From: a virus
Taxonomy: Duplodnaviria; Caudoviricetes
Length of the DNA: 59,895 nucleotides
IMG/VR virus record: IMGVR_UViG_3300009506_000033
Location: 1-59,895 of that record
Strand: one strand, 5' to 3'
A model generated the notes under the pieces. The model worked only from the letters and a program-made list of their open reading frames with translations, was not told where the DNA came from and did no database searches. Positions within the stretch are counted from its first letter, which is position 1. Each line of letters opens with the position of its first letter. The position numbers and the translations under genes were made by a program. Below are positions 1 to 59,895 of this stretch, piece by piece.

Positions 1-144
1 AGCCGCTGAACGTGGAAGGTCAGGAACCCGGACTGTTCGAGGAGGTGCGCCATGTCTAGAATACTTGCACGTGACGCCAAGCATCACATCGCACGTCGGC
101 AGCAGGTCTACACCAGCAACCGCTCCATACAGGGCCGCTGGACA
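1..144. repeat. Terminal direct repeat, left copy (identical to 59752-59895)
   Basis: agccgctgaacgtgg...gggccgctggaca is identical at both window ends. ORF 59508..59810 and ORF 52..519 run seamlessly across the join. Confidence 0.95.
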
Positions 145-519
145 GGCTTGCCTTACGACTACTTGGAGGAGGCTCGGGCGCTTAGGCTTATCCGCTACGA
201 GTGGGAGACTGCTGTGTATTTCGTCACGACATACGGTGAGCCGATAGCGGCAACGCCTATGCGGGGCGACCTCCGCGTGCTGCTTCCATACGCACCCAGA
301 CAGTGGGCACTGCTGAGGCGGTGGCTGCCCTCACCCACGTCGCGCAAATACCAGCGGCTGGTGCGGGACGTTGCCGAGAGCGAGGGAGTGCCCATCGTGT
401 GGGTCGATAACGCCAGCATGCTGATCCCCGCCTGCCTTGGCCTTGGGCAAGTCGGACTGTTCGACGAGCGCTACATAGGAGGAACTCTGCCAGACATTGC
501 ACCGGCACTGCACGCTTAA
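52..519 (+). CDS. Hypothetical early protein with QVGLFDE motif near the C-terminus
   Basis: ORF track. SD GAGGAGG upstream; coupled to the end of ORF 59508..59810 across the circular join. Confidence 0.75.
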   Translation: MSRILARDAKHHIARRQQVYTSNRSIQGRWTGLPYDYLEEARALRLIRYEWETAVYFVTTYGEPIAATPMRGDLRVLLPYAPRQWALLRRWLPSPTSRKYQRLVRDVAESEGVPIVWVDNASMLIPACLGLGQVGLFDERYIGGTLPDIAPALHA

Positions 520-546
520 TCACTTAATCACATAGGAGCTAATCAA

Positions 547-2229
547 ATGGCAACAAACAAAATCGAGACGCTTGAAGCGTTCAACGAATGGGTACGAGAA
601 ACCTTCGGTCGTCCGACCGACAAGCTGAACTGGAACTTTGCCGACGGCAAGTACGTGAAGCTGTTTGACGGGCCGCCGAACGCCACCAACTTCTGGATGT
701 GGCGCGAGTTCCTGCGGTTGTACCGGCACCCTCAGACGGGAGTTAGTATGTACAAACCGCCGGTCTGGGCAGGAAAGCTCGACCCCATCGCCAATCACTT
801 CCTGCACGTGGCCATCGGCGACGAGACGCTGGTCGCCTACACACCCAATCCCGAGAAGGGTGTGCGGGACGTGTCCGTCACCACGAAGCCGGGGAAGTAT
901 CTCCAGAAGTTCTACCCCTCACTGACCGAGGAACAGATACGACTGTATGCCAACGAGCACCGTGATCTGTACAGCAACGAGGACGTAGCGTTCGCTTGCA
1001 CCGCCGACGAGGTGGAGCACGTGTATCTGCATGGGCCGTCGTCGTGCATGAAGAAAGCCGCCAACCAGTTCACCACCGGCATCCAGCCGGTGCGGGTGTA
1101 TGGTGAAAGCCCGGACATTGTGCTGGCTTATCTCGACCGGGATAAGGGCATCAGCGGTCGCGCGTTGATGGACATAAGCCAGAAACCGCCGGTCTTCTCC
1201 CGCGTGTACGGGGACATGAACCTGAAGACGAAGCTGGAGCGCATGGGTTTCCGCTACGTCGGCGACGGTCAGCCGATGACTGGCACGAAACTCAAGATCG
1301 TGAAGGACGACTTCGGACGCATCATCATGCCCTACGTGGACTGGTGCGGGGTTGGGCGGGTCGACAACGAGACAGGTCTTATCACGCTCAACAAGTCAGG
1401 CGGTGAGCGCGTCAGCTTGCAGAACACCGCAGGGTACATCGAGAAGACCTACCAGTGTCCGACCTGCAATGGGCAGACTTCTGGCGCGTCCATGATGTAC
1501 CACGAAGTGCACAACCACAGCAAGGTTCCGGGGTGCGCTTCATGCTTCGACAACAGGGCGATTGTCCAAGGGCTGGCGCGCGGCGGGAATGCGGTCAATA
1601 TGCTCAGGGCAGAGGCCTCCATGCTCAAGTTGCAGGATGGCACCGAGGTCTATTTCGAGCAGGGCGTGGAGCCTGCCGATCTGGGGCTTGTGATGTTCGG
1701 CAAGGGCTGGGTGCCGGAAAGCGAACTGATTGATACCGTCAACCGGGGCAAGGTCTGGTCGAGGCACACACAAACGCTGACGCTGCGCGGCGGCCTGCGA
1801 TTCGTGGTCGAGGAGGATGCGATGAGTAATCTGAGCCTTGACGACTTCGTCGTGGGCAGAGTCAAGACCTCGCTAAGCACGGAGGTGCTGTACAAGCCCG
1901 ACCGCTCAACGCTCGTACGTGACAGGGGATCGCTCGGCGAGATGGCGCGGTACGGCATCAGCATGGGCCTGACGCTGGCGGAAGTCTTCGACTGGGTGCT
2001 CCCATCGGGAGTCAACACAGCCTCGCTACGACGGCTGGGCCGCTTGCTGTGGAACCGGGACTACAGCCAAGCGTGGGACGCAGCCGACAGCTTCCTGCCG
2101 GACGTCTACGAGTACCCGAAGGAAATGCTCGACCACCTCGACGTGGCTGAAAACAAGCGTGCCCGCAAGGAGCGCCTCAGCTATCGCATCGACGAATTCG
2201 GCACTGCTGACCTCAGCGTCGCCGCCTAA
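547..2229 (+). CDS. Large early phage protein (SCM...Y...GRAL...RVYG motif family; CxxC...CxxC zinc ribbon)
   Basis: 560 aa ORF with AGGAG SD. Motifs SSCM, SGRALM, SRVYGD, CPTC...CASC. Function unknown. Confidence 0.8.
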   Translation: MATNKIETLEAFNEWVRETFGRPTDKLNWNFADGKYVKLFDGPPNATNFWMWREFLRLYRHPQTGVSMYKPPVWAGKLDPIANHFLHVAIGDETLVAYTPNPEKGVRDVSVTTKPGKYLQKFYPSLTEEQIRLYANEHRDLYSNEDVAFACTADEVEHVYLHGPSSCMKKAANQFTTGIQPVRVYGESPDIVLAYLDRDKGISGRALMDISQKPPVFSRVYGDMNLKTKLERMGFRYVGDGQPMTGTKLKIVKDDFGRIIMPYVDWCGVGRVDNETGLITLNKSGGERVSLQNTAGYIEKTYQCPTCNGQTSGASMMYHEVHNHSKVPGCASCFDNRAIVQGLARGGNAVNMLRAEASMLKLQDGTEVYFEQGVEPADLGLVMFGKGWVPESELIDTVNRGKVWSRHTQTLTLRGGLRFVVEEDAMSNLSLDDFVVGRVKTSLSTEVLYKPDRSTLVRDRGSLGEMARYGISMGLTLAEVFDWVLPSGVNTASLRRLGRLLWNRDYSQAWDAADSFLPDVYEYPKEMLDHLDVAENKRARKERLSYRIDEFGTADLSVAA

Positions 2230-2244
2230 CTCAAGGAGAGAATC

Positions 2245-3357
2245 ATGGAACGACTGATCGAAATGCTTTCACACAAGCGCCCCCACGGAAGTGAAACCGA
2301 GAAGGAGTGGGTGAAGAAGTTTATCACCGACCCCCACACCCACACAGAGCACGAGGGCAACATCGTCATCGTCACTGACCCGAACTCTCGCACGCTATTC
2401 TCGGCGCATACTGACACCGTGCACCACGAAGGCGGGCCGAACGATGCGAAGTACGATGCCGACCTGCTGCTGGCGTACAAGGATGACAACACGCCGCTCG
2501 GCGCAGACGATGCCGCAGGGGTCTGGCTCCTGCTGGAAATGATCGACGCGAAGATTCCGGGGACGTACATCTTCCACCGGGGCGAGGAGCGCGGCGGCAT
2601 CGGCTCCCGTTGGATGAAGGAGAATCGCAAGGAGCTGCTCAAGCAGTACGACCGGGCCATTGCCTTCGACCGACGTGGGCGCAAGGATGTCATCACCCAC
2701 CAAGGCGGCACGGAGTGCTGCTCCCCCGAGTTTGCGAAGGCGCTGTGTGCGGGACTCGAAGGGGAGTACGCGCCCTGCCCCGGCGGATCGTTCACCGACA
2801 CGAAGAACTACATCGGGCTAATACCCGAGTGCACGAACGTAGCAGTTGGGTATGACCGAGAGCACTCATCAAACGAGACGCTCGATGTGGAACACCTGAT
2901 GCGGTTACGAGAACGTGTGCTCACCATCGACTGGGAGAAACTGCCCACGGTGCGTGAGCCTAAAGAACCTGTGTATGGTGGATACCTCGGACGCAAGAGC
3001 TACGGCGGCGGCTGGGGCTACGGCGACTTCGACGACTTCGACGACGACTTCGCCGCGTTTTATGGTTACTCGAAACCCAGAGGTGGCTCAGGAAGGCGCA
3101 AGCGGCCACCTGCAACTGTGACGCAACTGCCGCAGCGTACCCCTGCGGGCTTGCTGCCTATCACGCCCGACCCGAGAGCAGAGGAGCGCATCAAGCGCGG
3201 CGCTCTGGTTCAGCGGTTGAAGCTGATGCCCAGCCTAATCAACACGCTCACCTATCAAGAGATGAGCGACTTGGCTTGGGCCGATCCCGATACCTTTGCC
3301 ACCGTGGTCTGGACTTATATCAAGACTGGACAGAATCATGTTAAAGCCCGTAAGTGA
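2245..3357 (+). CDS. M28/M20-like zinc-dependent peptidase
   Basis: Metal-ligand motifs AHTDTV, LGADDAAG, GEERGGIGS, FDRRG, FTDT, GY..EHS..E. Confidence 0.8.
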   Translation: MERLIEMLSHKRPHGSETEKEWVKKFITDPHTHTEHEGNIVIVTDPNSRTLFSAHTDTVHHEGGPNDAKYDADLLLAYKDDNTPLGADDAAGVWLLLEMIDAKIPGTYIFHRGEERGGIGSRWMKENRKELLKQYDRAIAFDRRGRKDVITHQGGTECCSPEFAKALCAGLEGEYAPCPGGSFTDTKNYIGLIPECTNVAVGYDREHSSNETLDVEHLMRLRERVLTIDWEKLPTVREPKEPVYGGYLGRKSYGGGWGYGDFDDFDDDFAAFYGYSKPRGGSGRRKRPPATVTQLPQRTPAGLLPITPDPRAEERIKRGALVQRLKLMPSLINTLTYQEMSDLAWADPDTFATVVWTYIKTGQNHVKARK

Positions 3358-3523
3358 TCTGCTCTCGTGTGCACGGTTGTGTGCGCGAGAACCCGGAAAG
3401 GTTGGCGATGCCGGGACTTCGGTCATGAGCTTCTTGGTGCTGCATCTCAAGGAGTCCGTGGTCACAGTCCCCCGTGAACTGGAGAAGCACGTCAAGACCA
3501 TCGAAAAATTCTGTGGGGGATAG
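3338..3523 (+). CDS. Small hypothetical protein
   Basis: ATG at 3338 within the ORF-track frame 3296..3523; fills the gap between flanking genes. Confidence 0.5.
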   Translation: MLKPVSDLLSCARLCAREPGKVGDAGTSVMSFLVLHLKESVVTVPRELEKHVKTIEKFCGG

Positions 3524-3525
3524 CC

Positions 3526-4182
3526 ATGCGAATGAACAACAGTATGCGGTACAGGCTACGCAACCGGTTCATAAGTGATTTTGAATCCAAGCTGATGGCG
3601 CTATACAGCAAGCTTCACGAAGGTGTGACGGACGATGAGCGGCGTGAGTTTCTCGTGCTGTGTCGGGAGCGAATACCTCCCGAGGAGCGACAGGTAGCTA
3701 TGATGATGAAAGACCACCCGGAGTTGGCAGGGTTTGTCAGGACAACCAACCGCATCATGGTGCGGGAGACTGTGTATCGCTCCGTCGAGATAGTTGACAC
3801 CGAGCAGGTATATGCAATCCCGGTGGCGTTCGGTTCGCGCAGTGCGGTGATCCTGCACGTAGCACCGAGCGACGACAGCCGCTTCGCGAAGCTGTACGAA
3901 AAGCTGCTCATGGAGCACTACACCCCTGAGCCGGTGCGACAGGCGAGAACCACGGTGGACTACTATGTGCGATCTGCTCTCGCCGCCGCAACCACGATGG
4001 AGACGCTGGTAGAAGTGTGGCCGGAAATGCGTGCGACCGCCGAGCAGGGGGCTGCTGACCTGCTCCAAGGTCTTGCGCCAAAGACCCGAGTCAAGCCGTC
4101 CGATGAACTCATGAAGTACATTGCCGCCACTCGGCGAGAACAGGAGCAGGCTATCGAAAGTCTCGACCCATTCATAACGTAG
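3526..4182 (+). CDS. Hypothetical protein, possibly Nmad5-like
   Basis: 218 aa. The C-terminal LAAATTMETLVEVWPE resembles the T..L...WPE signature I associate with Nmad5; not verified. Confidence 0.55.
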   Translation: MRMNNSMRYRLRNRFISDFESKLMALYSKLHEGVTDDERREFLVLCRERIPPEERQVAMMMKDHPELAGFVRTTNRIMVRETVYRSVEIVDTEQVYAIPVAFGSRSAVILHVAPSDDSRFAKLYEKLLMEHYTPEPVRQARTTVDYYVRSALAAATTMETLVEVWPEMRATAEQGAADLLQGLAPKTRVKPSDELMKYIAATRREQEQAIESLDPFIT

Positions 4183-4190
4183 GAGGTATC

Positions 4191-4478
4191 ATGCCCAAAA
4201 CAGAAGCCGACAGGCTTAACAACATTGAAACCCGGCTGACGCGGATTGAAACCCGCCAAGCTAGGTTCATGGTTGCGCTAGGCATCGACCCATATGGGGA
4301 GGTGGCTAAAGCAAGAACGCAGCGCATCCGGCTGCGAGATGATTACAGACTGGAGATACCTACACTGGATGTCTCCATTCTGGACTTGAGGCAGTTTCTC
4401 ACGTCGAAGAATCTCGCAGCCGGGAGTTATGACGTGCTGCATCAGGGGGCACTCGTTGCCACAGTTGTATTGAAGTAA
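4191..4478 (+). CDS. Hypothetical protein with N-terminal coiled coil
   Basis: AGGAGG SD; RLNNIETRLTRIETR heptads. Confidence 0.75.
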   Translation: MPKTEADRLNNIETRLTRIETRQARFMVALGIDPYGEVAKARTQRIRLRDDYRLEIPTLDVSILDLRQFLTSKNLAAGSYDVLHQGALVATVVLK

Positions 4479-4502
4479 TCATTTAACAGGAGCTAATCAA
4501 TC

Positions 4503-5189
4503 ATGGGAACTATCCAATCTGAAATCCTCACTTACGGTGCTATCGAAGCGCATCTTCGAGCACACCCTGACCAGTGGTTTCACGCACGGCAGCTGGCTGA
4601 AGTTGTCCCGCAGCTGAAGGACGCCGACGTGAACAAGATCAGCAACAAGCTGCGGTATCTGGAACAGATCGGCACGCTGGTGCGTCGCCACACGAAGGAC
4701 ACGAACTTCCGTGGCGTCTTCGACTACCAGCTGTCCCCGACTGCTGCGGCCGCGGCCCCGACTACGCTGAAGCGTGTGTACGCCAAGCGCAAGACCGAAG
4801 CCGTGTACCGTGACATCGACGCATGGGTGCAGGCGCACTCCAGCGTGGAGAACCCTATCCACGCCTTGGACATTCGCGCACGCTGCCCGTACTTCAAATC
4901 CCAGTGGGAGGTCTACTCCTATCTGGACAATCGTCGCAAGAAGAAGTTGCTGATTCGCAGCACGGCTGGCGCTGGCCGTATGAAGTTCGTGTATTACTGG
5001 AACCCACAAGCCGTTTCAGCACCTGCACCAGCACCCGTGGAGGCACCGGCACAAGTTATCTCCATGCCGCAGCGCACGAGCGCGGTGCCGGTAAGGTTTG
5101 GCAAGTGTGCGATCAACGTGGATGCCGAGACGGGTGAAGTATCCATCTCCGTTGGTAGCATGGTTATCAACATCAAGAATGCGGGGTGA
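4503..5189 (+). CDS. Putative DNA-binding protein (tandem winged-helix-like repeats)
   Basis: Two similar basic helix-turn-helix/wing segments (ARQLAEVVP..ISNKLRYLEQIGTLVR; ALDIRARC..VYSYLDNRRKKKLLIR); GGAGCTAATC RBS. Confidence 0.6.
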   Translation: MGTIQSEILTYGAIEAHLRAHPDQWFHARQLAEVVPQLKDADVNKISNKLRYLEQIGTLVRRHTKDTNFRGVFDYQLSPTAAAAAPTTLKRVYAKRKTEAVYRDIDAWVQAHSSVENPIHALDIRARCPYFKSQWEVYSYLDNRRKKKLLIRSTAGAGRMKFVYYWNPQAVSAPAPAPVEAPAQVISMPQRTSAVPVRFGKCAINVDAETGEVSISVGSMVINIKNAG

Positions 5190-5380
5190 CTATGCCGCTC
5201 GACGTGAACCTCACCACTGGGGGTGTCAGTCATGTCGGTGCAGTACGCAAGGTCGAAGTGCCACGTAAACGTGACGTGCTGGATGCCTATGATCGCATCG
5301 GCAAAGCAATCGACCGAGGCTTGCTGCCATCGAAAGAAGACTGGCTCCTCGTACATCGCTTCATCCTGACTAGGAGTTGA
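5186..5380 (+). CDS. Hypothetical protein
   Basis: GTGA overlap with the upstream stop. Confidence 0.55.
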   Translation: MTMPLDVNLTTGGVSHVGAVRKVEVPRKRDVLDAYDRIGKAIDRGLLPSKEDWLLVHRFILTRS

Positions 5381-5381
5381 C

Positions 5382-5660
5382 ATGGGCATCGTGATTGCCA
5401 CGAAGGTGGGTCGCCATACCGGACTCATCGCGCGGCAGACCGATGCCTATGTCGAAGTGATACGGTTGACGAATCGGGGGCTGGACACTGTCCGGCTCAC
5501 CGAGGAGCAGCTTATCGCTGACTGGGGTCAGCTGACCGCGTATACATCGAGTGGTGGGGTACAGCGATTTATCAAACTGGCACAGACTTGTCGCACCACG
5601 AAGCGGGTGCGCGATCTGTTGCTGCGTCTCGAACGCGAGTACCCGCCAGAAACGGCTTAG
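5382..5660 (+). CDS. Hypothetical protein
   Basis: AGGAG SD; tight packing. Confidence 0.7.
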   Translation: MGIVIATKVGRHTGLIARQTDAYVEVIRLTNRGLDTVRLTEEQLIADWGQLTAYTSSGGVQRFIKLAQTCRTTKRVRDLLLRLEREYPPETA

Positions 5661-5688
5661 TACCGCACCGCCTTAGACCGAGGAGCAT

Positions 5689-6111
5689 ATGAAACTAAGA
5701 ACAGACTTACCACCAGAACAGGCAAAGCGGCAGCTGTTGCTGGACTACCTCAACCGCCACGGTGAGTGTGAGGCAGGTGTGCTGGCTCACCTGCTGGGTG
5801 AGCGCCGCCGCACCACCTCCGTGCGCTTGCAGCGCATGGCCGAAGCTGGCGAAGTGACGCGCCGGTACGCCCGTATTGGACGGACATGGGGCTACTACTT
5901 CACCGCAGTCGCCACCGTGACTCAAGCAAAGATGCCGCTGCTCAGCTGGGAGGCAGAGCAACTGCGGCTCAAGCAACGCGACAAGCCTGTCCGTCGCAAA
6001 TCGACTACCGGGCATTACGTCAACGACATCGACACTCGTGGCCCCCACCGCAACCAAGGTGGTCAGGGCGCGATTGTCGAGAGGCGGCGAACTGTCGGGG
6101 AGATTATCTAG
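5689..6111 (+). CDS. Putative winged-helix DNA-binding protein
   Basis: LLDYLNRHG..AGVLAHLLG..TSVRLQRMAEAGEV..YYF is a wHTH pattern; GAGGAG SD. Confidence 0.65.
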   Translation: MKLRTDLPPEQAKRQLLLDYLNRHGECEAGVLAHLLGERRRTTSVRLQRMAEAGEVTRRYARIGRTWGYYFTAVATVTQAKMPLLSWEAEQLRLKQRDKPVRRKSTTGHYVNDIDTRGPHRNQGGQGAIVERRRTVGEII

Positions 6112-6141
6112 TTTGTAGGTACAAACTGAAAGGAGCTAATC

Positions 6142-6402
6142 ATGAGATTCAAAACCCCTCAACGGGTGGTCAACCTCTCATTCGCAGGATACCTGCTCAT
6201 GACTGTCATCTGCTTCGGCCCGGCAACCGTGGAGAGTGAGCGCGTCCAAGCTAAAGAAGAACGCGAATGCACACCCCAGCCACAATGCCGTGCATACGCC
6301 ACGCAAGCAGGAGTCGGCATATTCAAGGCGGTGTTCTGGCCGCTCTGGATTTCGTATCGCCTAGCCGGTGGTAACGCCGACCTTTACAAAGAAAGGAGCT
6401 AA
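6142..6402 (+). CDS. Small membrane-associated protein
   Basis: Hydrophobic N-terminus and AVFWPLWISY segment; GGAGCTAATC RBS. Confidence 0.7.
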   Translation: MRFKTPQRVVNLSFAGYLLMTVICFGPATVESERVQAKEERECTPQPQCRAYATQAGVGIFKAVFWPLWISYRLAGGNADLYKERS

Positions 6403-6404
6403 CC

Positions 6405-6611
6405 ATGAGCACCGAGTGGGAGTTCAACCCTGATCTTGATATTTCATACGATGAAGTAAAGATCACACGGCACGGCAGCGGGATAGCCGTAGCGTACTAC
6501 AAAAAAGGAAAGTATATCGCCACGATGAAGGTCAGCGAGTGCGACCTATGTCGAGGTGACACCCTGACGATTACGGGACTGACGGGGTCATTCCCCATAA
6601 AGGGGTGCTGA
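6405..6611 (+). CDS. Hypothetical protein
   Basis: AGGAG SD; tight packing. Confidence 0.65.
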   Translation: MSTEWEFNPDLDISYDEVKITRHGSGIAVAYYKKGKYIATMKVSECDLCRGDTLTITGLTGSFPIKGC

Positions 6612-6612
6612 C

Positions 6613-6906
6613 ATGACAGAGGACGCTGAACTGTATGCCGGGTGGAAGAAGCACAAGCAGGAGAAGCGCGCATCGAACAGGGTGCAGAGTGCAGAACTGC
6701 TGGATCGGGCAGACGTTAAGTACGAGGTCAGGAATGAAGGCGCGCACCTGATCGTTGATACGTGCGGCACGCACCCAAACCAGACGGCTGTGGATTTCTG
6801 GCCGGGTACAGGCCTGTGGATCAGACGCGACAACCATCATAGGCAGCGCGGCGTACACAGCCTTATCAAATTTATCAAACATGGAGCTACAAATGGAAAA
6901 CCTTAA
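6613..6906 (+). CDS. Hypothetical phage protein
   Basis: N.GAHLIV...VDFWPGTGLW...RGV..L pattern recognised from small phage proteins. Confidence 0.7.
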   Translation: MTEDAELYAGWKKHKQEKRASNRVQSAELLDRADVKYEVRNEGAHLIVDTCGTHPNQTAVDFWPGTGLWIRRDNHHRQRGVHSLIKFIKHGATNGKP

Positions 6907-7279
6907 AGGACTTCACTTCACCAGCGCCGACCGGCAGATACTGCGCGACCAGCTCGTTGTCGCAGTCGAGGAGACGCCGCAAGAGGAGATAGACAGCAAC
7001 CCCGGAGCCGCAGACCTGCTCAACACGATACTGAACCTGATCGACGACTGCACAGCACTGGAGGCGGCGCTGATCCATGTGCATACCCGACTGGATGAGG
7101 CGCAGGAAGCCATCTCGGACGCGGTTCAGGGCGATCTTGAGAATGGCGTCGCGTGGCTGAACGATGCAGCGGCAGAGGAGTTCAACACCAAGTATCCGAA
7201 CATCTCGAAGGCGCTCGGCATGGTGGTCGAGATTGGCGTGCTGGATGAGGTGCGTGACCCCGAGGGAGAGCAGACATGA
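6893..7279 (+). CDS. Acidic hypothetical protein
   Basis: Likely start ATG 6893 after GGAG, in the frame of track ORF 6755..7279. Confidence 0.7.
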   Translation: MENLKGLHFTSADRQILRDQLVVAVEETPQEEIDSNPGAADLLNTILNLIDDCTALEAALIHVHTRLDEAQEAISDAVQGDLENGVAWLNDAAAEEFNTKYPNISKALGMVVEIGVLDEVRDPEGEQT

Positions 7280-7782
7280 CTGAAGACGAAGCCTTTGCGA
7301 AAGCAATGGAGGGGCGACAATACGGTGAGGATGAAACGCGCGATGCACGCGCATGGTTCCACGCGGGCTGGGAAGCGCGGCGCTCCGAACGAATAGCCGA
7401 CCGCCTCTACAACGGTACTGCTGCCGAGTCCGAGCTGGAAGAACTGCTCGACGATGCAGGCGTGATTTACGAGAAGACCGGCTGGGATTATTACGACGAC
7501 TCTGTTGAGATTTACGGGGTGCCCCCTGAGTCCAGACTGGAACAGAGCACCCTGAAGCAGCTGCGTGCCGCTGGGTTCATGAAGGCATACGTGAACCATA
7601 CCGATGGCTGGGAGACGCACTACAACCTGATGACCGGTGTGCCGTGGCGCGTCAGTTACCCAGACAAGCGCAAGCCGGAAGGCGGCAGCATCTGGGTCGA
7701 GGAGCCCGTCCCTACATGGCCGCGCGCATGGTTTGAATCGGGATACGTCTTAGTCATGAAACTGCTAGGAGGAAAGAAATGA
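7276..7782 (+). CDS. Hypothetical protein
   Basis: ATGA overlap; 168 aa. Confidence 0.75.
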   Translation: MTEDEAFAKAMEGRQYGEDETRDARAWFHAGWEARRSERIADRLYNGTAAESELEELLDDAGVIYEKTGWDYYDDSVEIYGVPPESRLEQSTLKQLRAAGFMKAYVNHTDGWETHYNLMTGVPWRVSYPDKRKPEGGSIWVEEPVPTWPRAWFESGYVLVMKLLGGKK

Positions 7783-8078
7783 GCATCATATGTAAGTTGT
7801 TTAGCCATAAACCCCTGACCACAGGGGGCCGGGTCGGCGGCAGGCTTGATTGGGTGGAAGCCCGAGTAACACGTAAGGCCGGGATATTCGCTGCAGCTGT
7901 ACCGGAGACCTACGCTCACGGGTCGCAATACAGGCTGCTGACTGACGGGCGTGCGTACCTATGTCCAGAGTGCGGCGGGTATGGAGCTACTGCGGATTCG
8001 CTCACATGCAGTTTCTGCGGTGGTGTAGGTACGTTGGCGTTGACTGACCCACGCATAGTTACAGGAGAAAAGAAATGA
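7779..8078 (+). CDS. Hypothetical protein with DnaJ-type CxxCxGxG zinc-finger repeats
   Basis: CPECGGYG and CSFCGGVG. Confidence 0.65.
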   Translation: MSIICKLFSHKPLTTGGRVGGRLDWVEARVTRKAGIFAAAVPETYAHGSQYRLLTDGRAYLCPECGGYGATADSLTCSFCGGVGTLALTDPRIVTGEKK

Positions 8079-8371
8079 CTGCACTATTCACCATGCTTGC
8101 CATACTGACAACCCTGCTGGGCATCCGGTGGGTCGTGGCCGTCGCCCTCGACGCCATGCTGCGCGATCTGCTGCGCGACCTCAACGAAGCACTCATCATG
8201 AACCACGCGCCTGCATCGGCAATGTTGAGTTATGCCGACCTGCCACGGGTGCGCGATATGGTATTCGACCTCACCCTGTGGACGCCCCGCGAAGCCGTGC
8301 GGATGTATGTCCAGTCGCAGCTGCATGAGCGAGGGTTTAAGAAGGCGGCGGCTGTCATCGACGAACTATGA
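8075..8371 (+). CDS. Hypothetical protein with N-terminal transmembrane helix
   Basis: ATGA overlap; hydrophobic N-terminus. Confidence 0.65.
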   Translation: MTALFTMLAILTTLLGIRWVVAVALDAMLRDLLRDLNEALIMNHAPASAMLSYADLPRVRDMVFDLTLWTPREAVRMYVQSQLHERGFKKAAAVIDEL

Positions 8372-8383
8372 GGGGTACGCCAA

Positions 8384-8713
8384 ATGAAACCAAGCCGTGA
8401 GGAAGTGCTGAAGATTGCGATTGATTGTGGCCTCATCGTTGACGAGGATTACAACCACATCTGGTTTGATCTTGTTCAACGCTTCGCCGCTGCCATCTAC
8501 GAAGCCGGTGCGAAGTCAGAGCGTGCGGTGTCGGACAGGCTGCTGGAGGCGTTGAAGGGATCACGAAGCGCATTTGAAGCAGCAAACGCTTGGCTAGATG
8601 GGGGTGGCGCAATAGAGGACACTATCTGGTATTCGGCAACTGAAACGCTGTTTGATTACATGGATTCAGCCATCGCCGAAGTCGAAGCCATGCGAAAGGA
8701 GAAACCGGAATGA
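8384..8713 (+). CDS. Hypothetical protein
   Basis: ORF track; GAGG SD. Confidence 0.7.
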   Translation: MKPSREEVLKIAIDCGLIVDEDYNHIWFDLVQRFAAAIYEAGAKSERAVSDRLLEALKGSRSAFEAANAWLDGGGAIEDTIWYSATETLFDYMDSAIAEVEAMRKEKPE

Positions 8714-9060
8714 GTAAGTTTAGACTTGGGAAAGACGGCTGGCCGACAGATGAGGCTGTTATCGACCAACGAGATAAAGAAATAGAATCCCTCCGCCAGC
8801 AGCTTGCCGAGTCGCAGGCGCGGGAGAAGGCGTTGCGTGATGGCTATAGAAAAATTCTGGCGTGGCCCTACCTTAGCGATGAACTGAGAAGGGCTGTTAC
8901 AGCACCACTCGCCATACCATCCGACTCCACCGCTCTCGACGCTGCCATCGCCAAGGCAAAGCGGGAGGCGCTTCTAGAGGCCTCTAAAAGATTGGCTGGA
9001 ACTCCAGCAGCTTGCGATCTTGAAGACATGGCCGAGGAACTGAAAGGTGAGCAGGGATGA
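8710..9060 (+). CDS. Hypothetical coiled-coil protein
   Basis: ATGA overlap; EIESLRQQLAESQARE. Confidence 0.7.
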   Translation: MSKFRLGKDGWPTDEAVIDQRDKEIESLRQQLAESQAREKALRDGYRKILAWPYLSDELRRAVTAPLAIPSDSTALDAAIAKAKREALLEASKRLAGTPAACDLEDMAEELKGEQG

Positions 9061-9257
9061 ATGACAAGGCAATAACATTGTTGAAGCGATTGGAATGGAG
9101 TGCGTTTTATAGCTACTGCACAGGATGGCCTGCTTGCCCTGTCTGCAAAGGTATTAAACCCGGATACGGGCGCGATGAGCGAGGTGTATTACCTGACCAA
9201 CAAGGACACCGTAAAGGATGCGAATTGGAAATCGTGCTGAAAGGTGAGCAGGGATGA
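9057..9257 (+). CDS. Small Cys/His-containing hypothetical protein
   Basis: CPVC...H..C; bounded by 22-bp direct repeats. Confidence 0.65.
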   Translation: MNDKAITLLKRLEWSAFYSYCTGWPACPVCKGIKPGYGRDERGVLPDQQGHRKGCELEIVLKGEQG

Positions 9258-9367
9258 AACCATTTTTAGTATTTATCGCATTTACCGTAATTTTTATCTT
9301 CACAGCAGCAACTTGGTTGGCTTGGTTTACAGGCGCTACAGGTTGCACTGTGTGCTTCTTTAATTGA
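9254..9367 (+). CDS. 37-aa hydrophobic membrane peptide (not in ORF track)
   Basis: ATGA overlap at 9254; MKPFLVFIAFTVIFIFTAATWLAWFTGATGCTVCFFN*. Confidence 0.55.
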   Translation: MKPFLVFIAFTVIFIFTAATWLAWFTGATGCTVCFFN

Positions 9368-9378
9368 GGTGAGCAGGA

Positions 9379-11274
9379 ATGAAATTCCAACCAGAAGACT
9401 GGGTGGGCCTCGACCTTGAGACGGGCAGCTACGTGGACAAGGCCTACCCGCTGCAACCATTCCGTCTGCTGCACAAGCAGGCCCACATCCGGTCGATTGC
9501 GCTGACGTGGTGGGACGGCAAGCAGCTGCGGTCGAAGGCATGGTACAACCCAAGCGTCACCACGCTCAGTAAAATCCTGAAGTCGATCAGCCACCTCAAG
9601 GTGCTTACGTGGAATGGTTCGTTCGATGTGGCATGGTTCATCGCCGAAGGACTGGAGGAGGAGGTCAACGCCATCCAGTGGGTGGACGGGATGCTGCTTT
9701 GGCGTCACCTGTTCATCGAGCCTGAACCGGAGAACCGGAAGAAGAAATCGTACTCGCTGAAAGCTGCGGTGTGTGAGGTCTATCCTGAGCACTGCGGCTA
9801 TGAGGACGGCATCGACTTCAACACTGAAACCGAGGAAGGCATCGCCGACCTGCTGCTCTACAACCGCATGGACACCACGTTTACCTACAAGCTGTCGCGT
9901 GGGTATTGGCTTCAGCTTAACGAGGCACAGCGGCGTGTGGCATTGATCGAGGCGGGGTGTATACCGCTAGTCGCAGGCACGGCCATCGAGGGCATCCACA
10001 TCGACGTGAACGCTGCGTTGAAGCTAGGTGTGAAGCTCGAACAGGACGCGGAGGCGGCGTTTGCCAAGCTGCTTGAGTCGGAACCGGACATCACGCCAGA
10101 AGTGCTGGCCTCACCCAAGCAGCTGGCCGAGTTGCTGTACCAGCGATGGGGGTTGCCGGTCATGAAGCTCACCGACAGCGGCGCTGACTCCACCGACAAG
10201 GAAGCCCTGCACGAACTGGCCTTCATCGACGAGCGGGCGCGCACGGTTCGCGCCTACCGGGAAGCGAAGAACAACAAGACGAAGTTCGTCGACTCCACCT
10301 TGGCCAGCGTCGAGTATAACGGTGACGACTGCACCCGGCCCAACGCGCGCATCTTCGGCACGTACACCGGACGCATGACGTACTCCAGCAAGCAGGGCAG
10401 GGGCAAGGACGAAGTACCCACCGGGGTGGCGCTGCACCAATGGAAGCGTGACCCGCTGTTCCGCGAGATGATCGTGCCGCCAGAGGGTTACGACCTGTGC
10501 GAGTTCGACTTCGCCGGTCAGGAGTTCGGCTGGATGGCGGTCGAGTCCGGCGACGAGCAGATGCTGGCGCTGCGTGAGCCGGGTGAGGATGCACATACGT
10601 ACATGGGGTACAACATCTGGGTGCAGGAAGCACCGGAGGTAGCTGAGATGTTCGACTACCCTGCGATGATGGGTCAGGTGCACGACGGTATCAAGGCAGC
10701 AAAGGCGCACAGACAGTTAGGCAAGGTAGCCAACCTGTCATTGCAGTACCGCACGTCAGCACCGAAGTTGCGCAGTGTAGCTAGGGTGCAGCACAACATA
10801 CCTATGACACCTGAGCAGGCACAGCTGATACGTGCGACATACCTGAATACGTTTAAGGGTGTACCAAATTATTGGGCCAGACAGATTGCATTCGGCAGGC
10901 AGCATGGCTATATTGAAAACTTAGCAGGTCGTCGTGTGCAACTGAGGGGCGACTGGACAGGGCGTGATGCGTGGGGGTTGGAGTCCACTGCGATCAACTA
11001 TCCCATCCAGAGCATTGGCGCAGAGCAGAAGTATCTGGCGCTGCTCGTGTTGCGGGACTACCTGCCGCAAGTCGGGGGGCGGTTCTACTTCGAGTTGCAT
11101 GATGGTTTGTTCGTGCTGCTACCGAAACATCGGTCGCGGCAGGAAGCGTTGCGCATCAAGGCGATGCTGTCGAATCTTCCATACAAGAAAGCGTGGGGGT
11201 TCGAGCCGCCTATCTCCTTCCCGGTGGATGCGAAAGTTGGCCCCAGCTGGGGCGCGTTAGTTGAACTTAACTGA
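9379..11274 (+). CDS. Phage DNA polymerase, family A, with 3'-5' exonuclease domain
   Basis: ExoI DLET, ExoII NGSFD, TYTGRMT, motif A EFDFAGQEFG, motif B RQLGKVANLSLQY, motif C ELHDG. Confidence 0.95.
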   Translation: MKFQPEDWVGLDLETGSYVDKAYPLQPFRLLHKQAHIRSIALTWWDGKQLRSKAWYNPSVTTLSKILKSISHLKVLTWNGSFDVAWFIAEGLEEEVNAIQWVDGMLLWRHLFIEPEPENRKKKSYSLKAAVCEVYPEHCGYEDGIDFNTETEEGIADLLLYNRMDTTFTYKLSRGYWLQLNEAQRRVALIEAGCIPLVAGTAIEGIHIDVNAALKLGVKLEQDAEAAFAKLLESEPDITPEVLASPKQLAELLYQRWGLPVMKLTDSGADSTDKEALHELAFIDERARTVRAYREAKNNKTKFVDSTLASVEYNGDDCTRPNARIFGTYTGRMTYSSKQGRGKDEVPTGVALHQWKRDPLFREMIVPPEGYDLCEFDFAGQEFGWMAVESGDEQMLALREPGEDAHTYMGYNIWVQEAPEVAEMFDYPAMMGQVHDGIKAAKAHRQLGKVANLSLQYRTSAPKLRSVARVQHNIPMTPEQAQLIRATYLNTFKGVPNYWARQIAFGRQHGYIENLAGRRVQLRGDWTGRDAWGLESTAINYPIQSIGAEQKYLALLVLRDYLPQVGGRFYFELHDGLFVLLPKHRSRQEALRIKAMLSNLPYKKAWGFEPPISFPVDAKVGPSWGALVELN

Positions 11275-11285
11275 GGGGTTGAGCT

Positions 11286-11489
11286 ATGGACTTTGCGCGA
11301 TACAAGGAATGGGCTGCGGAGCAGGTCTGCTGCGATTGCGGCGCAAAAAAGGCCGACGTAGTCGAGGGCGATGTATGGGTCACTGAGACGCAATGCTGGA
11401 AGTGCTTTGTGGCAAATGGGCCGCCTGAGCGGCGCGGTTTACCGGGCGCGCGTGACCTTGCCCGTCAAGCAGGGATTATTTCTAACTAA
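11286..11489 (+). CDS. Small zinc-finger-like protein
   Basis: CCDC...CWKC. Confidence 0.6.
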   Translation: MDFARYKEWAAEQVCCDCGAKKADVVEGDVWVTETQCWKCFVANGPPERRGLPGARDLARQAGIISN

Positions 11490-11506
11490 CCACCAAGGAG
11501 CAAATC

Positions 11507-11773
11507 ATGCCGATGAAGGAACGCAACTACAAGCAGGAATACAAGACCGCCAAGGCGCGGGGCGAGAACGGTACGGGATCGCAGTCCGATGACGCGAAGC
11601 GCAAGCGGTTGCGGCGTGAGGCGCTGGCCACGGGGAAGATCAAACCGTCCGATGAACTGAACCACAAGAAGCCGCTGTCCAAAGGTGGGCCGAATACGCT
11701 GTCGAACGCCGAGGCGTCCACACCCGGCAAGAACCGCAGCTTCCCCCGCAACAAAGATGGCAGCATGAAATAG
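11507..11773 (+). CDS. Small HNH-like protein
   Basis: NHKKPLSKGGPN..SN.....KNRS is the beta-beta-alpha-Me pattern; basic RNYKQEY N-terminus. Confidence 0.7.
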   Translation: MPMKERNYKQEYKTAKARGENGTGSQSDDAKRKRLRREALATGKIKPSDELNHKKPLSKGGPNTLSNAEASTPGKNRSFPRNKDGSMK

Positions 11774-11789
11774 CGACTTAGTACCTAGC

Positions 11790-11993
11790 ATGGCGGAGGC
11801 GGCGGAGCATCTGGGTAAAACCATATCTGACATCGTCAGAGGTCGAAACGTGGTTGTGGAGGTGTCGAAGGAAATCCTTGAGGAGTGCGGCATAGCCGTC
11901 GACTCATTGGCGTATGTCGACTGGCTCAGCCGCTTTGATTTACGCGCGATCAGGGGCGCGTACCGAATATCTTTTTTTAGGGGGTCACGATGA
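11790..11993 (+). CDS. Hypothetical protein
   Basis: ORF track; ATGA coupling to the next gene. Confidence 0.45.
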   Translation: MAEAAEHLGKTISDIVRGRNVVVEVSKEILEECGIAVDSLAYVDWLSRFDLRAIRGAYRISFFRGSR

Positions 11994-12184
11994 CATACGT
12001 TACCTGTATGGGTGAGGTGTACCGACTCACCAAGACGCAGTACCTGCTGCTCATGCAAGCGGTAGCCAATGGCAGAAGCGCAGGCGAGTTTTTAATGGCG
12101 CTCAAACCGCTGGGGAAGGTCGAGAACGTGACCGACCTGCTTCAAGGTGAGGCGCGCGAGTGGCTATCAGGTGAGCGGAAGTGA
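11990..12184 (+). CDS. Hypothetical protein
   Basis: Overlap-coupled chain. Confidence 0.6.
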   Translation: MTYVTCMGEVYRLTKTQYLLLMQAVANGRSAGEFLMALKPLGKVENVTDLLQGEAREWLSGERK

Positions 12185-12423
12185 CACCGGAGAGTTTCGA
12201 CCTGACCACCGCGCGTGAAGTAGTTGGCGATAGCTTGGCGCGCACGATTGAAGCCAAGGCACGTCAAGACGCTGACGCGCAAAACTTCGACCCGCCCACG
12301 CCTAGCGAAGCAACGTATTGGGACAGGGCGCTGAAGGAATTTGAAACGGTTGTTTATCGGGAACAGTACGCCAAGCGTCTAGCACGAAACGCTAGAAAGT
12401 TGGCTGCAAAGGAGAAACCATGA
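12181..12423 (+). CDS. Hypothetical protein
   Basis: Overlap-coupled chain. Confidence 0.6.
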   Translation: MTPESFDLTTAREVVGDSLARTIEAKARQDADAQNFDPPTPSEATYWDRALKEFETVVYREQYAKRLARNARKLAAKEKP

Positions 12424-13088
12424 CAGCGTGGTCTTTTAGTTCGCTCGACCTGTTCGAGACGTGCCCCAAGAAGTATTACCACCTCCGCATTGCGAAGGAC
12501 GTGAAGGAGCCGCCGTGGGAGCACCGTCAGGAAGGCGAGGATGCCCACCGCGCGCTGAAGAATCGCCTGCACCGGGGTGCGCCCCTGCCTGCCGGACTCC
12601 AGAAACTGGAGTCGCTGTGTGCCCGGCTCGAAGCCGCGCCGGGGCAGTTCTACCTTGAGTACAAGCTGGCGCTCAACGAGAACCTCCAACCCGTGGACTG
12701 GTTCGCCAAGGATGTATGGGTGCGTGCCATCCTCGACATGGGGAAGATCAACGGCGACAAGGCGCTCATCCTCGACTGGAAGATGGGCAAGAAGAAGGAA
12801 GAATGCGACCAGCTGGAACTGTTTGCTGGTGTGGTCATGGCGTGGAAGCCCGAAGTCCAGACGGTAAACACCGGGTTCGTGTGGGCGAAGGATGACGTCA
12901 TCACCGACGCATCCATCACCAGTGAGGTGTATACCCGCGAACGTGACTTTGCGCGCATCTGGGGCGAATACAACCGGCGTGTCGCCCGCATCGACAAGGC
13001 TTCCAAGGAAGGAGTGTGGCAGCCACGCCAGAGTGGTTTGTGCCGCAGGCACTGTCCGGTGAGTACCTGCGCCTATTACGGAGAGTGA
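12420..13088 (+). CDS. PD-(D/E)xK Cas4/RecB-like exonuclease
   Basis: SFSSL..FETCPKKYY, E..L, ILD...LDWKMGK, QL..F, C-terminal LC..HCPVSTC cluster. Confidence 0.85.
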   Translation: MTAWSFSSLDLFETCPKKYYHLRIAKDVKEPPWEHRQEGEDAHRALKNRLHRGAPLPAGLQKLESLCARLEAAPGQFYLEYKLALNENLQPVDWFAKDVWVRAILDMGKINGDKALILDWKMGKKKEECDQLELFAGVVMAWKPEVQTVNTGFVWAKDDVITDASITSEVYTRERDFARIWGEYNRRVARIDKASKEGVWQPRQSGLCRRHCPVSTCAYYGE

Positions 13089-13089
13089 G

Positions 13090-13725
13090 ATGAAATTCGT
13101 CCTTGCTGAGACAGCAGCGGAAGCAGCCCGATTCATTCGGGACAACGGCACCCACAGCTACTACGACCGGATGTATGTACTGCGAAACGTCGACCAGCTG
13201 CGAGGGGTTCGCGGCCCCGCCGCCGAGCTGATCGTGCTGGGGTCTGCGCCTATGCGTCGTGACTACGAGCAGATCATGGAACTGGCACGTATCCGCGAGG
13301 TGACGGTGCGCAGGATAGGCCGCGACGCCCCGGCGCGTATCTGGGTCACAGCTGACGAACACTCCCATATGCGCAGGCGGTCGTTCGACGATCAGGTTGA
13401 CGCCTATGCGTACTTTAACAGTCTGCTGGAAACGCGCATGGCCAGAACGGTCACGGTGACTTCCTCTACGACGGCATCTAGTGGAGCGACGTATGTCACT
13501 ACAGCCGCAACCACGTACCCCAGCACGAGCATCCGATCCACGTCGACTTTCGAGGCACTGAGCATTCGGATTTGCTCGGGCCGTATGCCGCCGAGACTGA
13601 CGCCGGACGAGCGTGCAAGAGTGCTGTGTGGTTCGATACTCGCGCACCCACTGGAACCGGTGGCACCGCCACCTAAAGGTCTATTTGACGAAGCTGTGAA
13701 CCTTGACGCGATGCCGCGCATATGA
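13090..13725 (+). CDS. Hypothetical protein with Thr/Ser-rich linker and C-terminal KGLFDE motif
   Basis: 211 aa ORF tightly packed between the exonuclease and VRR-NUC genes. Confidence 0.7.
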   Translation: MKFVLAETAAEAARFIRDNGTHSYYDRMYVLRNVDQLRGVRGPAAELIVLGSAPMRRDYEQIMELARIREVTVRRIGRDAPARIWVTADEHSHMRRRSFDDQVDAYAYFNSLLETRMARTVTVTSSTTASSGATYVTTAATTYPSTSIRSTSTFEALSIRICSGRMPPRLTPDERARVLCGSILAHPLEPVAPPPKGLFDEAVNLDAMPRI

Positions 13726-14027
13726 CGCCCGAGGGTCGCATCAAGGCCAAGGTCAAGGAGTTGCTGAGGGCCTATGGAGTGTACTGGCACTGCCCTGTGC
13801 AGAACGGCATGGGTGCGCCGAGCCTCGACTTCATATGCTGCGCGAACGGTCTATACCTCGGCATCGAAACGAAAGCGCCGGGGAAGAAACCCACCGCGCG
13901 GCAGGAAAACACTATGGCTGCCATCGAAGCAGCCAACGGAGTGACGATTGTAGTTGATGGCCCCGAGTCGCTGGAGCGGCTGGAGTTCATCGTAAAGAAA
14001 ATGGGGTGTACCCGTGCTGGTAGCTGA
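13722..14027 (+). CDS. VRR-NUC domain nuclease (Holliday-junction resolvase-like)
   Basis: TPEGRIK, G.PSLDFI, IETKAPGKKPTARQ. Confidence 0.9.
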   Translation: MTPEGRIKAKVKELLRAYGVYWHCPVQNGMGAPSLDFICCANGLYLGIETKAPGKKPTARQENTMAAIEAANGVTIVVDGPESLERLEFIVKKMGCTRAGS

Positions 14028-15576
14028 GCGCCACAAAAAACTGGTTGTACCTTCACCCTACGTGGATAAGGTAGCGGCCATCATCCCTTCGGCCAAGCGG
14101 TTCGAGTTGGAAGGTGAGTCCATGCTTGCCGTACCCCACCTCATGGACGAGACACGGGTGCTGCGCAACCTCGGACTGGATGCGCCGAGCCCCATCCTGT
14201 ACTACTACGACTGGCCGCGCATGATAGGCATCGACCCGTTCGACGCCCAGCGCGAGACGGCAGCGTTCCTGACGCTCAACAACCGGGCATATGTGCTGTC
14301 GCAGATGGGCACAGGCAAGAGTTTGTCCACGCTGTGGGCTGCCGACTACCTGATGTCGATGGGGCTGGTGCGCCGCGCGCTGATACTCTCGCCCTTGTCC
14401 ACGCTTGAGCGGGTGTGGGGTGATGAGATTTTCAAGCACATGGGGCATCGCACGTACACCGTGCTGCACCACCCGAACCGCAAGCGCCGACAGAAGCTGC
14501 TACAAGAGCAGACCGACTTCTACATCATCAACCACGACGGCATCAAGGTCGTGCTAGATGACCTGCTGGCGCGCGAGGACATCGACCTTGTCGTCATCGA
14601 CGAGCTATCGGTGTTCCGCAACGCAGGCACCGAGAGGTGGAAGGCGCTCAGAGCGCTGACGGCGAAGGCCGACAGGGTGTGGGGGCTGACCGGCACACCC
14701 ATCCCCAACGAGCCGACCGATGCTTGGGCGCAGTGCCGCCTCATCACCCCGGACACCGTGCCACGCTATGCGACCCGGTTCCGTGACATGACCATGCGAC
14801 AGATCGGCACATACAAGTGGATACCGAAGCCTGACGCACTGGAAGTCGTGGCCAAGGCGATGGTGCCGTCCATCCGGTACACGCGCGATGACTGCATGGA
14901 CTTGCCGCCAGCCATGTTTGAGACGCGGAGCGTGCCGCTGACCGCCGAGCAGAACCACGCATACAACACCATGATGGTGAAGCTGCACATGGAGTATGCT
15001 GAAGGTGTAGTGACGGCAGCCAATGAGGGTGTTAAGATGTCGAAGCTGTTGCAGATAGCAAGCGGCATCGTGTATACAGCTGGCGGTGGTGTAGTACACT
15101 TGGACTGTAAACCGCGCATCGAGGAGTTAGTGAATACTATCTCTCAGGCAGGTACGAAGGTGATTGTGTTTGCTATATTTACTGAGACATTACTGATGCT
15201 TGAACGTGAACTTAGCAAGCATTGGAGTGTAGGTGTGGTGCATGGTGATACGAACCAGAACCAGCGGAACGAGATACTGGGCAACTTCCAGCGCTCCCGG
15301 CACCCGCACGTATTGCTGGCGCACCCCCGCACCACATCGCACGGACTCACGCTGACCGAGGCAAGCACCATCATCTGGTACACGCCTACGACGAGCAACG
15401 AGCAGTACGAACAGGCCAACGACCGCATCCAGCGCAGTGGGCAGAAGCACCAGCCTTACATTATCCACATGGAAGGCACCGTGGTTGAGCGCCGGGCTTA
15501 TTCCCGGCTACGCAGCAAGCAGAACACTCAGGGACTGCTGCTGGAGATGATGGAGGGTACACACGATGATGCTTGA
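14014..15576 (+). CDS. SNF2-family (SF2) DNA helicase
   Basis: MGTGKS, VVIDE, LTGTP.PN, HGLTL, QANDRIQRSGQ. Confidence 0.92.
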   Translation: MLVAERHKKLVVPSPYVDKVAAIIPSAKRFELEGESMLAVPHLMDETRVLRNLGLDAPSPILYYYDWPRMIGIDPFDAQRETAAFLTLNNRAYVLSQMGTGKSLSTLWAADYLMSMGLVRRALILSPLSTLERVWGDEIFKHMGHRTYTVLHHPNRKRRQKLLQEQTDFYIINHDGIKVVLDDLLAREDIDLVVIDELSVFRNAGTERWKALRALTAKADRVWGLTGTPIPNEPTDAWAQCRLITPDTVPRYATRFRDMTMRQIGTYKWIPKPDALEVVAKAMVPSIRYTRDDCMDLPPAMFETRSVPLTAEQNHAYNTMMVKLHMEYAEGVVTAANEGVKMSKLLQIASGIVYTAGGGVVHLDCKPRIEELVNTISQAGTKVIVFAIFTETLLMLERELSKHWSVGVVHGDTNQNQRNEILGNFQRSRHPHVLLAHPRTTSHGLTLTEASTIIWYTPTTSNEQYEQANDRIQRSGQKHQPYIIHMEGTVVERRAYSRLRSKQNTQGLLLEMMEGTHDDA

Positions 15577-15610
15577 CGCACGTATCAGAAAAGTGTAACG
15601 TGAAGTTACA
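15573..15610 (+). promoter_or_regulatory. Sigma70-like promoter (TTGACG-17-TAACGT) with overlapping inverted repeat TGTAAC-N5-GTTACA
   Basis: -35 at 15573-15578, -10 at 15596-15601, inverted repeat at 15594-15610, upstream of ORF 15632. Confidence 0.55.
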
Positions 15611-15631
15611 ACAACACACTAGGAGCTAATC

Positions 15632-16015
15632 ATGCCTAAGGCAGAAGACATTATCTCGGCCTACATCAAGGTGCGGGATTTGAAGGACGAAGTTGAGGCG
15701 CGGCACAAGGAAGAACTCAAGCCCTACAAGGAAAAGCTTGAAATCCTCGGTTCCGCGCTGCTGGAAATCATGCAGAACGTGGGTACTGGTGAGCTGAAAG
15801 GCCCAGCCGGTGTCGCCTTCCGCACCACCAAGACGTCGGCCACGGTTGCTGACCGTGAGACGTTCAAGCAGTTCTGCGAAGCGCATGACCTGTGGGACTT
15901 GGCCGACATCCGGGCAAGCAAGACGGCCATCGCAGATTACAAGCAGGAGCATGGCGATCTGCCACCCGGTATCCGGTGGTCGAGTATGTATGACGTTAAC
16001 GTAAGGAGAAAGTAA
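15632..16015 (+). CDS. Conserved phage replication-module protein (coiled coil)
   Basis: GGAGCTAATC RBS; N-terminal coiled coil and LPPGI C-terminus typical of genes preceding phage SSB/SSAP. Confidence 0.75.
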   Translation: MPKAEDIISAYIKVRDLKDEVEARHKEELKPYKEKLEILGSALLEIMQNVGTGELKGPAGVAFRTTKTSATVADRETFKQFCEAHDLWDLADIRASKTAIADYKQEHGDLPPGIRWSSMYDVNVRRK

Positions 16016-16959
16016 TGAGCACCGCAATGAAGCTGTTTGACAAGGCAGTACCGGCACACATCTCGTCCCTGTTCGGTGTCACCGACAACGATGACCTGAC
16101 GCAAGGCGTAGGTGTGGGTTATCCTGTGTTCTCGATTCGCGGCAGCAAGTGGCGCATCAAGAAGGGCGACGACGAAACCCTCATCACCATCCCCAACACC
16201 GAGGACGCAGCCCCGGCCATCGAGGTGGTGATCCTGAAGGCGAACCCGGCGCTGTCGAAGACGTACTACAAGGCTGCCTTCGTCGAGGGCACCGACGCCA
16301 AGCCGGACTGCTTCTCGAACGATGGCGTCAAGCCCGACCCGTCCGTGGAAGCCCCGCAGTGCAAGACCTGCGAAGCCTGCCCACAGAACGTCTGGGGCTC
16401 GAAGATTTCGCCGCAGGGCAACAAGGTCAAGGCTTGCGCCGACGTGCGCCGTCTGGCTTGCGCACCCGCTGGTGATCTGACTCAGGCCATCCTGCTGCGC
16501 GTACCGGGTGCATCGCTTGGCGACCTCGCCAAGTACGGTGGCGACCTGAAGAAAGCCGGTGTCAGCTATGCCGCTGTCGTGACCAAGCTGGCATTCGACG
16601 CCGACGCAGCGTACCCGAAGCTGACCTTCAAGGCAGTGCGTTACCTGACTGCCGAAGAAGCGCACACCGTGCTGGAGACGATGAAGTCCGGCATCGTGGA
16701 AACCATCGTGTCTCTGCCCATTACCCACGGTTCTACCGAGGGCGGCGAGAAGGCCCCGGAGAAGGAACCGACCAAGGCCGAGACGAAGCCCACATCGAAA
16801 AAGGCTGCTGCAACGACAGCGGCATCGACTGCTGAGGAGGCACCGCAGTCGAAACCGGAAACCCCGGAACCCACCTCGGAAACCCCCGCCGCAGCTGAGG
16901 TGGTTTTATCGCCGGAGCGGGCAAGCAAGCTGGACTCCATTTTGGAGTCACTTGCGTAA
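16015..16959 (+). CDS. Putative ssDNA-binding/annealing protein
   Basis: Position in the replication module; PDCFSNDG..P, CKTCEACPQN, KAC motifs; flexible Pro/Glu/Ala C-terminal tail. Confidence 0.6.
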   Translation: MSTAMKLFDKAVPAHISSLFGVTDNDDLTQGVGVGYPVFSIRGSKWRIKKGDDETLITIPNTEDAAPAIEVVILKANPALSKTYYKAAFVEGTDAKPDCFSNDGVKPDPSVEAPQCKTCEACPQNVWGSKISPQGNKVKACADVRRLACAPAGDLTQAILLRVPGASLGDLAKYGGDLKKAGVSYAAVVTKLAFDADAAYPKLTFKAVRYLTAEEAHTVLETMKSGIVETIVSLPITHGSTEGGEKAPEKEPTKAETKPTSKKAAATTAASTAEEAPQSKPETPEPTSETPAAAEVVLSPERASKLDSILESLA

Positions 16960-16978
16960 TTTGCAGAAGGAGTGAATC

Positions 16979-17230
16979 ATGTCCATTAAACTTGAAACAG
17001 GCATCCCTATCCCCCCGGTGCGCCGGGGACTGGCACTGCCGTTCGAGGCGCTCGAAGTGAATGAGTCGTTCTCAATGGCTGTCCCCAGCAACCAGAAACC
17101 GGGGCAGTTCGCATCCAAGATTCGTTCGCGCGCGATGCTGTATGCCAAGCGTCACGGCGGCAGATTTCTTGTGCGCATTGTTGACGATGAGGGCGAAGGG
17201 GATGCTGTGCGCTGCTGGCGCACTCAATAA
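16979..17230 (+). CDS. Small putative DNA-binding protein
   Basis: IKLETGIPIP..PFEALEVNESF..VRCWRT pattern. Confidence 0.65.
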   Translation: MSIKLETGIPIPPVRRGLALPFEALEVNESFSMAVPSNQKPGQFASKIRSRAMLYAKRHGGRFLVRIVDDEGEGDAVRCWRTQ

Positions 17231-17257
17231 CAATACAGCTCCTCGTGTGAGGAGCCG

Positions 17258-17292
17258 AGAGGTGGTGTGTGTGTGTGCACCACCTCTTTTTT
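17258..17292 (+). terminator. Rho-independent terminator
   Basis: AGAGGTGGTG stem / CACCACCTCT followed by a T-run; a second hairpin GCTCCTC-GTGT-GAGGAGC lies just upstream. Confidence 0.7.
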
Positions 17293-17308
17293 GTTCTATT
17301 GTTAAGGG

Positions 17309-17578
17309 ATGGCCACACTAATGATACCGTCATTCAACAAGACCGTGTTCGATACGGCACAACTGCGAACGACCGAAGTCGCCAGTTTGCTGTCTGTCCA
17401 CAGAGTTAGTGTAAGTCGCTGGCGCGCAGGTAAGCCGGTCGACAAGTTCCTCATCCCTGTGCTTGTTGATTTCCACTGGCGAGTTGGGCAAGCTGTCAGT
17501 TCCGGCAGCCTTCCTTTACCGCCGGATATTCGTGGTCGAGAGCGTGTACCAGCAATAAAACGTGCACTTGAGCTGTAA
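17309..17578 (+). CDS. Small HTH (Cro/XRE-like) protein
   Basis: RTTEVASLLSVHRVSVSRWRAG is an HTH signature. Confidence 0.7.
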   Translation: MATLMIPSFNKTVFDTAQLRTTEVASLLSVHRVSVSRWRAGKPVDKFLIPVLVDFHWRVGQAVSSGSLPLPPDIRGRERVPAIKRALEL

Positions 17579-17610
17579 CCACATCAACAAGAATTCGGGG
17601 GCTAGTCGTA

Positions 17611-20418
17611 ATGGGGGATTTCCTAACTAAAGTATTGCCGTCGCAAGGTGTTTACTGTGTGGCGGTGCAGAAGCCGCAGGGATTGCGGCAGATTTTCGCA
17701 GACAGCATTGAGCAAGCGGTAAACCTGATACACACATGGGATAGCTACGGCTTCACCGTGTACTTTGCTACCGCATCATTCAAAGATAATTCGAGCCGCA
17801 AAGCCGAGAACGTCGCGTATTTGCGCGCGCTCAGGCTGGATGTGGACTGCGGTGAAGGCAAGGGCTACCTGACAAAGCGTGATGCGATCATCGCCACCAT
17901 GCACTTCTGTGAAGAACTGGGGCTGCCTACTCCTGTCATCGTGGACTCTGGCGGCGGCGTCCATGTGTACTGGCCGCTCACAGCAGATACAACCATCGAG
18001 AACTGGCTGACACCAGCCACACGGCTGAAGCAGGCCTGTCAGCTTTACGGGTTGAACGCTGACCACGCCATCACCGCCGACGCTGCCCGTATCCTGCGGC
18101 CTGTCGGTACGCATAACCGGAAGTACGAAGACCGCACGGTGACGCTGCTTGGCGATGCTGATGCCCACGCGCTGGCCGAACTTGACCACATACTGGCGAA
18201 GGCTATCGAAGCGTGTGGGGAGCAGCCACTTCGGGGCTTCGTGGAAGACAAGAACCTCAACTCCGACCTCATGGGCGGCATGGAGTACCCTGAGTCATAC
18301 GGTGAGCGCATTGCCGAACGCTGCAAACAGGTTGGCCTGATGCGCGATACCGGCGGTGACGTGGGGTACGAGCACTGGCGCGGCGTCATCGGCGTGCTGA
18401 AGCACTGCGTCGATGGTGAGGCACTGGCCCACGCATGGAGCGCGCGGCGTGAGGAAACCCACCACAGCCAGCTGGACGTTCAGCAGAAGTGGGATACATG
18501 GAGCGCAGGGCCGACAACCTGCGACTTCTTCCGCAAGCAGAACCCCAGCGGCTGCGAGGGATGCCCCCACATCAAGGCCACGTCACCCATCGTGCTAGGT
18601 CGCCCCGACCCTGAACCCACGGCGCAGCTGGAGATACCGGAAGCCCCGCCGGTTCCTTCCAAGGAAGTCGAAGTCCCGCCGGACTACCTGCCGAAAGGCT
18701 ACCGCCGCGCGACGGACGGCAAGCTGTACGTGAAGACCGACGACGGCTGGCGCGAGTTCAGCAAATACGATGTGCTCCCTGTGTGCATGGAGCGCGATGA
18801 CATTGGCGACATCGTCATCAAGCTGCACGTCATGTTCCCGATTGAGGGCCGCCGCGAACTGGAACTGCCGCTAGTAAAGCTGGCAGAACCTAAGGAGTTG
18901 AAGAAGCAGCTGTATAGTAAAGGGGTATGCCTACGCAGTGATGAGGACGTAAAGACAATGAGCGGGTACTTGATTAAGTATATCGACGAACTACAGAATG
19001 CTGCTGCTCCGATCCAGCTGTATCAGCAGATGGGTTGGACAGATAATAACCACTTCGTCTGGGGTGACAAGCTCCTCACCCCGACCGGCGAAGCCAAGGT
19101 CAGCCTCTCCTCCAGTGTGCCGGAAAGCATCAAGGCCGGGTTTACGACCAGTGGCACGCTGGAGGGCTGGCAGGCTGCGGTAGAGCCTTATAGCCGTCCG
19201 GGTATGGAAGGGTATGCCTTCGGCTTCCTGAGCGCGGCAGGGTCAGTCCTGCTGCCAATGACGCTGTATCGTGGCGTGGTGCTGAGCCTCGTGTCACCGG
19301 CACCGGGCGAAGGCAAGTCCACGGTGCAGAAAGCCATCAACAGCTTCTTCGGCGATCCCGCCCTAACCGCCCTGCAAGCCAAGGACACCGTACTCGCCCA
19401 GTACAACCGCCTGTCCATCTACCAGAACATCGCTGCCACCGTGGACGAGGTGACGGTGATGCAGCCCGATCAGCTGTCCGAGTTCGTCTACCAGATACCC
19501 CAAGGCCGTCAGCGGTTGCGCCTTACCCGCGACGCCAACGAGCGCGCGAATGCGCTGGAGTGGGCCACCATCGTGGTCACGTCCAGCAACCAGAGCCTCG
19601 TGTCCAAACTCGCCACCCTCAAGCATTCCGCTGAAGCTGAGTCGGTGCGCATCTTCGAGTATTACATCCGTCACCCACGCACGCTGAAGAAGTATGAAGC
19701 CGACCAACTGTTCGGCAAGTTCGACACGAACTTCGGTCACGCAGGCCCGCGCTTTGCCCAGCACGTCGCCCAGAACTGGGTCGAGGTCAATGCGCTGGTC
19801 AGCCAGCTTCAGGAAAAGATCGACCGCGAAGCCGACATCCAGAGCAAGGAACGGTTCTGGTCGGCGCTCATGGCCGTGAACATCGCGGGCGGCATCATCT
19901 GCAACCAGCTCGGCCTGACCAACTTCGACATGAAGGCGATCTACCGCTGGGCGATGGAGCAGCTGGCCCTGATGCGCGGCGTCACCGAGAGCACCGAGTC
20001 CGACGCGAAGGCGCTGCTCGGCCAGTACCTCAACGAAGTCCAGAACTCGATGCTGGTCATCGACAAGGCCCCCGACGCGCGGCGCGGCACCATAGCCAGC
20101 ATCCGGGTATCGCCACACAACGCGCTGCACTGTCGCGTCGAGCAGGAAACCGGCAAGGCGTGGATCAACCGGGAGCATATCCGCAAGTGGCTTATCGGGC
20201 GCATGGCCGACTACAACGAGGTGGTACGGATGCTCTCATCCGAGAAGGTCATCGTCCACACCAGCGTGCGGAAATCGCTGGGGGCGGGCACGTACTTCAC
20301 CACCACGCCGGTCGCCTGCTGGGAAATCGACCTCAACTCCACCCCCATCCACCTCGTCATCAACAACGACGATACCGCCACCGTGGTGCGCCACCCTGTG
20401 GCAGACCTGCCAACCTAA
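17611..20418 (+). CDS. DNA primase-helicase (RepB/AEP-like primase, DUF927-type helicase)
   Basis: LDVDCG, VDSGGGVHVYW, ARILRPVGTHN, C..C..C linker, Walker A GEGKST, Walker B TVDE. Confidence 0.9.
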   Translation: MGDFLTKVLPSQGVYCVAVQKPQGLRQIFADSIEQAVNLIHTWDSYGFTVYFATASFKDNSSRKAENVAYLRALRLDVDCGEGKGYLTKRDAIIATMHFCEELGLPTPVIVDSGGGVHVYWPLTADTTIENWLTPATRLKQACQLYGLNADHAITADAARILRPVGTHNRKYEDRTVTLLGDADAHALAELDHILAKAIEACGEQPLRGFVEDKNLNSDLMGGMEYPESYGERIAERCKQVGLMRDTGGDVGYEHWRGVIGVLKHCVDGEALAHAWSARREETHHSQLDVQQKWDTWSAGPTTCDFFRKQNPSGCEGCPHIKATSPIVLGRPDPEPTAQLEIPEAPPVPSKEVEVPPDYLPKGYRRATDGKLYVKTDDGWREFSKYDVLPVCMERDDIGDIVIKLHVMFPIEGRRELELPLVKLAEPKELKKQLYSKGVCLRSDEDVKTMSGYLIKYIDELQNAAAPIQLYQQMGWTDNNHFVWGDKLLTPTGEAKVSLSSSVPESIKAGFTTSGTLEGWQAAVEPYSRPGMEGYAFGFLSAAGSVLLPMTLYRGVVLSLVSPAPGEGKSTVQKAINSFFGDPALTALQAKDTVLAQYNRLSIYQNIAATVDEVTVMQPDQLSEFVYQIPQGRQRLRLTRDANERANALEWATIVVTSSNQSLVSKLATLKHSAEAESVRIFEYYIRHPRTLKKYEADQLFGKFDTNFGHAGPRFAQHVAQNWVEVNALVSQLQEKIDREADIQSKERFWSALMAVNIAGGIICNQLGLTNFDMKAIYRWAMEQLALMRGVTESTESDAKALLGQYLNEVQNSMLVIDKAPDARRGTIASIRVSPHNALHCRVEQETGKAWINREHIRKWLIGRMADYNEVVRMLSSEKVIVHTSVRKSLGAGTYFTTTPVACWEIDLNSTPIHLVINNDDTATVVRHPVADLPT

Positions 20419-20428
20419 AGGAGCAAAC

Positions 20429-20695
20429 ATGTGCATGATTTCCATGATCGGTGACGACTGGCGTCAACGGTTCCCCACCCAGTGGCCCCAATTCAACCCT
20501 GAGCAAGTCACGCGTGCTGAGTTTGAAGCGCTGCGTAAGGAAATGGAGGAGTTGAAGCAGCTGCTGCTTGCCGCCAAGAAGTACGACGAAGCCACAGGTC
20601 AGCCGGACTGCGAGGTGGATGAGAAGGTCGCGCTTATCAAAGCGGTCGCCAAGGCGGTCGGTGTTGATATGGATGCGGTGTTTCCTCGTGGCTGA
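20429..20695 (+). CDS. Hypothetical phage protein
   Basis: AGGAG SD; 88 aa. Confidence 0.75.
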   Translation: MCMISMIGDDWRQRFPTQWPQFNPEQVTRAEFEALRKEMEELKQLLLAAKKYDEATGQPDCEVDEKVALIKAVAKAVGVDMDAVFPRG

Positions 20696-20828
20696 CGGCC
20701 TCTACCGCGTCACCACCCCCTACCTTTGCGCAGGGTTCGTCGTCGAGGGCGGCAAGGTAACGCGATGCGCCCCCATCCTGCGGAAGCGTCTGGCTTACTG
20801 GATGACGGTGGCTAGTAAGGTTCCTTGA
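20688..20828 (+). CDS. Small hypothetical protein (46 aa)
   Basis: GTG 20688 overlapping the previous stop; LYRVTTPYLCAGFVVEGGKV..CAPIL. Its TGA overlaps the -35 box below. Confidence 0.6.
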   Translation: MADGLYRVTTPYLCAGFVVEGGKVTRCAPILRKRLAYWMTVASKVP

Positions 20829-20853
20829 CAGCCCAAGCCGTCCCACCTACAGT
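20825..20853 (+). promoter_or_regulatory. Strong sigma70-type promoter TTGACA-17-TACAGT
   Basis: Perfect -35 (20825-20830), 17-bp spacer, -10 TACAGT (20848-20853). No ORF lies between it and the terminator. Confidence 0.7.
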
Positions 20854-20859
20854 TCGTTC

Positions 20860-20942
20860 AAGGCTGCTGCGATTAGCTCCGCTTTCCTCCCTGAAAATGC
20901 AGCCTGCATTCGCCACCGCTCCCCCCAGCGGTGGCTTTTTTT
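20860..20942 (+). ncRNA. Candidate ~83-nt small RNA with anti-RBS loop
   Basis: Bounded by promoter and intrinsic terminator. Stem AGGCUGC (20861-20867)/GCAGCCU (20899-20905) encloses GAUUAGCUCC-GCUUUCCUCCC. Confidence 0.6.
20912..20942 (+). terminator. Rho-independent terminator at the convergence of the two genome arms
   Basis: GCCACCGCT-CCCCCC-AGCGGTGGC-TTTTTTT. Confidence 0.9.
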
Positions 20943-20945
20943 CGT

Positions 20946-21341
20946 TCAGCGGTTGGAGTTGAAGGCAACGACCGCTGCGTAATACATCTCGCACAGGTCG
21001 GATGGGTAGCCTGCCGAATACAGCGCCGCACGGAAGACCCGGTGGGCGACGTGGGCGGGGACAGGAGGGTTGTCACCCCGGCGCAGATAGTCGTGCAGTA
21101 CGCCCTCGGCAAACCCAAGGAACACACCTGAGCCGAAGTAGCGGATGACCATCGCCTGACCCACGACGGGGATGGCGGCCATCGCAATGGGGATGCTGGC
21201 CCCATCGGTGCGGAAATACTTGGGGATGGTGAACGTCCGGCCCGTAACCGCATCTTCGTACCGCCGCTCAGACAGAGTCATCCAAGGGAACTTGGCCCTG
21301 TCGTTGAGCAGCCGCACGTCGAGCGGGTCGAGGAACGACAT
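20946..21341 (-). CDS. DUF1353-like protein
   Basis: FTIPKYFRTDGASIP...VLHDYL signature. Confidence 0.75.
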   Translation of the reverse strand: MSFLDPLDVRLLNDRAKFPWMTLSERRYEDAVTGRTFTIPKYFRTDGASIPIAMAAIPVVGQAMVIRYFGSGVFLGFAEGVLHDYLRRGDNPPVPAHVAHRVFRAALYSAGYPSDLCEMYYAAVVAFNSNR

Positions 21342-21631
21342 TACTGTGCAGGCGGTGTAGGTGCCGAAACCGACTTGGTGCAGAGCTTCTTCCAGCCGTC
21401 GATCTTCTCAGGCGACGTACCGTACCGGCGCTGCCAAGCACCCATCGTGGGAGCTTCGCACACGCCCCACTCCGACACTTCCAGCTCGGCATCGGCAGCC
21501 TTCGCACCGTTGATGGCGACAGCCGATTTGACGATACCGTACTGGGTGCAGCCCGACATCGCAAACATGATGAGGAACGCCACCCCCAACAACCACATAA
21601 ACCGCAGGAACGTATTTACCCGGTGTGTCAT
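21341..21631 (-). CDS. Lipoprotein, possibly spanin-like
   Basis: Start ATG 21631 by ATGA overlap; signal peptide ending in lipobox MSG-C; located in the lysis cassette. Confidence 0.65.
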   Translation of the reverse strand: MTHRVNTFLRFMWLLGVAFLIMFAMSGCTQYGIVKSAVAINGAKAADAELEVSEWGVCEAPTMGAWQRRYGTSPEKIDGWKKLCTKSVSAPTPPAQ

Positions 21632-21972
21632 CCTTTTTTCCCTCCAAAATACGGCTTGGCGTAGCCCTCTACGACCATCACCTCGTTGACGTGAATCTCC
21701 ACCCCTTGATCCGATGTGACATAAAAATCTGCCAACCACCGGCCATACTTATCAGGCTTGTAGGTTTCAACTTTGGTCAAAGGCGCTTTGAACAGCGCCT
21801 CAATGCGCGCCGTGGCTTCGTCATGCCCCGACTGGTGGCGCTCAGGCGTGTCGATCCCGTACAGACGGAATATCTGAGTCCACCGGATATGGTTGCCCAT
21901 GTCGATGATGACCTCGATGGTGTCACCATCAAGGACGCGAACTACCGAGGCGTGCTGGTAGACGTAACTCAT
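21628..21972 (-). CDS. Thermonuclease (SNase-like) family nuclease
   Basis: VRVLDGDT, RLYGIDTPE, DKYGRWLA, VNEVMV.EGYA. Confidence 0.88.
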   Translation of the reverse strand: MSYVYQHASVVRVLDGDTIEVIIDMGNHIRWTQIFRLYGIDTPERHQSGHDEATARIEALFKAPLTKVETYKPDKYGRWLADFYVTSDQGVEIHVNEVMVVEGYAKPYFGGKKG

Positions 21973-22163
21973 TTCGGCGGTGCGGGCTGGTTGGCCACGG
22001 CGATGCGCAGGCCGGAGATGGCCAGCAGCTCCATCGTGCGCTGGATGGCCTCGCCCAAGTCCATGCCGCCCCCGGCGAAGGTAAACCAGACGACGCCGAT
22101 GCTGGAGATGACAGCCGCGTGGGTCTTGTAACCGGCAGCGAAGGTGTTGATGTTGAAGTTCAT
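21969..22163 (-). CDS. Holin-like small membrane protein
   Basis: GYKT..A..hydrophobic helix..GLRIA, immediately after the endolysin. Confidence 0.6.
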   Translation of the reverse strand: MNFNINTFAAGYKTHAAVISSIGVVWFTFAGGGMDLGEAIQRTMELLAISGLRIAVANQPAPPK

Positions 22164-22175
22164 TTCAGGCTCCTT

Positions 22176-22583
22176 TCAGGGATAGACAGAACGGCGCAAC
22201 TCGATGTGGGGGCCGTCGCGCTGTTTCCAGTCACCACCCCACACGATGTCGATGCCGAGCTTGGTGGCCACTTCCTTGATGTGGACAGCGGCCTTGGCGT
22301 ACAGCGGCCAGTCCCACCGCAACTGCCCGTTGACATAGCAGAGGAAGTCCACGGCGTGGCTGACGGGGCTGGTTCCGTACTTCGGGTCAGACGGTACTTT
22401 GGGGATGTGGCGGCTGTTCATCGTCCACGATGCGCCTGCCTTGACGAGCTGCGCCTGACGCTGGCGGGTGCGGGCAACCTCGCCAACCTCGATGTCCACG
22501 GGGCACTGCTTGGCGGCCTCGGTAAAGAGCTTCTGGAGGAGCGGGTGGGCTTTCTCAAGCCGCTGCATTGATCGAATGTTCAC
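22176..22583 (-). CDS. Endolysin, M15 L-Ala-D-Glu peptidase (T5 Lys-like)
   Basis: RT..RQ..L...GAS.TMNSRH, HAVD, WGGDW..RDGPHIEL. Confidence 0.92.
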   Translation of the reverse strand: MNIRSMQRLEKAHPLLQKLFTEAAKQCPVDIEVGEVARTRQRQAQLVKAGASWTMNSRHIPKVPSDPKYGTSPVSHAVDFLCYVNGQLRWDWPLYAKAAVHIKEVATKLGIDIVWGGDWKQRDGPHIELRRSVYP

Positions 22584-22592
22584 TGTATCTCC

Positions 22593-22688
22593 CTACTTGT
22601 TTAACAGGGCCACAAGCATTCCCGACATGAACCCTACGGCCACGCCGACCCAGAATGCGAACCAGACAAGCTCACTTGTGCCGCTCAC
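22593..22688 (-). CDS. 31-aa single-TM peptide (not in ORF track)
   Basis: GTG start; MSGTSELVWFAFWVGVAVGFMSGMLVALLNK*. Confidence 0.45.
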   Translation of the reverse strand: MSGTSELVWFAFWVGVAVGFMSGMLVALLNK

Positions 22689-22845
22689 GAGGATTTCGGC
22701 GGGCGATACGTTCGAGCCTGTTAAGTACCCGCGCCCGTGCGCTCTTGTTCCTGTTGGTTATCGGCGGTGTGGTGAGGTACACCAACACACCTATAGCCAG
22801 CATCAGCAGTGCTGCCAGTGCGATTGCGATAAGTGATTCATCCAT
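22672..22845 (-). CDS. Small TM protein with basic tail (holin/antiholin candidate)
   Basis: MDESLIAIALAALLMLAIGVLVYL followed by an Arg-rich tail. Confidence 0.55.
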   Translation of the reverse strand: MDESLIAIALAALLMLAIGVLVYLTTPPITNRNKSARARVLNRLERIARRNPRERHK

Positions 22846-22846
22846 G

Positions 22847-23020
22847 TCAATCACCATCTTCCCTATGAATGCCGTCCTTACTATAGAACACACACTCGGT
22901 TTTGTCAGGATACCCGCGCACTCTGCGCTCACAAAATGGTTTGGGCAGATACATCAACGGAAGTTCCTCGACTTTCACGTTGTTGAAGCACGTATCGCAC
23001 AGCGGCTTATCGGTATCCAT
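22847..23020 (-). CDS. 57-aa four-cysteine protein (not in ORF track)
   Basis: MDTDKPLCDTCF...FC...ECVF...GD*; fills the gap exactly. Confidence 0.5.
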   Translation of the reverse strand: MDTDKPLCDTCFNNVKVEELPLMYLPKPFCERRVRGYPDKTECVFYSKDGIHREDGD

Positions 23021-23028
23021 GACAACCC

Positions 23029-23358
23029 CTATCTACCTGTTTTAAGTTCCAGCTTCTCCACCTTCGCTTCGAGCTTGTCGACCCGCTTTTCAAGCCTGTC
23101 CACGTCTGAGTGTACGTTATTGAAGTCACGTGTAGCATCAGATATGCGATAGCCATCTGTGCGATCCGTTGATACTGTACTCTGGAGCGATGTTACCTTT
23201 ATCTCCATCACAGCTACCTGCTCACGCAATGCGATAAGCGTTGTACCTGTCCAAATTAGTAGCGCCACCACAACAGCCTGTGTAACAGCGCCGAAATGGT
23301 GCTCCCATCGTGTCACTTCCCTGTCTTGCATAGCCCACTCCCTAAATTTCTTTAGCAT
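23029..23358 (-). CDS. TM plus coiled-coil protein (lysis/holin-associated)
   Basis: One TM helix followed by RLEKRVDKLEAKVEKLE heptads. Confidence 0.7.
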   Translation of the reverse strand: MLKKFREWAMQDREVTRWEHHFGAVTQAVVVALLIWTGTTLIALREQVAVMEIKVTSLQSTVSTDRTDGYRISDATRDFNNVHSDVDRLEKRVDKLEAKVEKLELKTGR

Positions 23359-23382
23359 GATAAATTACTTATAGCTAACACA

Positions 23383-25152
23383 CTACCGCTTAGCATCTAA
23401 ATTCCACCGCACACTCGCTATATCGACCACCCACACGGTGGACGCCGGAGCCACACGCCATGTCTTCGTAGGGAACCCGGTATCGCCACCACCTATAACG
23501 TAGGTGTCAATGACGATGGTGCCGCTTCCCGGCGTCACGGTATAGCTGGCGGTAAGCCCTATGGTTGGCGGCAGCGGGCCGATGACGACTGTCCCGGCCC
23601 CCGGCTGCGTGGCGTGATTGAGTGTGTACGTGATGCTGGGCGGCATCGTGGTCAGCGCAACAGCGGCTGCACCGGGCGCGGCGTACTGGAACCCCGAATA
23701 GGCGGCGGTCGGTGCCAAGCCTGTGAATACGGCAGACCCCACCCCCGGTTGGGCGTAGTGATTGTCGATGGCCACCGTAGTCGGTGCGGCGGTAGAAATC
23801 GTAAGCGCAGCTGTTCCCGGTATAGCCAGTGTGCTGACCAAGGTTGCCGGTACGCTGCCTGCGAAAGTCGTCGCACCTAAACCCGGGGTCGCCGCGACAC
23901 TGCCTGTCGCCGCCGCAGTCGGTGCGTAGCTGGTGATCGTCTCCGAGCCCACGCCGGGGGTCGCCGCGACATTGGCCGTCGCGGCGATGGTTGGTGCATA
24001 GCGTGTTACCGACGCTGCGCCCAACCCTGCTGCTATAGATAATCCACTTGATACAAAGTAGTCAAAACCAATATCCCACGCTCCGGCAGCAGGCCACGTG
24101 TCGCCGTCAATGTCGGTAGTGAACAACGAGTAGAGGTTGGCGCCAGCGCCTCTAAGCGCCGAACCAGACGACAGGTGGAAGTCATTGGCCGCAGCGTTTA
24201 CGAAATCAGCCGATGTGATATTCCACACGCTGTTCGCACCCGGCGCATCATCACTGGTGCTGCTCGTCGCGTTGTTGGTGCTGGCCGCGTCGAATGTTGT
24301 TCCCCAGTTCGTTGTGTTGTTGTAGGAGACGCAGTTCTTGACCAAATGGGCAGCATTGTTGACATCGAATCCTGTGCCGCAGTTCGCGGCCACACAGTTG
24401 AATGCTTGATGCTGCTGCGAAGCATTAAAGCCTATACCCCTAGCTGCGCAGCTATACGCCAAACAGTTCATCGCGGTACTTGGCGACGAACCCACGGTAG
24501 CGGCCAGCATTATCCCTGCGCCAGCCCATGCTGTTGACGTTCCTATGCAAGAATTGATTGAACACCAATCCGTTCCCCTTACTCCGTACACATAGCCGCT
24601 GCTCCCTGTGTACCGGCCTTCGACGTACTCGAATACTACGAACATTTCCCCGGCCCTGAAAACGTCAGCACCAGCGTTGTACTGCCAGAAACCCGCACCC
24701 GGAATACCTCCATGACGATTGCCGGGGGCCACTGTGAGCTTCCTGTAGTGCGTCGCATCGACCGTACTGCCATTTACATACACGGCATCATTCAGACCGC
24801 TTGCCCAGTCGTCGTAGAACTCCCCAACAATTATGACGCCCGTATCGAGTGCGGCCCCTGACAGGGTACAGGTGGCCGCGCTGGTTCCCCCTGTCAGCAC
24901 GTCTGCTGTCGCCGGAGTACCGCTCGTGACATGGAATAGGATGTATGTCGAGCCATCTGTATCAATGACTGTGCCAGTTGCACCCGACCCAGTGAACGTA
25001 AGCGCCTCTCCAAGCACAAACGTCCCGGTGAATGTGGTAGCACCCCACTTTAGCGCCGTGGTGAGATTGCCTTGAAGGGCGGCTTCCCACGCGGTTCCAG
25101 TAGTGAAGTCTCCGCCACTAGCCCGAATGGTTTTGGTTACGGTGGTAGTCAT
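23383..25152 (-). CDS. Tail fibre/spike with right-handed beta-helix (pectin-lyase-like) domain and Ala/Thr/Pro repeats
   Basis: NC.A..C / NCVSYNN ladder, DFHLSSGS...TDIDGD...WDIG cap; C-terminal PG.G....T..APT repeats. Confidence 0.7.
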   Translation of the reverse strand: MTTTVTKTIRASGGDFTTGTAWEAALQGNLTTALKWGATTFTGTFVLGEALTFTGSGATGTVIDTDGSTYILFHVTSGTPATADVLTGGTSAATCTLSGAALDTGVIIVGEFYDDWASGLNDAVYVNGSTVDATHYRKLTVAPGNRHGGIPGAGFWQYNAGADVFRAGEMFVVFEYVEGRYTGSSGYVYGVRGTDWCSINSCIGTSTAWAGAGIMLAATVGSSPSTAMNCLAYSCAARGIGFNASQQHQAFNCVAANCGTGFDVNNAAHLVKNCVSYNNTTNWGTTFDAASTNNATSSTSDDAPGANSVWNITSADFVNAAANDFHLSSGSALRGAGANLYSLFTTDIDGDTWPAAGAWDIGFDYFVSSGLSIAAGLGAASVTRYAPTIAATANVAATPGVGSETITSYAPTAAATGSVAATPGLGATTFAGSVPATLVSTLAIPGTAALTISTAAPTTVAIDNHYAQPGVGSAVFTGLAPTAAYSGFQYAAPGAAAVALTTMPPSITYTLNHATQPGAGTVVIGPLPPTIGLTASYTVTPGSGTIVIDTYVIGGGDTGFPTKTWRVAPASTVWVVDIASVRWNLDAKR

Positions 25153-25943
25153 GCCGCTTTATCCAGAACCTTTGCGACAAGTTGCGCTTGCGTCAGCGTC
25201 ACCGTGCCACCAAGTCCAATAGCCGTATCAACATCGGCGGGTGCAAACGAGTAGCGGCGGCGTACAAGAATATCGTCTGTCTTCTCGCGCAGATCGTTGA
25301 AGAATGCCTGCCGCACCGTAGCCCGATCAAACGTAACGGTGAATACTCCCGCTGCGAATGACTGGATAATCCCACCGTTCTTCGTGATGGCTTCTTGAGC
25401 CTGTTGCGCCGTAATGGTCGCCGCACTCACGTCGATGGTGGCCGTATGAATCCCGGTGCCTTGATCGTATGCTGTCTCGGTAATGGCAACCCCAAGCAAT
25501 GCAGGGGATGCCCCCCAAAAGTTCTGCGACTGATAGGCGGCAGCGATGGTAATGTCGAACCGAACATCGTTCGTGGTGTTCGATACGACGGTGCCGCCCC
25601 AGTTCGTAATCCACGTCTGGACTTGCGCAAGCGTGATACCGTATTGGTTCAATGCGCCGGGAACGGTTTGGTACAGCGAGTACCGCGCCCCATCAAGTAC
25701 GGGGTCGGTTGCGATGGTCGTATACCCGAATTCCTGCTTCCAGCTATCACGCCGGTCTGCAATGGTTTGCTCCGATAATCCGGGACACTTGACGATAACG
25801 AACATGGGGAGTCCTTCTGCGGCTCCCCATGTGTGTCCGTCAGGCATGATTAATACAATGTCACCCTTCTTGTAGCAACCTTTCGTGTCCTTGGTCGGGT
25901 CTGGATTGGCGAAGCTCACGGCTTTTACCAGAAGTTCAGCCAT
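25149..25943 (-). CDS. Putative virion protein
   Basis: 264 aa ORF coupled to the fibre gene. Confidence 0.7.
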   Translation of the reverse strand: MAELLVKAVSFANPDPTKDTKGCYKKGDIVLIMPDGHTWGAAEGLPMFVIVKCPGLSEQTIADRRDSWKQEFGYTTIATDPVLDGARYSLYQTVPGALNQYGITLAQVQTWITNWGGTVVSNTTNDVRFDITIAAAYQSQNFWGASPALLGVAITETAYDQGTGIHTATIDVSAATITAQQAQEAITKNGGIIQSFAAGVFTVTFDRATVRQAFFNDLREKTDDILVRRRYSFAPADVDTAIGLGGTVTLTQAQLVAKVLDKAA

Positions 25944-25967
25944 TTGGCTCTCTCCCCCTGCATTGAG

Positions 25968-27650
25968 TCAGTCATAGTCTAACTCCCATACGTTACCTGT
26001 ACCACCCGGTATGTAGTCGATTATGGCACTTACACCTGACGATAGCTGAAGAATAGCTGTGCCGACAGGTATCACAACGTCACCCGGCATCACATTGGGG
26101 TAACCTATTACATAAAGCGCACCTGCGCCCGGCTGGACGAGATATGCAGTACCGCTGACAGGTATCTCCGGTGTCACAGTCAGCACCCCGACTCCCGGCT
26201 GAATACTGACGTTTTCCTGCAACGACGCGCCCGTGGCTGCTACGGACAGGGTTGATGCTGGTACGCCGATGGTATGGTGGTCTGTGGCCAATGCGGTGGG
26301 GGCTGAACCTGCAAGCGCCGCCGTGCCGCTGGAAGCCCCATCCACATAGCCAAGGCTCATGGTGGCGGCGTTCACGCCGAGGGTCGGCCCGCTTCCGAGC
26401 GGTTTGAATATGTGATCGACCACCGACATCGGCTGCTGGGCAGCTGTCACAACCGCGTCTGCACCCGGCATAGTGAACAACCCCAGCTTCAGCAGCGGCG
26501 CAGCAGGTGTGAGCGTCACGTTGCGCCACGCGTAGTTGAAGATGAACGAACCTCCAACCTCCACCACATAGCCAGACGTGGTCAGTGCCCCCTGCGTCGG
26601 ATACGCGAACTGGTTTTCCGTGGCGTGGCTTACAGGTATCTGGCCTGTAATGGCAGCGGCCTGCACCGGCATGGCGAAGGTGTAGCTGACGTTCGCGGTC
26701 GGCGCATGGCCGGTCATCAGTGCAGCGCCTAGCTGGGTCGTTATCGCGGCGACGGCCAGTGGCGGGGTGCCGCTGATCTGCATAGCTGCTGTGCCGGGGG
26801 TCGGCCATGCGCTTGTGCCGTGCGTCTCCGTCGGAGTATTGGGTGTCAGTGCAAGACTGGCTACCGGCATAGCGAAGGTAAGGCTGATGTCTATGGCGGG
26901 GGCTTGACCTGTTACCGACGCTGCTCCCGCTGACGGATACACAGGCATCGTGACGGTGCTGGCTGGCGCGTAGGTGGTCAGCGCAGTGTTGGCGACTCCC
27001 GGCGCAAGGTAAACATTGGTGGTTACCGCCAATGTTGGTGCCTGACCGGCCAGCTGTACAGGGACGGACTGCTCCCACGCGGAGTACCCGGTGGGCGGTG
27101 CATACGTCAGCTGTGCGGCAGTGCTGTTGAGGGTCGCCTGTTGCGCGTTATCGTAAAGAGCCAGTCCGGGGTAGAACGTCGACGCCTCCATCCCATCCAG
27201 ATAGGACGTAGATAGCAGCGTGTTGTTCTTGTAGATGTCGATCCGATGCGTATCGGCGTCGAAGGCGAAGCCAGCGACATCGGTAGCGGCGAGGCCTCCG
27301 GTAAGGTTGCCGTGGATGACGCCTGTCCCATTATTGTAGGCAAAACTGCCTGTTGTGCCCCAGCCGTATGAGTTTGCGAAGCTGCCGAGATAATAGCTGC
27401 CTGACGACAGGACAGTGCCGCCCGTTGCCACGCCCACCAGAAATTGGCTTGCACTAGCCGCATCGCAGACGATTTCAAAGTACCACTTGCCCGTGCTCTT
27501 GCCGATGTTGCCCCGGACAGCCACCCAGCCGCTCGACACGACTGCTGTGCGATTGCCGTTCGACAATGTGAAGTTGGCGTGTAGGTCGGATGTATCCCAA
27601 GTGGGATCGACTACTCCAAGTGCGGGGACTGGAATTGGGGTATCAGCCAT
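25968..27650 (-). CDS. Tail fibre-like protein with N-terminal SPRY/B30.2 domain
   Basis: TLSNGN, GKWYFEI, VGVA, GFAFDAD...YKN, FYPGL, PPTGY; followed by Ala/Thr/Pro repeats. Confidence 0.75.
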   Translation of the reverse strand: MADTPIPVPALGVVDPTWDTSDLHANFTLSNGNRTAVVSSGWVAVRGNIGKSTGKWYFEIVCDAASASQFLVGVATGGTVLSSGSYYLGSFANSYGWGTTGSFAYNNGTGVIHGNLTGGLAATDVAGFAFDADTHRIDIYKNNTLLSTSYLDGMEASTFYPGLALYDNAQQATLNSTAAQLTYAPPTGYSAWEQSVPVQLAGQAPTLAVTTNVYLAPGVANTALTTYAPASTVTMPVYPSAGAASVTGQAPAIDISLTFAMPVASLALTPNTPTETHGTSAWPTPGTAAMQISGTPPLAVAAITTQLGAALMTGHAPTANVSYTFAMPVQAAAITGQIPVSHATENQFAYPTQGALTTSGYVVEVGGSFIFNYAWRNVTLTPAAPLLKLGLFTMPGADAVVTAAQQPMSVVDHIFKPLGSGPTLGVNAATMSLGYVDGASSGTAALAGSAPTALATDHHTIGVPASTLSVAATGASLQENVSIQPGVGVLTVTPEIPVSGTAYLVQPGAGALYVIGYPNVMPGDVVIPVGTAILQLSSGVSAIIDYIPGGTGNVWELDYD

Positions 27651-27885
27651 AGCTCACCCCATAGAAAAAGGGGCGCAAGGCCCCTTTTACGGACGCAATT
27701 AGGCTGTCAGCCTTCATGCGGCCAGTGAACACTGCGACGCGCTGGGCGGCAGACGCACCCGTCTCCACGTCCTCGACGGCCACCCAGTGCTTCTCGGTGT
27801 ACGACCAGACGTGGACGGTGACTACGCGCGCAGGCGCTGTCACCAGACGGATTTCCGCTGCCGGAACCGCAATGCAGTGGTTCAT
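27643..27885 (-). CDS. Small hypothetical protein
   Basis: TAATG coupling at 27885; its 3' part runs through a terminator-like hairpin. Confidence 0.4.
   Translation of the reverse strand: MNHCIAVPAAEIRLVTAPARVVTVHVWSYTEKHWVAVEDVETGASAAQRVAVFTGRMKADSLIASVKGALRPFFYGVSYG
27665..27689 (-). terminator. Intrinsic terminator-like hairpin
   Basis: Minus strand AAAAGGGGC-CTTGC-GCCCCTTTTT. Confidence 0.65.
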
Positions 27886-28319
27886 TAGACCAGCGTGAAG
27901 TAACCGCTTGCGTTGATCTGAACGGTCAGCGTGTTGTTCGTAGTCAGCGTGAACTGCGCAGTGGTCAGACGGCTCCACATCAGTGCCTGACCTGCCGAGT
28001 TCTTCACGACCGCGAACTTAATGTTGGCGATGTTGCCGCCGGTTGCAGTCCAGATCAGGTCAGCCGAGTCGAGGCGGTACTGGCCTGCCGAAGCGCCAGT
28101 CGTCCACGTTACGGTGGTCAGCGATTTACCACCGGTAGCGTAACCAAAGCCAGCAGCGACTTCGTTGCTGACCGAGGCGGCAGTTGACAGGGTTGCGGTG
28201 GATGCGTTCGATGCGCTGGTATGCAGCTGCATCTTGAGCACGTTGACACCCAGCTGGATGGTGCCATTGGCGAGCTTCTTCTTCGCCTTGTTGTACAGAG
28301 TCCATGCGGTTGCGGCCAT
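27885..28319 (-). CDS. Virion structural protein (beta-rich, 144 aa)
   Basis: NEV..G.GYATGGK.L, D.ADL.WT, F.L motifs recognised from small phage virion proteins. Confidence 0.7.
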   Translation of the reverse strand: MAATAWTLYNKAKKKLANGTIQLGVNVLKMQLHTSASNASTATLSTAASVSNEVAAGFGYATGGKSLTTVTWTTGASAGQYRLDSADLIWTATGGNIANIKFAVVKNSAGQALMWSRLTTAQFTLTTNNTLTVQINASGYFTLV

Positions 28320-28365
28320 GACTATTCTCCTTCAGGAATATACGTTACAAACATACCACCTATGC

Positions 28366-29805
28366 CTACAACAATTCCAGTTGGTCAGGCTCAGCAGCCG
28401 TTTTGATGATGTGCGCGATAGCCCCATCACCATGCACAACTAACTCTACCTCATGCGCGAGTCGCGTCATTAAGTCGACGAACTCCTGCATCTGCGATGC
28501 CATCCATGAGTGGCAGGCAAATACTTTACCACCCGCTGACACCTGTACTACACGTTCGTAGTCATTCTCAGGCTGAGTATACGCATGATGCTGCGTATCC
28601 GCTAGACATGAATCGAACCCATATATCTCGAAACGCCAGTAACCCAGCATCCTCAGCAGGGGCAGCGCGCGCAGCATGACCGTCGAGCCGCCGGGGACAC
28701 CGTACCAAGGTCTGTCGCCATACAGACGGTCAAGCTCGTCGCAGAGCGGGCCGTTCATGGCGGCATGCCAGAGGATGGTCTGGTCTTCAGGGGCAGCGTC
28801 GAACACTTCAGGGTGGCACTGGGATGCCAGCAGGTACTTGCAGGTGTCGACGTGAGGTGTGACGAATCGACTGTTGAACTCGCGCGCATCCACGATGATC
28901 TGCGCCGAGGGTGTGATGCCGTGCTCCAGACACCAGTTGTACGCGCCGTTGGTGGTGATGAGTTTGGCCCCATCAGCACGCTTCTGGCGAATCTCATCCT
29001 CGAACTGGGCCAACGACGGGCCGCCGCCCAGCAGGATGATCGGGGTGTCCTGCCGCTCGTAGGGCCGGGCCTCGGTAAGTCCACGAGCTACGGCAGACTG
29101 AATGTTCTCGATGAGCGCGTCATTCCCGGTGTTGATCGCGCCAATAGCCACCAGTTCGGATGCCGACGACCACGCGGTGACGTAGAACAGTGCAGTGGTG
29201 GGGTTCTCCTCGCTCCAGTGGATGACTGCGTCGTGCTCCCGCAGCTTGTTGAGCCACCACGAATACGGTTTGACGGTCAGGTGCAGAGGCTCCCCGATCA
29301 GCGCGCCGCAGGCATCGTCCACAGTGCTGATCTGGAAGAAAACGTGCTCAGCAGACTTCAGGATATTATCGAGCACACCATCTACATGAGCAGGGTCGAT
29401 ATGCTCCATGACATCTGTGCAGTAGCCGTATTTCGCTGCCATGCCGATGGGTCGGCGAAGGTCAGCTTGCTTGAACCGCAGCGCGTGGGATTGCGTCAAC
29501 AGCATATCCCGAACGTCATCGTCGAGGCAATTTTCAGCAAAGTCGAGCATCGTGACGTTCATGCCGCCAAGGAGAGCCAGCATCAGCGCGCCGCGCCCAG
29601 TGCCTGCACCGAAGTCGATAACCGTGTCGCCGGGTCGCGGTCGTGCCTGCTTCAGAAACTCACTGGCAACCTGCTCACCGGGAGCAACAACGCGGTATTC
29701 GCGGTGCTCCCACATACGTCGATACTTCTCCTGCTCAGGATCGACAACAGGCTGAATAAGAACTCCGGGCGGGTGGGCTTTGACTGCGCCGACAGTGGTC
29801 ATCAA
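28366..29805 (-). CDS. Class I SAM methyltransferase fused to a Maf/DUF115-like (glycosyltransferase/MptE-like) domain
   Basis: N-terminal VIDFGAGTG, CTDVMEHI, HLTV...WW; C-terminal LLGGGPSL, TTNGAY, VDAR, GGSTV..RA...LG...IYGFDSC, HAY. Confidence 0.75.
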   Translation of the reverse strand: MMTTVGAVKAHPPGVLIQPVVDPEQEKYRRMWEHREYRVVAPGEQVASEFLKQARPRPGDTVIDFGAGTGRGALMLALLGGMNVTMLDFAENCLDDDVRDMLLTQSHALRFKQADLRRPIGMAAKYGYCTDVMEHIDPAHVDGVLDNILKSAEHVFFQISTVDDACGALIGEPLHLTVKPYSWWLNKLREHDAVIHWSEENPTTALFYVTAWSSASELVAIGAINTGNDALIENIQSAVARGLTEARPYERQDTPIILLGGGPSLAQFEDEIRQKRADGAKLITTNGAYNWCLEHGITPSAQIIVDAREFNSRFVTPHVDTCKYLLASQCHPEVFDAAPEDQTILWHAAMNGPLCDELDRLYGDRPWYGVPGGSTVMLRALPLLRMLGYWRFEIYGFDSCLADTQHHAYTQPENDYERVVQVSAGGKVFACHSWMASQMQEFVDLMTRLAHEVELVVHGDGAIAHIIKTAAEPDQLELL

Positions 29806-30083
29806 ATATCCTTCACAAGTAGAAAACCCTCACCTTCGAGGGTGTTGCCGAGAGTGGTGACAATAATGACCGTCACCTTGTATTGCGTGTTATCCACGCC
29901 CCCGCTGAGGCGCATGACGACAGACTTACCTGATGGGGTAGGTGTCGTATACGTCAGTGTGGCAGGTAACACGGTGATGCTCGATACGCTGGCCACGGAG
30001 TCGGTCGCATCCATCTTCGCCGAGAAGTCCATCGCGTAGACGCGCGACTCACTTGGCTGCTTGTTCAGCGTCTGAGTGGCCAT
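29802..30083 (-). CDS. Small fibre-adaptor-like virion protein
   Basis: KQPSE...Y.MDF...LSGG...Y.VT....T..G.TLE pattern. Confidence 0.65.
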   Translation of the reverse strand: MATQTLNKQPSESRVYAMDFSAKMDATDSVASVSSITVLPATLTYTTPTPSGKSVVMRLSGGVDNTQYKVTVIIVTTLGNTLEGEGFLLVKDI

Positions 30084-30086
30084 GTT

Positions 30087-30260
30087 TTAGCCCCGGCGCT
30101 TGCGCCCTGCGGCGGCCAACTGCGCCATCTTCGCTTTGCCGTACTTCTTGATTCCGACAGCCGCAGCGACAGCATTGGGGTCTTTGGCCCCACCTTTACG
30201 TGCGCTCTCAGCTACTGCTTTGAAACGCGCTCCAGAACCCAGAGGTGCTTTCTTTTTCAT
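30087..30260 (-). CDS. 57-aa highly basic protein (not in ORF track)
   Basis: AAGGAG SD; MKKKAPLGSGARFKAVAESARKGGAKDPNAVAAAVGIKKYGKAKMAQLAAAGRKRRG*. Confidence 0.75.
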   Translation of the reverse strand: MKKKAPLGSGARFKAVAESARKGGAKDPNAVAAAVGIKKYGKAKMAQLAAAGRKRRG

Positions 30261-30313
30261 GTCGTACTCCTTATCGGAATGTAGATCACAATACTACATC
30301 AAGCAATACCTTG

Positions 30314-33300
30314 TTACTCACCAGTATCTTCTTGACTGAAGTCGCTGCTGAAATCATCACGGAATGTATTGCGCCATGCCTTCGGCAGTGCCTTGAGGCT
30401 GCGTTCACTAAGCGGAATGGATGCTGCGTTAACAGCCTGCCGCACCGAGCGCGCAGTGATGTTCAACGGCATCTCAGGGTGTGCAGTATTGTATTCACTC
30501 ACGAACTCATAGAGAGATGCCAGTTTCTCACTGTCACCACTGCGCACGGCATCCACAATGGAATCCTGTATACCCTTGCGCGTATCCTGCATGAACGCGG
30601 AAATCGTACTGATGCTTTTCTGCGAGTCGTAGTCTGCCGATAGCTGTGCAGGGCTGAAGCCGATCATGTGCGCAAGCGCGCCAACCGACGTGATCGGCAC
30701 GACCATCTGGCCACGGGTGTTCTGCACTTGGCCGGACTCCATCTCGCCAGCGCCGCGCATGATGTTGCGCAGGCCGAGAGGCAGTGCGTTGTTGATGACA
30801 TCTTTCTTGAAGGTGTCGGCAGCCAGATCGGTCTGCCCGGACAGCGCCTGCCCCGCAGACTTGGCCAGACCGCCTGCGCCCTTGACAAAGCCGGACACTT
30901 CACTCATGACCGGGCCAAGCAGTTCCTCAGCCGCGCGACCTGTATCCGCACCGGGCTTGAGGAGTTCGGTGCCGGGGATCAGGTTCGACAGCGATACGCG
31001 GCCACTCATGTTGACGTTGAGGCCGCCGTTGACCATGCCGTAGAGCAGCGGGCCGGTCATGTCTACGCCAGTGACAGCCTCGGATGCCGCCTTGAGGTTA
31101 GTACGCAGCCAGCGCCGGGAGTTGAACGGCTGGCCGAAGATGCGCATGGCGATGGTGTCGATCAGGTCTTCGAGGTCTTGTTCGCCGGGGAGCCCGCCAA
31201 GACCGCCTGCGAAGAACAGCATCCCCAGCATCATGGCCGCCGCGCGCTTACCCTCAGGGCCAGACGTGGCCAGTCGCCCGAGCAGCTCGGTCATCATGAT
31301 CGGGTACAGCCGGAAGGTCATGAGCACCTGCCCGACAGTGCTGCGCACCGCCCCCGGCAGGTTAATCGAGCCGTAGACACCTTGCGTCTGACGGACGGTG
31401 TCACGCGAGAAGTTGTACAGCGCCTCGCCGGTCATGCCTTTCTTCTGGCCCACGTCATAGGCCGCGAGGAACGCGGTCAGGCGGTTGATCTGCTCGGTCA
31501 GCCGGAACGGAGCCATCCACACGTCCAGTGCCTGACGCACCTTGGTGTTGTACAGCTTGATCGAGCCGCTGGCTTCACCAAAGATGCCGTACACCTGTGA
31601 CTCAGCGATGGTGCCATCCTCAAGGGCTTGGCGCAGGAAGCTGATCTGTTCGTCGCTGAGGCTGAGCCCCTTGACTGCGTCATTCAGCATCTGGGGGTTG
31701 CGCAGGAACGTCTCTCTGTTCTGGAAGATGCCGCCGGAGTTCTTCGCCACCAGCGAGGTAGCCATCTTCATGTAGCGGAACGAGGTTGCTGCTGCCTCTG
31801 CCGCGCTGACGTGCTGCGTCAGGAACGGCATCGTGACCATCGGTGTGGACATCAGCTGTACCACAGCAGACGAGATGTTGCCGCCGAGGAACATGATCGA
31901 CGCCAGCGTGCGGAAGGCGTTGGCGGTCGGGTTCGACCGGGTGGTCTGCGTGAAGTCCAGCAGCTTGCCCGCGAGGTCGCGGTACTTGCCTTCGCTGCCG
32001 CCATCGGCCTCCCAGATGGTGTTGGCACCTTCAGGAACGTCGGGGGCGTTCATCAGACGCCGCCACTCCATGTAGTCGAGCAGGTCTGTCTGCGCTTGGG
32101 GATCAAAGTTTGCGCTGCCGGGGTCGAGCTTGCCTAGCAGTTCGTTCTTGAACGTGATGTCGTTGACGTTGGCGAAGCGGTCGGACAGCTCCGCGCGGCG
32201 GGCCAGTGCTTCCTCGCCCAGCGCATATCCGGCGAAGGCATCGCGCAGCCGCCCGCCGTGGAACATCGAGGCGGCACGGGTCGAGTTGTTCACCATGAAC
32301 TCTGCAACCACGCGGGAGATGTTGCGGCTCCAGCCGGGAATATCCTCCCACTTCATGTAGCGGTTGCGCGCCATGTCTTCGATGTCGGTGAGCGCTTTAA
32401 CGACCGACTCCATCGCTTTCTGCGATACCGGTACATTGTGGCGTTCTGCAAGATCGAGGAAGTCGAACAGGCTCATCCGGTCGTAGGCGTACTTCTCGCT
32501 CGGCTTGACGTTGCTGACTGGGCTGACCTCCAGTTCGCTCTCCAGACCATTTTCCTTGATGTAGGCCGTCAGGTCGTTGCGCAGCGCGTTTGCGTGCAGG
32601 CGAGTCGGGGCTTGGATGTAGTGCAGTACGCCTTCTTCGCGCGCACCTGCGCGATAGACTGCAACCGCATAGTCGCCGTAGCGCCGCGCAGGGGTGTAGT
32701 TGCCCTCGATGGCCGACTGAACCTGCGCATCCTTGGCGGCGGCAAGCTGGCTGTAGGCCTCGCTGTCCCTGCCGAAACGCTCAGCCAACTGGTTCTTGTA
32801 GGCCACGGCCTCATAGATCAGGCCTGTGCGTACAGTGTTGCGAATCTGCTTCCAGATTTCGTAGGCTTCGGACAGGTCGGCACCGGTCGGCAGCTTGATC
32901 GCATCGGAGAACTCGGCGATGCTGTCAAACGGCTTGCCGTTCTGTCGCGCAACATGGTCGGCCTCGGCGATGGCCACCATCAGCGGATCGGTGCGGCGCG
33001 GATAGTCACCTTGAAACAGCTTCGGGGAGATTTCACGCATCTTGGAAATCAGCTGGTCGGTGAAGCTGCGGCGGTCGAGGATGGCGTCGAAGACGAGCTT
33101 GAAACCCTTGCTCATGTGCGACAGGTTCAGCGAGGTCGAGCCCCACTTGTCGAACATATCCCGCACGGTCTGCATCGCTTCCTTGGTGCTGCCTGCACCC
33201 AGTAGCCGTGACAGCGGCCTGAACTCATCCATCGGGGCGTCGTGCATGGCTGCGCGCAGTACGTCCTCGCCGGAGCCTTGGATGGGCTCATCGATGACAT

Positions 33301-36300
33301 CTGCCACGCCAGCCTGCGACATAAGTGCCTCAGACTCCTTGGTGGATAGGCCATACAAGGCGGTTTGGCGTTCTGCAACAGCACCGGCCGCAATGGCGTC
33401 CATGACGTCCTGTGCGCTCTGGAAACCCATTCCGAGCAGGCCGTTCTTGAGGCGCTCGAAGGCTGTCTTGACCCGGTCGAAAATCTTGCCGATCATCCCG
33501 TCAGCTGTGAACAGGCCGCTTGTATGGAACTGGAACGCATACGCACGGGCTTCAACAGGGTTCGACTTGATGGCCTCGGCTATCGTCGTACCGCGCTCAC
33601 CATCGAGCTTCGCAGCAACTGCGTCGAGCTTCGTGCGAAGCGGCTGACCTTTGCGTAGCGCCCTGTTGATGATCGTCATCTCGCGCGGGCTAATCAGCCC
33701 CATGCGCTCAGCGCCGTGGAACGCTTCGTGGCGAACTGTAGCGACACCGTCAGCAGTGTTGTATGCGACTTCAAGGACAGACTGCATCTGGCCCTGCGTA
33801 ACACGCATGGTGAACTGCCCTGCGTAGCCCCCTTTGCCATCCGGGGCGACAACCTCTTTGGACACGCGCACATCCATCTCGGGACGGATGCCGAGAATCT
33901 TCTTCACCTCGGCCAGTACATCCTTGAGCTGCACGGCGGCACCTGCAAGCGTTCCTTGTGCCTGATTGCTGGCGTTGAACGCCTTTGACAGCTGTCCTGC
34001 TTGGAACAACTGCATCACCTCGGCGTCTGCACTGTCAGGCATCCCCTCACGGCGATCCAGCAGCTTCTCGGCGGTCGGAAGATTCGCAGGCACAGCTGCG
34101 GTCTTCTCAATCATGTTGTGCAGCATGGTGATATTCGCGTGGGGGTTGCGCTGCTTGTAAACGGCAAGACGCGCACGCATCATCTGGCGGCGACCCTCAT
34201 CACTCCAACGGTCTTTGACCTGAGCAGCCAGTGCATCCGGCACCTTCGCAGTAAACTCGGCTGGCGTCGTAGGCTGTGACTCCACACCAGCCTGAACAGC
34301 ATCCGGCGGGGCGGTGAACGGTGCTGCGGCTTGCTGCTCGACCGGTGCAGCTGCCCTGCGCCCACGCTTCTTGGGCGGCTGCTGAGTGCTTGCAAGGGTG
34401 TCGCGCATACGCTGGAGCGTTGTTTCCACCGGATCGCTTGGGCGAATCTCAAGGCCCAGCTTGAAGGCTGCTGCATTGGCTTGCAGTGCGGTGGGTGTCA
34501 CGCCGCGATCAACAGAGGCCAAGAAGTTTGCAGCTTCCTGCTGTTGCGGTGTCAGTGCGGTGGGCTTTTCAGCGACAGGCGGCTGCTCAGCAACAGGCGG
34601 CTGCTCAGCAACAGGCGGCTGCTCAGCAACAGGCGGCTGCTCAGTCGGTGCCGGTGCGACAACAGGCTCAGCGACGGGTGGCGGAGTCTGAGCCTGCTGC
34701 TCCTGCACCGCGCGCTGGCGTGCTTCTTCCGCGAGACGCAGCAACTCAGGCGAGGCTTGAGGTAGAGGTTCCGCAGCCTTGGTGCGGGCCTCGGCAGGTG
34801 CCGCCTGCTCAGCGGCGGGTGCAGCCGGGGCTACTTCTTGGGTGGTTTCTTGCCCTTGCGTTTGCAAGCCATTGCGCTTCTCCTGAATCAAATTGACGAA
34901 TGCTTCTGCCAGATCGTTGCGGGCGCTGCGGTCGGCAGTGCGCTTGCCAGCGTTCTTCTCGACGTAATTCTGCAAGGCCTCCTCAGTCTGCGAGGATACC
35001 CACCCGATGTCCTGCGGCTTGGCCGGAATGCCTGTGCTCTGCACCAGCGCCGACAACACATCCTTTTTGGTCGTCCGTTCTTCTGGCGTCAGTGTCCGGT
35101 GCGGGCTGGTCAGCGTATCCAGCTCGGTGCTGTGGGTCTGCGCAGCCAGCGCGATGGCTGCTTGGTTGCGCGCGAAAGCTTCCTGAAGCTTCGGTGCGGC
35201 GGCCTGCATCGGGCCTTCGAGCGAAGCGTCCGGCGTCTCAGTTGTCTTGTTGGCTGCGCCGACTGCGGTGTACTGCTGTACCGCCTCGTCATAGGTGATC
35301 TTGCCAGCGGCCAGCGCACGCATGACCTGCTTGGTCTGCTCGGGATCACCCGTGAAGTTGTAGATGTCACGCGCGAGTTTGGTAGTCTCCACGGGGGGCC
35401 GGGCGTCGAATCGCTGCGCCTCGTGCTTGTTGTAAGCCGCGTCGATTTCAGCCTGCTTCTGCTCGGGGGTAATGGCTTCCGGCGCAGCGGCTTGAGCCTC
35501 CTGCGGCGCAGCCTCAGCAGACTGCTGGTATTGCGTCATGTGGTCGCGCAGCGCAGTCAGAGGCTTCAACACGGATGCGTTCTCAGCGTCGCGCTTCTTC
35601 TCCATGTCGGCGATACGCTTCTCGGAAGCACTCACAGCCTTGGCATCAGTCGGGTTGGCGAGGATGGCCGCCTGCTCCTTGGCGATCATTGGGTCGTACT
35701 TCGACTTGACCCCCATCGCACCTTGCAGCTGGTCGTTCAGCTTCGCAATCTGCTTATCGACGCCAGTCGTGACAGCCTTCTCGCCAGCTTTTGCGACCAG
35801 AGCATCACGCTTAGCCTGCGTCGCGCTGATCTTCTCGACAATGCCGTAGATTTTGGTGGCCTGATCCAGCGAATAGCCGCTCTGCACGGCGGCTTGCAGG
35901 ACATTTACCTTGTCGAAAGGGGTCTTCGGCGTGATGGCCTTGGCCAGCACTGCATTCCGCCCGGTCATGCCGAAGTCGGCCATGTGCGGGCGGATGTCGC
36001 CCACCACGTCAGGGTTGTCGGCGAAATGCTGCTCACGCGTCTGAACCAGTTGCTGCTGGCGGCGCGCGGTCATGGCATCGGCAACATCCTTATCCCACTG
36101 CGCTGCGGCCAGTTCTTCAGGATTCGGGATGGGGGCTGGCGGTTTGGCTTCGGGTGCTTTCTTGGACAGTGCACCTGCTGCGCCGCCAAAGACACCGCCG
36201 CCGAGCATACCGCCGATCATCGACTCAAAGTAATCCTGCCGCGCGTTGGCGTCAGTCAGCGACTGGTCGGAACCCCAGCGCTCAGCAACCGACTGGCCCA

Positions 36301-37078
36301 CCTCGGTGGTGCCCTCAATGCCCATACCGGCCAAGGCTGCCTTCGCAGCAGCAACCTTACGGGTGCCTTCGCGCAGGATCGGTTCGCCTGTAATGCCGAG
36401 GTAACGGCCAGCCATGTACGGGAACAGGAGTTCCATCGCGCCAGCAGCGGTTGCGCCAATACCGGCCTTCAGCGGATCGTGAACGCCTGCATCCTGCTGC
36501 ATCTGCTGGATTTGCTGCATCTCGCGGCCAGTGGTGTATGCGCCCATCCCGGCAATACCGGCGTTCTTGACCAGTCCTTCACCTGCCTTAATTGCAGCCT
36601 GCCGCGCAATCGCATCACTGATGCCGCGCGTGAGCAGCATCTTGGCACCAACTTCGCCGATGCCGCCTGTCGCCACGGCCCCGACAATGTCAGGCGCAAA
36701 CGAACCCAGCTGGTACTGGGCATAGTCGAGGAAGTCGCCCAGCCCGTGGACGTTTGAGAACTGGTCGGTCGGCTTCGCCAGCTTCTGCATCTGCGTGCCA
36801 GCTTCTTTCAGCCCTTGCTCACCCCACTGGGTAAGACCCTGAGAGCCGGTGATGTCGCCTGTCCAGCGCGCGAGTGCCGCAGGAATCGCCTTGATGCCTG
36901 CCATGCTCGACGACAGGCCGCGCATGAAGTCGCCCTGCGCGGGTGCCTGCGCGGCTACAGGCTTCAACCCTGCGAGAATCGCGGCAACATCAGGGTCATT
37001 CGCAGCCTGACTGGATGCCGGACTCTGGAATCCAAAGTCAGACATAGCCTTCTGAAACTCGTCATCGGTCAGTGCCAT
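30314..37078 (-). CDS. Large internal virion/DNA-ejection protein (2254 aa) with zincin-like HExxH and PLxRFG-like motifs
   Basis: VRHEAFH...EARAYAF; NYTPARRYGDYAV; Gly/Ala-rich N-terminal helices; position after the other ejection genes. Confidence 0.8.
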   Translation of the reverse strand: MALTDDEFQKAMSDFGFQSPASSQAANDPDVAAILAGLKPVAAQAPAQGDFMRGLSSSMAGIKAIPAALARWTGDITGSQGLTQWGEQGLKEAGTQMQKLAKPTDQFSNVHGLGDFLDYAQYQLGSFAPDIVGAVATGGIGEVGAKMLLTRGISDAIARQAAIKAGEGLVKNAGIAGMGAYTTGREMQQIQQMQQDAGVHDPLKAGIGATAAGAMELLFPYMAGRYLGITGEPILREGTRKVAAAKAALAGMGIEGTTEVGQSVAERWGSDQSLTDANARQDYFESMIGGMLGGGVFGGAAGALSKKAPEAKPPAPIPNPEELAAAQWDKDVADAMTARRQQQLVQTREQHFADNPDVVGDIRPHMADFGMTGRNAVLAKAITPKTPFDKVNVLQAAVQSGYSLDQATKIYGIVEKISATQAKRDALVAKAGEKAVTTGVDKQIAKLNDQLQGAMGVKSKYDPMIAKEQAAILANPTDAKAVSASEKRIADMEKKRDAENASVLKPLTALRDHMTQYQQSAEAAPQEAQAAAPEAITPEQKQAEIDAAYNKHEAQRFDARPPVETTKLARDIYNFTGDPEQTKQVMRALAAGKITYDEAVQQYTAVGAANKTTETPDASLEGPMQAAAPKLQEAFARNQAAIALAAQTHSTELDTLTSPHRTLTPEERTTKKDVLSALVQSTGIPAKPQDIGWVSSQTEEALQNYVEKNAGKRTADRSARNDLAEAFVNLIQEKRNGLQTQGQETTQEVAPAAPAAEQAAPAEARTKAAEPLPQASPELLRLAEEARQRAVQEQQAQTPPPVAEPVVAPAPTEQPPVAEQPPVAEQPPVAEQPPVAEKPTALTPQQQEAANFLASVDRGVTPTALQANAAAFKLGLEIRPSDPVETTLQRMRDTLASTQQPPKKRGRRAAAPVEQQAAAPFTAPPDAVQAGVESQPTTPAEFTAKVPDALAAQVKDRWSDEGRRQMMRARLAVYKQRNPHANITMLHNMIEKTAAVPANLPTAEKLLDRREGMPDSADAEVMQLFQAGQLSKAFNASNQAQGTLAGAAVQLKDVLAEVKKILGIRPEMDVRVSKEVVAPDGKGGYAGQFTMRVTQGQMQSVLEVAYNTADGVATVRHEAFHGAERMGLISPREMTIINRALRKGQPLRTKLDAVAAKLDGERGTTIAEAIKSNPVEARAYAFQFHTSGLFTADGMIGKIFDRVKTAFERLKNGLLGMGFQSAQDVMDAIAAGAVAERQTALYGLSTKESEALMSQAGVADVIDEPIQGSGEDVLRAAMHDAPMDEFRPLSRLLGAGSTKEAMQTVRDMFDKWGSTSLNLSHMSKGFKLVFDAILDRRSFTDQLISKMREISPKLFQGDYPRRTDPLMVAIAEADHVARQNGKPFDSIAEFSDAIKLPTGADLSEAYEIWKQIRNTVRTGLIYEAVAYKNQLAERFGRDSEAYSQLAAAKDAQVQSAIEGNYTPARRYGDYAVAVYRAGAREEGVLHYIQAPTRLHANALRNDLTAYIKENGLESELEVSPVSNVKPSEKYAYDRMSLFDFLDLAERHNVPVSQKAMESVVKALTDIEDMARNRYMKWEDIPGWSRNISRVVAEFMVNNSTRAASMFHGGRLRDAFAGYALGEEALARRAELSDRFANVNDITFKNELLGKLDPGSANFDPQAQTDLLDYMEWRRLMNAPDVPEGANTIWEADGGSEGKYRDLAGKLLDFTQTTRSNPTANAFRTLASIMFLGGNISSAVVQLMSTPMVTMPFLTQHVSAAEAAATSFRYMKMATSLVAKNSGGIFQNRETFLRNPQMLNDAVKGLSLSDEQISFLRQALEDGTIAESQVYGIFGEASGSIKLYNTKVRQALDVWMAPFRLTEQINRLTAFLAAYDVGQKKGMTGEALYNFSRDTVRQTQGVYGSINLPGAVRSTVGQVLMTFRLYPIMMTELLGRLATSGPEGKRAAAMMLGMLFFAGGLGGLPGEQDLEDLIDTIAMRIFGQPFNSRRWLRTNLKAASEAVTGVDMTGPLLYGMVNGGLNVNMSGRVSLSNLIPGTELLKPGADTGRAAEELLGPVMSEVSGFVKGAGGLAKSAGQALSGQTDLAADTFKKDVINNALPLGLRNIMRGAGEMESGQVQNTRGQMVVPITSVGALAHMIGFSPAQLSADYDSQKSISTISAFMQDTRKGIQDSIVDAVRSGDSEKLASLYEFVSEYNTAHPEMPLNITARSVRQAVNAASIPLSERSLKALPKAWRNTFRDDFSSDFSQEDTGE
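34570..34644 (-). repeat. 18-bp coding tandem repeat (EQPPVA x4)
   Basis: acaggcggctgctcagca repeated about four times on the + strand. Confidence 0.9.
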
Positions 37079-37081
37079 AGT

Positions 37082-38455
37082 TTATTGGCCTGTCATCGAC
37101 GCCAAGACTGCGCTAAGCGCATCACCACCGTTCATGTTCTTTTCTCGCATAAGACGCATCATCGCAATCTGTGCTTGTGCAACCATCTTCGGGTCGACAA
37201 TACCCCTGTCTGCCAACGAGTTGCGCAAGTTGGCATACGCTTGAGGCTGTGTCCAGTCGCCCTTCGCTGTAGTGTTACTACCTTTGGCCGCACTGCCTAC
37301 GGTTTTGAGCAGATTGTTCAGTAGCTCGACTTGTTGTTCAGGCGATGCGCGCTTGAAAATGTCTGACTGCGTCATACGGCCATACGTATTCGAGATGATC
37401 TGTTCAAGAGGTGTAGGTGCATGGCTAATGCGCGCTGCGCTTACCGCTGCGTTAGCGGATAACTCAGAACCGCGTACACGTGCCCAGTTATCCCCTGTCC
37501 CAGCCACGATGGATTGCAGCTCTTTCGGTAGATGGCTGACCTGCCCATACGTCAAGCCAGTGCCGGGGATTACTGTTTGTGCTGCCTGCTGCATGACATC
37601 GCGGGTATTTGCGGCTACTTGGTTCTCCCACCCGCGCCAAGGCCGGTTCGGGTCATACTCGATACGGCTCTGGTCAAACCCTCGAATAATGTCCAGAGGT
37701 GAAGACGAGCGTTCATCAGCCGGGTTATTCCATGTGCCTGCTTGATCGCCGAGAGCTGCCATACGTTTCTGTTCGGGCGACCCCTCATAGCCAGCCTCGA
37801 TGCTTTTGTTGAACGCAATGACATCCGGGTTCGTAACGTCGCCGATGTATGCCTTGTTGAACCCGAGCTGCTGTGCCATGCGCTGCTGGTAAGCCCATTT
37901 ACCATCGTAGTAATCAGGGGCGTCAGGTGCGGGTACGCCTGTCATATCCGGTGTAGGGGGCGTAGAGGATGTAGGCGCAGACGCGCCGCGTCCGGCAGCC
38001 GCACGTGTAGCCGCGCCTGATGCACTCTTGGCGAAATTCACCATCTGCGCATGGGCATAATCCGCATTCGCAGGGAATGCAAGATCACCTGCGCTGTTCG
38101 AGTTACCTGCGCCGGGTACGAGCGATGGCGTGGACACGGTAGCCGCAGGCACAGACACAGGTTTCGACCCATAGCTAAACAAAGGGCCGGGGCTCGGTAG
38201 CGGAGTAGCGTCGCCGGTAATCATGGTCTTCGCCGCCCCAGCGACAGGCCTTAGGGTCGCCTCTGTTGCGCGCCACGGAAGATTAAGCGCATCCCCCATG
38301 ATGCTTCCAGACCCCCGAAGATACATCCCGGCAGCAGCAGGTGCACCACCTTTATCGTAGGCTGCGGAAATATCTTGGCCTATTGACGACGCTACTTTCC
38401 CCAGCGACGTATTTTGCAGCCCGAACATCTTGTACAGATCATCTAGATTAGCCAT
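37082..38455 (-). CDS. Putative internal virion/ejection protein
   Basis: 457 aa, Ala/Gly/Pro-rich, directly upstream of the large ejection protein. Confidence 0.65.
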   Translation of the reverse strand: MANLDDLYKMFGLQNTSLGKVASSIGQDISAAYDKGGAPAAAGMYLRGSGSIMGDALNLPWRATEATLRPVAGAAKTMITGDATPLPSPGPLFSYGSKPVSVPAATVSTPSLVPGAGNSNSAGDLAFPANADYAHAQMVNFAKSASGAATRAAAGRGASAPTSSTPPTPDMTGVPAPDAPDYYDGKWAYQQRMAQQLGFNKAYIGDVTNPDVIAFNKSIEAGYEGSPEQKRMAALGDQAGTWNNPADERSSSPLDIIRGFDQSRIEYDPNRPWRGWENQVAANTRDVMQQAAQTVIPGTGLTYGQVSHLPKELQSIVAGTGDNWARVRGSELSANAAVSAARISHAPTPLEQIISNTYGRMTQSDIFKRASPEQQVELLNNLLKTVGSAAKGSNTTAKGDWTQPQAYANLRNSLADRGIVDPKMVAQAQIAMMRLMREKNMNGGDALSAVLASMTGQ

Positions 38456-38469
38456 TGCTATTCCTTAGG

Positions 38470-40599
38470 TTATACCGTTCCACCATTGTAGTTGTAGTTA
38501 TAGTTATGCGTAGTTACATCATCTGTGCGCACGTCATCTGAATGCACCCACGACTCTGAGGTGGTGCCAGCATTGCTGTAGCTGATGCTCTGCGACAGAG
38601 AGCCGTTGAAGCTGCGGCTCGAACTGTTGGTCGACGAGTTGTACGCAACACCCTGCATCGAGGTCTGGTGAGCCTGCGAAGTGCTGTTCGAGTCGCTGAT
38701 CGAGCCGGAAAGGTTGACTGCCGACAGCGCGGCGGCTGCCAGCTGGGAAGCAACCGTAGCGCCCGCGCGCATGGCTTCGATGACGGCATTGAGCTGTGCA
38801 GTCATCGCCGTCAACTCAGCCTTCGCCGCTTCGACCTGAACCTGCGCCTGTGCGATCAGGCGATCTGCCTCAGCCTTGTAGACCTTCGTCTCGGAATCAA
38901 CACGCGAGGCTTCGCCGCCCACCTCTGCGGAGTACGCCTGCACTTCGGACTTGTAGACATCGGCCAGCGCACCGACGCGCTTGGCTTCGCCGTCGACCTG
39001 TTGGGCGAACGCGGCGATCAGCGACTTGTAAACCTCAAGCGGAAGCTCCTGCTCCAGCTTGATGTCCATGTTCTTCAGCGCGATCAAGGCGTCGACATTC
39101 TTGGCGTAGCCGTTGATGACCGAGTTGTAGGCGTCGGACTGGGCCTTGTAGACGTCCACCTTCAGGCCTTCAGCCTTGATCTGGGTTGCGTACTGCTCAT
39201 ACTCGGCAGTCTTCGCCTGAACCTGCGCAACGTAGGCTTCGATGAGCGCGCGGAAGGACTCGATCTTCAGCTTGTTGACGTCGGCCTGAACCTTGACGGC
39301 TTCGAGCTGCGCCTTGTAAATCTCGATGGTGGCCAGTTGCGCGCTGATCTGCTCGTGGTACAGCGCAACCATCTGCTGGTTCAACTCCCCAATGACGCGC
39401 TGCGCCTCAATCTGGGCGCGATACAGCTCGACCTTGCGAGTCTCGGCCTCGATGCGGATGCGGTATACCTGCGCGTCGGCCAGATACGCCTGAATCGACG
39501 CGTTGTAGGACGACACCCGTGCGTTGAACAGGTCAACTGCGATCATGGCAGCAGCCTTGGCCGCCTCGAATGCACGCTGCGCGACAGCGTTCGCGTAGGT
39601 CAGCAGGTCGCCTTCCAGCTTGACCGACTGCTCGATGGCAAAGTGGATGTTGGCCTGCTCCAGTTTGGCCTGCTCGATCATGACTTCGCGCGACAGGGTC
39701 GAGTTTTTGGTTGCCGTTTCCAGCGCCAGCATCTGCGTCTGCGTGACCTGCGCGCCTTGCGGCAGCGTGAATCCACGCGCGCTCCACTGAGCCAGAACCG
39801 TGTCAGTCGCAGCGATCATGTTGATGTTCTCGCGCGCGCGACCGCGTTCCCAGATCGCCTGCTCGACATCCGGCGGCAGACCGGTGGCGGTGCCAGATAC
39901 CCAGTCTTCAAGCCGGTTCTTCAGCAGCGTCATGAGCGCATCGTCAAATGCAGGCTCGACGAAGTTGATGCCTATATCGGGTGCAAGAGGCACTTCACCG
40001 GGCTCGTGCGAGGAGTAGAAGTCGATGAACTCCAGCACAGGCGCATCCGGCAGGACGATGTCGAAAAGCGACGGTGCCGTCGGCAGCGAAATGCTGGGCT
40101 CAGTCGGGTAGAAGATGGCGTCCAGCTCGGGCGAGGCAGGAACTTCTGCGGTCAGCGGGCTGGGCGGAGTCAGGTCGGTATTGACGGCGGGTGCGGCAAC
40201 ATCGAACGTCGGTGCGTCAGCAATTGTCAGGGGGTCAACGGTACCCAGCGTGGGCTCGGCAGGTGCAGTCGGAAACTCCGTCGTCATATCCGGTGCGACA
40301 GGCGAGTCAGGCATCACGAAAGGCGATATGACCGTCGTCGGAACACCTACGTCCACATTGATAGGCGGCAGGTCAGCGATGCTTGCGGCAGCCGTCGACA
40401 GCTGCTCAATGAAATCCTGTGCGACCGTAAATGCTTCAGAGGCATACGACTGGGCCTGTGCCCAGCCCTCCGTAACCAGCTCAGGCGCGACGGAGTCGAA
40501 CGTGGACGCGACGTTGGGTACGCTGGGTACATCGGCAGAACCGGCGGCATCGGGGGTGGGGATACCGCCAGAAAGATAGAGTGGAACATGGTCGGACAT
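38470..40599 (-). CDS. Virion protein with Pro-rich N-terminus and long Y.A...A coiled coil
   Basis: 709 aa; periodic Y[K/R]A[Q/E] repeats; Ser/Asn/Tyr-rich C-terminus. Confidence 0.75.
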   Translation of the reverse strand: MSDHVPLYLSGGIPTPDAAGSADVPSVPNVASTFDSVAPELVTEGWAQAQSYASEAFTVAQDFIEQLSTAAASIADLPPINVDVGVPTTVISPFVMPDSPVAPDMTTEFPTAPAEPTLGTVDPLTIADAPTFDVAAPAVNTDLTPPSPLTAEVPASPELDAIFYPTEPSISLPTAPSLFDIVLPDAPVLEFIDFYSSHEPGEVPLAPDIGINFVEPAFDDALMTLLKNRLEDWVSGTATGLPPDVEQAIWERGRARENINMIAATDTVLAQWSARGFTLPQGAQVTQTQMLALETATKNSTLSREVMIEQAKLEQANIHFAIEQSVKLEGDLLTYANAVAQRAFEAAKAAAMIAVDLFNARVSSYNASIQAYLADAQVYRIRIEAETRKVELYRAQIEAQRVIGELNQQMVALYHEQISAQLATIEIYKAQLEAVKVQADVNKLKIESFRALIEAYVAQVQAKTAEYEQYATQIKAEGLKVDVYKAQSDAYNSVINGYAKNVDALIALKNMDIKLEQELPLEVYKSLIAAFAQQVDGEAKRVGALADVYKSEVQAYSAEVGGEASRVDSETKVYKAEADRLIAQAQVQVEAAKAELTAMTAQLNAVIEAMRAGATVASQLAAAALSAVNLSGSISDSNSTSQAHQTSMQGVAYNSSTNSSSRSFNGSLSQSISYSNAGTTSESWVHSDDVRTDDVTTHNYNYNYNGGTV

Positions 40600-40634
40600 A
40601 TCAACCCCCGGATACTGTGTGCACTTAGCTTAGA

Positions 40635-41954
40635 TTAGCCTCTACGTCGAGATAATACAACAGGTAGCAGTTCTACAGTATCAAGCTCGAAATCGCTGCC
40701 ATCGACGTTACCGTAACGTACTTGCCAGTAAACAGACGATATACCTTTGATAGTGCTGACTGAGCTAGTTGACAACTTTGTTGCTGCATTATACGGAATT
40801 ACATAGTCTGTACCATCATTACCGTCAGGTATGATACGCAGCGTCATATTGCCATCTGTCTTCTGGCGCACATATGCAGCATATACACGGTTCTCCAGTC
40901 CCGACCCGAAATCGGTAATACCCGAGAGCACATGGGCATCAATGGCCGCGCCTGCATCGACAGCGCCTGCGATCAGGTAAATGCCTGTATCCGAGGCGGC
41001 GAGATACGCGTTGCCCATCTTGCCGAAGCTGTTGAACGGGAAGTTCTGGTATTCGGTCAGGGCCTTGCGACGCGTATTCAGGCAGTACGATACGAACGAG
41101 GGGCTGACCGGCAGGGTGTCGCCAATTGCCTCGACCACGAACAGCGGGATCGTGACATCCATCGTCCCGACGTATTCGCCGTAGCCAGTGGCATCCTCGA
41201 CGAAGAACGGCAGCGTAACGGAGGCTTCGCCGACCTGCCCGGTATAGCCTGAAGCCTCAAGCGCAAAGAGCCTCAGATCAAGCGCTACATCACCGGAGCC
41301 TGCAACCGCTATCGTGCCCTGTACGCTGAGCAGCGGCAGGTCGATAACCATTGTGCCGGTGGGCAGGCCCTCGGCTGCCACGCTGAACAGCGGCAGCGTG
41401 ACGCTGGATGTGCCAAGCTGCTCAACGAGAGCATCAGCCGCGACACTGAACAGCGGCAGCGTTACATCACCGACACCGGTGTCTGCCGCAGCTGCGACGC
41501 TGAATAGCGGCAGGTCAACGCTTGAAACGCCAGCCGAACCTGTGAGTCCTGTACCGGCTGCCGAGAGCATCGGCAGGTCGATTGGCTGCTGGTAGATCGA
41601 CGTGACTGTGCCTGTAACGCCTGAGGCGCTGAGACTGAACGGCGGCAGCGTAACGCTGCCTGTCGCCACAGCTATATCGCTGCCTGCGGCTGTTACGTCA
41701 AAGGGTAGAAGATCGACCGTAAACGATACGGATGGAACGACCGTGCCGATAGGATCAGTTGCACCTATCGAGAACAGCGGCAGCGTGACTGCGCCCCACG
41801 CGGGGTTGACCTCCGATACGTTCGAGACAGGACTGTGCCCAATGAACGAGACAGTCCCCGTACCCGGTACATCGACTACGGGCTGAACGAAGGCTACCGG
41901 TTCGTACCCGGTAAGGGCGAGTGTCGCCTGACCGGGCAGAACGGTGTTAGACAT
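40635..41954 (-). CDS. Virion/tail protein with repeated G.VTLP.FSV.A beta-strand units
   Basis: At least 9 LP[L/F]FS-type repeats and a globular C-terminal domain. Confidence 0.7.
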   Translation of the reverse strand: MSNTVLPGQATLALTGYEPVAFVQPVVDVPGTGTVSFIGHSPVSNVSEVNPAWGAVTLPLFSIGATDPIGTVVPSVSFTVDLLPFDVTAAGSDIAVATGSVTLPPFSLSASGVTGTVTSIYQQPIDLPMLSAAGTGLTGSAGVSSVDLPLFSVAAAADTGVGDVTLPLFSVAADALVEQLGTSSVTLPLFSVAAEGLPTGTMVIDLPLLSVQGTIAVAGSGDVALDLRLFALEASGYTGQVGEASVTLPFFVEDATGYGEYVGTMDVTIPLFVVEAIGDTLPVSPSFVSYCLNTRRKALTEYQNFPFNSFGKMGNAYLAASDTGIYLIAGAVDAGAAIDAHVLSGITDFGSGLENRVYAAYVRQKTDGNMTLRIIPDGNDGTDYVIPYNAATKLSTSSVSTIKGISSVYWQVRYGNVDGSDFELDTVELLPVVLSRRRG

Positions 41955-41965
41955 GGTTCACCCCG

Positions 41966-42739
41966 TTACTGGGCGGGAATACTCGCAGTGAAGCCGGAGA
42001 TGGTCTGCGTCGCCGTCGCCGCGATGGTCGTCGAGCTGAGGTTCAGCTGTGCGCCCGAGGTCGACACTGACCCGTCCATGCGAATCTGGCTCTCCGTCGA
42101 GTCTGCGATGCCGCTGTCAGTAACCGAACCGACAAACCGGAACCAGCCTGCGGTACCGCCTGCAACAGCTGCACCACTCCAAGTCTGGTCGGAACGCTTC
42201 GAGATGCTGCCTGCCGCTGCGTTGTCGAGTTGCAGGCCATTGACTGCGTCAGTGCCGCCAGCCATGTTGCCGTAGGAGGCCGTCATCGTGGTGAGGGTGC
42301 CCGTAACGACAAAGCCGTTGGGGGCCGAGCCTGAGCCGCGCATCGCCGAAATCGTGACGACCGTGCCCGAAGACGTTGCCGTGTACTCAGGGCTGGAGAT
42401 ACCTTTGTTGATTGCCGTAGCGAGGTCGGCAGCGGTCTGGGTCAGAGAGGTGTTGAACGGCACTGGTGCTGCAATGATGTTGACGCCGTTTACAGTGATC
42501 GTGTCGACGGAACCAGATGCGCCAGTTGCCAGCGTTACTGTACCAGTAGCAAGCACTTCAGGTGTATGTGCGCCACTGTTGTCAGTGTATACGCACAACA
42601 GCGTACCGGTAGGCGCAGCATCAGCAGTAGCAGGCTGAGCACCTGAATAAACCAAGATTTTGCCATTCTGCAAGGCATTTTTGAGGGAGCCGTGTTGCAG
42701 CAGGAAGTCACGAAGTGCGGTCGAGATACGAAGTGCCAT
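41966..42739 (-). CDS. Virion structural protein
   Basis: YSGAQPATADAA.TGTLL...GTAGWFR...DGSV pattern; Thr/Gly/Ala-rich. Confidence 0.75.
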   Translation of the reverse strand: MALRISTALRDFLLQHGSLKNALQNGKILVYSGAQPATADAAPTGTLLCVYTDNSGAHTPEVLATGTVTLATGASGSVDTITVNGVNIIAAPVPFNTSLTQTAADLATAINKGISSPEYTATSSGTVVTISAMRGSGSAPNGFVVTGTLTTMTASYGNMAGGTDAVNGLQLDNAAAGSISKRSDQTWSGAAVAGGTAGWFRFVGSVTDSGIADSTESQIRMDGSVSTSGAQLNLSSTTIAATATQTISGFTASIPAQ

Positions 42740-42751
42740 GTCAGCTCTCCT

Positions 42752-43969
42752 TTAATTTTGCATCACAGAAATGAATCGGCGAATACCAGACTGTTCAAGA
42801 ACAATACTAGCACCTTTTGAGCCGGGGCTATAGGTGAATTGGTCGTGCGTCAGGTTATATAGGGTGCCACCGGTTATACCGAGCACCTTACCCTGAGTAG
42901 ACTCCCAGAATGCTACGCGATCAACACCTCGCTCAGTATTCTCTGTGCCATAGGTAAGTGTACCTGACACAGCTCCATAGTCTGCAATGCGCTCAACTGC
43001 GAAATCGCTTGCGTCGTGGCCTCGGAGAAAGACTGTCTCACGATCAGTCGCTACAAAAATGCCATCGCGCACAGGTGCGAAAACCTTGATGACACTGTTG
43101 AATCGCAGGAAATCCCGCATATCCATCAGCTCGTAATTGCCGGGCTGCGTGTAGTAGGCAAGGTCGCCCCGGACAATGTAGATGCGCCCGTTGTACAGCG
43201 CGAGAGCCGTACCGGGTACAGGTTTGTACTTGAACTGCGTCATCAATGGACGCGACAAATCAAGGCCTGTATCGGCATACTGGAACGACAGGGTTCCACG
43301 TGGAACCGATGCGACAAGGTAAAACATCTCGCCGTTTTGCGGTGTTGCGTAGATGTTTATCTGTGCAATATCCGGCATCAACGGCGCGGGAAGGCTGTTG
43401 AGCATTACACCAGAGTCAGCAGGCACGGCGACATTAAGCATCAACGATGCGCCTGACTCAAAGCCGTCATTGCGAACGTAAGTCAGTACGAACTTGTAAT
43501 CTCCAGCAGGGAGGCTGCCCGGCACGAGCGTGTAGGTAGCCATGCCGGGATTAGGTAGGCCCCATGAATTAACGAACCCGTTGCGATATGCACCTGTCTG
43601 CGTGCCGTTGCTGTGAAAGATTGCGCCGTTGACCTCTACGTAGGCCATCTCAGCGCCTTCAACAAGACCGGTGCCAAGCGACGTTGTAGTGTAGTCTTCG
43701 TTCAGGCGGTAGAAGGTGGTGCCTGCGACAAAGAACCCGATGGTGCCGTTCGACCAGAAGCTGTGCGCGCCGGGCGCGTCGAGCAGCTGGCTGTACCCCG
43801 GACGACGGCGCAGCTTACCTGCATCGTCGATGTCTACGTTGACGGCCTCGACGAGTTCGCCGGGGGCCAGAGCTTCTTCCGCGACCGTATTCTTGAGCCC
43901 CTTGAACTCACCCATCGCCTTGACTGGTTCATTGGTGTCTTCGCCTTGAAGCTTCTCGATGCGCGCCAT
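42752..43969 (-). CDS. Putative tail nozzle/stabilisation protein (beta-propeller-like)
   Basis: FKGLKN...AVNVDID..G.LRRRPG N-terminus; follows the adaptor gene. Confidence 0.65.
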   Translation of the reverse strand: MARIEKLQGEDTNEPVKAMGEFKGLKNTVAEEALAPGELVEAVNVDIDDAGKLRRRPGYSQLLDAPGAHSFWSNGTIGFFVAGTTFYRLNEDYTTTSLGTGLVEGAEMAYVEVNGAIFHSNGTQTGAYRNGFVNSWGLPNPGMATYTLVPGSLPAGDYKFVLTYVRNDGFESGASLMLNVAVPADSGVMLNSLPAPLMPDIAQINIYATPQNGEMFYLVASVPRGTLSFQYADTGLDLSRPLMTQFKYKPVPGTALALYNGRIYIVRGDLAYYTQPGNYELMDMRDFLRFNSVIKVFAPVRDGIFVATDRETVFLRGHDASDFAVERIADYGAVSGTLTYGTENTERGVDRVAFWESTQGKVLGITGGTLYNLTHDQFTYSPGSKGASIVLEQSGIRRFISVMQN

Positions 43970-44679
43970 TACCAGCCTCCAAAGAAGAAGCGTACCGGCG
44001 CGCTTCGCAGCCGAATAGCATCCTGCCGCGCCATGCGCACGTTGTCGTTGAACCGGTTGAGGAACGTCGCTGCGTGCTCCGGGGCGTAGCCATCGACTTC
44101 AGGCTCGGTGAGCGCGAGATACGCTGCGTAGTCGCAAATGTCGAAGTGATACATCTCGGGAATCTCAGGCGTCGCCGTAAGTGCGTCGAGACTCATGGCC
44201 GTGATGGGCGTGCGCGCCACGCGCAAGTGAGCCGTATAGCTGCCGTCCGGCACCGGCCCGAACTCGATAAGCCCAGTCGACTCCTGAGTCGAGTACAAGC
44301 GCGGCATTCCCGGCGGGAACGTCGTCAAGTCCGGCCACGGGTAGGCACGGTAGGTGTTTCCGGGGTGCATCTCGCTGTGGGATACGTGGATCAGTTCGGT
44401 AATCATCCCGTCGAGACGGGCCGACAGAACCTTGAGCACAGACGGGTGCAGCGCGTACTGCGTCGTATTGGCCACGACACTGATCTGCGTCACAGCAGCC
44501 GTGGTCGCGTCGATCAGGCAGAACGTGCGGCGTGCAAACAGCGTCTCGGCTTTGTTCAGGTAGCGGATCAAAACCGAATCCGGCCACAAGGGCTCATTCA
44601 CACCCCCTGTGACCGACGTCTTGCGATCACGCAGAAGGTGCCCGCCCAAGTGACTAAGCAGCTCCTCCGTTGTCGCCAT
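43969..44679 (-). CDS. Putative head-tail adaptor protein
   Basis: LW.D..LIRYLN.A, YAL...VL.V, P.P, PEIPE.YH..I.DYAAY; podovirus gene order. Confidence 0.7.
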   Translation of the reverse strand: MATTEELLSHLGGHLLRDRKTSVTGGVNEPLWPDSVLIRYLNKAETLFARRTFCLIDATTAAVTQISVVANTTQYALHPSVLKVLSARLDGMITELIHVSHSEMHPGNTYRAYPWPDLTTFPPGMPRLYSTQESTGLIEFGPVPDGSYTAHLRVARTPITAMSLDALTATPEIPEMYHFDICDYAAYLALTEPEVDGYAPEHAATFLNRFNDNVRMARQDAIRLRSAPVRFFFGGW

Positions 44680-44682
44680 GAT

Positions 44683-45048
44683 TTACTGCACCGTGCGGAA
44701 GGGGAAGCGGTTAAACGACTTCAGCTCATGCCGACCTTCGCCGGTCAGGATCAGCCGGGACTCGACTGCGTTCTCCAGAACATGGACGATTTCGGGCGGC
44801 ACTTCCACGCGTTCGCCACGTTTGATGTTGAACGCGTAGCCGTTGACCGAGATGAACACGTGCGTGTCCTTGGGGTTCTCGCTTTCGGAAATGATGATCC
44901 CAATGCGCTCAGGCTCAGCCTTGGCGACAGCGGTCGTCGACGGGGCCTTAGCACCGCGCTTGCGCTTGTTGGGGGTGGCTTCCGGCTCAGGCTCCAGCCC
45001 TGCTGAAAGATCATCGTTGAGGTTTGCGTCCGGCTTCTGCTCGGTCAT
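44683..45048 (-). CDS. Hypothetical virion-module protein
   Basis: VFISVNG....IKRG..VEVP....VL.NA pattern, common downstream of N4-gp56-type capsid genes. Confidence 0.75.
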   Translation of the reverse strand: MTEQKPDANLNDDLSAGLEPEPEATPNKRKRGAKAPSTTAVAKAEPERIGIIISESENPKDTHVFISVNGYAFNIKRGERVEVPPEIVHVLENAVESRLILTGEGRHELKSFNRFPFRTVQ

Positions 45049-45075
45049 TTCGCTTTCCTTTGAGTTGGGGTGGAA

Positions 45076-45336
45076 TTACTCATCACTGCCCTCGTCTGCC
45101 GCGTCTGCGAACCCCTCCGAAAACATATCGGTGGGAGTTTTCAAACCCGGCAGCTTGGACTTGAGGAAGTTGACGACTTCATCGGACGACTTGAAGACGT
45201 AGCCCTTCCACGGCTCAGGTGTGCGGTAGTCAGGCGACACCGCATTGCTGTTACCGGCGGGCGAGGTTGTCGGCTCGTACAGCTCGACCTCAAAGCCGTT
45301 CGTCATCTTCTCGATCCTTACGACGTACTCGCCCAT
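45076..45336 (-). CDS. Hypothetical protein
   Basis: AGGAG SD; 86 aa. Confidence 0.7.
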   Translation of the reverse strand: MGEYVVRIEKMTNGFEVELYEPTTSPAGNSNAVSPDYRTPEPWKGYVFKSSDEVVNFLKSKLPGLKTPTDMFSEGFADAADEGSDE

Positions 45337-45347
45337 GCTGCTGCTCC

Positions 45348-45665
45348 TTACGCCGCAGCGATGAAGGAAATCGCCTTGGAGGTGCCAGCAAGCGTGGCCG
45401 ACAGGGTGATGGTGCCGTCGCCGTTAAACAGGATGGCCGAGCCGGTGTCCTGCGTGATGGCCACGGTGCCGCCCACGGTCTTGACCGAGTTTGCAGCGGG
45501 CATACCGTAAATCTTGTCCCACTGGATGTTGTCAGTCGTGTTCACGACCTTGACCCAGCTGGGGTTGAAGCCGAGGGTCACGGTTGCGGCAGTGCCGTCA
45601 GAGGTGAAGGAACCAGCGGAAAAGTTGGAGATGCCGCCGTTGAAGTGAGAAGGGCTTACGTTCAT
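45348..45665 (-). CDS. Putative capsid decoration/minor structural protein
   Basis: Small beta-rich protein right after the MCP; LGFNPSWVKVVN. Confidence 0.6.
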   Translation of the reverse strand: MNVSPSHFNGGISNFSAGSFTSDGTAATVTLGFNPSWVKVVNTTDNIQWDKIYGMPAANSVKTVGGTVAITQDTGSAILFNGDGTITLSATLAGTSKAISFIAAA

Positions 45666-45691
45666 GATTGACTCCTAGTTCAAATTGCGTA

Positions 45692-45715
45692 GAGAAACGG
45701 GGGCCGAAGCCCCCG
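45692..45715 (-). terminator. Terminator-like hairpin after the MCP
   Basis: Minus strand CGGGGGC-TTCG-GCCCCCG-TTTCT (UUCG tetraloop, weak U-tract). Confidence 0.7.
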
Positions 45716-45720
45716 AGTCA

Positions 45721-46701
45721 TTAGGCGGTGGCGGCGACTTCCATGCGAACCATCCATGCGTCGTTCAGGATGACCGCAGCTTGCATCGTCTTCCAGCCAG
45801 CGGTGCCGCGCTGACCCAGCGGGTCGCCGGGGGCGGCCTTCGGGTTCACGATCATCGGGGTCAGAGCGTTCTGGCCCTTCAGCGGCACGATGCCGTAGGC
45901 ATCCTTGGCGATCAGCAGCACCGGGTACACGTCGGCGAGGGTGCCGCTCGTGGAGAGCATCAAGCCTTTCGCGCCGCCAGCATCGGCGAACTGGGTGAAC
46001 AGGGTCGAGCGCAGGTAGCGCACGTCTTCGACCGCACCGATTTCGTTCTCGAACGGGGTGACAGTGCCGTACTGCTTGGTCGGGATGAACCCGGTCATGT
46101 TACGGATGTCGTTCTCGACGTCGGGGTGGGTCAGGGCGATGAACGCAGCCTCAATCGGCTGGGTGTTGTACGCCGGGGTGGAACGCAGCACCGAGGTGAT
46201 GAAGCGTGCGTTCTGACGCTTCAGGGCACGGGTGGCCTTGCGCTGGAGCGTGGTGGTGATGACGGTGTTGACGTCGGTACGCAGCGTGCCGTTGGCGTAG
46301 AACACGTTGGTGCCTGCCTTCAGGACGTTGTAGCGGATCGTCTCGACGGTCTGGGCAGCCTGTTCGCCCAGCACCTCAGTTGCCTGCTGGAGAACGGGGT
46401 CTTCGTGGGTGTCCATGACCACATCGGTCAGGCCGACGAAATCGCCGTACTGCGACAGCGTGACGGTGTAGTCGGTCACGGTCAGCGGGCTGCCAGCAGG
46501 GGTCACGCCTTCAACCAGCGGGGTCAGCGCCAGCGGCAGGGAGTTGTAGCGACGGAATTTCGCAGTCGTGGACGAGGCGTTCGGGATCGGGTAGGTCTGG
46601 CCGAACTTCTCGATGCACAGGTACGGCATACCGCGCTTGAGCATCTGGGCCACAGCGTAGGCTGCGGTGCGGGGGGAGATGTCACCATAGGTCGTAGTCA
46701 T
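45721..46701 (-). CDS. Major capsid protein, N4-gp56 family
   Basis: YGDISPRTA, KFGQ..P.P......KFRRY, EGVTP, QYG....TD, ENEIG, DPLGQRG..GWK. Confidence 0.92.
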   Translation of the reverse strand: MTTTYGDISPRTAAYAVAQMLKRGMPYLCIEKFGQTYPIPNASSTTAKFRRYNSLPLALTPLVEGVTPAGSPLTVTDYTVTLSQYGDFVGLTDVVMDTHEDPVLQQATEVLGEQAAQTVETIRYNVLKAGTNVFYANGTLRTDVNTVITTTLQRKATRALKRQNARFITSVLRSTPAYNTQPIEAAFIALTHPDVENDIRNMTGFIPTKQYGTVTPFENEIGAVEDVRYLRSTLFTQFADAGGAKGLMLSTSGTLADVYPVLLIAKDAYGIVPLKGQNALTPMIVNPKAAPGDPLGQRGTAGWKTMQAAVILNDAWMVRMEVAATA

Positions 46702-46717
46702 TTTTCGACTCCTTTAC

Positions 46718-47641
46718 TCAATGAATATTCTTCACTGCCTCATCCCATGCTGCTGCGAAGTCATTGGGGTTGGACTCCGTTGCAACTGGTGCTGTACGCC
46801 GTCCACCTGAGACGGGTTCCAGCGCTGGGGCTGCCGGGGGTGCAGTAGAAGACGTCGTCTGCGGAGTCGTCTTACCTACAGCTTGCTTATACAAGCTTAC
46901 TACCTTTATTACATCATCAATACTACCAGTGTCAAGTGTTTCTTGGTAGGCCTTTGCAACCGGTGCAGGCTGGTTGTTCATCCATGCCGTCATCGCTGCT
47001 TTGATTTGCGGGTAGTCTACAACTTTTGCCGTAATTGCGGTATCACGTTTGGTAGCGCTGGTGTCCTTGTGTTCGTTCAGCAGCGGTTGGATCATGCCGA
47101 ACAAGCTTTGCAGCACCTGCCCGACCGCAGTGTATACCTCGGTCTTCAGGTTCTCACCCATTTCCTTGCGCAACAATTCCTCTGCGGTGGCGACATCCGG
47201 CCAGTCGGCCTTGTACTCCTCGATGCGCGCGCGCTCGGCTTCTGTCAGTACAGGCTTTGCTTCGGCTGCTGGAGGTTGCTCTGCCGCAGGCGGCTCTGCC
47301 GGGGGTTCCGTCTGCTGCTTCTTCCACTCGGCCTCAGCAGCGCGCAGACGCGCGAGTTCAGCGGCGTCGTCGCCGGATAGTGCGGTCGCGGGCTCAGATG
47401 GTTCGGCGGGAGCTGCAACAATGGGCTCAGCAGGTGGTTCGGCTGAAGATTCCGCTGAAGGCTCGGGAGCTGCAACGACAGGCTCGGCAGCCGGTTCACC
47501 GCCTTCGACAACGACAACAGGCTCGGCAGCCGGTTCAACAACAGGTTCAGCAGGCGTGGCCGGAGCCGCTTCCGCGTTCGTGGCTTCAGTAAATGCGTCA
47601 TCGAATGACATCTCCTCGCCGTTGTTTCCGTCTGCGGGCAT
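46718..47641 (-). CDS. Capsid scaffolding protein
   Basis: Acidic Pro/Ala/Glu-rich protein between portal and MCP; C-terminal DFAAAWDEA. Confidence 0.75.
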   Translation of the reverse strand: MPADGNNGEEMSFDDAFTEATNAEAAPATPAEPVVEPAAEPVVVVEGGEPAAEPVVAAPEPSAESSAEPPAEPIVAAPAEPSEPATALSGDDAAELARLRAAEAEWKKQQTEPPAEPPAAEQPPAAEAKPVLTEAERARIEEYKADWPDVATAEELLRKEMGENLKTEVYTAVGQVLQSLFGMIQPLLNEHKDTSATKRDTAITAKVVDYPQIKAAMTAWMNNQPAPVAKAYQETLDTGSIDDVIKVVSLYKQAVGKTTPQTTSSTAPPAAPALEPVSGGRRTAPVATESNPNDFAAAWDEAVKNIH

Positions 47642-47652
47642 TGCGTTCTCCT

Positions 47653-47895
47653 TTACTTGGATTCACCAGTTGCGACTGGTTTCATAATGGCGTCAATCAT
47701 ACGTTGATACGCCGCATACTCACCTTGGTACGTCTTCAATTCGTCAGGCGCACACTTGGTCATCAACCTCAGGCTACGCTGTTGCTGCATCATAGCGTAC
47801 TCCACGGCTTTTGATAGCCCATCTGCATGGCGCATATCATACATCGCCCTGCGAAGCTCAACCTCATCCTGCCGGTTGGTGTCCGGTAGCATCAT
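47653..47895 (-). CDS. Small protein downstream of the portal
   Basis: YQGE..AY..M motif; typical position. Confidence 0.65.
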   Translation of the reverse strand: MMLPDTNRQDEVELRRAMYDMRHADGLSKAVEYAMMQQQRSLRLMTKCAPDELKTYQGEYAAYQRMIDAIMKPVATGESK

Positions 47896-49933
47896 TTAAC
47901 ATACTCCCTACTGTACTGTACGTGTCAGTCATGGTGCGCTGTTGATCGGTCTGTATCGAAGCTTCGGTCTTGTCGGCCTGTGCCTGATTGCGCGCCGTCT
48001 TGCTCAGGATTTCCTTCAGGCCTGCCTGCTGCAACATATCGTGCAGCTGCTTGTCCTGCGCCATCTGCTGCTGCTCGGCAGCGGTTTCGGCGTCGACCTG
48101 ATCTTGGTCTTTCAGGATGTCGGTGCCGAGGTCACGCACAATCAGCCGCTCCTTCAGCAATTCGCGGCCCTTGACGAGCTTGCGGTCTTCGGGGGACATC
48201 GTGTAGGCCAGCTGGTCGAGTGCCTGCGCGCGGATTTCCTTGGCCATCAGTGAGGTGGAGCCGCGCGCGATAGGCTGGAAGTCGCCCCGGATTTCCGGGT
48301 CGTCGTTGAACAGCATATTCCACTCGATCATCGCGTTGATGACCGATTCAGTGAAGCGGTCGAAGTTGCGCACGATGTCGCGGGTCGGGAGCGCTGCTGC
48401 GCCGAGCAGCATACTGGTGCCCTGTGCCGTGCGGAATGCTTCTTTGCCGGAGCCGGACGACGCGACGTTGCCCACGGACTGGGGCGGCGAAACTGTTTCC
48501 TCGTCGGCCAGCGACTTGAACATGGAGAAGATTGAAGTCAGCTCGGTGATGTGCGAGTCGATCCGAATCTCGCGCACCGCCGGGTGGTTCGCCTCCGCGC
48601 CGATGCCTTCGCGGTAGTACACCTTGCGCGCGTGCGGGCTCAGCTGCTGCCCCGGCATCAGGAGTTCTTGGTTCATCTCCAGTATCGGGCCGCAGACGAC
48701 CGAGGCGTTGTCGAGCAGCATCCGGGTTGCAGCACAGGCAGCCATCTGGGAATCGCGCATGACGTTCGGCAAACCCTCACCGGTCAGGCTGGCGTCGTCT
48801 TCCTCGAACACGAACTGGTGGAACAGGCTGATGCGCCCTTTGAACGGGTTGATCGCAGCCTTGATGACGACGTTGCCAATGATCCAGATGCTGGCCTCGA
48901 TCATCTTGTCAGTGTCGGCGTCGGCAATGGTCTGGCCTGCTGCACGCAGCTCGGAGCCTTTGACCCGGCCCCACCACTCCAGCAGCTCGTACTTTGAGGT
49001 GGTGCCGGTGTCGACGTTCTGCCGGTCGGCGCTGTCCGTGCGCAGCTCAACCTCGTAGGCCTTTTCCTGCCAGTTCCCGTCGGGGTTGTCCTTCAGGTAC
49101 TTGCGGATGCGCGTACCCATGAAGTCGCCCCGGTCGACCAGATCGAGGACGTTATGGTAGTCCATGACGTGGCGCTGGAACTGACCGCTCATCGTTTCCC
49201 ACGTCTTCGCCGTCAGGTCGGGGTAGTAATCCCACAGCGGGACGAACTCGAAGATTGGGCGGTAGATGATCCGCTCAATGGCGACATACCTGCCGGTTGC
49301 GTCCTGCGTCCATTTGCGCGATTTCGACTTGCGGTTGAACGGCCCCTTGAGCACGCCTGCGCCGTACCGGACGCCTGAGCGCACCACACTGCGCACCAGT
49401 TCCTCGTATTTCGACTCGAACAGCTGGTCGGTGATGGTGTCGTCGAGACGCTGCATACGCTTCTTGGCGAACTCGATGACAGCTTTCTCGATAACGTCGG
49501 AGTCGAGCGGCTGGGCGGGAGGGGGCTGCTGGCCCTGCTGTATGGCCTGCTGCTGCATCTGCTGCTGCTGCTGATTTTGCAGGGTGTCGAGGACGGTTTG
49601 CAGGTCTTCGGTGGAAATGTCGGGGACGGGGCTGACCTTCAAACCCCAGTTCTTCTCGTTCTGGGGAAACAGCATATCCATCAGGCGGGACACCATCGTT
49701 ACGACCTTGATGCGCGTCAGTTTCGGATAGGCTTTAGACTGGTCATCAGGGATGTTTACGTCGGCGTCGTACACGCCCTTGTACTGGCGATAGTTCTTCG
49801 CCCACTGAATTTCGACGGTCTTGCGGTCTTTCTCGAATTTGGAAAAGCTGTCGCTGAGGCGCTGCCCCAGTGCATCGAGCACTTCAATACTCAGCGTCGG
49901 CTCAAGCGTTACTGTCGACTGTGGCTCATCCAT
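47864..49933 (-). CDS. Portal protein
   Basis: 689 aa after TerL; YG.GVLKGP, YPD, G.G.P..MRDSQ, RTA.G.SML. Confidence 0.85.
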   Translation of the reverse strand: MDEPQSTVTLEPTLSIEVLDALGQRLSDSFSKFEKDRKTVEIQWAKNYRQYKGVYDADVNIPDDQSKAYPKLTRIKVVTMVSRLMDMLFPQNEKNWGLKVSPVPDISTEDLQTVLDTLQNQQQQQMQQQAIQQGQQPPPAQPLDSDVIEKAVIEFAKKRMQRLDDTITDQLFESKYEELVRSVVRSGVRYGAGVLKGPFNRKSKSRKWTQDATGRYVAIERIIYRPIFEFVPLWDYYPDLTAKTWETMSGQFQRHVMDYHNVLDLVDRGDFMGTRIRKYLKDNPDGNWQEKAYEVELRTDSADRQNVDTGTTSKYELLEWWGRVKGSELRAAGQTIADADTDKMIEASIWIIGNVVIKAAINPFKGRISLFHQFVFEEDDASLTGEGLPNVMRDSQMAACAATRMLLDNASVVCGPILEMNQELLMPGQQLSPHARKVYYREGIGAEANHPAVREIRIDSHITELTSIFSMFKSLADEETVSPPQSVGNVASSGSGKEAFRTAQGTSMLLGAAALPTRDIVRNFDRFTESVINAMIEWNMLFNDDPEIRGDFQPIARGSTSLMAKEIRAQALDQLAYTMSPEDRKLVKGRELLKERLIVRDLGTDILKDQDQVDAETAAEQQQMAQDKQLHDMLQQAGLKEILSKTARNQAQADKTEASIQTDQQRTMTDTYSTVGSMLNDATGHQPAG

Positions 49934-49935
49934 AA

Positions 49936-51357
49936 TCAGTACCCCATAGTCCTGTCAGCGGGCTTATACGTAACGAAGTCGAACTTCTGTTCTCGTCTCC
50001 GAGCAGCACGCTCAGCTCCGCGCTCAATATACATCACGCCGTATTGTAGTGCATCATGCACGTGTGAATACTCATTTTTCGCAGGTTCTGCATCCGTGTT
50101 CGCTTTACGCTTAGCATAACAGTATCGCCCATCAAACCCTCTGAGTAGTGTTGAGCACTCCTTGTTGACGAGGAATCCGGCCCCTGTCTCGACCATGCGC
50201 ATCAGCACGTTCTCGACTGCGCCGAGGCGCGCGGGCAAACGGTTGGTGTGGGCGGGCAGGAACTTGAATCCGGCGGTGCGGAACACGTCGACGACCGATT
50301 TTTCGTCTGACTGGGCACGCGTCACCGAGGCTGGATCGCCGACGACGATGATGCTGCACTCGCGGTAGCCTCCGTTGTTCAATACCGGGTTCAATTTGGT
50401 GGTGATGAACCGCTGCGCGCCCATTGTGGTGCCAAATGGCGTTACGACTTCGCTCAGGACGATGATCTGCCCATGTAAATCCTGCTGCATCAGCACGGCG
50501 GCGGGGGTCAGGCCCGCGTCGAACCCGATTATCAGGTCGAGTTTCGCGTTGGGTCGGTAAATCGCTTTCGCCACGTGCAGACTGGGCGTGTACATGGGGT
50601 AAACCGGCTCTCCGGCGACGCTCCAGCCCCATGCAACCTCGATGAACTGCTTGACCCAGCGCTCGGACTTACCCTCGGCCTGCGAGTTGTAATACGCCGC
50701 GCCGCCGGGTAGGTTCTTGAGGTTCTCGGCCTGCGGCGAAAACCCGCTTGGCTGCTTGAAATAGAAGCAGTTAAGCGGTTTCTTGTCGGTTTCGAGGAAC
50801 TCGTACCACCAGTCGTCCTCGTTGCCGGGGTTGGAAGCACCCCACATCCCCCAGTTCGTCGCCCCGCCGTCCACGGCTGCCGGGTAACGACCGCAACGAG
50901 CCGCCAGCGCTTCGACAATCTCCTGCGGTATCTGCACGAATTCGTCGAGAATGGCGAACGTGACCTCCAGCGACAGCACCCGCGCCACGTCGTCAGCGGT
51001 ATCCAGCGGCCTGAACAGCACTTCGCACTCGACGTCGTCGTAGCGCAGCACGAATTTGTTTTCGCTGGCCCGCCACGTCCCGGCCTCGCCATCCTTGAGC
51101 CACGTCATGAACGACGGAATCGTGGTGTCTTTCAGCTGCGGAAACGTGTTCCGCACGATCACCGCGCGGGAGCGGCGCACCCCGTCGCGCGTCGACGGCT
51201 TCTGCAACGACGCCATGTGCAGCAGCTTGAAGATGTTGCCCACGGTCTTGCCGGAGCCTACCGGCCCGATGATGAAGTCGTAGAAGAACTCACCCGGCCT
51301 GTAGGCCTTGATGAATTCCTTGACGGTCGGTGCTGGCGTGTAGTCGATTGTGCTCAT
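49936..51357 (-). CDS. terL: Terminase large subunit
   Basis: Walker A GPVGSGKT, VRNT.PQL, Walker B ILDEF, nuclease GFDAGLTPA, GDP, SHVHDALQY. Confidence 0.93.
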   Translation of the reverse strand: MSTIDYTPAPTVKEFIKAYRPGEFFYDFIIGPVGSGKTVGNIFKLLHMASLQKPSTRDGVRRSRAVIVRNTFPQLKDTTIPSFMTWLKDGEAGTWRASENKFVLRYDDVECEVLFRPLDTADDVARVLSLEVTFAILDEFVQIPQEIVEALAARCGRYPAAVDGGATNWGMWGASNPGNEDDWWYEFLETDKKPLNCFYFKQPSGFSPQAENLKNLPGGAAYYNSQAEGKSERWVKQFIEVAWGWSVAGEPVYPMYTPSLHVAKAIYRPNAKLDLIIGFDAGLTPAAVLMQQDLHGQIIVLSEVVTPFGTTMGAQRFITTKLNPVLNNGGYRECSIIVVGDPASVTRAQSDEKSVVDVFRTAGFKFLPAHTNRLPARLGAVENVLMRMVETGAGFLVNKECSTLLRGFDGRYCYAKRKANTDAEPAKNEYSHVHDALQYGVMYIERGAERAARRREQKFDFVTYKPADRTMGY

Positions 51358-52382
51358 TATGGCAGGCCTGCGAGATTACCGTGCGAGTCGTAAAAACCAT
51401 ACCCATGAGAGCCATTCATGAATATCGTGTATGTGCTGCCCTCCCAACGATACACGTAGAGTCCATAGGGTGTAATGGTTACACGATAGCTGCATGGGCC
51501 TCCGTAAGAGCCGCCATCGGAGTATGCGACGAATGGCCCAGCGTTTTCGCGTGCGTAGTACACATCTCCTGAGCCGCCCTGATTCGGGAACATGATCCCC
51601 GTTGACTGGTACATCTGCCGTACCATGCGGCAATCCGATGGGCCTACATTATCCGGGTAGTCAACAGTATACGTACCTTCTGCGAACGGGTGCACACCGC
51701 CCGGGTCGTCAAGCACTCGTGACCCCATATGTGTCCAAGCTCCATGACCTGCATACGTGCTACATGGATCAGTGCCGTTGTAAGCCCACCCGCCCCAGTA
51801 GACGCTGTCAGGTAAATCAGGGCACCGGTTTTTCGGAAACCAACTGTTCCATACGTTTATGATGGTCTTTGCTGCCGACCAGTTCTGTGTGGTCGGTACG
51901 GTGTACAGTGCCGTCCACTGCCGCGACAGGCAAATCGGAAACCCGCCCAACTGAGAACCTACAAGGCAGATGGAATCCCATGTCCAGTCGTTGGCTGTGC
52001 TGAAGCGGAAACCGAAGGTGTACGGCTCCGGCTCGTGACTCTCATCGTCATCGGTTTTGTACTCGAACTCGTCCGGTTTCCACTCCTCACTCGGGAACTC
52101 CGGGGTGGGTATTGATGGCTGCGTGGTGGTTGGGGTTTCATTGCTCAGGCCACCAAAACTCGAAGGGATGCTGATCGTGATTTCGCTCTGCCCGAACCGG
52201 TGTGCGGCGGTGACGGTGCGGCCATCGGGGAGAGTCTTTTTCAGTGCGTACTGCTCCAGTCCGTGGTAGCCCATCTGCTCACGCACGTAACCCAGCAGCT
52301 TCCTGCCGTAGTCGATGAGCTGCTTCGCGGCGGCGTGGTCGCCATGAAAGCGGAAGCGTACCTCCTCGGTATCGCGCGCCAT
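51357..52382 (-). CDS. Hypothetical two-domain protein inserted between TerS and TerL
   Basis: 341 aa, tightly coupled at both ends; Trp/Tyr/Gly/Cys-rich C-terminal domain. Confidence 0.7.
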   Translation of the reverse strand: MARDTEEVRFRFHGDHAAAKQLIDYGRKLLGYVREQMGYHGLEQYALKKTLPDGRTVTAAHRFGQSEITISIPSSFGGLSNETPTTTQPSIPTPEFPSEEWKPDEFEYKTDDDESHEPEPYTFGFRFSTANDWTWDSICLVGSQLGGFPICLSRQWTALYTVPTTQNWSAAKTIINVWNSWFPKNRCPDLPDSVYWGGWAYNGTDPCSTYAGHGAWTHMGSRVLDDPGGVHPFAEGTYTVDYPDNVGPSDCRMVRQMYQSTGIMFPNQGGSGDVYYARENAGPFVAYSDGGSYGGPCSYRVTITPYGLYVYRWEGSTYTIFMNGSHGYGFYDSHGNLAGLP

Positions 52383-52383
52383 G

Positions 52384-52818
52384 TCAGCCCAGATTGATGT
52401 TGATGTGCAGCCCGCTGACCGCTTCGCTCTGCTTTTCCTTGGGTTCCAGATTGCCCACCTTGGCTTGCCACTTGATGAGGTCGGCGCGCACGGATGCCGG
52501 GGTGTTGGGGTCGAGGCTCATGCGGAACACTTCGGGGAGCAGTGCTTCAGCCTGCAACGCGGCCTTGATGCGGAAGGTGACACCCTTCTCCTTGAGTTCG
52601 GCCATGTAGCGTTCGACTGCCTGCTGGAACGGGTGGTATTCCTTGAGGGTGTAATACTGGTCGGAGGTCAGGCCGTATTCGGCAGCCACGGTGACAGGGT
52701 CTTCCAGACCAAGCGCGATGTCATACGCCATTCGCGGATCGAACGGGATAACAGCATTCTGGTTGAGGGTGAGTGAGTTCATAGATGGATGTGTAGCAGG
52801 TAATGCTGTGGTGGTCAA
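52384..52818 (-). CDS. Putative terminase small subunit
   Basis: Helical 144-aa protein upstream of TerL with C-terminal beta strand LHININLG. Confidence 0.65.
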   Translation of the reverse strand: MTTTALPATHPSMNSLTLNQNAVIPFDPRMAYDIALGLEDPVTVAAEYGLTSDQYYTLKEYHPFQQAVERYMAELKEKGVTFRIKAALQAEALLPEVFRMSLDPNTPASVRADLIKWQAKVGNLEPKEKQSEAVSGLHININLG

Positions 52819-53024
52819 GCTTCTCCGGGGTCATCACTGCTTACACGCCAGAATATGATGTGGCTGTAGTAGCTGCGAAGCTGGTTCATGAGAGCGTTGA
52901 CTTCATCCAGATAACGCGATTCCCAGTCGTCACCTGTTTCCTCGTCTATGACGAAGCCTATGGTGTGACCGTTATCCCATGCGATACGGTATCGAGGGGG
53001 GAACTGTAGGATAGTTGCACTCAT
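52815..53024 (-). CDS. Hypothetical protein, first gene of the late arm
   Basis: ORF overlapping the TerS start. Confidence 0.55.
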   Translation of the reverse strand: MSATILQFPPRYRIAWDNGHTIGFVIDEETGDDWESRYLDEVNALMNQLRSYYSHIIFWRVSSDDPGEA

Positions 53025-53194
53025 GGAGTAAACATAGCACGGGTTCGGGGGTGTGTGGTGCTGTTACACTTTTTGGAATAGGTCACAAAAATTATGTGTG
53101 ATGTGGATATTTAAAACACCTATCCCTCCCTCCCCCCTGCCCCCCTCGTCCTCCCCAGCACTACCCCATAGCGTATATATAGCATCCCTATAGG

Positions 53195-53203
53195 TGCTAT
53201 AAT
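53195..53203 (+). promoter_or_regulatory. Extended -10 promoter TGcTATAAT for the early arm
   Basis: Consensus TGnTATAAT ~70 bp upstream of ATG 53272. Confidence 0.65.
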
Positions 53204-53225
53204 GTAATTAGTACGGCAGGCATTC

Positions 53226-53243
53226 AGTTTGTACGTACAAACT
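53226..53243. promoter_or_regulatory. Palindrome AGTTTGTACGTACAAACT (representative of 8 copies)
   Basis: Other copies at 6110-6127, 54243-54260, 55386-55403, 56830-56847, 57366-57383, 58606-58623, 59106-59123. Confidence 0.8.
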
Positions 53244-53246
53244 CCC

Positions 53247-53257
53247 AATCACTTAAT
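53247..53257 (+). promoter_or_regulatory. AATCACTTAAT pre-RBS box (representative of 10 copies)
   Basis: Other copies at 518, 4477, 54665, 55414, 55971, 56882, 57392, 58350, 59156. Confidence 0.75.
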
Positions 53258-53271
53258 CAAGGAGCATTACC

Positions 53272-53898
53272 ATGAAAGAGCAAATCAAACGCACCGTTAC
53301 CTTCATCAACGAAGCCCGTCAGATTGTCGCGGGTGAGCAGGCACGCGCCACGTCGCAATTCGAGCAGGCGCGCACCATTGCCACCGCGCGCCAAGCTGAC
53401 ATTCTGGCTATGGGTGACAAGCCCGCACGCGACGCGATCCGCGCCGACGTCAAGCAGGCGTTCTCGGATGCAGGCTATCCCGAGAGCACGGCAAAGCACG
53501 CTGCCACGGTCTGGGCTGCCGTCATCCATGCGCTTGCCACGGGTGCGACAATGCCCGAGCACGCCGCCAACATTCAGGCGGTTTATCGCTGGATGACGGA
53601 AAACAAGCCGAAAGACGGCAAGCAGGGGGGACGCCCGGCCGCCGCCAAGACTGCCGACAGCTTCAAAGGCGACCAAGCCCACGCTGCCGAGCACATGGCG
53701 AAACTGAATGCCCCGCAGCGTGGCGAGTATGCCCACCGCACGCTATCCGCCGTGGCGGAAAGCCTGAAAGACGGCACAGTATCAAACACCATGCTGGCTG
53801 CCGCTCTAGAGTTCGCCATGCAGTACCCGGAGGCTGTACTCGAACTAGCCAAGGCGCAAGGCGTGCTGAAAACCGCCAGCCGTCGCAAAGCGGCCTAA
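53272..53898 (+). CDS. First early gene; Ala-rich helical hypothetical protein
   Basis: Has its own promoter, AAGGAG SD and terminator. Confidence 0.8.
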   Translation: MKEQIKRTVTFINEARQIVAGEQARATSQFEQARTIATARQADILAMGDKPARDAIRADVKQAFSDAGYPESTAKHAATVWAAVIHALATGATMPEHAANIQAVYRWMTENKPKDGKQGGRPAAAKTADSFKGDQAHAAEHMAKLNAPQRGEYAHRTLSAVAESLKDGTVSNTMLAAALEFAMQYPEAVLELAKAQGVLKTASRRKAA

Positions 53899-53915
53899 AC
53901 CCTCAACCATCACAC

Positions 53916-53940
53916 GCCCGGCGCAAGCCGGGCTTTTTTT
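53916..53940 (+). terminator. Rho-independent terminator
   Basis: GCCCGGC-GCAA-GCCGGGC-TTTTTTT. Confidence 0.9.
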
Positions 53941-53956
53941 CGCCCGGAGAAAAGAC

Positions 53957-54244
53957 ATGAAATCAGCCCTTGAACTTGCACTGCTTGAAGCCTTGAAAGG
54001 CCAGCCCATAGGCACGCTCAAAAAGCAGCTTAGTACCGCGCAGCGTGCGTCGCCTGCGGCACTGCCAGCCGTGCAGCCCGCACGCATCAAGCCACGTGAT
54101 GCCGAAGCACGGCACGCCCGCTTTATGAAGGGCTTTCACCTGCCCGGCTTCAAGCACAAGGCACAGACGGAAACAATACGTGACAGGGTACAGCCGTTCC
54201 TAGTGCGTGGCATCCATGCAAAGCATGGACTACCTGAATGGTAG
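53957..54244 (+). CDS. Basic hypothetical protein
   Basis: GGAG SD; its TAG stop overlaps the palindrome. Confidence 0.55.
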   Translation: MKSALELALLEALKGQPIGTLKKQLSTAQRASPAALPAVQPARIKPRDAEARHARFMKGFHLPGFKHKAQTETIRDRVQPFLVRGIHAKHGLPEW

Positions 54245-54812
54245 TTTGTATGTACAAACTCATGCTGTATGGTTGTGTGGGGTAGGTATGTTAGCCCCTC
54301 GCGCAGCCCAATATCCACGGGGCTTTGCAGATGGGTTACCTTTATAGGTCTAATTGGTATCCCCTGCGTTTACAACCTTTCTTATCCACCGTTCGAGATT
54401 GGGGGTTTTAGATGTGCGTGTTGAATCCACTGTATGCCTTGCTGGGCTTGGGTTTGCGGGGTGTGGGTCGTCCATCGTGTTATAATGTATATGAGTGTAA
54501 GAGTAATAATATAATAATAATGAAACGACTCGGCGGATTTTTGACCCCCACACACACGATGGATGCTGTGCCCAACCACACACCCCATGAAAAAAGTGGC
54601 AGCTTGAGTTTTTTTTCGACTCTTGTACTCGTATCAGTTATCAACTTTAATGTATGCCCGCCCCAATCACTTAATCCACGCCACATTCAAGCGGGGCTTG
54701 TGGCTATTTTCGTGCGGAGTTTACACCGGACAGAATCGCAACACGTATCAATTAGAGCAACTTGAAAGATTAAAAACGATTCAGTTTGAATAATGTTGAC
54801 GTTTTACCGTGC

Positions 54813-54841
54813 TTGACACCGTGGATGTGGCAACCTAAACT
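54813..54841 (+). promoter_or_regulatory. Sigma70 promoter TTGACA-17-TAAACT
   Basis: -35 at 54813-54818, -10 at 54836-54841, upstream of ORF 54881. Confidence 0.75.
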
Positions 54842-54880
54842 GCACATCTAATGTTCAACACACATATGGAGCAACATATT

Positions 54881-55384
54881 ATGTCTCAACCCAACCCTAA
54901 CCGCATAAGCCGTGAGCGTTTGACTGAGCTGTTCAAGAATGATGTATTTCTTATATCATCCTTAGTCACGATGGACAACTCGGCTTATCGTAGCGTCATG
55001 TCGCAGGCACGCTTCGTAGGCATGGAAACAGGCACGGCTGCCTCACGTGGATACTACGAGCGCAAACCTGTCGCCCCTGCTGCTGTCGTGCTTGCGCATA
55101 TCCGCTCCAGCGTGGATGGTGTTGAGTGGTTCAAGCTGCGCAACACGATCAGCTACCTGCGCTCCTCATACAAACGGACGACGCGGCAGGGTGAAACGGA
55201 AGCCGAGAAGCGCGCCCGGTATCAGCGGGAGTATTACGCCCGGCGCAAGCGTGAAGCGAAGATGCAACTGGTTCGCGTGGTCTTGCCGCGTGAACTGTAC
55301 AAGGAGGTGTGTGATTCGCTGGATGCAGCGGGTCGCCCCGACCTCACCGAGAAGGTTATCGCCTCAAAGGTGGGGGGCAAGTAG
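54881..55384 (+). CDS. Basic hypothetical protein, possible C-terminal ribbon-helix-helix
   Basis: Likely start ATG 54881 after GGAG; QREYYARRKRE..LVRVVLPRELY. Confidence 0.65.
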   Translation: MSQPNPNRISRERLTELFKNDVFLISSLVTMDNSAYRSVMSQARFVGMETGTAASRGYYERKPVAPAAVVLAHIRSSVDGVEWFKLRNTISYLRSSYKRTTRQGETEAEKRARYQREYYARRKREAKMQLVRVVLPRELYKEVCDSLDAAGRPDLTEKVIASKVGGK

Positions 55385-55435
55385 CAGTTTGTACGTACAA
55401 ACTGTTTTGAATCAATCACTTAATGGAGGTGCAGC

Positions 55436-55687
55436 ATGACACACATCAACACGAAGTTGGTTCCCCACGTGCCCGAGTGGTTCAAGCGGTTCACGGCATG
55501 GCTGTTTGCGCTGGCGCACGATGACGAGTTGAACGAGGTCAGTTTCTACGTGCGTTACAAGCTGGAGTGCCCGCCTGCGACTGCGAAGCAGGCCACGCCT
55601 GACACGGTGCGGCAGTTGCGCGATGACCGGCTGCGCGCGCTCGGCGCGATGGATGTAATGTCCCGTCTGGGACTGGGGGGACGGTGA
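55436..55687 (+). CDS. Hypothetical protein
   Basis: GGAGG SD after the AATCACTTAAT box. Confidence 0.7.
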   Translation: MTHINTKLVPHVPEWFKRFTAWLFALAHDDELNEVSFYVRYKLECPPATAKQATPDTVRQLRDDRLRALGAMDVMSRLGLGGR

Positions 55688-55875
55688 TGAAATACGCTAG
55701 CCTGTTCGTCCCGCTTATATCCATCCTCGTGGTGTTCGGTGGCATTGTTGCCGCTGCGCATCAGGTGGCATCCAGCCGCATCACCACGGAGTGTGCAGAG
55801 CACGGTCAATTTGTCTCGGACGGCAAGCTGTACCTGTGCATCCCGACCCACTGGAGAGAAGGAGGTGAGAAGTGA
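55684..55875 (+). CDS. Small TM protein with two Cys
   Basis: N-terminal TM helix; EC..HGQF..DGK.Y.C. Confidence 0.65.
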   Translation: MMKYASLFVPLISILVVFGGIVAAAHQVASSRITTECAEHGQFVSDGKLYLCIPTHWREGGEK

Positions 55876-55967
55876 ACGCGTTGCTTGGTGTCTACTGGCG
55901 CTGGGCGTACTGGGAAGCAGTGAACGATGGGCGGCGGGTGTGTCTGCTGCCTGCGTTTTATCGGTAG
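55872..55967 (+). CDS. 31-aa peptide (not in ORF track)
   Basis: GGAGG SD and GTGA overlap; MNALLGVYWRWAYWEAVNDGRRVCLLPAFYR*. Confidence 0.45.
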   Translation: MNALLGVYWRWAYWEAVNDGRRVCLLPAFYR

Positions 55968-55995
55968 TTAAATCATTTAATCAAGGAGTTACATC

Positions 55996-56529
55996 ATGGA
56001 ATACATCAACTACATCACCGCTGTCATGGCCACCGTGCTTGCTGTTCAGGCAGGCATCAAGATGTATCACTTCGTGGGCAAGTTGCGCACGTCGCCGGGG
56101 ATGCGCGGCATCAACTCCATGCCGGGGAAACCCGAAGGGTGGGAAAAGGTGTTCGGCGATAACGACCTCGACAATCAGGCCGGGTATATCGCGGCTATCA
56201 AGAGTGCGACTGCCGATGTGCGCGCGCTGCTGGACAAGCGGTTCGCCGGGGTTGCGGAAGACGACCGTCGCCGCCTTGCCGTGTCGGGTGTGCTGCTTAA
56301 CTGCGTAGTGCGGATTTCGGGTGAGACGACCACCATCGGCGAGACGTTGGGCATGGGCATAAGCACGTCGTCGGCGATGGATGTGGCGCTGCACAAACTG
56401 AAAGCCAAGGCGGAGTCACTCGCGGAAGCGCATGACGGGCAGCCGCAGGAAGCCAAGACGATGGATACCGACGTCGACCAAGCCATGCGCGAGGCCGAGC
56501 TTGCCAAACAGGAAGGGAGGATGAACTGA
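55996..56529 (+). CDS. Hypothetical protein with N-terminal TM helix
   Basis: AAGGAG SD; 177 aa. Confidence 0.75.
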   Translation: MEYINYITAVMATVLAVQAGIKMYHFVGKLRTSPGMRGINSMPGKPEGWEKVFGDNDLDNQAGYIAAIKSATADVRALLDKRFAGVAEDDRRRLAVSGVLLNCVVRISGETTTIGETLGMGISTSSAMDVALHKLKAKAESLAEAHDGQPQEAKTMDTDVDQAMREAELAKQEGRMN

Positions 56530-56831
56530 TGAACACCGTAACCGAAGAAGAACTGTGGGAGGTGCAGCTTCGGCACTGGCCGGAGTCGCGCCGCCTCACC
56601 GAGCAGGAAGTGGTGGACTGGGTGTTCGCGCCCGGCCTCACAGGTCAGACACAGGGACGCCGCGCCATGATGGTGGTGATCGCGTTGCAGAACCCGGTGC
56701 GCGTGTGGTATCGCACCCACGCAGCCAACACGCCTGCCGGGGCCATGCGTCCCGAGGGCGGCTGGATGGGCTGCCGCTACGGGAAGCATGACGGCGATTA
56801 CATATCGGGCTTCGACAACGTCAACGGTTAG
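56529..56831 (+). CDS. Hypothetical protein
   Basis: TGATG coupling; stop overlaps the palindrome. Confidence 0.7.
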   Translation: MNTVTEEELWEVQLRHWPESRRLTEQEVVDWVFAPGLTGQTQGRRAMMVVIALQNPVRVWYRTHAANTPAGAMRPEGGWMGCRYGKHDGDYISGFDNVNG

Positions 56832-56906
56832 TTTGTAGATACAAACCAGCTTGGTACCGCCGCCGCCGCGCGCGGCGTACCAATCACTTAATGAAGGAGG
56901 TGTGAC

Positions 56907-57101
56907 ATGAGTGGAACATGGGAAGTAGTGAAGCGTGTCGTCGGGTCGTATCACGTGGAAGTCGTGCGTGATGGCATGGGGCCGATTGAAGCAACCGTGC
57001 TTGCTGACGAACTGAACCGCACAAGGCTGGGCTGGGGTGAAACTTACTCTGCCCGTGGTGAGCGGTGCGGCGAGATGGTGACTGAGGCCGTGGAGGAGTA
57101 A
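56907..57101 (+). CDS. Hypothetical protein
   Basis: AAGGAGGT SD. Confidence 0.7.
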   Translation: MSGTWEVVKRVVGSYHVEVVRDGMGPIEATVLADELNRTRLGWGETYSARGERCGEMVTEAVEE

Positions 57102-57103
57102 CC

Positions 57104-57367
57104 ATGATACTCCGGCGCGGAACCACGGTGAAGGTTACAGCGCATATGCAGCATATGCCGCCTGACTGGGTTGGCACGGTCGGGGGTCAGCACCCTAACT
57201 TTGAGGAGTTCTACAAGGTCATGCCGATTGACCCTGCCTTGCATCAAGTTGTGTACACGTTCTTCCGCGACCAAAGTGATGAGCCGTACGTGTGGGTGCG
57301 TGATGACCAGATGGTGATGGTTGCTGTAACCAAGGGGCTGTTCGGGGAGCTTCTTTTGAAGGAGTAG
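57104..57367 (+). CDS. SH3/KOW-like paralogue with KGLFGE tail
   Basis: RGTTVKV...WVGTV...KVMP.DPAL; similar to ORFs 57699 and 58019. Confidence 0.65.
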   Translation: MILRRGTTVKVTAHMQHMPPDWVGTVGGQHPNFEEFYKVMPIDPALHQVVYTFFRDQSDEPYVWVRDDQMVMVAVTKGLFGELLLKE

Positions 57368-57400
57368 TTAGTACGTACTAATCGTGAAGTCAATTACTTA

Positions 57401-57697
57401 ATGAAGGAGATGGAAATGGCAATGGAAATGAAAATCCGTACTGTTGTTCGCGTGGTAGCCCGTCGTGTGAACGTGATACACCCCCTGTGCAACCACGTCG
57501 TGGGTAAGCACCACACCTTTACCCACCGCGCGCTTGCGGGTGTGGTCGTGATGACTGCGGGCGTGGTCGTGGCCAAGACCATCGGACACAACGAGAACGA
57601 GATTGTCTCGCTGATCGGTGACGGCGTGGGGTACGGGCTGCATGGCTTCGGCCTGACCCCGTTCATTGAAGCGGCGCTGGCTGCCGAGGAGGTGTGA
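57401..57697 (+). CDS. Small membrane protein with Gly-rich helices
   Basis: Two hydrophobic Gly-rich segments; the true start may be a later ATG (e.g. 57416). Confidence 0.65.
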   Translation: MKEMEMAMEMKIRTVVRVVARRVNVIHPLCNHVVGKHHTFTHRALAGVVVMTAGVVVAKTIGHNENEIVSLIGDGVGYGLHGFGLTPFIEAALAAEEV

Positions 57698-57698
57698 C

Positions 57699-58022
57699 AT
57701 GAAGTTCACGAAAGGTGAACCTGTGATCGTCAAGCCGGGCCATAACCGCTGGCTGGAAAGCGACTATGACGACTTCGGTTACACCGGGCCGCACAACTGG
57801 ACAGGCGTGGTCATAGGCCACTGGGGTGTTGCGGAGTCGGAGGAAGTCGTGCTCGTCAGGCCGGACGACCCTGTCCTGCGCGATATAGCCGCGTCTTACC
57901 GGGACGGCGTACTCGACGAAGGCGTGGATAGCCCGGACTACTTCAGATTCTTTGCACGCACCGTCGAGTCGATTGCGGGGATGTTCTCGGAACCCGGACT
58001 GTTCGAGGAGGTGACGCCATGA
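57699..58022 (+). CDS. SH3/KOW-like paralogue with EPGLFEEV tail
   Basis: Start ATG 57699 after GGAGG; FTKGEPVIV...WTGVVIGH...VRPDDPVLR. Confidence 0.7.
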   Translation: MKFTKGEPVIVKPGHNRWLESDYDDFGYTGPHNWTGVVIGHWGVAESEEVVLVRPDDPVLRDIAASYRDGVLDEGVDSPDYFRFFARTVESIAGMFSEPGLFEEVTP

Positions 58023-58285
58023 TTGAGTGTCCAGCCATAGGTACGCGCGTCATATGCAACGACGTGGAATTTCCACCGCAGTGGTCAGGTAAGCCATACT
58101 GGTCAGGCGTAGTCATCGGCCATATATCGGGCACTATCATCAAGGTGCGCCCCGACGAACCGGCGCTGCGCGTGATTGCGCGTGCGTACCGCGAGAGCGA
58201 TGTCAACGACTGGTTCCAGACCAGCTACAAGGACTTCGACCCTGACCCCGGCATCGAACCCGGCCTGTTCGACGAGGTCACGTAG
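58019..58285 (+). CDS. SH3/KOW-like paralogue with EPGLFDEV tail
   Basis: IGTRVI...WSGVVIGH...VRPDEPALR. Confidence 0.7.
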   Translation: MIECPAIGTRVICNDVEFPPQWSGKPYWSGVVIGHISGTIIKVRPDEPALRVIARAYRESDVNDWFQTSYKDFDPDPGIEPGLFDEVT

Positions 58286-58373
58286 GAAACAGCTTAGTAC
58301 CCGCCGCGCGCGGCCAGCAGCACCGCGCACCGGCATCATCAACGCTGCGAATCACTTAATGAAAGGAAGCACC

Positions 58374-58607
58374 ATGATTGACGACGAAGTTTTTTATATC
58401 GCTACCGATAACGAGTCCTCTTACGGCTTGAGCGGGGAGTCGTTCACCGACGCCTTTGAAGAACTGGAAGACCAGATCGGCAGTACCGAGTTCACTGACT
58501 GCGAGTTCTACATCGCGCGCAAGGTCGAGGTCGAGATGAAGGTTATCCCGAAGGAGCAACTCGTCCCGGTCGAAGCCCCGCCTGTCCCGCGCCGCACCAA
58601 GAAGTAG
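58374..58607 (+). CDS. Acidic hypothetical protein
   Basis: Start ATG 58374 after the box and AGGA; stop overlaps the palindrome. Confidence 0.7.
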   Translation: MIDDEVFYIATDNESSYGLSGESFTDAFEELEDQIGSTEFTDCEFYIARKVEVEMKVIPKEQLVPVEAPPVPRRTKK

Positions 58608-58707
58608 TTTGTACGTACAAACCGAGTACCACCCCTGCGCAGTGGCAATCCTGCCACGCGGCAAGCTGCGCAGGTTTCTCAACGCCGCATTTTAGGAGCT
58701 AATCAAA

Positions 58708-59094
58708 ATGGCTAAATTGACTGTTGCACAATTCACCGACCTCATCAACGCACTGGACGGCATCGACGCCGACGTGCACATCCATGTCGCGGTCAACTGC
58801 GACGTGGGTGATGCAGATGCAGTGCGTACCGTTGTCGGTGACGTGGCTACGGATGCACCGACCCCGGTGCCCACCCCGGCAGCTACCCCTGCCAAGACCG
58901 CTTCCGACTTCCCGGTCGGCGCGGCCATCAGCTGGGCGGGTCGCCTGTTCAACGGCGGCGGCACGGTAATCAAGCACAACCCCAACGGGAGCATTTCTGT
59001 GCGCATTACCGACTGCAACTCCCGGTCGCGCAAGCGTGTGAACCTCAATGTTGACGACCTCAACAGCGGGAACCTCACCTTGATGACTGCTTGA
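58708..59094 (+). CDS. Hypothetical protein with Pro/Thr linker and SH3-like C-terminal domain
   Basis: GGAGCTAATC RBS; FPVGAAI.W...GTVIK....ISVRI. Confidence 0.7.
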   Translation: MAKLTVAQFTDLINALDGIDADVHIHVAVNCDVGDADAVRTVVGDVATDAPTPVPTPAATPAKTASDFPVGAAISWAGRLFNGGGTVIKHNPNGSISVRITDCNSRSRKRVNLNVDDLNSGNLTLMTA

Positions 59095-59179
59095 CCGGCG
59101 CGCTGGTCTAGTACGTACTAGATCAGAGGGGGAGGGTGCAATGCCCTCCCCACTTAATCACTTAACAGGAGATTTAAAC

Positions 59180-59515
59180 ATGGGTGAAGATGAAGAAGAC
59201 CCCATCGCAGCAACACCCCGAGCACCATCGCCGATGTATGGTGGCTTTGCCGTAGGTGATCGCATCGTTGTCAGACTCAACGGTAGCGACGAAGGATACC
59301 ACGGGAGTTATTACGACGGTGACGTCGGTACTGTCGTGGATCGTGACGCATACGATGCAAGGAGTTACCCCGACTCGGTGCGCGTCGACTTCGACGACAA
59401 CGAGGAGCAGGTGGAATACGACCGCACTAACTACCTTGTTGATCTATCTGAAATCAGACCGCTGAACATAGAGGGTCAGGAACCCGGACTGTTCGAGGAG
59501 GTGCATCATGATTGA
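59180..59515 (+). CDS. SH3/KOW-like paralogue with GQEPGLFEEV tail
   Basis: Start ATG 59180; FAVGDRIVV...GDVGTVV...VRVDFD...EIRPLN. Confidence 0.75.
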   Translation: MGEDEEDPIAATPRAPSPMYGGFAVGDRIVVRLNGSDEGYHGSYYDGDVGTVVDRDAYDARSYPDSVRVDFDDNEEQVEYDRTNYLVDLSEIRPLNIEGQEPGLFEEVHHD

Positions 59516-59810
59516 AGACAACGCCTCGTCCAGCGAGGCCCCTGTCAACCCGCTACGGTTTGAGCCGGGGGATCGTATGTGCGTGAAGCCCCACATCGGG
59601 CGTGGGCGTTATGGCGGCTATTACGGGGGTGACGTAGGCACCGTCGTAGGCCCGTATTCGAGCGACCGGTCAGGCAGCGTCATCGTGGACTTTGATGCGC
59701 GCGGTCAGTACGGTCGACGAAGCGGGTATGCCGTGCTCAAGTCCGAACTTGAGCCGCTGAACGTGGAAGGTCAGGAACCCGGACTGTTCGAGGAGGTGCG
59801 CCATGTCTAG
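59508..59810 (+). CDS. SH3/KOW-like paralogue with GQEPGLFEEV tail
   Basis: FEPGDRMCV...GDVGTVV...VIVDFD...ELEPLN; clear paralogue of ORF 59180. Confidence 0.75.
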   Translation: MIEDNASSSEAPVNPLRFEPGDRMCVKPHIGRGRYGGYYGGDVGTVVGPYSSDRSGSVIVDFDARGQYGRRSGYAVLKSELEPLNVEGQEPGLFEEVRHV

Positions 59811-59895
59811 AATACTTGCACGTGACGCCAAGCATCACATCGCACGTCGGCAGCAGGTCTACACCAGCAACCGCTCCATACAGGGCCGCTGGACA
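59752..59895. repeat. Terminal direct repeat, right copy
   Basis: Identical to 1-144. Confidence 0.95.

Follow-up and report, generated by a model that had tools for sequence, protein, structure and literature searches.

A predicted trans-acting sRNA antisense to a standardised RBS, encoded at the meeting point of the replication and structural arms of an uncultivated phage

Introduction

Occlusion of the RBS by sRNAs is a textbook mechanism, and a few phage antisense RNAs are known. Several described systems come close to the locus reported here. The RegA protein of phage T4 competes with the ribosome at the initiation regions of about 30 early and middle phage mRNAs, as described in PMC3014915. 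According to the account in PMC12197685, the c4 RNA of phages P1 and P7 has loops that pair around the RBS and block translation, and its specificity differs between related phages. OppZ and CarZ of Vibrio cholerae are reported as 3′-end sRNAs that inhibit translation of a cistron in the same cluster (PMC7398697). The anti-SD-loop sRNAs of proteobacteria (cuckoo/ar14) carry CCUCC-type motifs in hairpin loops and have a terminator at their end (PMC4615179). The sRNAs of PAK_P3 are not described as directed at RBSs; the matches given for them are one to tRNA T-psi-C loops and two of 11 nt to the phage (PMC4933390).

Here we analyse an element at positions 20860–20942 of the window, by which we mean the whole 59,895-nt stretch of phage DNA studied. 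Judged from its sequence and from that of distant relatives, the element probably encodes a trans-acting sRNA that would occlude a standardised RBS private to the phage, and it would be a counterpart of T4 RegA.

Results

The two arms of the window phage converge, with the genes of the + strand ending at 20828 and those of the − strand at 20946, and the element occupies the gap between them (Table 1). The last gene of the + arm gave no match in a Pfam search. Its TGA stop codon (20826–20828) overlaps the −35 hexamer of the putative promoter, which scores 10 of 12 matches (TTGACA-17-TACAGT) in the promoter scan. Since promoter-like sites are not enriched between 12 and 30 kb (4 found versus 6.6 expected), this promoter taken by itself is weak evidence. 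The sequence from 20860 to 20942 has a predicted folding energy of −33.0 kcal/mol compared with −20.4 ± 3.1 for shuffled versions (z −4.05, none of 200 as good). The fold shows two small loops, AUUAGCUC and CUCCCU, and seed 1 has a predicted mean unpaired probability of 0.79 versus 0.49 for the RNA body. The body holds GCUCC and CCUCC and is followed by the terminator, which is separated by 3 nt from the stop codon of the final gene on the − arm.

The sigma70-type promoter, the intrinsic terminator and the AGGCUGC/GCAGCCU stem, all of which an earlier note on this DNA had proposed, were recovered, the promoter and the terminator at the positions that it gave. The note had also stated that no ORF follows the promoter. 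The ORF list holds a TTG-started 45-aa frame at 20825–20962, and a frame of 21 codons begins with an ATG at 20897 and continues across the terminator; both frames lack an SD. We also considered a coding role for the − strand copy of the 10-mer described below and rejected it; the nearest start codon past it is a TTG at a distance of 9 nt, and this frame is closed again three codons later.

Table 1. Position of the predicted sRNA, its promoter and terminator, the flanking genes and the predicted target sites in the window
Feature	Position	Strand	Details
Predicted target RBS, exact	535–544	+	gene 547–2229, 560 aa
Predicted target RBS, exact	4489–4498	+	gene 4503–5189, 228 aa
Predicted target RBS, exact	6128–6141	+	gene 6142–6402, 86 aa; 10-mer at 6132
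Predicted target RBS, one mismatch	6395–6404	+	gene 6405–6611; duplex −13.6 kcal/mol
Predicted target of seed 2, GGAGGAAAG	7768–7776	+	RBS of gene 7779–8078; 9 nt complementary to seed 2
Predicted target RBS, one mismatch	11497–11506	+	gene 11507–11773; duplex −13.2 kcal/mol
Predicted target RBS, exact; conserved orthologous target (SD and spacer)	15622–15631	+	gene 15632–16015
Predicted target gene, phrog_13900/DUF7307 (Pam3 gp33-like)	15632–16015	+	127 aa
Last small gene of the replication arm	20673–20828	+	ATG 20673, 51 aa; frame listed 20568–20828
−35 hexamer TTGACA	20825–20830	+	promoter scan
−10 hexamer TACAGT	20848–20853	+	17-nt spacer from −35
Predicted sRNA, about 83 nt	20860–20942	+	5′ end inferred from the −10 element, 3′ end at the U tail
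Outer stem AGGCUGC/GCAGCCU	20861–20905	+	20861–67/20899–905; encloses both seed loops (fold)
Seed 1, GAUUAGCUCC	20871–20880	+	exact antisense of GGAGCTAATC
Seed 2, CUUUCCUCC	20882–20890	+	generic anti-SD, antisense of GGAGGAAAG
Intrinsic terminator	20912–20942	+	9-bp G+C-rich stem (20912–20935), 6-nt loop, U7
Last gene of the converging structural arm, DUF1353 protein	20946–21341	−	
Predicted target RBS, exact	58695–58704	+	gene 58708–59094, 128 aa

The 10-mer GGAGCTAATC occurs six times in the window, five times on the + strand and once on the − strand, where it is the antisense of seed 1 (20871–20880). Together with the two one-mismatch copies this makes 8 copies at no more than one mismatch versus 2.11 expected, a number reached by none of 100 shuffles. 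All seven + strand copies are located 0–4 nt before the ATG of the genes given in Table 1. For seed 1, a duplex of 10 bp with −17.8 kcal/mol is predicted at four sites, and at 6128–6141 the predicted duplex comprises 10 + 4 bp across a 2-nt bulge (−18.1 kcal/mol). Seed 2 and GGAGGAAAG are predicted to form a duplex of −15.6 kcal/mol. The antisense match to five RBSs and two one-mismatch sites, the extended pairing at 6128–6141 and the second loop segment directed at the RBS of gene 7779 had been claimed before, and all three were reproduced. The DUF7307 gene, whose RBS is the orthologous target in the relatives, overlaps the start of a 314-aa gene (16015–16959) by one base.

From the GC content, and estimated post hoc, the chance of the 10-mer is about 8 × 10⁻⁷ per position and about 7 × 10⁻⁵ in the 83-nt RNA, and the chance that the window has a further copy at any place, both strands counted, is about 0.1. 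RNAduplex ranking with 52-nt × 35-nt windows was uninformative. It returned long duplexes with gaps and failed to set the cognate sites apart; 66 of 85 starts reached −15 kcal/mol or below, compared with a mean of 53.1 for shuffled RNAs, and 6 of 200 shuffles reached 66. Any CU-rich RNA pairs with SDs. Target matching was scored by the length of the perfect complement instead.

The relatives are distant uncultivated phages, with a primase about 30% identical to that of the window. The last-gene motif G-x-R-x-W is present at 82 of their 90 loci, of which 79 were evaluable; this upstream gene encodes a protein of 65–90 aa ending in G-L-R-V-W-R. The module consists of a sigma70-type promoter over the last stop codon, a non-coding body of 50–90 nt and a strong terminator, and it is positioned at the meeting point of the replication arm and the structural arm. 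The module is conserved at 69 of the 79 evaluable loci, which have a terminator 50–130 nt past the motif, and the terminator is combined with a core anti-SD 5-mer at 63. At each of the ten long loci examined it abuts the end of a giant opposite-strand gene. At the −35 position, 43 of 48 non-redundant loci use TTG or TTA as the Leu codon, compared with 37% of the Leu codons in the primase genes of the same loci (p 5.6 × 10⁻¹⁴). TAnnnT lies 17–18 nt downstream of this codon in 36/43 (4.7% in control DNA), and 42 of 43 loci with TTR have a terminator versus 18 of 27 others (Fisher p 5 × 10⁻⁴). Judged by these codon statistics, the promoter in the relatives is under selection, acting via synonymous codon choice. 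An anti-SD 5-mer is contained in 50 of 56 non-redundant bodies (mean of 17.9 and maximum of 29 in 500 dinucleotide shuffles), while the sense SD 5-mer occurs in only two of the 56. The seed is predicted to be more accessible than the rest of the body (0.66 versus 0.53).

Co-variation between seed and RBS was analysed in 53 non-redundant loci, the window among them, with the RBS of the DUF7307 gene as orthologous target. The longest perfect complement between RNA and RBS averaged 8.43 nt for own pairs and 5.89 nt for foreign pairs, and none of 10,000 permutations reached the own-pair mean, either by length or by duplex energy. Complements of at least 10 nt were found for 20 of 53 own pairs versus 1.2% of foreign pairs. 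The paired stretch of the target covers positions −13 to −2 relative to the start. The loci represent roughly 20 distinct cognate sequences, such as AACAGGAGAATGTT (L053), TGAAAGGAAGTA, GAAGGAGCGAAC, AAGGAGCAAAAC and GGAGCTAACT. In 28 of the 53 loci the perfect complement to the orthologous RBS is shorter than 9 nt, and in some it is only 4–6 nt (L007, L008, L058). The loci are phylogenetically related, so that independent co-variation events are fewer than loci. Co-variation of seed and RBS in relatives, a test named in the earlier note, was borne out by these comparisons, and the orthologous target in the window is among the five sites that the note had given. It is unlikely that GGAGCTAATC is simply a common host RBS, because each phage has its own cognate pair.

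Further SD-led starts are matched as well. Of 424 such starts, 16 (12 without the window) are complementary over at least 10 nt to the RNA of their own phage, compared with 1.8 (1.4) for foreign RNAs, and none of 2000 derangements reached the observed count. In the 60.6-kb genome of L071, a different 10-mer, AGGAGCAAAC, occurs in nine exact copies, each of them 0–3 nt ahead of a start codon and on the strand of the replication arm, and one antisense copy is located inside the RNA of L071. L097 has three cognate RBSs matched to its own RNA. In two partial genomes the set is small or imperfect: G003 has two RBS copies matching at 9/10, and G002 has five copies with one mismatch and no exact copy. 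From these matches, the cognate RBS is shared by several genes, and the predicted target is a regulon and not a single gene. The earlier proposal of a multi-target, trans-acting sRNA with a standardised RBS is thus supported by module conservation, anti-SD content, co-variation and extra cognate RBSs.

We define the family as the convergence-point anti-RBS sRNA of DUF927-primase phages. The window RNA shares with it the convergence position behind the primase and small genes, the promoter over the last stop codon, the anti-SD body with terminator, and a seed complementary to the SD and spacer of the DUF7307 gene (10 nt at 15622–31). The last genes of the window (88 aa and 51 aa) lack a G-L-R-V-W-R ending and are not homologous to the last gene of the relatives. 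A covariance model (R1) of 43 RNAs, built without the window and of low information with only 4 base pairs, had its best window match at 20876–20942 (17.9 bits, rough E 0.022), and the next match was a bare terminator (E 0.39). Two of the nearer relatives by primase have no such RNA: in L102, the best-scoring relative among the GTDB contigs, the junction is occupied by a small Cys-rich ORF, and in Pseudomonas phage Rollin, the best cultured relative (30% on primase), the converging genes overlap. Because the last gene differs and L102 and Rollin are without the RNA, the window element is placed in the family by its layout, the identity of its target and a weak model match, and it may have arisen by convergence instead of common descent with the main-clade RNAs.

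INPHARED gave no DNA match to the window, and in IMG/VR, JGI metagenomes and GTDB genomes the relatives recovered by single-protein and two-sequence scans were all at about 30% identity. The 20-mer of the seed region has no exact copy elsewhere in IMG/VR. A closer protein, P0001 (64%), comes only from Logan assemblies. A search for sequencing runs that contain the window DNA turned up no RNA run, and a relative in one DNA run differs from the window by roughly 2–18% over the pieces compared. No Rfam family reached its gathering threshold anywhere in the window; sub-threshold scores (score/gathering, in bits) were 25.3/49.5 for anti-hemB (RF02837), 21.2/50 for the Betaproteobacteria toxic sRNA (RF02278), 18.5/58.8 for ar14 (RF02344) and 15.4/41 for mmgR (RF00519).

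Discussion

Like T4 RegA, the predicted RNA would be a factor of a lytic phage whose gene is located within the cluster of DNA-replication genes or at its end (PMC3014915). RegA is a protein of 122 aa with loose A+U-rich sites, whereas the effector in the window is a predicted RNA of about 83 nt, which would act by Watson–Crick pairing with a standardised SD and spacer and whose specificity appears to co-evolve phage by phage. With c4 it has in common that a phage RNA carries loop sequences complementary to the RBS region. However, c4 serves the immunity of temperate phages and has one operon (ant) as its target, whereas the predicted targets in the window are several and dispersed; neither an integrase (PF00589) nor a resolvase (PF00239) was found in the complete genome, which therefore lends no support to a lysogeny-type role. 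In addition, c4 and its target come from one transcript, out of which c4 is processed, whereas the window RNA has its own predicted promoter. As with OppZ and CarZ, the predicted small RNA is located where a gene cluster ends and is complementary to one of the cistrons there. OppZ and CarZ arise through cleavage by RNase E, in contrast to the window family with its conserved predicted promoter, and in the window a terminator-like site separates target and RNA and predicted targets also lie outside the cluster. An anti-SD motif combined with a terminator is reminiscent of the anti-SD-loop sRNAs, although all Rfam scores are far below gathering; members of those families are encoded on chromosomes and their motif is fixed, whereas the window seed extends into a phage-specific spacer and co-varies with it.

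We propose that the host sigma70 RNA polymerase would transcribe the sRNA gene from its own promoter and that the transcript would stop at the intrinsic terminator. The sRNA would expose two pyrimidine-rich seeds, of which seed 2 is a generic anti-SD. Seed 1 would pair with the SD and spacer (about −13 to −2 relative to the start) of the standardised RBS on the DUF7307 gene 15632, which opens a block ahead of the primase, and on at least four further + arm genes. Pairing would block 30S binding, and the sRNA may in this way lower, threshold or time the translation of early and replication-arm genes, leaving the structural arm untouched. Transcription of the sRNA, repression as the sign of its action and its physiological role, for which the earlier note had suggested shut-off of early genes or a carrier state, are predictions that we infer from sequence, with repression assumed from the position of the pairing.

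The anti-RBS stretch might instead act in cis, or as the processed 3′ UTR of a long replication-arm mRNA and not as a primary transcript, either folding back on RBSs of the same molecule or being released by RNase E, which would lead to autoregulation of the OppZ/CarZ type. Sequences of this kind that repress their own operon are known among 3′ UTR sRNAs (PMC7398697), the element stands directly behind the last + arm gene with a common terminator, and the targets are all on the same strand and arm. We nevertheless regard this as rather unlikely, given that the promoter is conserved and selected through synonymous codons, which argues for a separate transcript, that a strong terminator-like site (17257–17288) separates the RNA from the conserved target gene, and that other targets are 15–20 kb away or beyond the genome end. 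The cis or 3′ UTR mode and a separate sRNA are not exclusive. As the comparative data give only pairing and no sign, the sRNA could also activate or stabilise the messages or shield them from a host nuclease; pairing that covers SD and spacer at −13 to −2, where 30S binding is blocked, makes this improbable.

Seed 2 and most of the relatives' motifs are plain anti-SD (CUCCUU, CCUCC), and together with the sub-threshold Rfam likeness to anti-hemB, the Betaproteobacteria toxic sRNA, ar14 and mmgR this would fit a generic anti-SD RNA directed against messages or ribosomes of the host, like the proteobacterial anti-SD-loop sRNAs, for which the phage RBS match is a by-product. It is a very doubtful explanation, as the complementarity reaches into the phage-specific spacer and co-varies phage by phage, while an RNA aimed at the host would not track each phage's own RBS. 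That an ordinary terminator region between converging arms holds the 10-mer and a promoter-like site by chance is scarcely credible in view of the strong statistics for the same combination in relatives with different sequences, even if the finding was made post hoc, an extra 10-mer copy in the window has the probability of about 0.1 given above and promoter-like sites are not enriched in the region.

A trans-acting sRNA that occludes the standardised RBS would explain why several unrelated genes of the window phage carry an identical RBS. In the literature searched, including passages of the review PMC12197685, we found no phage sRNA with a seed co-evolving with a standardised RBS common to several genes of the same phage. 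We tentatively suggest, as an idea that we hold to be possible but somewhat doubtful, that a large clade of uncultivated phages of about 60 kb may use a private translational address code, in which one sRNA and a standardised set of SD-plus-spacer sequences co-evolve as a matched pair able to switch off or time the whole early and replication programme after transcription and without a protein repressor. If this were true, lineage-specific pairs could discriminate between co-infecting relatives, like the c4 heteroimmunity of P1 and P7. If confirmed, the sRNA would give phage gene control a counterpart of RegA made of RNA, and it would mean that an sRNA and its targets can be defined without culture, by comparing the genomes of metagenomic phages; the roughly 20 distinct, naturally orthogonal sRNA/RBS pairs would then be candidate translational switches.

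Anti-RBS sequence in a predicted RNA at the arm junction

At 59,895 bp, the window represents a complete virus record; it carries direct terminal repeats and originates from marine-sediment metagenomes. Genes on the + strand occupy positions 1-20828 and 52381 to the end, genes on the - strand positions 20946-52382, and the finding is located in the 117-bp gap separating the two converging arms. The sequence features described there in the earlier note (promoter, terminator, stem, a 10-mer complementary to five RBSs, and two near-copies) were all present on re-examination.

The predicted RNA (20860-20942) folds with -33 kcal/mol (z -4.05) and presents two small loops, AUUAGCUC and CUCCCU, inside an AGGCUGC/GCAGCCU stem. 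It is not encoded antisense to its targets. The reverse complement of its seed, GGAGCTAATC, occurs in five further exact copies, each 0-4 nt 5' of an ATG; including the one-mismatch copies, all seven are located on the + arms and none in the structural arm. Computation also reproduced the duplexes proposed earlier, with 10+4 bp and a bulge at 6128-6141 and pairing of CUUUCCUCC with GGAGGAAAG at gene 7779. From base composition, the chance of one extra copy of the 10-mer is about 0.1 anywhere in the window and about 7e-5 inside the predicted RNA. Promoter-like sites as a whole were not enriched in the promoter scan, and the window contained no tRNA and no Rfam family at gathering score. Taken by itself, the evidence from the window is post hoc and suggestive.

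Features of the window
Feature	Position	Strand	Description
Promoter	20825-20853		TTGACA-17-TACAGT; promoter scan
Seed 10-mer	20871-20880		GATTAGCTCC
Terminator	20912-20942		9-bp G+C-rich hairpin, then T7
Exact GGAGCTAATC targets	ATG 547, 4503, 6142, 15632, 58708	+	
One-mismatch GGAGCTAATC copies	5' of ATG 6405 and ATG 11507	+	
Box AATCACTTAAT	518-544, 4477, 53247, 55414, 56882, 57392	+ (arms)	each upstream of an SD
Orthologous target	15632-16015	+	127 aa; phrog_13900 / DUF7307 "Pam3 gp33-like"
Gene after target	16015-16959		Pam3 gp34-like
83-aa gene	16979-17230		
DUF927 primase	17611-20418		

Two further repeated elements were observed on the + arms. Over about 25 nt, the first and the last gene (ATG 52 and ATG 59508) have near-identical RBS regions (52-75 and 59484-59507), which may stem from the direct terminal repeat of the record or from a repeated gene junction. 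The box AATCACTTAAT, with variants, is located immediately 5' of the SD of several genes, among them two of the sRNA targets (genes 547 and 4503), and may serve the early genes as a promoter or operator element.

A conserved module in distant relatives

The relatives studied are distant, with approximately 30% identity on the DUF927 primase, as found for 580 of 597 candidate stretches from IMG/VR; the sole closer protein (P0001) reached 64%. We compared 90 loci, 80 from IMG/VR and 10 of 11 from JGI metagenomes, a fragment (L090) being excluded. In 82 of the 90 the small last gene ends with G-x-R-x-W, and 79 of these have enough downstream DNA to be evaluated. The same module of promoter, non-coding stretch and terminator follows this gene. 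The -35 TTG is the Leu codon of G-L-R in the last gene, and a -10-like TAnnnT is placed at the stop codon, 17-18 nt downstream. The next 50-90 nt have no reading frame and usually combine a 5' hairpin with one to three CUCCUU, UUCCUU or CCUCC motifs. A strong intrinsic terminator follows the body in 69 of the 79 evaluable loci and, in each of the 10 long loci examined, directly adjoins the end of a giant opposite-strand gene.

The Leu at the -35 position is encoded by TTG or TTA in 43 of 48 non-redundant loci, whereas these codons make up 37% of Leu codons in the primase genes of the same phages (binomial p 5.6e-14). TAnnnT occurs at the correct spacing in 36 of 43 loci compared with 4.7% in control coding DNA, and the terminator is missing in 9 of 27 loci without the TTR codon but in only 1 of 43 with it. 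Codon choice and spacing thus indicate selection on the promoter in the relatives. CCTCC, CTCCT or TCCTT was found at least once in 50 of 56 non-redundant bodies (dinucleotide shuffles: mean 17.9, maximum 29 in 500 trials) and a sense SD motif in just two, a composition that marks the body as an anti-SD carrier.

Other observations concern individual relatives. Directly upstream of the primase, L003 (7908-7976) and L017 (7910-7977) carry an int-alpA RNA (Rfam RF02996; 48-52 bits, gathering score 35.8), for which the corresponding window region 17200-17650 gave no match. The soil-metagenome run X6 contains a relative that, in the pieces listed, diverges from the window by about 2-18%; one of its contigs has three extra bases immediately 5' of the RBS 10-mer of gene 4503 (window 4487).

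Co-variation of seed and RBS

For each locus we searched for the SD-led gene start most complementary to its own body. The best match was nearly always one + strand gene about 4.3-4.4 kb before the primase end, opening a block of genes for about 130, 300 and 80 aa followed by the primase. Its counterpart in the window is the 127-aa gene, whose RBS is among the five exact sites; 84 ORFs in the loci are homologous to its product. Across 53 non-redundant loci, the window among them, that have both the RNA and the orthologous start, cognate pairs had a longest perfect complement of 8.43 nt on average and non-cognate pairs one of 5.89 nt. Complements of at least 10 nt were found in 20 of 53 cognate pairs (1.2% of non-cognate pairs) and of at least 12 nt in 8 of 53 (0.1%). 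Neither for length nor for duplex energy was the observed cognate mean reached in any of 10,000 reassignments.

About 20 variants of the cognate sequence occur, differing between phages. L053 matches RNA AACATTCTCCTGTT to RBS AACAGGAGAATGTT, and other examples are TGAAAGGAAGTA (L011), GAAGGAGCGAAC (L019), AAGGAGCAAAAC (L081), GGAGCTAACT (L050) and the 10-mer of the window. Judged from these differences, seed and RBS must have changed together, and the co-variation proposed as a check in the earlier note was borne out. The paired target stretch is typically -13 to -2, i.e. the SD plus spacer, and seed accessibility is 0.66 compared with 0.53 for the remaining body. Against co-variation count the 28 of 53 loci with less than 9 nt of perfect complement (near zero in a few) and the phylogenetic non-independence of the 53 loci.

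Additional targets

After removal of the orthologous target and all starts adjoining the RNA, 424 SD-led starts were left. The own RNA matched 16 of these over at least 10 nt (12 without the window) compared with 1.8 (1.4) for foreign RNAs, a count reached in none of 2000 derangements. The 60.6-kb L071 genome contains the 10-mer AGGAGCAAAC ten times. Nine copies share the replication-arm strand and precede, by 0-3 nt, the start codon of a frame of 66-520 aa, and the tenth is antisense inside the predicted RNA of that phage; a reversed control pattern had no exact copy. L097 has three cognate RBSs (13, 13 and 10 nt). Less clear are two partial genomes, G003 with two copies matching 9/10 and G002 with five one-mismatch and no exact copies. 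By these comparisons, having multiple predicted targets is general among the relatives as well. The full L097 module (about 13030-13150, 13-nt cognate RBS) belongs to a contig of 55 kb that falls in the bin of a Candidatus Methylopumilus MAG, which hints at Methylopumilus as host for this branch, phage-contig binning being weak evidence of host.

Origin, mode of action and role

The window element has position, promoter placement, anti-SD body, terminator and orthologous target in common with the relatives, the target being the most telling of these. A covariance model built from 43 relatives' RNAs only, a poor model with four base pairs, matched the window weakly, best at 20876-20942 (17.9 bits, rough E 0.022). 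On the other hand, the gene upstream of the window element is not the G-L-R-V-W-R protein, and the module is absent from two nearer relatives by primase, L102 and phage Rollin. Common descent is therefore uncertain; alternatively, the device may be patchily distributed or have been invented independently. The highest-scoring relative among GTDB genome contigs, L102 (33% on the primase), is a 59-kb contig that falls in the bin of a Thiohalomonadaceae MAG; at its arm junction (14045-14125), a small Cys-rich ORF that has an SD of its own takes the place of the sRNA module.

The predicted RNA would pair across the SD and spacer of its targets and thereby block 30S binding. Since such pairing is the classical sRNA route to this block, the RNA is interpreted as repressing the translation of a group of early/replication-arm genes. 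A strong terminator-like hairpin (17257-17288; 14 pairs, then a T-rich tail) separates the 83-aa gene from the primase, and the roughly 320 nt after it contain no convincing gene; hence the replication block is probably not a single transcript. Because this site separates the RNA from its conserved target, the predicted sRNA would have to act in trans, and a read-through mRNA with the same sequence could act as well. The simplest role for such an sRNA would be a timer or threshold on early translation. Prophage immunity found no support, as the complete window genome encodes no integrase or resolvase.

The nearest functional analogue would be T4 RegA. This repressor, whose gene belongs to the replication cluster, competes with the ribosome for about 30 early and middle messages (PMC3014915); in the present phages, an RNA would take over this task. 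The nearest RNAs are c4 of P1/P7 (PMC12197685), OppZ/CarZ (PMC7398697) and the anti-SD-loop sRNAs of proteobacteria (PMC4615179), to which the window RNA gave sub-threshold Rfam matches only. The sRNAs of phage PAK_P3 are not RBS-directed (PMC4933390). Searches of openly accessible article texts yielded no phage sRNA whose RBS target is present in multiple copies and co-evolves with it.

The observation at the arm junction is confirmed, and its interpretation as a trans-acting multi-target sRNA with standardised RBSs is supported by the co-variation of seed and RBS. The candidate anti-RBS sRNA regulator recurs in a large clade of uncultivated phages.
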